DNA of 32,000 nucleotides. Source: Isorropodon fossajaponicum endosymbiont JTNG4. GTDB lineage: Bacteria > Pseudomonadota > Gammaproteobacteria > PS1 > Pseudothioglobaceae. Under the pieces are notes generated by a model, which was given only the letters and a program-made list of their open reading frames with translations, had not been told where the DNA came from and searched no databases. The stretch covers positions 1,200,001 to 1,232,000 of the forward strand of contig NZ_AP013043.1 of NCBI RefSeq assembly GCF_016592615.1, in the 5' to 3' direction. Position 1 is the first letter of the stretch; every line of letters starts with the position of its first letter. Below are positions 1 to 32,000 of the stretch, one piece after another. A program made the position numbers and the translations under genes.

Positions 1-794
1 CAGCAACCTCGGCCGTGCTTATTGGCGGTTTGGTTTCTGCTTTTTTAGGACCAGAACTTGCAATTCTAGGAAAGGATTGGTTTGATACCACCTTTGTTGG
101 CTCATTTTTACTACTCAGCATCTGTTTTGTACTTGCGTTCTTATTGCTGTGGTTTTATCAACCAAACCACGCACCTAAAGCCAAACAAAAGCAATCAGGC
201 AGAAGTTTAAAAAATATCATCAAACAACCTGTATTTATCGTTGCCATGTCCAGTGCTGCAGTAGGTTACGTTATTATGAGTTATATCATGACTGCCACAC
301 CAGTGAGTATGCATGTTATTGATGGCTTTTCATTAACACAAACTAAATTTGTTATCCAATCTCACGTTATTGCCATGTTTCTGCCGTCTTTATTTGCGCC
401 AATTATTGTCAAACTATTTGGGCTTAACAAAATGATGATAATTGGCATCATGCTATACCTGGTTTGTATTGTAATTGGCTATACTGGCCACAGTCTAAAT
501 AATTACTGGATGGCATTAATCCTCTTAGGACTTGGCTGGAACTTTTTATTTATCGGCGGCACCAGTTTATTACCACGCGCTTATCACGAGGATGAAAAAT
601 TTAAAGTACAATCCATCAATGACTTTCTAATTTTTGGTATGCAAGCCATGGCCTCATTATCAGTAGGTTGGTTTGTGTTTAATTTTGGCTGGGAAGTTGT
701 ACTATTATCAACCATTCCACTATTATTACTCCAACTATCGGTGCTATTGTGGTGGCTAAGAAAAAAACCAACACAGCCCCAAATAAAACTCTGA
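1..794 (+). CDS. MFS-type membrane transporter, C-terminal part (5' end lies outside the window)
   Basis: The frame is open from the window edge. The 259-aa ORF is almost entirely hydrophobic helices (e.g. FVIQSHVIAMFLPSLFAPIIV, MMIIGIMLYLVCIVIGY, ALILLGLGWNFLFIGGTSLL), as in the second half of a 12-TM permease. Family assigned by resemblance only. Confidence 0.55.
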   Translation, partial: ATSAVLIGGLVSAFLGPELAILGKDWFDTTFVGSFLLLSICFVLAFLLLWFYQPNHAPKAKQKQSGRSLKNIIKQPVFIVAMSSAAVGYVIMSYIMTATPVSMHVIDGFSLTQTKFVIQSHVIAMFLPSLFAPIIVKLFGLNKMMIIGIMLYLVCIVIGYTGHSLNNYWMALILLGLGWNFLFIGGTSLLPRAYHEDEKFKVQSINDFLIFGMQAMASLSVGWFVFNFGWEVVLLSTIPLLLLQLSVLLWWLRKKPTQPQIKL

Positions 795-879
795 TTTGAA
801 ATAATAGTACTCTTAAAGTAGCTCGTCTTTTATTAGACGTATGTATAAAAACCTCTACAACAAGACCTTTGCCCAATAT

Positions 880-902
880 ATAACCATATTTAATATGGTT
901 AT
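880..902. repeat. Perfect palindrome ATAACCATAT-tta-ATATGGTTAT (10-bp arms)
   Basis: Read directly. It lies in the intergenic region between the transporter stop (794) and the ATG of the cytochrome b gene (935). It could be an operator or a weak AT-only hairpin. Confidence 0.6.
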
Positions 903-934
903 TATTTATTCAAGCTTGACAACAACATGAAAGA

Positions 935-1542
935 ATGATGCATTCCAATAACACTAACATCAATATTATGACTAGAATTTTTCATTGGTTCCTAGTTGTT
1001 TTATTTATTACTCTTTTTATGACAGGTAATAACAATAATGGAGGTGATGCAATACATATTATCTCAGGCTATTCTATTTATTAACCAGCTTTGTACTAAC
1101 AAGAATTATTTGGGGCTTTATGGGTGATAAAAATGCCTTATGGGGTAATTACTTGCATAGCCCAAAATCAATACTCAATTACTTACTTAAACTGTCTAGT
1201 TCAACACCAATAGAGTTCAAAATACACAATCCTGCTGGCAGCATAATGATTTTAATAATGATGACTATGCTTGTCGCTATAGTTATAAGCGGCTTATTAA
1301 TACAAGGTCTATTTGAATTTAATAGTATATTTTTGTCGTTTGTTACTTATTTTAATGACCCACAAGCCTTTATTGCAAAAGAAATACACCTTGTTTTGTC
1401 ATACACCATGTTGATTGCAATTAGTTTTCACATTGTTGGCGTTCTTTACTCAAGTTATATTTATAAAGCAAACCTTCCAATGATGATGATTACTGGAGAA
1501 ACTACAGTTTTTAACAAAAAAGCCAATAATGAAACTATATAA
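935..1542 (+). pseudogene. Membrane b-type cytochrome (cytochrome b561 / Ni-Fe-hydrogenase b-type cytochrome family), frameshifted
   Basis: The segment from ATG 935 (MMHSNNTNINIMTRIFHWFLVVLFITLFMTG..HIISGYSIY) stops at TAA 1082-1084. The reading continues in another frame (..LLTSFVLTRIIWGFMGDKNALWGNYLHSPKSILNYL..HNPAGSIMILIMMTMLV..EIHLVLSYTMLIAISFHIVGVLY) to 1542. Together the two parts read as one His-bearing four-helix cytochrome b. Confidence 0.6.
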
Positions 1543-1915
1543 ATACATGATTATGCTGCCTTTATACGCCTTTAATGTCCACTCTGAAACAATAGATTTC
1601 AACCAATTGTATCGCTCATGGGGCGTTGATATTACAATGATAGATACAACTCAAGGAGAGCAACTTTGGAAACAAGAATTAATTTCCAATAAAAGCTGTA
1701 CAAGTTGCCATACTAACAATCTTAAAAAAAAATGGCGCGCATGTAAGAACTAAAAAAATTAATTAAACCCATGTCACCAAAAATCAACCAAAAAAAGATT
1801 AACTAACATCAAAAAAATAAACAAGTGGTTAAAGAGAAACTGCAAATTTACCTATAAAGGAGTGTGCACAGCAGTAGAAAAAGTTAATTTTATAGAATTT
1901 ATTAGAAAAAACTAA
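1529..1915 (+). pseudogene. DUF1924-like monoheme c-type cytochrome, multiple frameshifts
   Basis: Signal-peptide-like N-terminus and a CxxCH motif (CTSCH, 1697-1711). The frame breaks after the A9 run at 1724-1732. The remainder is readable only by switching frames at A7 runs (..KKLIKPMSPKINQKK.. then ..NIKKINKWLKRNCKFTYKGVCTAVEKVNFIEFIRKN-stop at 1913-1915). Confidence 0.55.
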
Positions 1916-1925
1916 GGAGAAAATT

Positions 1926-2494
1926 ATGTTTAAAAAATACTTAGCAATTACGTCATTATTCGCCATATCTTTTTATTCACTTTATAGCCAAGCAGATAAT
2001 ATTTTTAGTAACTTTTTTGGCAAAGAGCTAGATGTTGTTGCTCCAGTTAAGAATTCATTGTATTTAGAAGAATGTGGCGCTTGTCACTTTCCTTATCACC
2101 CTGGGTTATTGCCAGCCAGATCTTGGCAGAAAATGATGGGTAACTCATCATTACAAGACCACTTTGGTGAAGATATCGTATTTGATGAACAGCAGGTAAG
2201 AAAACAACTACCTAACTATATGATTACTAACGCAGCTGAATGCACCATTTAAGCGTTCACGTAAAATCATGAAGTCCCTATCATATGATGATGTACCATT
2301 GAGCATATTAAAAACACCTTACATGCGTAGAAAGCATAGCGATATACCCAAAAAATTGATTGCCCAGCCAAAAAGTAGGGACGCTCTCAAGCTGTGAAGC
2401 ATGCCATAAACAAGCCTCAAAAGGTAATTATGATGACGATCAGATCCGCATACCTAATGCTAATTTTTATTGGCAATTACAACATGATGATTAG
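1926..2494 (+). pseudogene. Diheme cytochrome c (DHC-type), two frameshifts
   Basis: AAGGAG RBS at 1914-1919 and ATG at 1926. Signal peptide and first heme motif CGACH (2073-2087). The ORF stops at 2252. The sequence continues in a second frame (..KRSRKIMKSLSYDDVPLSILKTPYMRRKHSDIPKKLIAQP..). A third frame carries the second heme motif CEACH (2393-2407) and ends ..YDDDQIRIPNANFYWQLQHDD-stop at 2492-2494. Confidence 0.6.
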
Positions 2495-3019
2495 AACAGA
2501 CTTTTCACTGCAAAATAGGCTGATAGTTCGTGTCGACCTTTTAAATTAGATTTTTGATAAATAGTCGAGGCTTGTTGTTGGCGTATTGTTTTTTCCTTAG
2601 TGCCTCTTATTTGGCTAATTTCTTCGAGGCTTAAGCCTTTTAACAACAACAACAATGCCACCTCTTGTTCAGATTTACTTAAAGACCACTCTTTAAATTG
2701 AATTTCTAGAACTTTAAATAACTCATTCTTAAAAATTTTAATTTGTTTGGAATAGGTTTTTTTATCCTTGTTTGCTTGTTGCAAATCCTGTTGCAAATCC
2801 TGCGTGTAACGGCTATTAATCACAATTTCATGCCAAAACAATATAGATTGCAATAATACACAAAAAAGCAATAATACCTTCGTGTAGCAAGTGCATAAGG
2901 CTATCACCCTCTATAATATCCTTAACAAATGGTATAGTATTTGAAAAAAAGATATAAATTAATGCTATCAAAACAATCTGCTTAGAGGGTACATTCTGAG
3001 TTTTTTGAGTCCTATTCAT
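2491..3019 (-). pseudogene. Membrane-anchored LuxR/GerE-type HTH regulator, apparently split by a frameshift
   Basis: The 63-aa ORF (3019..2828) has two hydrophobic helices. The 138-aa ORF (2907..2491) has a coiled-coil-like stretch followed by LSKSEQEVALLLLLKGLSLEEISQIRGTKEKTIRQQQASTIYQKSNLKGRHELSAY, a GerE-type HTH. The two frames overlap at 2828-2907 and join sensibly (..IIAFLCIIAIYIVL / FWHEIVINSRY..). A 12-bp tandem repeat (TTGCAAATCCTG x2, about 2779-2802) encodes QDLQQDLQQ. Confidence 0.5.
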
Positions 3020-4224
3020 TAAAACTCAATGCCTTCAATTTGTGCAATGGTATGGATATCTTTATCACCACGACCTGAAAGGTTAATAATGATATGTTTA
3101 TCTTTGCCTAATTCTTTTGCAAGCTTAATGCCATAAGCCACAGCGTGAGAAGATTCTAGTGCCGGCAAAATGCCTTCAATTTTGGTGAGCGTATGGAATG
3201 CCTCTAATGCCTCTTCATCAGTAATTGCCACGTATTGCACACGACCACTGTCTTTTAAATAGGCATGTTCTGGGCCAACACCAGGATAATCCAGACCTGC
3301 TGAAATTGAATGCCCCTCAATAATTTGCCCGTTTTCATCTTCCATTAAATAAGTGCGATTACCGTGTAAAACACCCACACTGCCTGCACAAAGTGGGGCA
3401 GCATGTGCAGTTGGACCTTTTTCTAAGCCATATCCTGCCGCCTCAACACCATAAATTTCAACTGAGGCGTCATCAATAAATGCATGGAACAAACCAATTG
3501 CATTTGAACCGCCACCCACACAAGCCACTAAAGCATCAGGCAAGCCACCCACTTGCGTGTTAAATTGTGCTTTTGCTTCTTTGCCAATAATGCTTTGAAA
3601 ATCTCGCACCATCATTGGGTAAGGGTGCGGGCCTGCGACTGTACCAATAATATAAAAGGTATCATCAATATTTGTCACCCAATCGCGCATCGCTTCATTA
3701 AGTGAGTCTTTGAGTGTTTTTGAGCCTGAAGTAACTGGAATAACCGTGGCACCTAACAATTTCATGCGAAACACATTGAGTGCTTGGCGAGCCACATCCA
3801 CCTCGCCCATATAAACTACACATTCTAGCCTCAAACGTGCTGCAACCGTTGCCGTTGCCACGCCATGCTGACCAGCACCTGTTTCAGCAATGATGCGTGT
3901 TTTACCCATGCGCTTAGCAAGTAGCGCTTGACCAATGGTGTTGTTAATTTTATGTGCACCCGTATGATTTAAATCTTCACGTTTAAGATAAATCTGGGCA
4001 CCACCTAGCTTCTTACTTAAATTTTGTGCATGGTAAAGTGGCGTTTCACGACCTACATAATGCTTTAAATCCTGCTCAAACTCATGAATAAAATCCTTAT
4101 CATCTTTATATTTAGCATAAGCATCTTTGAGTTCAGTAACGGCTGTCATGAGTGTTTCTGCAATGAAAACACCACCATATTGCTCAAAATGACCTTTATC
4201 GTCTGGTAAATTGTAATTACTCAT
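3019..4224 (-). CDS. trpB: Tryptophan synthase beta chain
   Basis: Full-length 401 aa with hallmark motifs ([16 protein letters not shown] containing the PLP lysine, [33 protein letters not shown]). Confidence 0.97.
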
Positions 4225-5384
4225 ATTTTGGGAATGGTTTTTTTAATAATTGTAAATAGGACTTAAAAGCGAAAAGACGATTACGCTTGTTGCCCGTTAA
4301 CTCATTTAAAACATCAACTCTAACCAAATCATCAACGATATTTTTAGCAGTTGTTGCAGACACTGATAACTCTATCTTAACATCTTCCACCCTGACAAAT
4401 GGGGTTTCAAATAATTTTTCAAACATTTTTATATTATTGACCGACCTAGGAGCCAGTTTTTTCTTGAATTTTTTCACTCAGGCTTTCCTTAGGCTCTAAA
4501 GTTTCTATTAAAACGCCAACACTATGTTTGGTCGTTATTTCCACACCCTTAAGGAAAAATAATAACCAGCCCAACAAGTCATCCTTCATTCTAACTTGCA
4601 TCAGCCTTTGATAGTATTCATCCTTATTAGCTTCAAAAAATGCTGACATATAAAGCAAGGGCTTTGATAAGAGTTTTTTATCAACTAAATATAGTGGTAT
4701 TAGCATTCTACCAATTCTACCATTACCATCACAAAAAGGATGAATGGTCTCAAATTGATAATGAATAATAGCAATTTTTATTATTTTTGGAATGGCGATT
4801 TTATTATTTAGAAATTTTTCTAAATCTGACATCAGTTCATATACATCGTCTTGATGCGGTGGAATAAAATCAGCATTCTGAATACTACTTCCACCAATCC
4901 AATTTTGTGAAGTACGAAACTCTCCTGATAGTTTTTGCTTGCCCCTTCCTGATGATAGTAGTGTTGCATGTGCCTGTTGAATTAAACGCATGCAAATTGG
5001 TAGTTTATTTAGATTATTAATGGCACTTCGCACTGCGTTTATATAAAGAGTGACTTCGAGCCAATCATCTCTTTGCTCTATTTTAATGCCCTCCTCTTTT
5101 TTAAATGAATCCTCAATTTCAGTTTGTGTGCCTTCTATTTTGCTAGATAAAGTTGCCTCATTACTTATAAAACTCATGATAAACAAATCAATATTCGGCA
5201 CCAATCTTGTCATAGCATTCAATTCACCTAACAAATGGATAGATTTTTCTAACTGTACTTGTAAATTATTATTGCCAACTTCAAATGTGTGATTGATGCC
5301 GTTTGGCAAAAAGCATTGATACTCATGATGTTTTCCATTATTTTTAGATTGAAAGACGCCCGCCTTAAATTTTGATATCTTCAT
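4217..5384 (-). pseudogene. Class II Fic-domain protein (AMPylase family) with C-terminal winged-helix region, split by one frameshift
   Basis: Fic motif HPFCDGNGRIGR at 4707-4742 (minus strand). Auto-inhibitory [S/T]xxxE[G/N] motif SSKIEG at 5130-5147. The 312-aa ORF ends at 4446. The C-terminal wHTH-like part (..SVSATTAKNIVDDLVRVDVLNELTGNKRNRLFAFKSYL..) continues in another frame (4477..4217). The break lies at an A-rich run around 4450-4475. Confidence 0.8.
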
Positions 5385-5458
5385 GCTTAATATTTAGTAC
5401 AAAAAGTGTAATAAATAAATCTATATTTTACTTTTTAAGGAAAAGTGAAATAAATCTA

Positions 5459-6064
5459 TTATCTCATATTAGCTAAAAATTGTTTAATCTTGTTAATATC
5501 TTTAATACCTTTTGCACTTTCAACACCACTTGACACATCAACTGCATAAGGGTGCACTTGGTTAATAGCATCAGCCACCGTATTAGGGTTAAGCCCGCCC
5601 GCTAAAATAATAGGCAAATTAATATCAACCTTAGCCAAGTGCCAATCAAAATTCTCACCTGTACCGCCATAAATATCTTTGTTAAACGCATCCAATAACA
5701 AACCACTAGCCTGATGATACTCATCTGCCATTTTGGTGATATTAGTCTGCACATTCACACGCAACGCCTTAATAAACGGCATGGCATATTGGACGCACTC
5801 ATGCGCTGTCTCATCGCCATGAAATTGCAAAGTATCCAGTGGCACTTCACACAATACCTCGTCAATAAAGTGAGCGTCCGCATTTACAAACAAGCCCACA
5901 CGATTCACAAAGGGTGGCAATGCACTGACAATATCAATCGCAGTCTCTATATCAACACAACGCGGGGATTTGCCATAAAACACCAAGCCAATTGCATCAA
6001 TACCAAGCATGGCAGCTTGATTAGCATTATCTGCATTGGTGAATCCACAAACCTTAATTTTCAT
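5459..6064 (-). CDS. trpF: N-(5'-phosphoribosyl)anthranilate isomerase
   Basis: 201 aa. MKIKVCGFT..DAIGLVFYGKSPRCV..LQFHGDE..LLDA..GGTGENFDW..ILAGGLNPNTV..VDVSSGVE matches the TrpF TIM-barrel pattern. Confidence 0.93.
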   Translation of the reverse strand: MKIKVCGFTNADNANQAAMLGIDAIGLVFYGKSPRCVDIETAIDIVSALPPFVNRVGLFVNADAHFIDEVLCEVPLDTLQFHGDETAHECVQYAMPFIKALRVNVQTNITKMADEYHQASGLLLDAFNKDIYGGTGENFDWHLAKVDINLPIILAGGLNPNTVADAINQVHPYAVDVSSGVESAKGIKDINKIKQFLANMR

Positions 6065-6771
6065 TACTTACCTTCAGCGTCTAATTTTGCTTTAATCTTA
6101 TCTCTATCAACCCACCAATCATCAGCCACTAACTGATCAACAGCGCCTGAAAGTTTTTTCAAAAACACTTCTGGCTTGTCTAGTTGTAAGGTTTTACGCC
6201 ATAAATCAAACGTTGACTGATCAGTCACATGCGAATGCTCATCCGCAACAGATGCCATCATTTGTGAGGCGAAAAAAGTTAAATCATCATCCACACCACA
6301 GCGCATAGAAGTAATATAATGCGCCGTTGCAGCAGCAATGGCACGAGTATCTGCCTCTTTTGGCAACTCCTCAACCAAATGTTGTAGCATTGCAACAGTC
6401 AATTCTGGGTCAATTGGAAAAGTCACGCCTAACCACAACGCATGACCTAATGCCTTCAAAGCATCTGGCCCTTCGGATAAAAACATCACATCACAGGCCT
6501 CAACTGCCAATTCCCAAAGCTCATTATCTCTCGCGATATCAAAAGCACTAAAGGCCTTTTCCCAAGCATCTGAACCCTTATAACGCTCAACTTGAATCCT
6601 GCCAATCTCTAATAAATTCTTAATTTGTTCCTCAGCAGGCGTATCCTCAGTTTGCGCTTGGATTTGTTTTTCAAAATAATCTAGCCTGGACTGAAGCTGC
6701 TCTTCATTGGCATATAAATCCTCACCACCCTCAGCATCAAAAATCTGCTCTTTATTTAAGTATTTTCCCAT
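6064..6771 (-). CDS. Acidic hypothetical protein (235 aa), co-oriented with and overlapping trpF
   Basis: Long uninterrupted ORF with normal composition. Its stop overlaps the trpF start at 6064. I recognise no motif. Confidence 0.6.
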   Translation of the reverse strand: MGKYLNKEQIFDAEGGEDLYANEEQLQSRLDYFEKQIQAQTEDTPAEEQIKNLLEIGRIQVERYKGSDAWEKAFSAFDIARDNELWELAVEACDVMFLSEGPDALKALGHALWLGVTFPIDPELTVAMLQHLVEELPKEADTRAIAAATAHYITSMRCGVDDDLTFFASQMMASVADEHSHVTDQSTFDLWRKTLQLDKPEVFLKKLSGAVDQLVADDWWVDRDKIKAKLDAEGK

Positions 6772-6781
6772 CAGCTATCTC

Positions 6782-6964
6782 CTAATAAAAGGCCGCTTCT
6801 AAGCGGTCCTCCCAATTATCAGGCACATCCACATAATCAGGCTTCACATCCATCCTAAAAAACCGCTCATCAGATCCCTTAGACACCTGTTTCAAAACCA
6901 CAACCAACGCCTCAAAATTCTCCACTTGAGGATTGGCAATAATCACTTCACTTAACAATAACAT
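6782..6964 (-). CDS. Small hypothetical protein (60 aa)
   Basis: ORF ends 10 nt upstream of the 235-aa ORF on the same strand. No recognisable motif, so coding status is uncertain. Confidence 0.35.
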   Translation of the reverse strand: MLLLSEVIIANPQVENFEALVVVLKQVSKGSDERFFRMDVKPDYVDVPDNWEDRLEAAFY

Positions 6965-7074
6965 AATCTTTTAGTTGTAAAAATCTAGCATTTTACCGCA
7001 CATTCGCATCAACATCTTTATGCTCAATCTTGGTCAAAATACGTAAAGACTTTAATTGTATGGTGTTTTTTAAT

Positions 7075-7351
7075 TCAGCATGTCATGGACTCTAATTGAT
7101 CAGTATATGTATCGCTAAAGAATGTCCAATTTTCTTTAAAATTATTTTCTTCTAATGCATAAGTTAAATTTCTCAACAAGCCTTTACCAAATGCAACACC
7201 GCCTAAACACACTACACTATTTTCTTGGCAAAATTTCTCGATAAAAACTTCCACACGCCTTGCTTGTGGGGTGAACTGCTGTTGCGTCTGTGGTTTCTTT
7301 ATCTTTCGTTCTACTAGCACCATTCAAACAAACAATTTGATAATCATACAT
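7075..7351 (-). pseudogene. Hypothetical gene at the distal end of the RM island, apparently frameshifted
   Basis: A strong RBS (AAGGAG N6) precedes ATG at 7351, giving MYDYQIVCLNGASRTKDKE.. (44 codons). The 82-aa ORF 7323..7075 (..TPQARRVEVFIEKFCQENSVVCLGGVAFGKGLLRNL..) is in a different frame and lacks its own RBS. Function unknown. Confidence 0.3.
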
Positions 7352-7383
7352 AACACACTCCTTTTAATTATTTTTCAAAACCA

Positions 7384-8037
7384 TCATACTTTCTTAAATA
7401 CAAACAAATGCTCATGTTTAATTAACAAAAAATTATAATCTTTACTTTTATTAACCCAAAAGCTAGTTGCCTTGCAATTATGCTGATGTTTGATAATATC
7501 TTCTTTTAATTCAAACCCCGCATTAAAAAATCTTTGCATGACCTTAAACGCCAAAGGCTGGCACATTTTATTACGCCTAGTATCCCAACTAAAATAGCAC
7601 AGTATTTACCACGCTTCAACACCCGATAAAATTCTTTTGCAGCTTTTTCCATCTCATCACAAAACACATCAAAATTATGAATATATGGACAAATCCCTAC
7701 TATCGTTAATTCTTATTTTTATAGTTGGATTAAATTCACTCTCAAAATCAAGCGCAGTTTCTGTAATTTGGATTGCGTTTGGATTTATATCTAACGCCAA
7801 TAAATTCCTATTTAATAGTTTGCACTCTATAGCAGTTGTGCCACCACCAATCATAGGGTCAAGTAAATAATCACCTTGTTTTGAATACCTTAAAATTAAA
7901 TTTCTAACAACTTCTGGCGCCCAATTCCCCCTATATGTGCTTTTATGGGTTGCCCAATTCCCACGCCGAGGAAAACTCCATACTGTGGCACATTCTTGTT
8001 CAAAACCCTCAGGATTAAGTTTTTTTATTTTTGGCAT
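7384..8037 (-). pseudogene. N4/N6-type DNA methyltransferase (SAM-binding motif first), catalytic-motif region lost and frameshifted
   Basis: 8037..7675 encodes ..VWSFPRRGNWATHKSTYRGNWAPEVVRNLILRYSKQGDYLLDPMIGGGTTAIECKLLNRNLLALDINP.. (SAM motif DPMxGGGTT) and stops after ..INDSRDLSIYS. A second frame reads HNFDVFCDEMEKAAKEFYRVLKRGKYCAILVG. After a further 1-nt shift in a GGG run, 7566..7384 reads MCQPLAFKVMQRFFNAGFELKEDIIKHQHN..LFVFKKV. I found no (D/N/S/H)PPY catalytic motif between ..DSRDLS.. and ..FCDEMEK.., where related enzymes carry it. Confidence 0.65.
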
Positions 8038-8239
8038 CGTTCAAGTAGTCTCTATGTTTCAAAGTAGCAGATACTTCTAACTCTAAATAATCCAAAATCT
8101 TTTTTAAAGTCTTGTTATTTAGATTATAGCTTTTGATTGCTTGATAAAAATGCGCCCTTTCAAGTCCTAACGCCTTATAAACTTCACTAGGTTTCACGTC
8201 TCTTTTTATCAATTCAATCTTAATATCTTTCTCAAACAT
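8015..8239 (-). CDS. Small HTH DNA-binding protein (XRE/controller-like), 74 aa
   Basis: ..VKPSEVYKALGLERAHFYQAIKSYNLNNKTLKKILDYL.. looks like a helix-turn-helix. The ATG is 2 nt after the endonuclease stop. The 3' end overlaps the methylase start by 23 nt. Confidence 0.5.
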   Translation of the reverse strand: MFEKDIKIELIKRDVKPSEVYKALGLERAHFYQAIKSYNLNNKTLKKILDYLELEVSATLKHRDYLNDAKNKKT

Positions 8240-8241
8240 GA

Positions 8242-9153
8242 TTATAACCTAATTTTTATTATTGTAAATAAAATAATATACAAAAGATATAAAATTAAAT
8301 ACAACATATTTAAATTGATAACATGGTCATTGTGATTAAAAGTTTCTTCCAAAGGGTTGAGCGCTGTCAACCACCCCCTACCATCAGTAATCCAATTAAA
8401 ATTTAAACCTTGTGATTTAACAAAATCATTCAATGCTTGATATTCACCCGCAGTTGCTTTTAATTTAGATCCGCCGCCATAATAATTGACTTCAATTAGA
8501 TATAATTTTCTATTCTGTTCATTATATAAGGCAAAATCAAATCGACGATTATTTTTATCAATTCTAATTTCATAATCAAACATTGCTTTAATGCTTGCTT
8601 GTGTTGCTTGTTCTATGTAGCTAAAATTGTTATTTTCACTACAAAAATCTTGCAAATATTGAGATACAATACCCTCCATTAATTTGCCCGTTCTACCCTT
8701 CCTTGCATTGGTATCAAAACCAACCTCTACACCAAAACAATAATCTACTAAATTTTTAACGTGTTTATTTATAAAAATTTCTTTTAAACCGCTTTCATTA
8801 AAAAAGATCAACAACTCTTTTTTAATTTTTTCATCAATAGCGTTATAGAAAATATACGACTTATTCTCAGAGATTAATTCATCCACATCTGAAACAATCG
8901 GTGTATCTTGAAGCTTATTTTTTCTAGTAGCGATTAAAAGCGGTAATGCCTTCCTGATATTTGGATATTGTTTTATCAATGATATAAACTCACTTTCTAT
9001 ATCGTCTTTCCCAATCAAACTATTTAAAATATTAAGTTCCACATCGACTTTTGCAACATTTAATTTGACCTTGCTAAAGTCTGTGAAATAACTCCATGTA
9101 AATATTGAGTCTTGGAATGTAGTTTTTAAATCATTAAAATCGTACATTTTCAT
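8242..9153 (-). CDS. Type II restriction endonuclease, DpnII/MboI family (GATC-recognising family)
   Basis: 303-aa uninterrupted ORF, collinear with my recollection of DpnII (DpnB): ..W(S/T)YFTDF.KV..N....(V/I).LNI(L/M)NSLIG.., ..NLVDY..GVEVG.DTN.RK.RTG..ME.IV..YL.., ..RFDF......LYLIEVN(Y/F)Y...GSKL..TA..Y.., ..WITDG.GW... The last ~22 residues (YLILYLLYIILFTIIKIRL) are an unusual hydrophobic, AT-driven tail. Confidence 0.85.
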   Translation of the reverse strand: MKMYDFNDLKTTFQDSIFTWSYFTDFSKVKLNVAKVDVELNILNSLIGKDDIESEFISLIKQYPNIRKALPLLIATRKNKLQDTPIVSDVDELISENKSYIFYNAIDEKIKKELLIFFNESGLKEIFINKHVKNLVDYCFGVEVGFDTNARKGRTGKLMEGIVSQYLQDFCSENNNFSYIEQATQASIKAMFDYEIRIDKNNRRFDFALYNEQNRKLYLIEVNYYGGGSKLKATAGEYQALNDFVKSQGLNFNWITDGRGWLTALNPLEETFNHNDHVINLNMLYLILYLLYIILFTIIKIRL

Positions 9154-9481
9154 CTATCTTATTTTTAAACATCGCCCTTCCAGAAAAACTCCAATAAGTT
9201 ATGTCTTGCTCTATAAATAGCCATTTTATAGTCTTTAATAATGTTTCATATTCAACGCTGCCAATGTAGCAATTTTTTAATAGTGCAAATTTCCCATCTT
9301 TTAAAATTTTGCTAGGACCTTCACAATTGTAAATTTTCTCTACAGCCTCACCCATTAAAACAGAGTATTCTTGATTTTGCTGATTAATGGCTTGTAATTC
9401 TAAATACACACTGTCATGTCGTCTTGGGGTTATTGTTTCTCTTTTAGGGTTCTTTTCTGTTGGTGCTTTGAAACTGTACAT
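9134..9481 (-). CDS. Uncharacterised 115-aa ORF between the methylase remnant and the endonuclease
   Basis: It starts in the A8 run where the Dam frame breaks and overlaps the endonuclease start by 20 nt. The sequence (..EYSVLMGEAVEKIYNCEGPSKILKDGKFALLKNCYIGSVEYETLLKTIKWLFIEQDITYWSFSGR..) does not resemble the expected Dam C-terminus (SNS..ELY..R.I..). Coding status and function are unknown. Confidence 0.35.
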   Translation of the reverse strand: MYSFKAPTEKNPKRETITPRRHDSVYLELQAINQQNQEYSVLMGEAVEKIYNCEGPSKILKDGKFALLKNCYIGSVEYETLLKTIKWLFIEQDITYWSFSGRAMFKNKIDENVRF

Positions 9482-10203
9482 TTTTTTTGATGTAGTTTTT
9501 TAAACATATCAAACAACTGTTTTTGTTTTTCGTCTAAAAAAGCATTTTTATCGTAAGCAGTAAAACTGACAGTTTCAGTCAGTGGATAGTAAGGCGGATC
9601 AAGGTAAACAAAATCATTTGAATTTGCGTTGTCTATTGTCTTATCAAACGATTGGTTAGTAATAACGGCATTTTGCAATGCCTCACGGGCATTTAAAATT
9701 ACTTCTTTATCGGCAATATTTGGATTTTTATAACTGCCTATTGGCTATTGGCGCGTATTAAAATAACCTTTTGAGTTGACACGGTAAAGTCCGTTAAAAT
9801 AAGTCTTATTAAGGTAAATAAATCGTGCAGCTCTCACTAATTCTGTCAGTGTTTTAAAAATATCCCGCCTATCTAGTTCTCTAGTTTGATAATAAAACTC
9901 TTTATTATGGCTGTTCTTATAATATTCTAATTCAGTTATTAGCTTTTTAGGGCTACTTTTAACCACACTATAGGCATTAATAAGTTCTGAATTTATATCA
10001 GAAAGATATGCCTTTTTACCTTTTAGCATCCCCCTTGAATAAAGTTTAAAAAATACCGCACCACCACCTAAAAATGGCTCATGATAGTTATTAAAATCAG
10101 TGGGAAATTTGTCAAATAATTGTGTTATTAACCCTCTTTTCCCGCCTGCCCATTTTAAAAATGGCTTGGCTTGAGATTGAAGGGTGTTTTTAGAGATTGG
10201 CAT
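9430..10203 (-). pseudogene. Dam/DpnM-like N6-adenine DNA methyltransferase (alpha class), in-frame stop plus lost C-terminus
   Basis: N-terminal part: ..KPFLKWAGGKR..YHEPFLGGGAVFF..LSDINSELINAY..ARFIYLNKTYFNGLYRVNSKGYFN.. The next codons read TRQ and then TAG at 9745-9747. The same frame continues PIGSYKNPNIADKE..FVYLDPPYYPL (DPPY at 9589-9600) ..FTAYDKNAF..LFDMFKKLHQKK, then breaks at the A8 run (~9481-9488). The usual SNS..ELY.. C-terminal region is not found. Confidence 0.85.
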
Positions 10204-10258
10204 AATTCATAATTAAAAACTAAAAGACACAAAGTGTTTTTAATTTTAATTAAATACT

Positions 10259-12595
10259 CTACCTTTTGGTAACTTTTTTCTTAACTGTCTTCTTTTTGAC
10301 TTTAGGCTTGAGTTTTCCAGTAACCGCTTTTTTACATTCTTCAAGAGTTAGGTCTGCCGGGGCTTTATCGCCGAAGACTTTTTTGATGGTGATGTTTTTT
10401 TGACCTTTGCTTTTTTTCTTGCCGTTCCAAATGTAGGGGCCAAAACGGCCGTTGAGGACTTGGATGTCGGAGTCATCGAAGGCTTTGATGATGCGTTCGG
10501 CGTCGAATTTTTCTTTAGCTTTAATGAGTTCTAGTGCTTTTTCTAAGCTGACTTCTTCTGGGGTATCTTCCTTGAGTGCGACGTATTTCTTGCCATATTG
10601 GATATAGGGACCAAAGCGACCATAGTTGGCTTTAATGGTGCCAAAATCATCAGTCTCGCCGACGGTGCGAGGCATGTTAAATAATTCTAAAGCCTCATCA
10701 AGAGTAATGCTTTCAATGTCTAATGAGCCTCTGAGTGAGGCAAAGGCTGGCTTGTCTTTGTCGTCTTTATGGCCGATTTGGGCAAAAGCACCGTATCTGC
10801 CGAAACGCACGCTAACAGGTTTGCCACTTTTTGGGTCTGTGCCGAGTTCGCGCATGCCGTGGGTTTCTTCTCTGGAAATGTCAGCAGCGTCTTCAATTTT
10901 TTGATGAAAAGGGGTGTAAAAATTCTTAACTACGCCTTGCCACGGGACATTTTGTGTGGCAATGGTGTCAAAATCACTTTCAAGTTTGGCAGTGAATTTA
11001 TAATCAATGATGTTGTCAAAATATTTGACTAGAAAATCGGTGAGTAAATAGGCAACATTGGTTGGGAACAATTTGTTTTTTTCAGCGCCTGTTACTTCGC
11101 TTGGCTGTGATTGAATGACCTGGTTGTCTTTGATTTCAATCAGTTGATACGCACGTTCAACACCTTCTCTGGTCTCTTTTGTGACGTAATTTCTGTCTTG
11201 CACTGTCGATACCATAGTGGCGAATGTTGAAGGCCTACCGATACCCATTTCCTCAATTTTTTTCACTAGCGAAGCTTCAGTGTAGCGAGGTTTAGCTCTT
11301 GAAAAGCTCTCTCTGGCTTTAAAACTAGCCAAACTCAATATATCGCCTTTGTTTAAATCGGGCAATAATTTATCCTCTGACGATAGATAATCATAAACTC
11401 TTAAAAACCCTGGAAATGTCAATATTTCGCCATTAGCTAGGAATTTTTCCTCAAGCCCTGAAATGTTGATTTTTATTTGGGTTTTTTGTAATTGAGCGTC
11501 GCTCATTTGGCAAGCCAATGTGCGTTTGTAAATAAGGCTATATAATTTAGCAGCCTGATCTTCAATACCAAAAATACTAGGCTTGGTTAAATCAGTTGGG
11601 CGAATTGCCTCATGCGCTTCTTGTGCACCTGTATCTTTGGTTTTATATCGTCTTATGTGGTGATAGTCACTGCCAAATTCTTTTGCAATGACTTGACCGG
11701 CTGCCTCAATGGCTATTTCTGACAGCGTGAATGAATCAGTTCGCATGTAAGTAATAGAGCCTTCACGGTACAAATTTTGTGCCAAAGTCATGGTTTGCTT
11801 AACCGAAAAGCCTAATTTTTGAGAGGCTTCTTGTTGCAAGGTTGAGGTAATAAAGGGGGGCTTTGATGAGCGTTTAGAGGGTTTTTTCTCAGTTGATGCA
11901 ACGGTTAAATTAGCCGATAAAAGCGCATTAGCAAAGGCTAATGCCTGCTCTTTAGATTCAAACTCTTTGCTCAGTTTAACCTCAGACATCTCGCCACCTT
12001 CACTCACCAACTCTGCTTTGACTTTGTAAGTAGAATTGGTAATATGTTGGCTAATTTCTCGCTCTCTTTCGACCACGAGGCGCATCACTGGGGATTGCAC
12101 CCTGCCAGCAGAACGCGCGCCTGAAATCTTGCGCCATAGAACAGGCGATATTTCAAAACCTACCAATCTGTCAATAATGCGGCGTGCTTGTTGAGCATCT
12201 ACCAACTGATAATCAACCGTTCTAGGCTTAACAATGGCGTTAGTAATAGCACTTTTGGTAATCTCATGAAAGACAATTCTTGGGGTGTCTTTGGGCAAAT
12301 TGAGTGCTTCTAGTAAATGCCAAGCAATAGCCTCACCTTCGCGATCCTCGTCCGTTGCGAGATAGACTTTTTCTGCTACTTTTACGGCCTTGCGCAAATC
12401 AGCGACTACTTTTTTCTTATCCGTGGTAATTTCATAGGTGGGGATAAAATTGTTTTCAATGTCAATGCCCATGTTTTTCTTGGGCATGTCACGGATGTGA
12501 CCAATACTAGATTTAACGCTAAAGTCCTTACCTAAAAACTTTCCAATGGTTTTAGCTTTGGCAGGGGACTCAACAATAACAAGATTTTTTGCCAT
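10259..12595 (-). CDS. topA: DNA topoisomerase I
   Basis: 778 aa. Toprim N-terminus (LVIVESPAKAKTIGKFLG, ATDEDREGEAIAWHL), the active-site region ITYMRTDS, and a lysine-rich C-terminal tail. Confidence 0.97.
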   Translation of the reverse strand: MAKNLVIVESPAKAKTIGKFLGKDFSVKSSIGHIRDMPKKNMGIDIENNFIPTYEITTDKKKVVADLRKAVKVAEKVYLATDEDREGEAIAWHLLEALNLPKDTPRIVFHEITKSAITNAIVKPRTVDYQLVDAQQARRIIDRLVGFEISPVLWRKISGARSAGRVQSPVMRLVVEREREISQHITNSTYKVKAELVSEGGEMSEVKLSKEFESKEQALAFANALLSANLTVASTEKKPSKRSSKPPFITSTLQQEASQKLGFSVKQTMTLAQNLYREGSITYMRTDSFTLSEIAIEAAGQVIAKEFGSDYHHIRRYKTKDTGAQEAHEAIRPTDLTKPSIFGIEDQAAKLYSLIYKRTLACQMSDAQLQKTQIKINISGLEEKFLANGEILTFPGFLRVYDYLSSEDKLLPDLNKGDILSLASFKARESFSRAKPRYTEASLVKKIEEMGIGRPSTFATMVSTVQDRNYVTKETREGVERAYQLIEIKDNQVIQSQPSEVTGAEKNKLFPTNVAYLLTDFLVKYFDNIIDYKFTAKLESDFDTIATQNVPWQGVVKNFYTPFHQKIEDAADISREETHGMRELGTDPKSGKPVSVRFGRYGAFAQIGHKDDKDKPAFASLRGSLDIESITLDEALELFNMPRTVGETDDFGTIKANYGRFGPYIQYGKKYVALKEDTPEEVSLEKALELIKAKEKFDAERIIKAFDDSDIQVLNGRFGPYIWNGKKKSKGQKNITIKKVFGDKAPADLTLEECKKAVTGKLKPKVKKKTVKKKVTKR

Positions 12596-13086
12596 TATTG
12601 AATGGTGTGATTGTCATCAAGAAACACGATGGATTCTAGCCATTGCGCTGATGTTTCGCCATCAACACTATTGCCTAATACCATCATCACTACCCATTTA
12701 AGATCTTCTAAAGAGATACTAGCATCGCCCAATGACATGATTTGATCAATAATCATCTCGCGCTGATTAGCATCTAGTTGGCCAATATTTTCCATAAACA
12801 GCAAAAAGCCTCTAGATTTAGTGCTGAGTTTTATTTTTTCAGACTCAGTATAAATACGCATACCGGCTTGATAAGTCGTCTTGAATGGCTTGATTTTGCC
12901 ATCTTGAATGGTGGTGATGTTTTCTAGCCAACTAAGCACCTTATCAATGTGCATTGTATCAAATCCAATGTCTGAAAGATGTGCTCTTAACTCGGTATCA
13001 TCAATTTCATGGGTAGAATCTTGCTCTGCCTCTTCAAAAAGATAATCAAACATATAAGTTAGAACATCAAGAATGTTATTTGTCAT
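12595..13086 (-). CDS. smg: Smg protein (DUF494)
   Basis: 163 aa, collinear with E. coli Smg as I recall it (..DVL.Y.F....., GF....I...L.WLE, MRIYT..E...L....RGFLLF.E.I..L....RE..I......L......LEDLKWV..MVL.N). Confidence 0.85.
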   Translation of the reverse strand: MTNNILDVLTYMFDYLFEEAEQDSTHEIDDTELRAHLSDIGFDTMHIDKVLSWLENITTIQDGKIKPFKTTYQAGMRIYTESEKIKLSTKSRGFLLFMENIGQLDANQREMIIDQIMSLGDASISLEDLKWVVMMVLGNSVDGETSAQWLESIVFLDDNHTIQ

Positions 13087-13093
13087 AAAAATC

Positions 13094-13468
13094 TCACTTA
13101 GTTAGTACGTAGCCTGATCCTGTCATTTTAGCCACCTTGTTTTCAAGCTCAAGTAATAAAAGCGCTTGGGTAATTATCTGTGGGCTAAGGTTGGTTTTTT
13201 CAACCAGCTTATCAACCGTCACCGCATTATAACTCAGACATTTTAATAGCATAGCATCTGTTTTATCTACATTTTTTGCATAAGTAGCTTCTTTTTTAAG
13301 TAAAACCGACAAGCCTAGCCCTTTGGGTAGCTCGGATAATATATCTTCAATATTGTCAGTTAGCTTAGAACCTTGCTTAATAAGTTGATGGTAGCCCTTT
13401 GATAATGGATTGTGAATTGAACTAGGTATTGTAGCATTTTTTAAATATGGGTATAAAAAACGATGCAA
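13094..13468 (-). pseudogene. dprA: DprA/Smf remnant (C-terminal ~110 codons only)
   Basis: ..ATIPSSIHNPLSKGYHQLIKQGSKLTDNIEDILSEL.. matches the DprA region (F)AIPGSI.NP.S.G.H.LIKQGAKLV...DIL.EL, followed by the C-terminal wHTH-like domain. An in-frame stop lies at 13478-13480. Only ~85 bp separate it from rpmH, so the ~250 N-terminal codons are absent. Confidence 0.75.
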
Positions 13469-13554
13469 TATTAACCCTTAACAAGACAACAAATATAAGG
13501 CTGTCGAATTAAGTCATGGTAAAATTGAGAGATTTTATCATAAAGATATTCATT

Positions 13555-13695
13555 ATGAAGCAAAAGAGAACCTTTCAACCGAGTGTCATCAAACGTAAAC
13601 GTACACACGGTTTCAGATCAAGAATGAGCACCAAATCAGGTCGTGCTGTGATTAATGCACGTAGAAAAAAAAGGCGTAAGCGTTTAGCAGCTTAG
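13555..13695 (+). CDS. rpmH: 50S ribosomal protein L34
   Basis: Not in the ORF track because it is short. Hand translation gives [46 protein letters not shown]-stop, the classic L34 sequence, upstream of rnpA. Confidence 0.95.
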
Positions 13696-13704
13696 CTAAT
13701 TTAA

Positions 13705-14046
13705 GTGTCCCTTAGGCTAACACACAACTTAAGAATTTTAAAACCCTTTGATTATAAAGCTATTTTTAATCATGGCAAAATGACCAAAGGGCGATACTGG
13801 CAAATCATCGCACGAAAAATTGACACACCCACACCACGCCTTGGACTTGCCATTGCAAAAAAAGTTCATAAATTAGCTGTTGATAGAAATAGAGCCAAAA
13901 GAATGGCACGCGAAACCTTTAGAACACATCAAAATGACTTAAATCATTGGGAGTTTGTAGTAATGGCAAGGCATTCAAAGCCCGCTAAAAACTCTATAAT
14001 GACTGATGACTTGCTACATTTATTCAAAAAAATAACCACTCATTAA
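13705..14046 (+). CDS. rnpA: Ribonuclease P protein component
   Basis: 113-aa basic protein with a GTG start in the conserved rpmH-rnpA-yidD-yidC context. ..[29 protein letters not shown].. is the RnpA RNR-type motif region. Confidence 0.9.
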
Positions 14047-14261
14047 TGCGTTACTTACTCTTAATGCCCATTAAATTTTACCAACTATTTATTAGCCCCT
14101 TATTGGGTTCTAATTGTCGTTTTCAGCCAACTTGCTCGCAGTATTCCTATGACGCAATCCAAGCGCATGGCTTTTTTAAGGGGCTTGGTCTTAGTTTAAA
14201 ACGTATTGGTAAGTGTCATCCATGGCATGATGGTGGGTTTGATCCCGTACCAAAAAAATAA
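14046..14261 (+). CDS. yidD: Membrane protein insertion efficiency factor YidD
   Basis: 71 aa. ..[58 protein letters not shown] is the YidD signature. Confidence 0.92.
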
Positions 14262-14289
14262 TGCTACTCTTAAATTAATTAACAATCTT

Positions 14290-15915
14290 ATGAACAACCA
14301 AAAATTCTTTCTCATTGCTGCTATTTTTTTAAGTATTTTTCTCTTATGGGACAAGTGGGAGGTAACACATGCAGTGGGTGCAAACGGTAATTTAATCAGC
14401 CAAACCAAAATTAAAAGTGCTAGTACGACAAACGATTCCTTAGCAAATCAGAACTTAGACGTGCCCAGTGTTACAAATCGTAATGCTGAATTAGACCTTC
14501 CTAATGCTGTTGCAAAAAATCAAGGCCCATTTACAACGGTCACAACAGATTTACTAACCTTAGAGATTAGCCACAAGGGTGGCACTATCCAAAATGCATG
14601 GCTTAATGATTATCCAATAGAGATTAATTCTGAGCAAAAGTTTCAGCTGCTTAGTGATAAAACTGGTGAAATATTCCAAGCACAAAGTGGTTTATTGCCG
14701 CAAGGACAAATGCCTACTCACCACTCAATATTTAGTTCAAAAAATAGCCACTATCAAATGGATGGTAATAGTTTGGTTGTGCCCTTTACTTGGCAAAGTG
14801 AGAATGGCATCAAAGTCACCAAGCGATATCACTTTAACAAAAACAGCTACGTGGTTGGCATTGATTACCAAGTAACCAATACTACTAACAATACATTAAA
14901 CATAACTGGTTATACACAACTGGTTCGCAATGCGCTTGATCAATCCAACATGATGATGCCAACCTACACAGGTGGTGCAAGGTTTGATGACCAAGATGTG
15001 TATGAAAAAATAGAGTTTGAAGACTTTGGCGACCAGCCAAAAACCACCTCCAAAGGCGGTTGGATAGCAATGATTGAGCATTACTTTTTTGTAGCTGCAA
15101 TCCCAGATGCAAACCAAACACATACTTATTCATCAAAGATTATCAATGGTGAGTATTTACTAACCGTTGTAAACCCAGAACTAGCAATAGCACCTGGTGC
15201 AACAGCCACGCTACCAAGCAGTAGCCTTTATATCGGACCTAAAGAGCAAGAACAAATTAACAATGTTGCGCCGGGCTTAGACAAAACTGTTGACTACGGC
15301 GTACTGTTTATTATTGCTAAGCCATTATCTGAGTTGCTTGGCTGGATTTATTCAATAATTCACTCCTGGGGTTATTCTATTATCGTCCTTACTTTGTTAA
15401 TCAAATTGGCGTTTTATAAGCTCAGCGAAAAATCATACCGCTCAATGGCAGGCATGCGACAACTCGCCCCAAGATTGACAAAGCTTAAAGAGGCCTATGG
15501 TGATGACAAACAAAAACTGGGTCAAAAAACCATGGAATTATATAAAAAGGAAAAAATCAACCCTGCCTCTGGTTGTTTACCCATCTTGGTACAAATTCCT
15601 GTATTTATCTCACTTTACTGGGTACTATTAGAAATGGTTGAATTACGCCAAGCACCATTTTGGTATTTAACCGATTTATCAACCCAAGACCCTTACTACA
15701 TATTGCCACTCATCATGGGTGTTTCGATGTTTGTTCAACAAAAACTAAACCCGCCGCCACCTGACCCAATGCAAGCAAAAATTATGATGGCATTGCCTTT
15801 TGTATTTACCATTTTCTTCCTATGGTTCCCGTCTGGATTGGTGCTTTATTGGGTGGTTAACAACATCTTATCAATCACCCAACAATGGGTGATTGATAAA
15901 CGCATTAACGGCTAA
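14290..15915 (+). CDS. yidC: Membrane protein insertase YidC
   Basis: Start chosen at MNNQKFFLIAAIFLSIFLLWDKW (ATG 14290), after the yidD stop, rather than the track start at 14206. It has a large periplasmic domain and the conserved C-terminal core (..MRQLAPRLTKLKE.YGDDKQKL.Q..MELYKKEKINP..GCLPILVQIPVFI.LYWVL..). Confidence 0.95.
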   Translation: MNNQKFFLIAAIFLSIFLLWDKWEVTHAVGANGNLISQTKIKSASTTNDSLANQNLDVPSVTNRNAELDLPNAVAKNQGPFTTVTTDLLTLEISHKGGTIQNAWLNDYPIEINSEQKFQLLSDKTGEIFQAQSGLLPQGQMPTHHSIFSSKNSHYQMDGNSLVVPFTWQSENGIKVTKRYHFNKNSYVVGIDYQVTNTTNNTLNITGYTQLVRNALDQSNMMMPTYTGGARFDDQDVYEKIEFEDFGDQPKTTSKGGWIAMIEHYFFVAAIPDANQTHTYSSKIINGEYLLTVVNPELAIAPGATATLPSSSLYIGPKEQEQINNVAPGLDKTVDYGVLFIIAKPLSELLGWIYSIIHSWGYSIIVLTLLIKLAFYKLSEKSYRSMAGMRQLAPRLTKLKEAYGDDKQKLGQKTMELYKKEKINPASGCLPILVQIPVFISLYWVLLEMVELRQAPFWYLTDLSTQDPYYILPLIMGVSMFVQQKLNPPPPDPMQAKIMMALPFVFTIFFLWFPSGLVLYWVVNNILSITQQWVIDKRING

Positions 15916-15923
15916 AAATTATT

Positions 15924-16784
15924 ATGTCCATTCTTAGCAATTTGGATGAATACAAACGTTGGCGAGATAACAAACTAGCAAATGCTAATACTAAGATTGA
16001 AACTTGTTTAATTGAAATTAGTAATCCTTTTGAACTCACACGCTCAGAAAAAGACAGGATTAAGCTTTTTTGCCAGCAAAACAATTTTGCCTTGTTTAAC
16101 ATTAAGCAACAAGACAACTACCCGCAAGCCATTATTGCCATTAATAAACAGCTTGGATTAATAGATTATGACCCACATTTATACGTCCAAGACCAAGGCT
16201 TAGCGCATATTACCCAAAGCGTAAAAAAAGACCAGGCAGAATTTATTCCCTACACTGATAAGGCCATCGGCTGGCACACAGACGGTTATTACAATACAAT
16301 AGAGCAGCGCATACGTGCCTTTTCTTTGTTTTGTGTCACACCTGCAAGCCGTGGTGGAGAAAACCAATGGATTGATCAGCAAATGGTGTATTTACAACTA
16401 AGGGAGTCTAATCCAGATGTTGCTAAGGCGCTTACTCATACCCAAGCCATGAGTATACCCGAGCACGTTGTGAACGGCGTTGTCAGGCGTAAAACCTCCA
16501 TAGGCGCCATTTTTTTTATTGATGAACCTAGCTCACAACTTTATATGCGCTATACGCAAAGAAAGAAAAACATCAAATTTTTAGATGCTCAAAAAGTTAA
16601 GCAAGCCATTACCATTTTAGATGCACATTTAAGCGCGACCACTGAATATCACTTTAGCCATACTATGACTGCTAATCAGGGCATGTTGTGCAACAACATC
16701 CTGCACAAGCGTTCTGGGTTTATTGACAATCCGCTCAATCCAAGATTGCTGCTCAGAGGTCGTTACTTTAATCGGTTAAATTAG
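15924..16784 (+). CDS. TauD/TfdA-family Fe(II)/2-oxoglutarate-dependent dioxygenase-like protein
   Basis: 286 aa with an HxD-type motif (GWHTDGYY), then ..SLFCVTPASRGGENQW.. and a C-terminal ..HKRSGF.. region typical of this fold. Family-level call only; substrate unknown. Confidence 0.6.
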   Translation: MSILSNLDEYKRWRDNKLANANTKIETCLIEISNPFELTRSEKDRIKLFCQQNNFALFNIKQQDNYPQAIIAINKQLGLIDYDPHLYVQDQGLAHITQSVKKDQAEFIPYTDKAIGWHTDGYYNTIEQRIRAFSLFCVTPASRGGENQWIDQQMVYLQLRESNPDVAKALTHTQAMSIPEHVVNGVVRRKTSIGAIFFIDEPSSQLYMRYTQRKKNIKFLDAQKVKQAITILDAHLSATTEYHFSHTMTANQGMLCNNILHKRSGFIDNPLNPRLLLRGRYFNRLN

Positions 16785-16799
16785 GGTTATAATTGAGCG

Positions 16800-17324
16800 A
16801 TGATTAACAGTCACCGACTTGAAAGCGCCAAGCAAATCAGCTCGCCAAACTTTAATAAAAGACCCAACCAAGCCATATCTTTGATTGTTATTCATAATAT
16901 TTCACTACCGCCTGGCAAATTCAACAACAACCATATTGAAGATTTTTTTACCAATCAGCTTGATACCAATCAGCACCCTTATTTTAAAACCATTAAAGAC
17001 CTGAAAGTATCCACGCACCTGTTGATTAAACGTAATGGCATGATCATTCAATTCGTACCTTTTAATCAGCGCGCTTGGCATGCAGGTGAATCAAACTATA
17101 AAGGCAAGCATAATTGTAATGATTTTTCTATCGGTATTGAGTTACAAGGAGATGACAATACACCGTATGAATCGGTACAATACGAAGTCTTAAATAAGGT
17201 AGTAGATTTATTAAAGTCTCATTATCCAATAAATGCCATCAAAGGTCATAGCGATATTTCTCCGATAAGAAAAACAGATCCTGGGCCTTATTTTAAGTGG
17301 AATAAACTACATGCAATTACTTGA
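16800..17324 (+). CDS. ampD: 1,6-anhydro-N-acetylmuramyl-L-alanine amidase AmpD
   Basis: 174 aa. ..SPNFNKRP...ISLIVIHNISLPPG.F......FF.N.LD...HPYF.....LKVS.H.LI.R.G.I.QFV.F..RAWHAG.S...G...CNDFSIGIELQG.D..PY...QY......HSDI.P.RKTDPGP.F.W matches AmpD. Confidence 0.88.
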   Translation: MINSHRLESAKQISSPNFNKRPNQAISLIVIHNISLPPGKFNNNHIEDFFTNQLDTNQHPYFKTIKDLKVSTHLLIKRNGMIIQFVPFNQRAWHAGESNYKGKHNCNDFSIGIELQGDDNTPYESVQYEVLNKVVDLLKSHYPINAIKGHSDISPIRKTDPGPYFKWNKLHAIT

Positions 17325-17678
17325 TAAATTAAACCAACAAGCCAAAAACATCAAACTGATTATTCTTGATGTAGATGGTGTATTAACAGATGGTGGCTTA
17401 TACTTCTCTGACGAAGGTATGGGGCCTAAGCGCTTTAATTCGCTTGATGGGCTAGGCAATTAAACCACTCAAACAAAATGATATTGAAGCGGCTGTTATT
17501 AGCGTCAGAAGCTCTAAAAATGTAGCACACCGGATGAAGAATTTAGGCATTGAACATTTTTACCAAGGACAAGATGACAAGGTTGTTGCTTTTAATGATC
17601 TTATCAAAAAACTATCGCTTCAAACTGAACAAGTTGCTTATATGGGCGATGACATTATTGATTTACCCGTTATGAGGG
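17311..17678 (+). pseudogene. kdsC: KDO 8-phosphate phosphatase KdsC, 5' part (frameshifted, then cut by the IS element)
   Basis: MQLLDKLNQQAKNIKLIILDVDGVLTDGGLYFSDEG..FNSLDGLG is the HAD motif I region. TAA at 17461-17463 follows a 1-nt indel. The shifted frame continues IKPLKQNDIEAAVISVRSSKNVAHRMKNLGIEHFYQGQDDKVVAFNDLIKKLSLQTEQVAYMGDDIIDLPVMR up to the IS end. Confidence 0.8.
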
Positions 17679-17706
17679 CCCTGTAAACCAGATTGTGTAA
17701 ACCCTC
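17679..17706. repeat. Left terminal inverted repeat of the IS element
   Basis: CCCTGTAAACCAGATTGTGTAAACCCTC. The reverse complement of 19025-19053 is identical for 23 nt and then differs by a 1-nt indel. Confidence 0.85.
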
Positions 17707-17738
17707 ATATTTTATAATCCCCGAAAAGGAGAAAAAAC

Positions 17739-18974
17739 ATGAGTAACACAATACCAAGAAACAAAAAAAAGCAACTTAACAACACAGGCATCAACCAGAA
17801 AAAGCTCCGTGCTTTTGCTGATGAACTTGCCAAAGACATCCACACCCAAGATGATTTAGCAGATCTAGCTGCTTCACTGGTTAAAATGACCATTGAAGCA
17901 GCATTAGGTGCTGAGATGGAACATCATCTTGGTTATCCAAAATATGGGCAAAATAGCAGCGAGCTTAATACAGACAGCAATGCTCGTAATGGCTATTACC
18001 CTAAAACCGTCAAAGGCAATCATGGTGAAGTTGAACTTGCTATCCCAAGAGACCGCAGAGGTAGCTTTGAACCTTTAATTATTGAAAAAGGTCAAACGCC
18101 GATTGGGTGCTTTTGATAGTCAGATATTAAGCCTATATGCCAAAGGCATAGGTACCCGTGACATCGTCTCAACCTTTAAAGAAATGTATGATGTAGACAT
18201 CTCAGCAACATTGGTATCCAATGTCACTCAGCAGGCGGTTATCACCCAAGCGATTGAATGGCGTAATCGTCCACTTGATGAAATTTACCTATTGTCTATT
18301 TAGATGGTATTGTCATTAAAGTTAGGCAAGATAAGCAAATCATCAAAAAGACCATGTATATCGCCTTAGGTGTGAACCTTGAAGGCAGAAAAGAATACTT
18401 GGGTCTGTGGTTATCAAAAAATGAATCTTCCAAGTTTTGGCTAGGCGTTCTTAATGATATTAGTAATCGTGGCGTTAAAAACATTCTCATTGCCTCAGTC
18501 GATGGACTAACGGGCTTTCCTGAGGCAATTAATGCCGTGTTCCCCCAGACTGGTGTTCAACGGTGTATTGTGCATATGGTTAGAAACTCCCTTAAATATG
18601 TGGGTTACAAAGACAGAAAGCAGGTTGCCAGTAGTCTTAAACAAATTTACCAGTCCATCAGTGAAGATGAGGCTTTACTCGCATTAGATGAGTTTGAACA
18701 CCAGTGGGGTAAACAGTTCCCAAGCATTGCCAAATCATGGCGACGTCATTGGGATAATGTAGCAACAATATTTGCTTATCCTGAAGCCATTAGAAAGGCA
18801 GTCTATACCACCAATGCCATTGAATCCTTAAACTCAGTGATTCGTAAATCTATCAAGAATAGAAAGATTTTTAATCACGATGATTCTGCTTTTAAAGTTG
18901 TCTTTTTGGCCATTGAAGCAGCCAGTAAGAAATGGACGATGCCAATTAGAAATTGGTCACAAGCAGTGAATTAG
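17739..18974 (+). pseudogene. IS256-family transposase with two single-base indels
   Basis: Three consecutive ORFs (17739-18116, 18082-18303, 18354-18974) read as one protein: ..HLGYPKYG..RNGYYPKTVKG.HGEVELAIPRDRRGSFEPLIIEKGQT(R)LGAFDSQILSLYAKGIGTRDI..IEWRNRPLDEIY(P)IVYLDGIVIKVRQD..MYIALGVNLEGRKEYLGLW..ESSKFWLGVLNDISNRGVKNILIASVDGLTGFPEAI..VQRCIVHMVRNS..YTTNAIESLN... There is an extra C near 18096 and a missing base near 18289, just before the YLDG (first catalytic D) region. Confidence 0.85.
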
Positions 18975-19024
18975 TTTATAATCCTGCATGAGGATAGATT
19001 AAAGGATTATGTCTGATTTTTAAC

Positions 19025-19053
19025 GAGGGCTTTACACAATCTGGTTTACAGGG
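19025..19053. repeat. Right terminal inverted repeat of the IS element
   Basis: GAGGGCTTTACACAATCTGGTTTACAGGG is the reverse complement of the left end, with one extra base. Confidence 0.85.
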
Positions 19054-19275
19054 TCAAGAATCAGTGGAAGTAAATACTGATACCCACCATCTAGATACAA
19101 TGAAGTCAAAGGTAGAACACCTAAGATTGAAACAACATTGGCTATATTTTTAAACAAAAATATCTCATTAGTGACTAAAAAAATAGGTGGTCATGGCGCA
19201 GTAAGAGAAGTTTGTGATTTATTATTAAAAGCTCAAAATACCTTTGACAAAACCATGGAAAAGTACCTAACATAA
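19054..19275 (+). pseudogene. kdsC: KdsC, 3' part (further decayed)
   Basis: The terminal segment ..SLVTKKIGGHGAVREVCDLLLKAQNTFDKTMEKYLT-stop (TAA 19273-19275) matches the KdsC C-terminus (..GG.GAVREVCDLLL.AQ..). The region just after the IS (..QESVEVNTDTHH.., compare GLSVAV.DAH) is in another frame with stops between. Confidence 0.7.
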
Positions 19276-19586
19276 CCCCATTTCAACAAAAATGTTACCA
19301 AACCCTTAAAGATAAGGTTCCTGCTGGCAGAGTTATTACCTACGCTGGCCTTGCCAAACTCATTAATCACCCCAACGCCTATAGAGCGGTTGGCTCTGCA
19401 ATGAACAAAAACCCTTTTGCACCTGAAGTGCCCTGCCATCGTGTGGTTAAGTCAAATGGAGATTTAGGTGATTTTGCGGAAGATATCAAAATTAAAATAA
19501 AACGCCTCAAAAAAGAAGGCGTTGAGGTGGCTAGCAACAAAATTGTTAACTTTAAAAAAATTAACTACTTATCACTAAAAAATTAG
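19272..19586 (+). pseudogene. Small MGMT/Ogt-family protein (methylated-DNA-protein-cysteine methyltransferase DNA-binding domain) lacking an ATG start
   Basis: (I)TPFQQKCYQTLKDKVPAGRVITYAGLAKLINHPNAYRAVGSAMNKNPFAPEVPCHRVVKSNGDLGDF.. carries the PCHRV active-site motif. The frame opens after TGA at ~19243. The codon where homologues start (M-TPFQ..) is ATA (19272-19274). The first in-frame ATG is at 19401, inside the conserved domain. Confidence 0.7.
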
Positions 19587-19619
19587 ATCAACGGTATTTT
19601 TAATTAAGGACTATGGTTC

Positions 19620-20036
19620 TTAAATTTTCTTACCGCGCATCTTGTTAATCATTTGCAATTGTGCCATTGACTCGGCAAGTGCTGCTTGTGTTGCTGAAAT
19701 GTCTTGACTCTTAGTTGCATTTTCCATTGCCTCTTGTGTGCGCTGTTTAGCCTCTAACGCCTTAGATTCGTCTAAATCACTTGCTCTAATTGCAGTATCA
19801 GAAAAAATAGTCACAACATCTGGCTGGACTTCTACAATGCCACCAGAAACATAAATAGATTCTATACCTTTATCGGTTTCTACTCGAACTTCACCTGGTT
19901 TTAAGGTTGACAAAAGTGCTGTATGTTTTGGATAAATACCTAGCTCACCTGTGGATGCGGGTACAAATACACACAACGCCTCACCCGAATAAAGCGATTC
20001 TGTTGCACTAACGACATCAACATGAATGGTTGGCAT
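19620..20036 (-). CDS. atpC: F0F1 ATP synthase subunit epsilon
   Basis: 138 aa, the last gene of the atp operon. ..HVDVVSA..SLYSGE......P...GELGI.P.H..L...L.PG..R.. is typical. Confidence 0.93.
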   Translation of the reverse strand: MPTIHVDVVSATESLYSGEALCVFVPASTGELGIYPKHTALLSTLKPGEVRVETDKGIESIYVSGGIVEVQPDVVTIFSDTAIRASDLDESKALEAKQRTQEAMENATKSQDISATQAALAESMAQLQMINKMRGKKI

Positions 20037-22303
<2,267 letters not shown>

Positions 22304-22316
22304 TATCTACTCCATT

Positions 22317-23858
22317 CTACCAAGTATGGTTTGCCTTAAAGTCATCAATTGCCGCTTGTAGTTCGTTTGAAATTTCATCATTGTAATCGCCTGTTTCATT
22401 AATTTTATCCATTAATGATACTTGGTTTGCATTCATATAAACGATTAGCGCCGCTTCAAAATCAACCACTTTATTGACTTCAATATCATCTAACGAGCCC
22501 GAATTGGCGGCAAACAATGAGGTTGCCATCTCAGCAATTGATAGAGGCGAATATTGATTTTGTTTCATCAGCTCTGTCACGCGCTGACCACGATCAATTT
22601 GTGCCTTAGTCTCTGCATCAAGATCAGAGGCAAATTGTGCAAAAGCTGCCAACTCACGATATTGTGCCAAATCAAGACGAATACCGCTACCTAGTTTTTT
22701 AATAATATTAGTCTGCGCTGCACCGCCCACACGTGATACTGACAAACCTGCGTTAATCGCTGGACGAATACCTGCATTGAATAAATCTGTTTCTAAGAAA
22801 ATTTGACCATCCGTAATTGAAATAACATTGGTAGGAACGAATGCTGACACATCACCACCTTGCGTTTCAATAATTGGTAATGCTGTTAAAGAGCCTGTTT
22901 TGCCCTTAACTTTGCCATTAGTTATCTTCTCTACATAGTCTGCATTGACACGTGAGGCACGCTCAAGTAAGCGCGAATGCAAATAAAACACATCACCCGG
23001 ATAAGCCTCACGCCCTGGTGGGCGTTTAAGTAATAAAGAAACCTCACGATAAGCCCAAGCTTGCTTGGTTAAATCATCATAAACAATCAAAGCATCTTCG
23101 CCTCGATCACGAAAATACTCAGCCATAGCGCACCCTGCATAAGGTGCAATGTATTGCAGCGCTGCAGATGATGCAGCGCCTGCAGTCACAATAATGGTGT
23201 TTTCCAATGCGCCGTGCTCTTCTAATTTACGCACAACCGCTGCTACTGATGAATCTTTTTGACCAATAGCAACATATACACAACGAATACCACTGTCTTT
23301 TTGATTGATAATTGCATCAATCGCGACAGCTGTTTTACCTGTTTGACGATCGCCAATGATTAACTCACGCTGACCGCGACCCACTGGCACCATTGCATCA
23401 ATCGCTTTAATACCTGTTTGAATAGGCTGGTCTACTGATTTACGATCAATCACGCCAGGTGCCATTATTTCTAATGGCCGTACACCTTGAGCATCAATGT
23501 CACCTTTGCCATCAATGGCTTTGCCTAATGGATTAACCACTCGGCCTAGCATAGCCTCACCAACAGGCACTTCAACTAGACGATTGGTACATTTAACGAC
23601 ATCACCTTCTGAAATATGCAAATAATCACCCAGAACAACCGCACCAACACTGTCTTGCTCTAAATTAAGTGCCATGCCAAAAGTATTATTTGGGAATTCA
23701 AGCATTTCACCAAATTGCACATCAGCCAAACCATGAATACGGACAATGCCATCACCCACACTAACCACACTACCTTCTGTACGTGCCTGGACGGCAAAGT
23801 CAAATCCTTCTATTTGCTTTTTAATTAAATCACTAATTTCATGAGCGTTTAATTGCAT
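22317..23858 (-). CDS. atpA: F0F1 ATP synthase subunit alpha
   Basis: 513 aa. Walker A GDRQTGKT, followed by ..[41 protein letters not shown]... Confidence 0.98.
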
Positions 23859-23885
23859 AGTCCTTCCTCTTTAAATTTTAATAAT

Positions 23886-24437
23886 TTAGTGTGTTATTGA
23901 TAAACGCAACCCCAACTCATTCACTCGAGCTTTGATTGACATATCGATAACTTTATCACCATCTTTAACAATAACGCCACCTACTAAGTCTTTATCTATA
24001 GTGGTGTCAATGCTTACTACTTTGTTGTATTGATTTTCCAAATCACTCACAATTTGCTTTTTTTCAGGCTCGTTTAACTGATAAGCACTAATGACATTAA
24101 ACATCTTGGCATCATTTGTTGTGTTCATCAAACTTTCAAACAAGGTGGCAATACTTGGCAATGCGTTGGTGCGATTATTGTCTAATAGCACGCCAATAAA
24201 TGTTGCTTCGTGCTCACTCAACTCTCTTACCAGTATTGATTTAAGTAATGCCTTAATAGTGCTTAATTTATCTTGTTTTAAAACGTTGGGAGAAGCAATA
24301 AATCTGTGCATCTGTTCATCAATAAGTAACTGCGCACTTGCATCTAAAACCATTTTCCACTGCAAATGCGATTTGTCTTGCTGTGCCAATTCAAAAATTG
24401 CATTGGCATAAGGCTTGGCGATGACGGCTAATTCCAT
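23886..24437 (-). CDS. atpH: F0F1 ATP synthase subunit delta
   Basis: 183 aa, positioned between atpF and atpA. N-terminal ..IAKPYANAIFELA.. is typical of the OSCP/delta subunit. Confidence 0.9.
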   Translation of the reverse strand: MELAVIAKPYANAIFELAQQDKSHLQWKMVLDASAQLLIDEQMHRFIASPNVLKQDKLSTIKALLKSILVRELSEHEATFIGVLLDNNRTNALPSIATLFESLMNTTNDAKMFNVISAYQLNEPEKKQIVSDLENQYNKVVSIDTTIDKDLVGGVIVKDGDKVIDMSIKARVNELGLRLSITH

Positions 24438-24443
24438 AACTAA

Positions 24444-24917
24444 TTACAACAGCGATTGTGACAATTTACCCAACATTTGTTGGTGTGCTTTCACATCAAC
24501 TTCCTTGACAAGCACCGCACTAACGCCTTGCATAACTAAGTCAGACACTTGATTTTTTAACTCATTACGGGTTTGAATTGTGTCTTGTTCAAGCTGTGCT
24601 TGTGCTTGCGCTTTTACTTTACCCACCTCTTTTAAAGCAATGTCTTTTGCATCCTCAACCATATTTGATGCTTGACGAGTGGCATTTGCAATAATCTCAG
24701 CCGCCTGGTCTTTAGATTGATTAATCATCTCTTGAGCTTTGACTTGCGCCTCTTCTTGCTCAGAACGACCACGCTCCGCCGCCAGTAAGCCGCTTTCAAT
24801 ACGTTTTTTACGCTCTTCCATGACCATCACAATAGGCGGCCAAACAAATTTCATACAAAACCATGTAAACATAGCAAACATGATTAATTGCCCAAACATT
24901 GTCAAATTAATATTCAT
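24444..24917 (-). CDS. atpF: F0F1 ATP synthase subunit b
   Basis: 157 aa with a single N-terminal TM helix followed by a long charged helix (..RKKRIESGLLAAERGRSEQEEAQ..), at the expected operon position. Confidence 0.92.
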   Translation of the reverse strand: MNINLTMFGQLIMFAMFTWFCMKFVWPPIVMVMEERKKRIESGLLAAERGRSEQEEAQVKAQEMINQSKDQAAEIIANATRQASNMVEDAKDIALKEVGKVKAQAQAQLEQDTIQTRNELKNQVSDLVMQGVSAVLVKEVDVKAHQQMLGKLSQSLL

Positions 24918-24953
24918 AGCTCAACCCCTTTGCATTTTAAATCGTTTTTTATT

Positions 24954-25190
<237 letters not shown>

Positions 25191-25212
25191 TTACTCCTAT
25201 TTATAAAATAAA

Positions 25213-26438
<1,226 letters not shown>

Positions 26439-26549
26439 AAAGTTGAGATTATACTAGTCTGGCTTATAAAAAAATCGTTTTTTTTTGTGACTTTGATCAA
26501 TTAAATCACGCCTTGTTATAATTAACAATATAAGCATATTGTGATATAT

Positions 26550-26578
26550 TTGACAAGTGTGCGCATTATCGGAATAAT
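26550..26578 (+). promoter_or_regulatory. Candidate sigma70 promoter for sqr
   Basis: TTGACA (26550-26555), a 17-nt spacer, then AATAAT (26573-26578). A GAGGAG RBS at ~26591-26596 precedes ATG 26603. Sequence match only. Confidence 0.45.
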
Positions 26579-26602
26579 TGACTCATTTTGAGGAGATAAA
26601 TT

Positions 26603-27889
26603 ATGGCTCATATTGTTGTTATTGGTGCAAGCACAGGCGGACTACCTTTTGCCTACGATATTAAAAAAACATTAGGAAAGAATCACAAGGTGACGGTTAT
26701 TTCCAATAATCCAAACTTTAACTTTATTCCTTCAAACCCTTGGCTAGCAGTTGGTTGGCGTAGCGAAGAAGACATCAGTTTTTTACTTGAGCCTCATTTG
26801 AAACGCAAAGATATTGAGCTGATTGTCGGCGAGGCTAGTGAAATCAAACCTAATGATAATCAAGTTATGGTTGGCGATCAAGTTGTAGACTATGACTATT
26901 TAGTGCTAGCCACAGGTCCTAAATTAGCTTTTGATGAAATTGAAGGCTTGGGTCCTGAAGGTCATAGTGTTTCAATTTGTACCACTGCCCACGCTGAATC
27001 AGCGCGCCAAAAGTGGGAAGAGTTTTGTGCAAATGGTGGTGGTCCAATTGTTGTGGGCGCCGTGCAAGGCGCTTCCTGTTTTGGTCCAGCTTATGAATTT
27101 GCATGCATCATGGATACTGATCTTAAAAAGCGAGGCATTCGTGATAAATGCCCCATCACCTTTGTGACCGCAGAGCCCTACATTGGCCATCTAGGTTTGG
27201 GCGGTGTGGGCGATTCAAAAGGACTGCTAGAATCAGAATTTAGACAACGCCATATCAAGTGGATTACCAATGCTAAAGTGACTAATATCGCCGCTGACAC
27301 TGTCACCGTAGATCAAGTTAATGATGAAGGAGAAGTCATCAAAACCATTGAAGTTGCCACCCAGCATACCATGCTGTTACCCGCCTTTAAAGGCGTTGAT
27401 ACAGTTGCAAAACTAGCCGATGTAGATGCAGGCTTTGTCAATCCACGTGGCTTTGTTATGGTGAATGATTATCAACAATCCCCTATTAAAGATAATATTT
27501 TTTCAGTCGGTGTTAATATCGCTATTCCGCCTGTTGAGCCAACACCTGTGATGTGTGGCACACCAAAAACGGGCTATATGATTGAATCCATGGTCACCGC
27601 TGTTGTGCATAATATTGAAGAAATGATTGCCGACAAAGCACCTTCTCATATTCCAACTTGGAATGCAGTTTGTATTGCTGACATGGGTGATACAGGTGCA
27701 GCCTTTGTTGCCATGCCACAAATTCCACCTAGAAACGTTACTTGGGCTAAAAAAGGCAAAGTGATGCACCTTGCTAAAATCGCCTTTGAAAAATTCTTCA
27801 TTCGCAATATGAAAACAGGCAACTCAGAGCCTGCCTATCAAAAGTACATTTTTAAAATGTTAGGTATCGAGCGTTTAAAGAAAAAATAG
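26603..27889 (+). CDS. sqr: Sulfide:quinone oxidoreductase (type I SQR, FAD-dependent)
   Basis: 428 aa. N-terminal FAD fold HIVVIGASTGGLP, followed by ..FNFIPSNPWLAVGW... The three cysteine contexts expected for type I SQR are present (..SVSICTTAHA.., ..GASCFGPAYEF.., ..AVCIADMGDTGAAFV..). Confidence 0.88.
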   Translation: MAHIVVIGASTGGLPFAYDIKKTLGKNHKVTVISNNPNFNFIPSNPWLAVGWRSEEDISFLLEPHLKRKDIELIVGEASEIKPNDNQVMVGDQVVDYDYLVLATGPKLAFDEIEGLGPEGHSVSICTTAHAESARQKWEEFCANGGGPIVVGAVQGASCFGPAYEFACIMDTDLKKRGIRDKCPITFVTAEPYIGHLGLGGVGDSKGLLESEFRQRHIKWITNAKVTNIAADTVTVDQVNDEGEVIKTIEVATQHTMLLPAFKGVDTVAKLADVDAGFVNPRGFVMVNDYQQSPIKDNIFSVGVNIAIPPVEPTPVMCGTPKTGYMIESMVTAVVHNIEEMIADKAPSHIPTWNAVCIADMGDTGAAFVAMPQIPPRNVTWAKKGKVMHLAKIAFEKFFIRNMKTGNSEPAYQKYIFKMLGIERLKKK

Positions 27890-28230
27890 ACCTCTAATGT
27901 GTTTTTTAAACAAGATATGTCTATATACCAATAATTGGTTTTTTTCAGAAAAAAATGAAAATTTCTATTGGCTTTAACAAATGCACCACTGGCATGCTTA
28001 CATCGTTGTTCTTGTATTATTCAACATTACGGAAGTTTTAATAAACGCTATAGAAAGCAGTATTATTCATTTTAGAATGTGGTCAAATATATTTTATGGC
28101 AACCCAAGCGATTATTATGTATATATGCCTTTATTCTCTAATCAGTTTGCTTAGATTGTCTATGAGACGATAGGTCTTCTTATGTTTCATATATAAAATA
28201 GATGACCAAGGTATCAGCTAAATTCGGGCA

Positions 28231-29892
28231 TTAAATACTCATTCCAATCATTTCTGCAGCAGCATTTCTAGCTTTCTCGGTGATAGTTGCACCCCCTAAA
28301 ATACGGGCAATCTCATCCACACGTTCATTGCTAGATAACTGTGTTACTGTGGTTTGTGCACCGTCTTTATCTTGTGACTTTTGCACACGCAAATGTTGAT
28401 GACCAAAAGCAGCAACTTGTGCTAAATGAGTAATGCAAATGACTTGATAATACCCGCTTAATTGTTTAAGTTTTTTCCCAACGACTTCGGCTACTGCACC
28501 GCTGATGCCAACATCTACCTCATCAAAAATCAAAGTAGGAGTGTATTCGCTGTCACTACCAATCACTGAAATGGCTAATGAAATTCGTGACAATTCACCG
28601 CCTGAGGCGACTTTTTTTAAAGGCTTAAAATCTTGTCCCATACTGGTTTTGACTAAAAAATCAACCGACTCTGCACCATTTAAATGCACGCCATCAGGCT
28701 TGGAGGGTAAAGCAGATGAAAACTCACTACCAGGCATGCCCAATACTTGCATGGTTTGTGTGACTAAGTTTGATAACTCATACGCCTTGCTGATTCTAAT
28801 TTTGCTTAATTGCACTGCTTTTTCTTGATAGTCTGCTTGCAATTGATTTTTTTGATGGACAAGTTCATCAAGCGAATGAGTGCCAGTGCCTATCTCGTCC
28901 AATTGCAACTCAATATTATTTTTGATGGTTAATAATTCAGGAATTTGACAGCTATGCTTTCTGGCCAAATCATGCAACTCACCAAGACGTGCCTCTAGCG
29001 TTTTAACGGTTTCATCATCAACAGATAAACTGTTCAAATAATGGGTAAGTTCATAAATACCCTCTTGGGCTTGCAACTGAGCATTTGAGAGTAATTCTAC
29101 AGCTTGGACTAGCGCCTTGTCCATGTCTAGCGCCTCAGATAAGGCATGATTAATACTTAATAGCTGGGTATTAATGCCTGTTTCGTTTTCAAGCTGATTT
29201 AATACACCTGAGACTTTCTCAATTAACGCTGCACTATTTGCACTGGTCTTAAATTCAGCCTCAATCGTAGTTAACTCTTGTTCGCTTAATACTGCATCAT
29301 TTAATTCTTTGAGTTGGTGAGTGAGTAGTTCTTGTTGTTGCAGCTTCATTTGATGGTTATTATTCAAATTCTCAATTTGCTCACTCACTTGTTTGTGTGC
29401 ATTTACTACCACATTAAGCGAGGTGCAAAGTGCTTGCGTATCAGCGTACGTATCCAATAATTGCCGCTGTTGATTGGGACGCAATAAAAGTTGGTGCTCA
29501 TTCTGACCATGCATATCAACCAACAACTCACCGACACCGCGCATTACTGACAAAGGCACATTAATGCCACTGACAAATGCTCTTGAGCGACCATCAGCAT
29601 TCAGTACTCTACGCAAAATACACTCACCCTCATCTTCTAGTGAGTGCACTTGAAGATAGTTTTGAATTTTTGGATAATGAGCCACATCAAAACTGGCACT
29701 AATTTCAGCTTTATCTGCACCAAGACGTACCAAGGTAGCATCGCCACGACCACCCAATGCCAAGTTAAGGGCTTGCAAAAGAATGGATTTTCCTGCGCCT
29801 GTTTCACCTGTAACAACGCTCATGCCTTGCTTAAAAGACAAGTCTAGCGCTTCAACAACTGCTAAATTTTTAACACTTAATTGAGACAGCAT
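28231..29892 (-). CDS. recN: DNA repair protein RecN
   Basis: 553 aa. N-terminal Walker A (VVTGETGAGKSILLQAL), a long coiled-coil, then the C-terminal signature ..ASGGELSRISLAI.. and Walker B ..LIFDEVDVGISG... Confidence 0.96.
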   Translation of the reverse strand: MLSQLSVKNLAVVEALDLSFKQGMSVVTGETGAGKSILLQALNLALGGRGDATLVRLGADKAEISASFDVAHYPKIQNYLQVHSLEDEGECILRRVLNADGRSRAFVSGINVPLSVMRGVGELLVDMHGQNEHQLLLRPNQQRQLLDTYADTQALCTSLNVVVNAHKQVSEQIENLNNNHQMKLQQQELLTHQLKELNDAVLSEQELTTIEAEFKTSANSAALIEKVSGVLNQLENETGINTQLLSINHALSEALDMDKALVQAVELLSNAQLQAQEGIYELTHYLNSLSVDDETVKTLEARLGELHDLARKHSCQIPELLTIKNNIELQLDEIGTGTHSLDELVHQKNQLQADYQEKAVQLSKIRISKAYELSNLVTQTMQVLGMPGSEFSSALPSKPDGVHLNGAESVDFLVKTSMGQDFKPLKKVASGGELSRISLAISVIGSDSEYTPTLIFDEVDVGISGAVAEVVGKKLKQLSGYYQVICITHLAQVAAFGHQHLRVQKSQDKDGAQTTVTQLSSNERVDEIARILGGATITEKARNAAAEMIGMSI

Positions 29893-29895
29893 CGA

Positions 29896-30714
29896 TTAGA
29901 GTTTACGACCCCAGTGTAATTTAGAGCGAATAATCTCAAAATAATCATAATCCTTTGGGTGTAATAAATGAATAAAACTACTGTGCTGTCGCACACGAAT
30001 ATCTTGGCCGGCTTTAATAGCAACTGAAGTTTGCCCATCAAAACTAGCAATCGCGCCATCATCTGAATCTTTCACTTGAATCACCACCTCACTATCACCT
30101 GGTACTAACAAAGGACGATGGCTCATGGTATGTGGACAAATTGATACCAAGCCAATAGCATTCACACCTGGGTGCATAATAGGGCCGCCACTGGACAACG
30201 CATAAGCAGTTGATCCTGTTGGCGTGGTAATAATCAAACCATCAGCACGTTGATTGTTGACAAATTTATCATCAATATAAACATCAAATTCAACCATTTT
30301 TAAATGCTCTTTTCGATGAATAACTACATCGTTTAATGCCAAAAAGTTGTCTAATGTTTCGTTGTTCTGCTCTATTTGGCAAGACAGCAGACAGCGTTCC
30401 TCTTTGGTGTATTCACCATTTAAAACCTCAGAAACGATATCAAACATGCTTGTTAATGGCACATCTGCCAAAAAGCCTAGCCACCCCAAATTAATGCCCA
30501 AAATTGGAATATTGTTATCAACAAAACTGCGCGCTGTATTAAGCAACGAGCCATCACCACCCAAAACAATAATCAAATCCGCTTGCTGGGCAATGCTTTT
30601 ATCGTCAAATACTACACCCACGCCTTTTTTTGATAAAAATTCATTCAACTCAATAGCTGTGCCTTCACTCACAGAATCGTTAGGTTTGGTAATAATGCCA
30701 ATTGTGTTAAACAT
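29896..30714 (-). CDS. nadK: NAD kinase
   Basis: 272 aa. GGDGSLL motif, followed by ..INLG.LGFL.. and ..ADGLIITTPTGSTAYALSSGGPI... Its stop is 3 nt upstream of the recN start. Confidence 0.95.
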   Translation of the reverse strand: MFNTIGIITKPNDSVSEGTAIELNEFLSKKGVGVVFDDKSIAQQADLIIVLGGDGSLLNTARSFVDNNIPILGINLGWLGFLADVPLTSMFDIVSEVLNGEYTKEERCLLSCQIEQNNETLDNFLALNDVVIHRKEHLKMVEFDVYIDDKFVNNQRADGLIITTPTGSTAYALSSGGPIMHPGVNAIGLVSICPHTMSHRPLLVPGDSEVVIQVKDSDDGAIASFDGQTSVAIKAGQDIRVRQHSSFIHLLHPKDYDYFEIIRSKLHWGRKL

Positions 30715-30732
30715 ATTTGTTAATCATTAAGA

Positions 30733-30760
30733 TTGAATTCTTTAAAATAGTCACCATATA
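30733..30760 (+). promoter_or_regulatory. Candidate sigma32 (heat-shock) promoter for grpE
   Basis: aTTGAAt (-35, 30733-30738), a 13-nt spacer, then CACCATATA (30752-30760). The E. coli sigma32 consensus is CTTGAAA-N13-15-CCCCATNTA. It lies 78 nt upstream of the grpE ATG. Confidence 0.5.
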
Positions 30761-30837
30761 ATCAAGCATCTTGTGGATAGTTTTGATTTTACCCGTAATC
30801 AGCACTTCTAATAAATATACATGAATTAAGCAGCAAA

Positions 30838-31389
30838 ATGACAAAAAAGAAACCAGAAAATAAGAACCAAAAAAAAAAAGAGGATATTGAGGTCGCCATT
30901 CAAGCCGCCTCACAAATGCCTAAAGAAGATGACTTGCAAGAACAGCTGATCCAAGCGCAACAGTCTGCTAAAGATAACTGGGGCAAACTTTTAAGGTCTC
31001 AAGCAGAAATGGAGAACCTCAAACGCCGCAATGCTAAAGACGTTGAAAATGCGCACAAGTTTGCACTGGATGGCTTTGTCAAAGCATTACTTGAGGTCAA
31101 AGACTCGTTAAGTATGGGCATTAAAACTGCACAAGAAGAAAAAGCCACTGTTAAGCATATTGTTGAAGGGCTAGAAATGACCAATAAAGTTTTTCTCTCA
31201 ACCTTAGAAAAATTTGGTGTAGAAATAATTAACCCAGAAGGTGAAACCTTTAACCCTGAATTACACGAAGCCGTTACCATGATACCCATGCTAGACAAAG
31301 ACTCAAATTCTGTTTTAGAAGTCATACAATTTGGCTTTACTTTAAATGGCCGCTTAGTTCGCCCAGCGATGGTGGTGGTGGTCCAATAG
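30838..31389 (+). CDS. grpE: Nucleotide exchange factor GrpE
   Basis: 183 aa. ..[39 protein letters not shown].. and the C-terminal ..F.P..HEA......V..V...G..L.GR..RPAMV.V. Confidence 0.94.
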
Positions 31390-31852
31390 GCGATAAGTTT
31401 CTATAGCCCAAACACAAGTCTCCACTAACAAAGTGTAGGTAATAAGATGGCTTATTGCTCACATCAAGTTTATAACGTAGATTGGTTAAGCTGGTTACAA
31501 ATTTTGCTAGATACCGCCCATCTTGGTATTTATACCGCACTTAAATAAAGCATCCAGCCATGCTTATAATTTGAATTTACTTCTAATAAAATATTGTGGT
31601 TTCACGCGTACTATTTTATTTTTTATTACGTTGCCATATTCCCTATAACAACGGTTGTAAGCAACACCACCCTTTGTTTATTTCAACTTAAAGCGTTATA
31701 TGTCTAAATCTACTAGATAGTGGTAAATAAATTCGCCCTTATGCGGTGTCAATATTTAAGGTACAAAACACATCCCTAGGCAAATGTACAAATGTTTGTA
31801 GTGATACTGCTATGTAGACATTGTCTGTGTTTATTATTTTTTATCCAACACG

Positions 31853-31875
31853 CCTTTCTAATAAATTTAGAAAGG
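31853..31875. repeat. Inverted repeat CCTTTCTAA-taaat-TTAGAAAGG (9-bp arms)
   Basis: Read directly, in the ORF-free AT-rich stretch downstream of grpE. Function unknown. Confidence 0.5.
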
Positions 31876-32000
31876 AAATATTGATATGAAATTTACAAGT
31901 TAGATCTAGAGATAAGCACTATAGAATGGTAAAACTAATCAATCATTACAATACGGAAACCAACTTCATCTGATTTTTCAGACTTGTTGGGTATATACTG

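Follow-up and report, generated by a model that had tools for sequence, protein, structure and literature searches.

The minus strand of positions 7075-10203 of the window, by which we mean the whole 32-kb stretch of DNA that was analysed from the symbiont of the vesicomyid clam Isorropodon fossajaponicum, carries the relics of a six-gene DpnII-family island. The genes run in the order Dam-type methylase, 204-aa protein (p204), DpnII nuclease, 74-aa protein with a weak HTH, N6/N4 methylase (M2) and 91-aa protein (s91), with topA on one side and a 60-aa gene (s60) upstream of trpF on the other. An earlier sequence-only reading of this DNA had listed co-directional minus-strand frames, which are found where it placed them, and its family calls (Dam, DpnII and N6/N4 methylase) are borne out by Pfam/NCBIfam profile matches. 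The DpnII/MboI-family restriction-modification (R-M) island with a methylase-nuclease-methylase layout that it proposed is also recovered, in the order M-(x)-R-(HTH)-M. Two of the frames that it listed, orf115 and orf82, have to be given up as genes, as tblastn and alignments with relatives identify both as fragments.

The closest genome that we found is that of Ca. Ruthturnera sp. Tsphm01 (L006), with about 90-93% DNA identity to the window, and in it all six island genes are intact at the identical site. Intact syntenic islands between topA and the 60-aa gene are also present in relatives L001 and L003-L005, and other clade members (L007, L008 and L024) have islands that are further decayed or replaced. 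Given that the island of the sister genome L006 is intact, every lesion can be dated to the lineage of the window. The site itself is part of a topA-adjacent defence hotspot where members of the SUP05 clade (sulfur-oxidising Thioglobaceae) carry DpnII-type cassettes in alternation with DpnI-type ones, and this wider hotspot may be more interesting than the decay of the island. A literature search found no paper describing this island or this genome.

The Dam-type methylase is left without an uninterrupted full-length frame. Its N-terminal fragment (9745-10203, minus strand) matches MethyltransfD12 over profile positions 1-132 of 253 (E 7e-31) and TIGR00571 dam (E 6e-41), and ends at the in-frame TAG at 9745-9747 that had been noticed before. 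This stop lies within a 9-nt insertion, GCGCCAATA (9746-9754), that is not present in L001, L003 or L006. The middle part of the gene continues in the same frame (9466-9744, minus strand) with its DPPY kept, so that in tblastn a single frame covers residues 8-242 of the 285 of Dam, and a second fragment at 9430-9678 matches the Dam/MethyltransfD12 profile at 155-231. The relic shows both the D12-class profiles (PF02086, TIGR00571) and the DPPYYPL motif by which methylases of this class are recognised. In addition to the TAG, a 419-nt deletion at 9473/9472 took the last 43 or so codons of Dam together with the first 85 or so of p204 and fused the two genes, leaving A-rich/TACA microhomology at the junction. 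The methylase had been said to lose its frame and normal C-terminus at an A8 run; the normal C-terminus is indeed lost right after the A8, but the cause is the deletion and not slippage of the run.

What remains of p204 downstream of this junction is the frame that was taken for orf115 (9134-9481, minus strand). It corresponds to roughly the final 115-120 codons of a gene for a 201-204-aa protein (approximately residues 86-204), and tblastn with the 201-aa protein of L003 aligns residues 86-201 at 79% identity. The remnant also holds a 3-nt insertion at 9421-9423. The 201-204-aa protein sits between Dam and the nuclease in L003-L006, with a full 204-aa ORF in L006, and has no family match in Pfam or PADLOC. 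The idea of orf115 as a separate accessory gene was rejected on the tblastn result and the alignments, which make it a deletion remnant.

The second methylase, M2 (7384-8037, minus strand; N6_N4_Mtase E 1.7e-13), survives in three pieces at 7675-8037, 7506-7667 and 7384-7566. The Pfam N6_N4_Mtase (PF01555) match in the first piece is confined to the C-terminal part of the profile (133-220). A 95-nt deletion at 7685/7684 strips out the NHPPY region, which L001, L003 and L006 all have, and a 1-nt deletion at 7585/7584 restores the frame for the last piece; the alignments agree here with the earlier description of a methylase lacking (N)HPPY and bearing a further 1-nt frameshift. The intact 250-aa version in L006 matches PADLOC MTase_II with an E-value of 7e-86. 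With lesions mapped in Dam and in M2, both methylase genes are dead, as had been suspected. A functional type II R-M locus pairs a nuclease with at least one intact cognate methylase, and this locus holds none.

Overlapping the start of M2 is the gene of the 74-aa protein (8015-8239, minus strand), which is 88% identical to its L001 counterpart. Its match to HTH_26 (E 5.7e-4) lies below the Pfam cutoff and a PDB search with it returned no relative, the best match (E 0.11) not being a controller (C) protein of the kind known from R-M systems; a regulatory role is possible. At the far end of the island s91 (7075-7351, minus strand) carries a 1-nt insertion at 7252 that breaks it into a 44-aa ORF (7217-7351) and orf82 (7075-7323), the latter being its frameshifted 3' part, and tblastn accordingly needs two frames to cover it, the first for residues 1-36 and the second for 30-91. 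It also has a 6-nt deletion near its 3' end, whereas L001 and L006 both keep the 91-aa ORF whole. The spacer between the nuclease and the HTH gene contains a near-consensus sigma-70-like candidate promoter, TTTACA-16-TATAAT (8241-8268, minus strand; 11 of 12 matches in the promoter scan), which L001 shares with one mismatch in the -35 hexamer (TTGACA) and the same -10, and L003 with both hexamers and a 15-nt spacer. In the window this candidate now falls within the extended nuclease ORF.

That the nuclease belongs to the DpnII family, as the sequence-only reading held, is well supported. The ORF (8242-9153, minus strand) is a near full-length match to PF04556, with residues 6-284 aligned to profile positions 2-271 of 278; the native part, residues 1-283 (8305-9153), scores E 5.8e-85 against Pfam DpnII and E 1e-88 against PADLOC REase_II, and identity to the nuclease of the Lactococcus lactis plasmid pSRQ700 is 42.8%. 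MboI and DpnII are both members of PF04556 (PMC3424549). The frame is open over the 283 native codons, and the residues expected to be catalytic from the PD-(D/E)XK topology (E143, D206, E221, N223, K230 and K232) are all kept.

The nuclease had been described as free of frameshifts and as the only gene of the island still intact, and neither statement holds. A 26-nt deletion at 8305/8304 causes a frameshift that costs the gene its native stop, and as a result the protein ends in a 20-residue hydrophobic tail, LYLILYLLYIILFTIIKIRL (residues 284-303; 8242-8304, minus strand). DNA alignment with L001-L004 and L006 shows that this tail reads the out-of-frame 3' end and the spacer to the HTH gene, and replaces the 11 native residues LKNNTLKDICI. 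It occurs in none of 119 homologues, and with it the conserved C-terminal segment (..NLxMLKxxxLxxI..) is lost. A 3-nt deletion at about 8480 removes one Gly from the NYYGGGGSKLK block, in a (TGG)4 repeat inside NYYGGGGSKLKA. The 12-residue block around this Gly is identical in the L006 and pSRQ700 nucleases, and no length variant of the NYY-x4-SKLK loop that follows the E-x-N strand was seen in the 119 homologues or the pSRQ700 enzyme, whereas the loop in the window is one residue shorter. Substitutions include N153G, I253N and K259R among others. Among the 119 homologues N153 is held by 100% and I253 by 98%, although the pSRQ700 enzyme has Thr in place of N153, so that this position is not universally fixed.

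Structural arguments on these changes are weak because the AlphaFold2 model of the nuclease, built from a 56-sequence alignment, is poor (mean pLDDT 63, pTM 0.44) and confident only in a PD-(D/E)XK-like core at residues 150-225 or so. At the level of residues we used it for secondary structure only, and it places I253 in a predicted core beta-strand. A PDB sequence search with the nuclease gave no relative (best match E 0.7, irrelevant), and Foldseek of the model against the PDB gave no match at E <= 0.001; the top weak matches, the PD-(D/E)XK nucleases MunI, Card1 and AgeI, agree with the published fold and prove nothing. The primary mutagenesis study of MboI, to which PMC2441816 and PMC4081073 refer, is that of Pingoud et al. 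2005.

Aligning the window to L006 reveals nine indels within the 3,660-nt island, and none in the body of topA, s60 or p235. The nuclease has two of the nine, against 2.2 expected from its length, and the 74-aa HTH frame is the only island gene free of them. The dN/dS between the window and L006 is 0.15 for the nuclease, 0.12 for the broken M2, 0.155 for Dam and 0.17 for the HTH gene. Since the nuclease and the broken M2 have similar values, the decay is both recent and island-wide, and the open frame of the nuclease mirrors past rather than continuing selection. On the terminal branch leading to the window the nuclease has 9 synonymous and 8 non-synonymous changes, no different from sister lineages, and we dropped the suggestion that relaxed selection is visible in the branch substitutions. 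Nearby genes are broken as well: dprA is reduced to its last 110 or so codons and fic is frameshifted.

The 32 kb contain 37 GATC sites. They had been called plentiful, but they are 2.5-fold depleted relative to a maximal-order Markov expectation (observed/expected 0.40). This depletion is the footprint of past GATC restriction, dating from the intact state of the island.

Comparison with known systems helps to place the ancestral island. The nucleases of DpnII (Streptococcus pneumoniae) and pSRQ700 share PF04556 with that of the window, which aligns to the pSRQ700 enzyme at 42-43% identity over some 266 residues (E 7e-68), and the Dam-type methylase of pSRQ700 shares 42% identity with the intact L006 Dam. 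Both systems combine a Dam-type methylase, a second adenine methylase and one nuclease, but the order is M-M-R in pSRQ700 and M-x-R-HTH-M-y in the island, which has three small genes beyond the pSRQ700 set. The second methylases are less alike: the intact L006 version of M2 aligns with its pSRQ700 counterpart over 70 residues only (34%), and M2 has its SAM-binding motif first and NHPPY second. We would assign it GATC specificity from its context alone. The record of the pSRQ700 nuclease names its product simply as 'type II restriction endonuclease'; we take this plasmid to encode LlaDCHI, which cuts GATC. The MboI system of Moraxella bovis, likewise one of GATC-family enzymes, presumably has the order M-R-M, which is like that of the island, and as far as we know its description mentions none of the additional genes (p204 or a NOV_C protein, the HTH and s91). 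Unlike the pSRQ700 system, that of the window appears dead.

Our preferred reading, to which we give a probability of about 80%, is that the locus preserves what is left of a six-gene type II R-M island of the DpnII family (GATC), inactivated only recently, in an eroding clam-endosymbiont genome. Judging from family membership, the ancestral island would have methylated and cleaved GATC: in the state that Ca. Ruthturnera sp. Tsphm01 still shows, these sites would be protected by two adenine methylases and would be cut by the nuclease when unmethylated. Selection on the whole island probably then lapsed in the window lineage, after which slippage-type indels struck each of its genes about as often as gene length predicts. 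The nuclease did not escape: it took the C-terminal frameshift, lost one residue from its most conserved loop and acquired N153G and I253N. Given these lesions it is most likely inactive, which would explain how the cell survives with its GATC sites and no linked methylase. We infer that nuclease function was already gone, or was lost at the same time, when the last working methylase failed. The sequence-only reading saw a paradox in a lethal orphan nuclease; this is no real puzzle, as the nuclease gene is damaged too, and of the three solutions that it offered, inactivation of the nuclease, whether through point changes or through its odd tail, is the best supported. Our verdict is ordinary reductive erosion, with a nuclease that is probably dead. 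Vesicomyid clam symbionts are known to lose DNA repair and recombination genes stepwise by small deletions (PMC5310779), and dprA, fic and the island fit that pattern, although that study concerns nucleotide excision repair genes and not an R-M island.

The strongest of the alternatives, which we still regard as improbable, is that the changes are tolerated and the nuclease remains active, paired in trans with a protective GATC methylase that is encoded at another locus of the 1.45-Mb genome. In the NCBI annotation the protein is a type II restriction endonuclease like any other, and the open frame with its candidate catalytic residues, the low dN/dS and the GATC depletion could be read in the same direction, though the last of these dates from the intact state. 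However, per base, indels are as frequent in this gene as in the dead ones around it, it has lost a segment and a loop length that are invariant in the homologues and the pSRQ700 enzyme, and the broken M2 shows the same dN/dS. Additionally, the top 120 relatives of Dam include no second close Dam from the symbiont, although this search is blind to distant ones. Slightly less probable again is the more specific case of a tail-swapped nuclease that is kept as a solitary working GATC cutter, with the chromosome protected by an orphan methylase. If true, a host-restricted symbiont would here have dismantled an R-M system by natural means and kept its toxin half.

It is also unlikely that the nuclease would be active but is never made, its open frame being harmless in an island that is silent or subject to polar effects of the upstream lesions. 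Compared with L006, 11 nt and 7 nt are missing from the spacer between topA and Dam, the nuclease has the premature TAG and the 419-nt deletion upstream of it in the same orientation, and sigma-70-like sites are fewer than in shuffled sequences (12 vs 16 in the promoter scan), but silence leaves two indels and two radical substitutions in the nuclease unexplained, and an active GATC cutter would do harm even if its expression were only leaky. Sequencing or assembly artefacts in a really intact island are very improbable: two lesions (7585 and 7252) are single-base indels of the kind that long-read assemblies produce, and an exact-match search of metagenome contigs in both directions found neither the 26-nt nor the 419-nt deletion junction on an independent contig, but the decisive lesions are the 419-, 95- and 26-nt deletions and the 9-nt insertion rather than homopolymer errors, the microhomology junctions are typical of real deletions, and the nearby dprA and fic are broken too.

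Read as a recently inactivated relic, the island would be a textbook snapshot of a selfish R-M module, similar to a toxin-antitoxin pair, that is coming apart after the end of selection: all of its genes are struck at one rate, and the lesions that disable the nuclease are subtle enough for its frame to stay open. It also holds a lesson for annotation. What the databases list as a normal type II endonuclease is, by comparison with the sister genome, a 3'-frameshifted relic, and an intact ORF is therefore a poor guide to a functional nuclease in reduced genomes.

The island occupying 7075-10203 on the minus strand is a decayed copy of a restriction-modification system of the DpnII/LlaDCHI/MboI type; we found no paper on it, and as a functional R-M system the window copy fails. 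An ORF map of 6000-11500 reproduced the co-directional minus-strand frames of the sequence-only reading, and profile searches bore out its family calls (Dam, DpnII, HTH and N6_N4). All on the minus strand, these are a Dam/D12-class methylase in an N-terminal part (9745-10203; MethyltransfD12 profile 1-132; TIGR00571, E 6e-41) and a middle part (9430-9678; MethyltransfD12 profile 155-231; TIGR00571, E 2e-18), a DpnII-family endonuclease (8242-9153; PF04556, E 5.8e-85, profile 2-271 of 278; labelled REase_II by PADLOC, E 1e-88), a weak HTH (8015-8239; HTH_26, E 5.7e-4, under Pfam's cutoff) and the C-terminal part only of an N6_N4_Mtase (7675-8037; profile 133-220). The island's nuclease shares 42.8% identity (E 7e-68) with that of the Lactococcus plasmid pSRQ700, which carries a row of Dam-methylase, second methylase and nuclease, the LlaDCHI GATC system. 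The island has additional small genes, and its M-R-M order is like that of MboI. The second methylases of plasmid and island align over only 70 residues (34% identity), and the island's does not appear to be a clear DpnA orthologue.

L001 (a 1.07-Mb ENA contig), L006 (Ca. Ruthturnera sp. Tsphm01, CP125320.1) and L003-L005 (Ca. Thiodubiliella endoseptemdiera) all carry this island in the equivalent position: dprA-smg-topA lies upstream of it, and genes of 60 aa and 235 aa and then trpF lie downstream. No genome nearer to the window than L006 was found; its 235-aa flank protein is 99% identical to the window's, and its DNA is about 90% identical across dprA-to-Dam and, Dam excluded, 91-93% within the island. 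Its island holds six uninterrupted genes, for Dam (286 aa), an unknown protein (204 aa), the nuclease (293 aa), HTH (74 aa), the second methylase (250 aa) and another unknown protein (91 aa). The L006 nuclease (L006:7492-8373) has His where 119 of 119 homologues have Asn (N147H, own numbering), plus E179D, and from these residues may itself be attenuated though apparently intact. What lies between Dam and nuclease differs by lineage: L003-L006 (L003:5415-6020) and, as a remnant, the window have a 201-204-aa protein without known family, L001:5277-6056 has a 259-aa NOV_C-domain protein that matches the PADLOC PDC-S36/TmtA models, and L002 (5919-6014), which also has no HTH gene, has just 31 codons. 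One Thiodubiliella assembly (L033:6821-7673) carries, some 3 kb upstream of its intact 60-aa/235-aa pair, a second and frameshifted partial copy of both genes.

Aligned with L006, the window shows nine indels within the 3,660-nt island, with L001 and L003 alignments in agreement, and none in the topA body, the 60-aa gene or the 235-aa gene. All lie in minus-strand genes. The in-frame TAG reported in Dam is real and sits inside a 9-nt insertion (9746-9754), while the C-terminal loss placed at the A8 run stands as a 419-nt deletion directly after that run (between 9473 and 9472). This deletion took ~43 codons off the end of Dam and ~85 off the start of the 204-aa gene, so that "orf115" is no gene of its own but the remnant of the latter, which also has a 3-nt insertion. 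The second methylase does, as had been read, lack its catalytic-motif region, NHPPY having gone with a 95-nt deletion (between 7685 and 7684), and is further frameshifted by a 1-nt deletion (between 7585 and 7584). The 91-aa gene is hit by a 1-nt insertion at 7252 and a 6-nt deletion, and its 3' part, now frameshifted, is what was read as "orf82". About 400 nt of Dam (window ~9600-10000, minus strand) reach just 77-79% identity to L006, with a dS of 0.61 where neighbouring genes have ~0.2, yet 95-96% identity to L089, a metagenomic contig whose topA is more distant; this mosaic points to allelic exchange within the island ahead of its decay.

The remaining two indels fall in the nuclease, and the claim that only this ORF is still intact has to be given up. 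A 26-nt deletion (between 8305 and 8304, minus strand) took the codons LKNNTLKD and two bases, shifting the frame and leaving the native stop out of frame. Translation thus runs through the spacer before HTH to a TAA at 8242-8244, which explains the odd hydrophobic C-terminal tail as 20 residues of translated non-coding DNA in place of 11 native ones. No such tail occurs in any of the 119 homologues (identity 70% or more), and the MLK...L.D(I/L) C-terminal pattern is retained even in the pSRQ700 enzyme. A 3-nt deletion (~8480, minus strand) shortens NYYGGGGSKLKA, a 12-residue block between the invariant E221-V-N223 strand and invariant K230/K232 that is the same in L006 and pSRQ700 despite only 42% overall identity and does not vary in length in the 119 homologues. 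Among the changes unique to the window lineage are N153G (N in 119/119 homologues) and I253N, at a position that is I in 98% and falls within a predicted core strand. There remain 283 native codons in frame, and of the invariant acidic and basic residues that a PD-(D/E)XK site should have (E143, D206, E221, K230, K232) none is lost. That fold assignment is taken from the literature (PMC3424549, PMC2441816), our own structure model being poor and our fold search weak. The extended frame also crosses a near-consensus sigma-70-like site (8241-8268, minus strand; TTTACA-16-TATAAT, 11/12 matches) that is nearly the same in relatives, with one -35 hexamer mismatch in L001 and a 15-nt spacer in L003. 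Its -10 box ends 1 nt ahead of the start codon annotated for HTH. Unless that gene really starts further downstream, the site is not its promoter.

The nuclease is not spared by selection. It makes up 24% of the island and has 2 of the 9 indels, where 2.2 are expected. Its dN/dS between window and L006 (0.15) compares with 0.12 for the clearly dead second methylase, 0.155 for Dam, 0.17 for HTH and 0.03-0.08 for conserved flanks. Since most of this divergence is older than the inactivation, the decay is recent, and the low ratio is uninformative on present function. On the window's terminal branch the nuclease's changes number 9 synonymous and 8 non-synonymous, much as in sister lineages, and these give no selection signal either way.

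The reading we favour, at a probability of about 0.8, is that neutral decay would have hit the island as a whole in a host-restricted symbiont, with the nuclease among the parts already disabled. We infer its inactivity from the lesions, and a disabled nuclease would remove the paradox of an unprotected GATC cutter. An active nuclease with the chromosome protected in trans by another methylase is improbable; a Dam homologue search, blind to distant Dams, returned no second close Dam from this organism. Somewhat less probable still is a nuclease that is active but unexpressed. Lesions produced by assembly are very improbable, the deletion junctions sitting in short repeats or microhomologies (for example (TGG)4 for the 3-nt loss, A-rich/TACA repeats for the 419-nt loss) and looking as real slippage deletions do.

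GATC had been called plentiful, and the 37 sites in the 32-kb window are enough for an active unprotected cutter to be lethal, but they are 2.5-fold under-represented (91.5 expected from Markov statistics, o/e 0.40), the second lowest ratio among 16 four-base palindromes; GGCC (0.37) and CCGG (0.46) are also depleted. By locus, in small samples, the ratio is 0.21-0.42 in intact-island lineages and 0.83-0.90 at two island-free SUP05 loci. The depletion looks like a restriction-avoidance footprint from when the system worked.

No surveyed relative retains a lone nuclease. What is left of the island is 226 bp of Dam in L007 and, in L024, a Dam cut short plus 121 bp of the second methylase; most free-living SUP05 (sulfur-oxidising Thioglobaceae) have an empty site, as does Vesicomyosocius (L009). 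Beside the L024 scraps, where DpnII-type genes were, is a DpnI-family methyl-dependent nuclease (L024:6972-9213; PF06044, E 3e-80, plus DpnI_C). A Pfam scan finds a PLD-nuclease fused to a DpnI_C methyl-adenine sensor at L032:8010-8783, which by eye the 248-aa ORF following Dam in L007:8309-9302 resembles. At this one locus, then, cassettes of DpnII and DpnI type seem to take turns, like the alternating DpnI and DpnII cassettes of the pneumococcus (S. pneumoniae). Other, unrelated and defence-like cargo between topA and the 60-aa gene includes an 810-aa SIR2+STAND NTPase protein (L038:7154-9586), a C5 methylase with HATPase_c_3 (GHKL ATPase; L017:5774-9094) and, across these loci and L032:4481-9778, a PAPS-reductase-like gene and a metallophosphatase. 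In the SUP05 clade this interval acts as a hotspot for defence islands.

The organism lives in the gills of a vesicomyid clam as a sulfur-oxidising symbiont and belongs to a group known for reductive genome evolution with stepwise gene loss (PMC5310779). Elsewhere in the window, on the minus strand, dprA (13097-13429) keeps only the last ~110 of 362 codons, the winged-helix domain, and is full-length in L006; fic/DOC (4220-5384) is frameshifted near 4447-4455, where the match to the L003 homologue switches frame between residues 1-307 and 309-384. Public annotation lists the nuclease gene as an ordinary restriction endonuclease, and the chief value of this case is as a caution.
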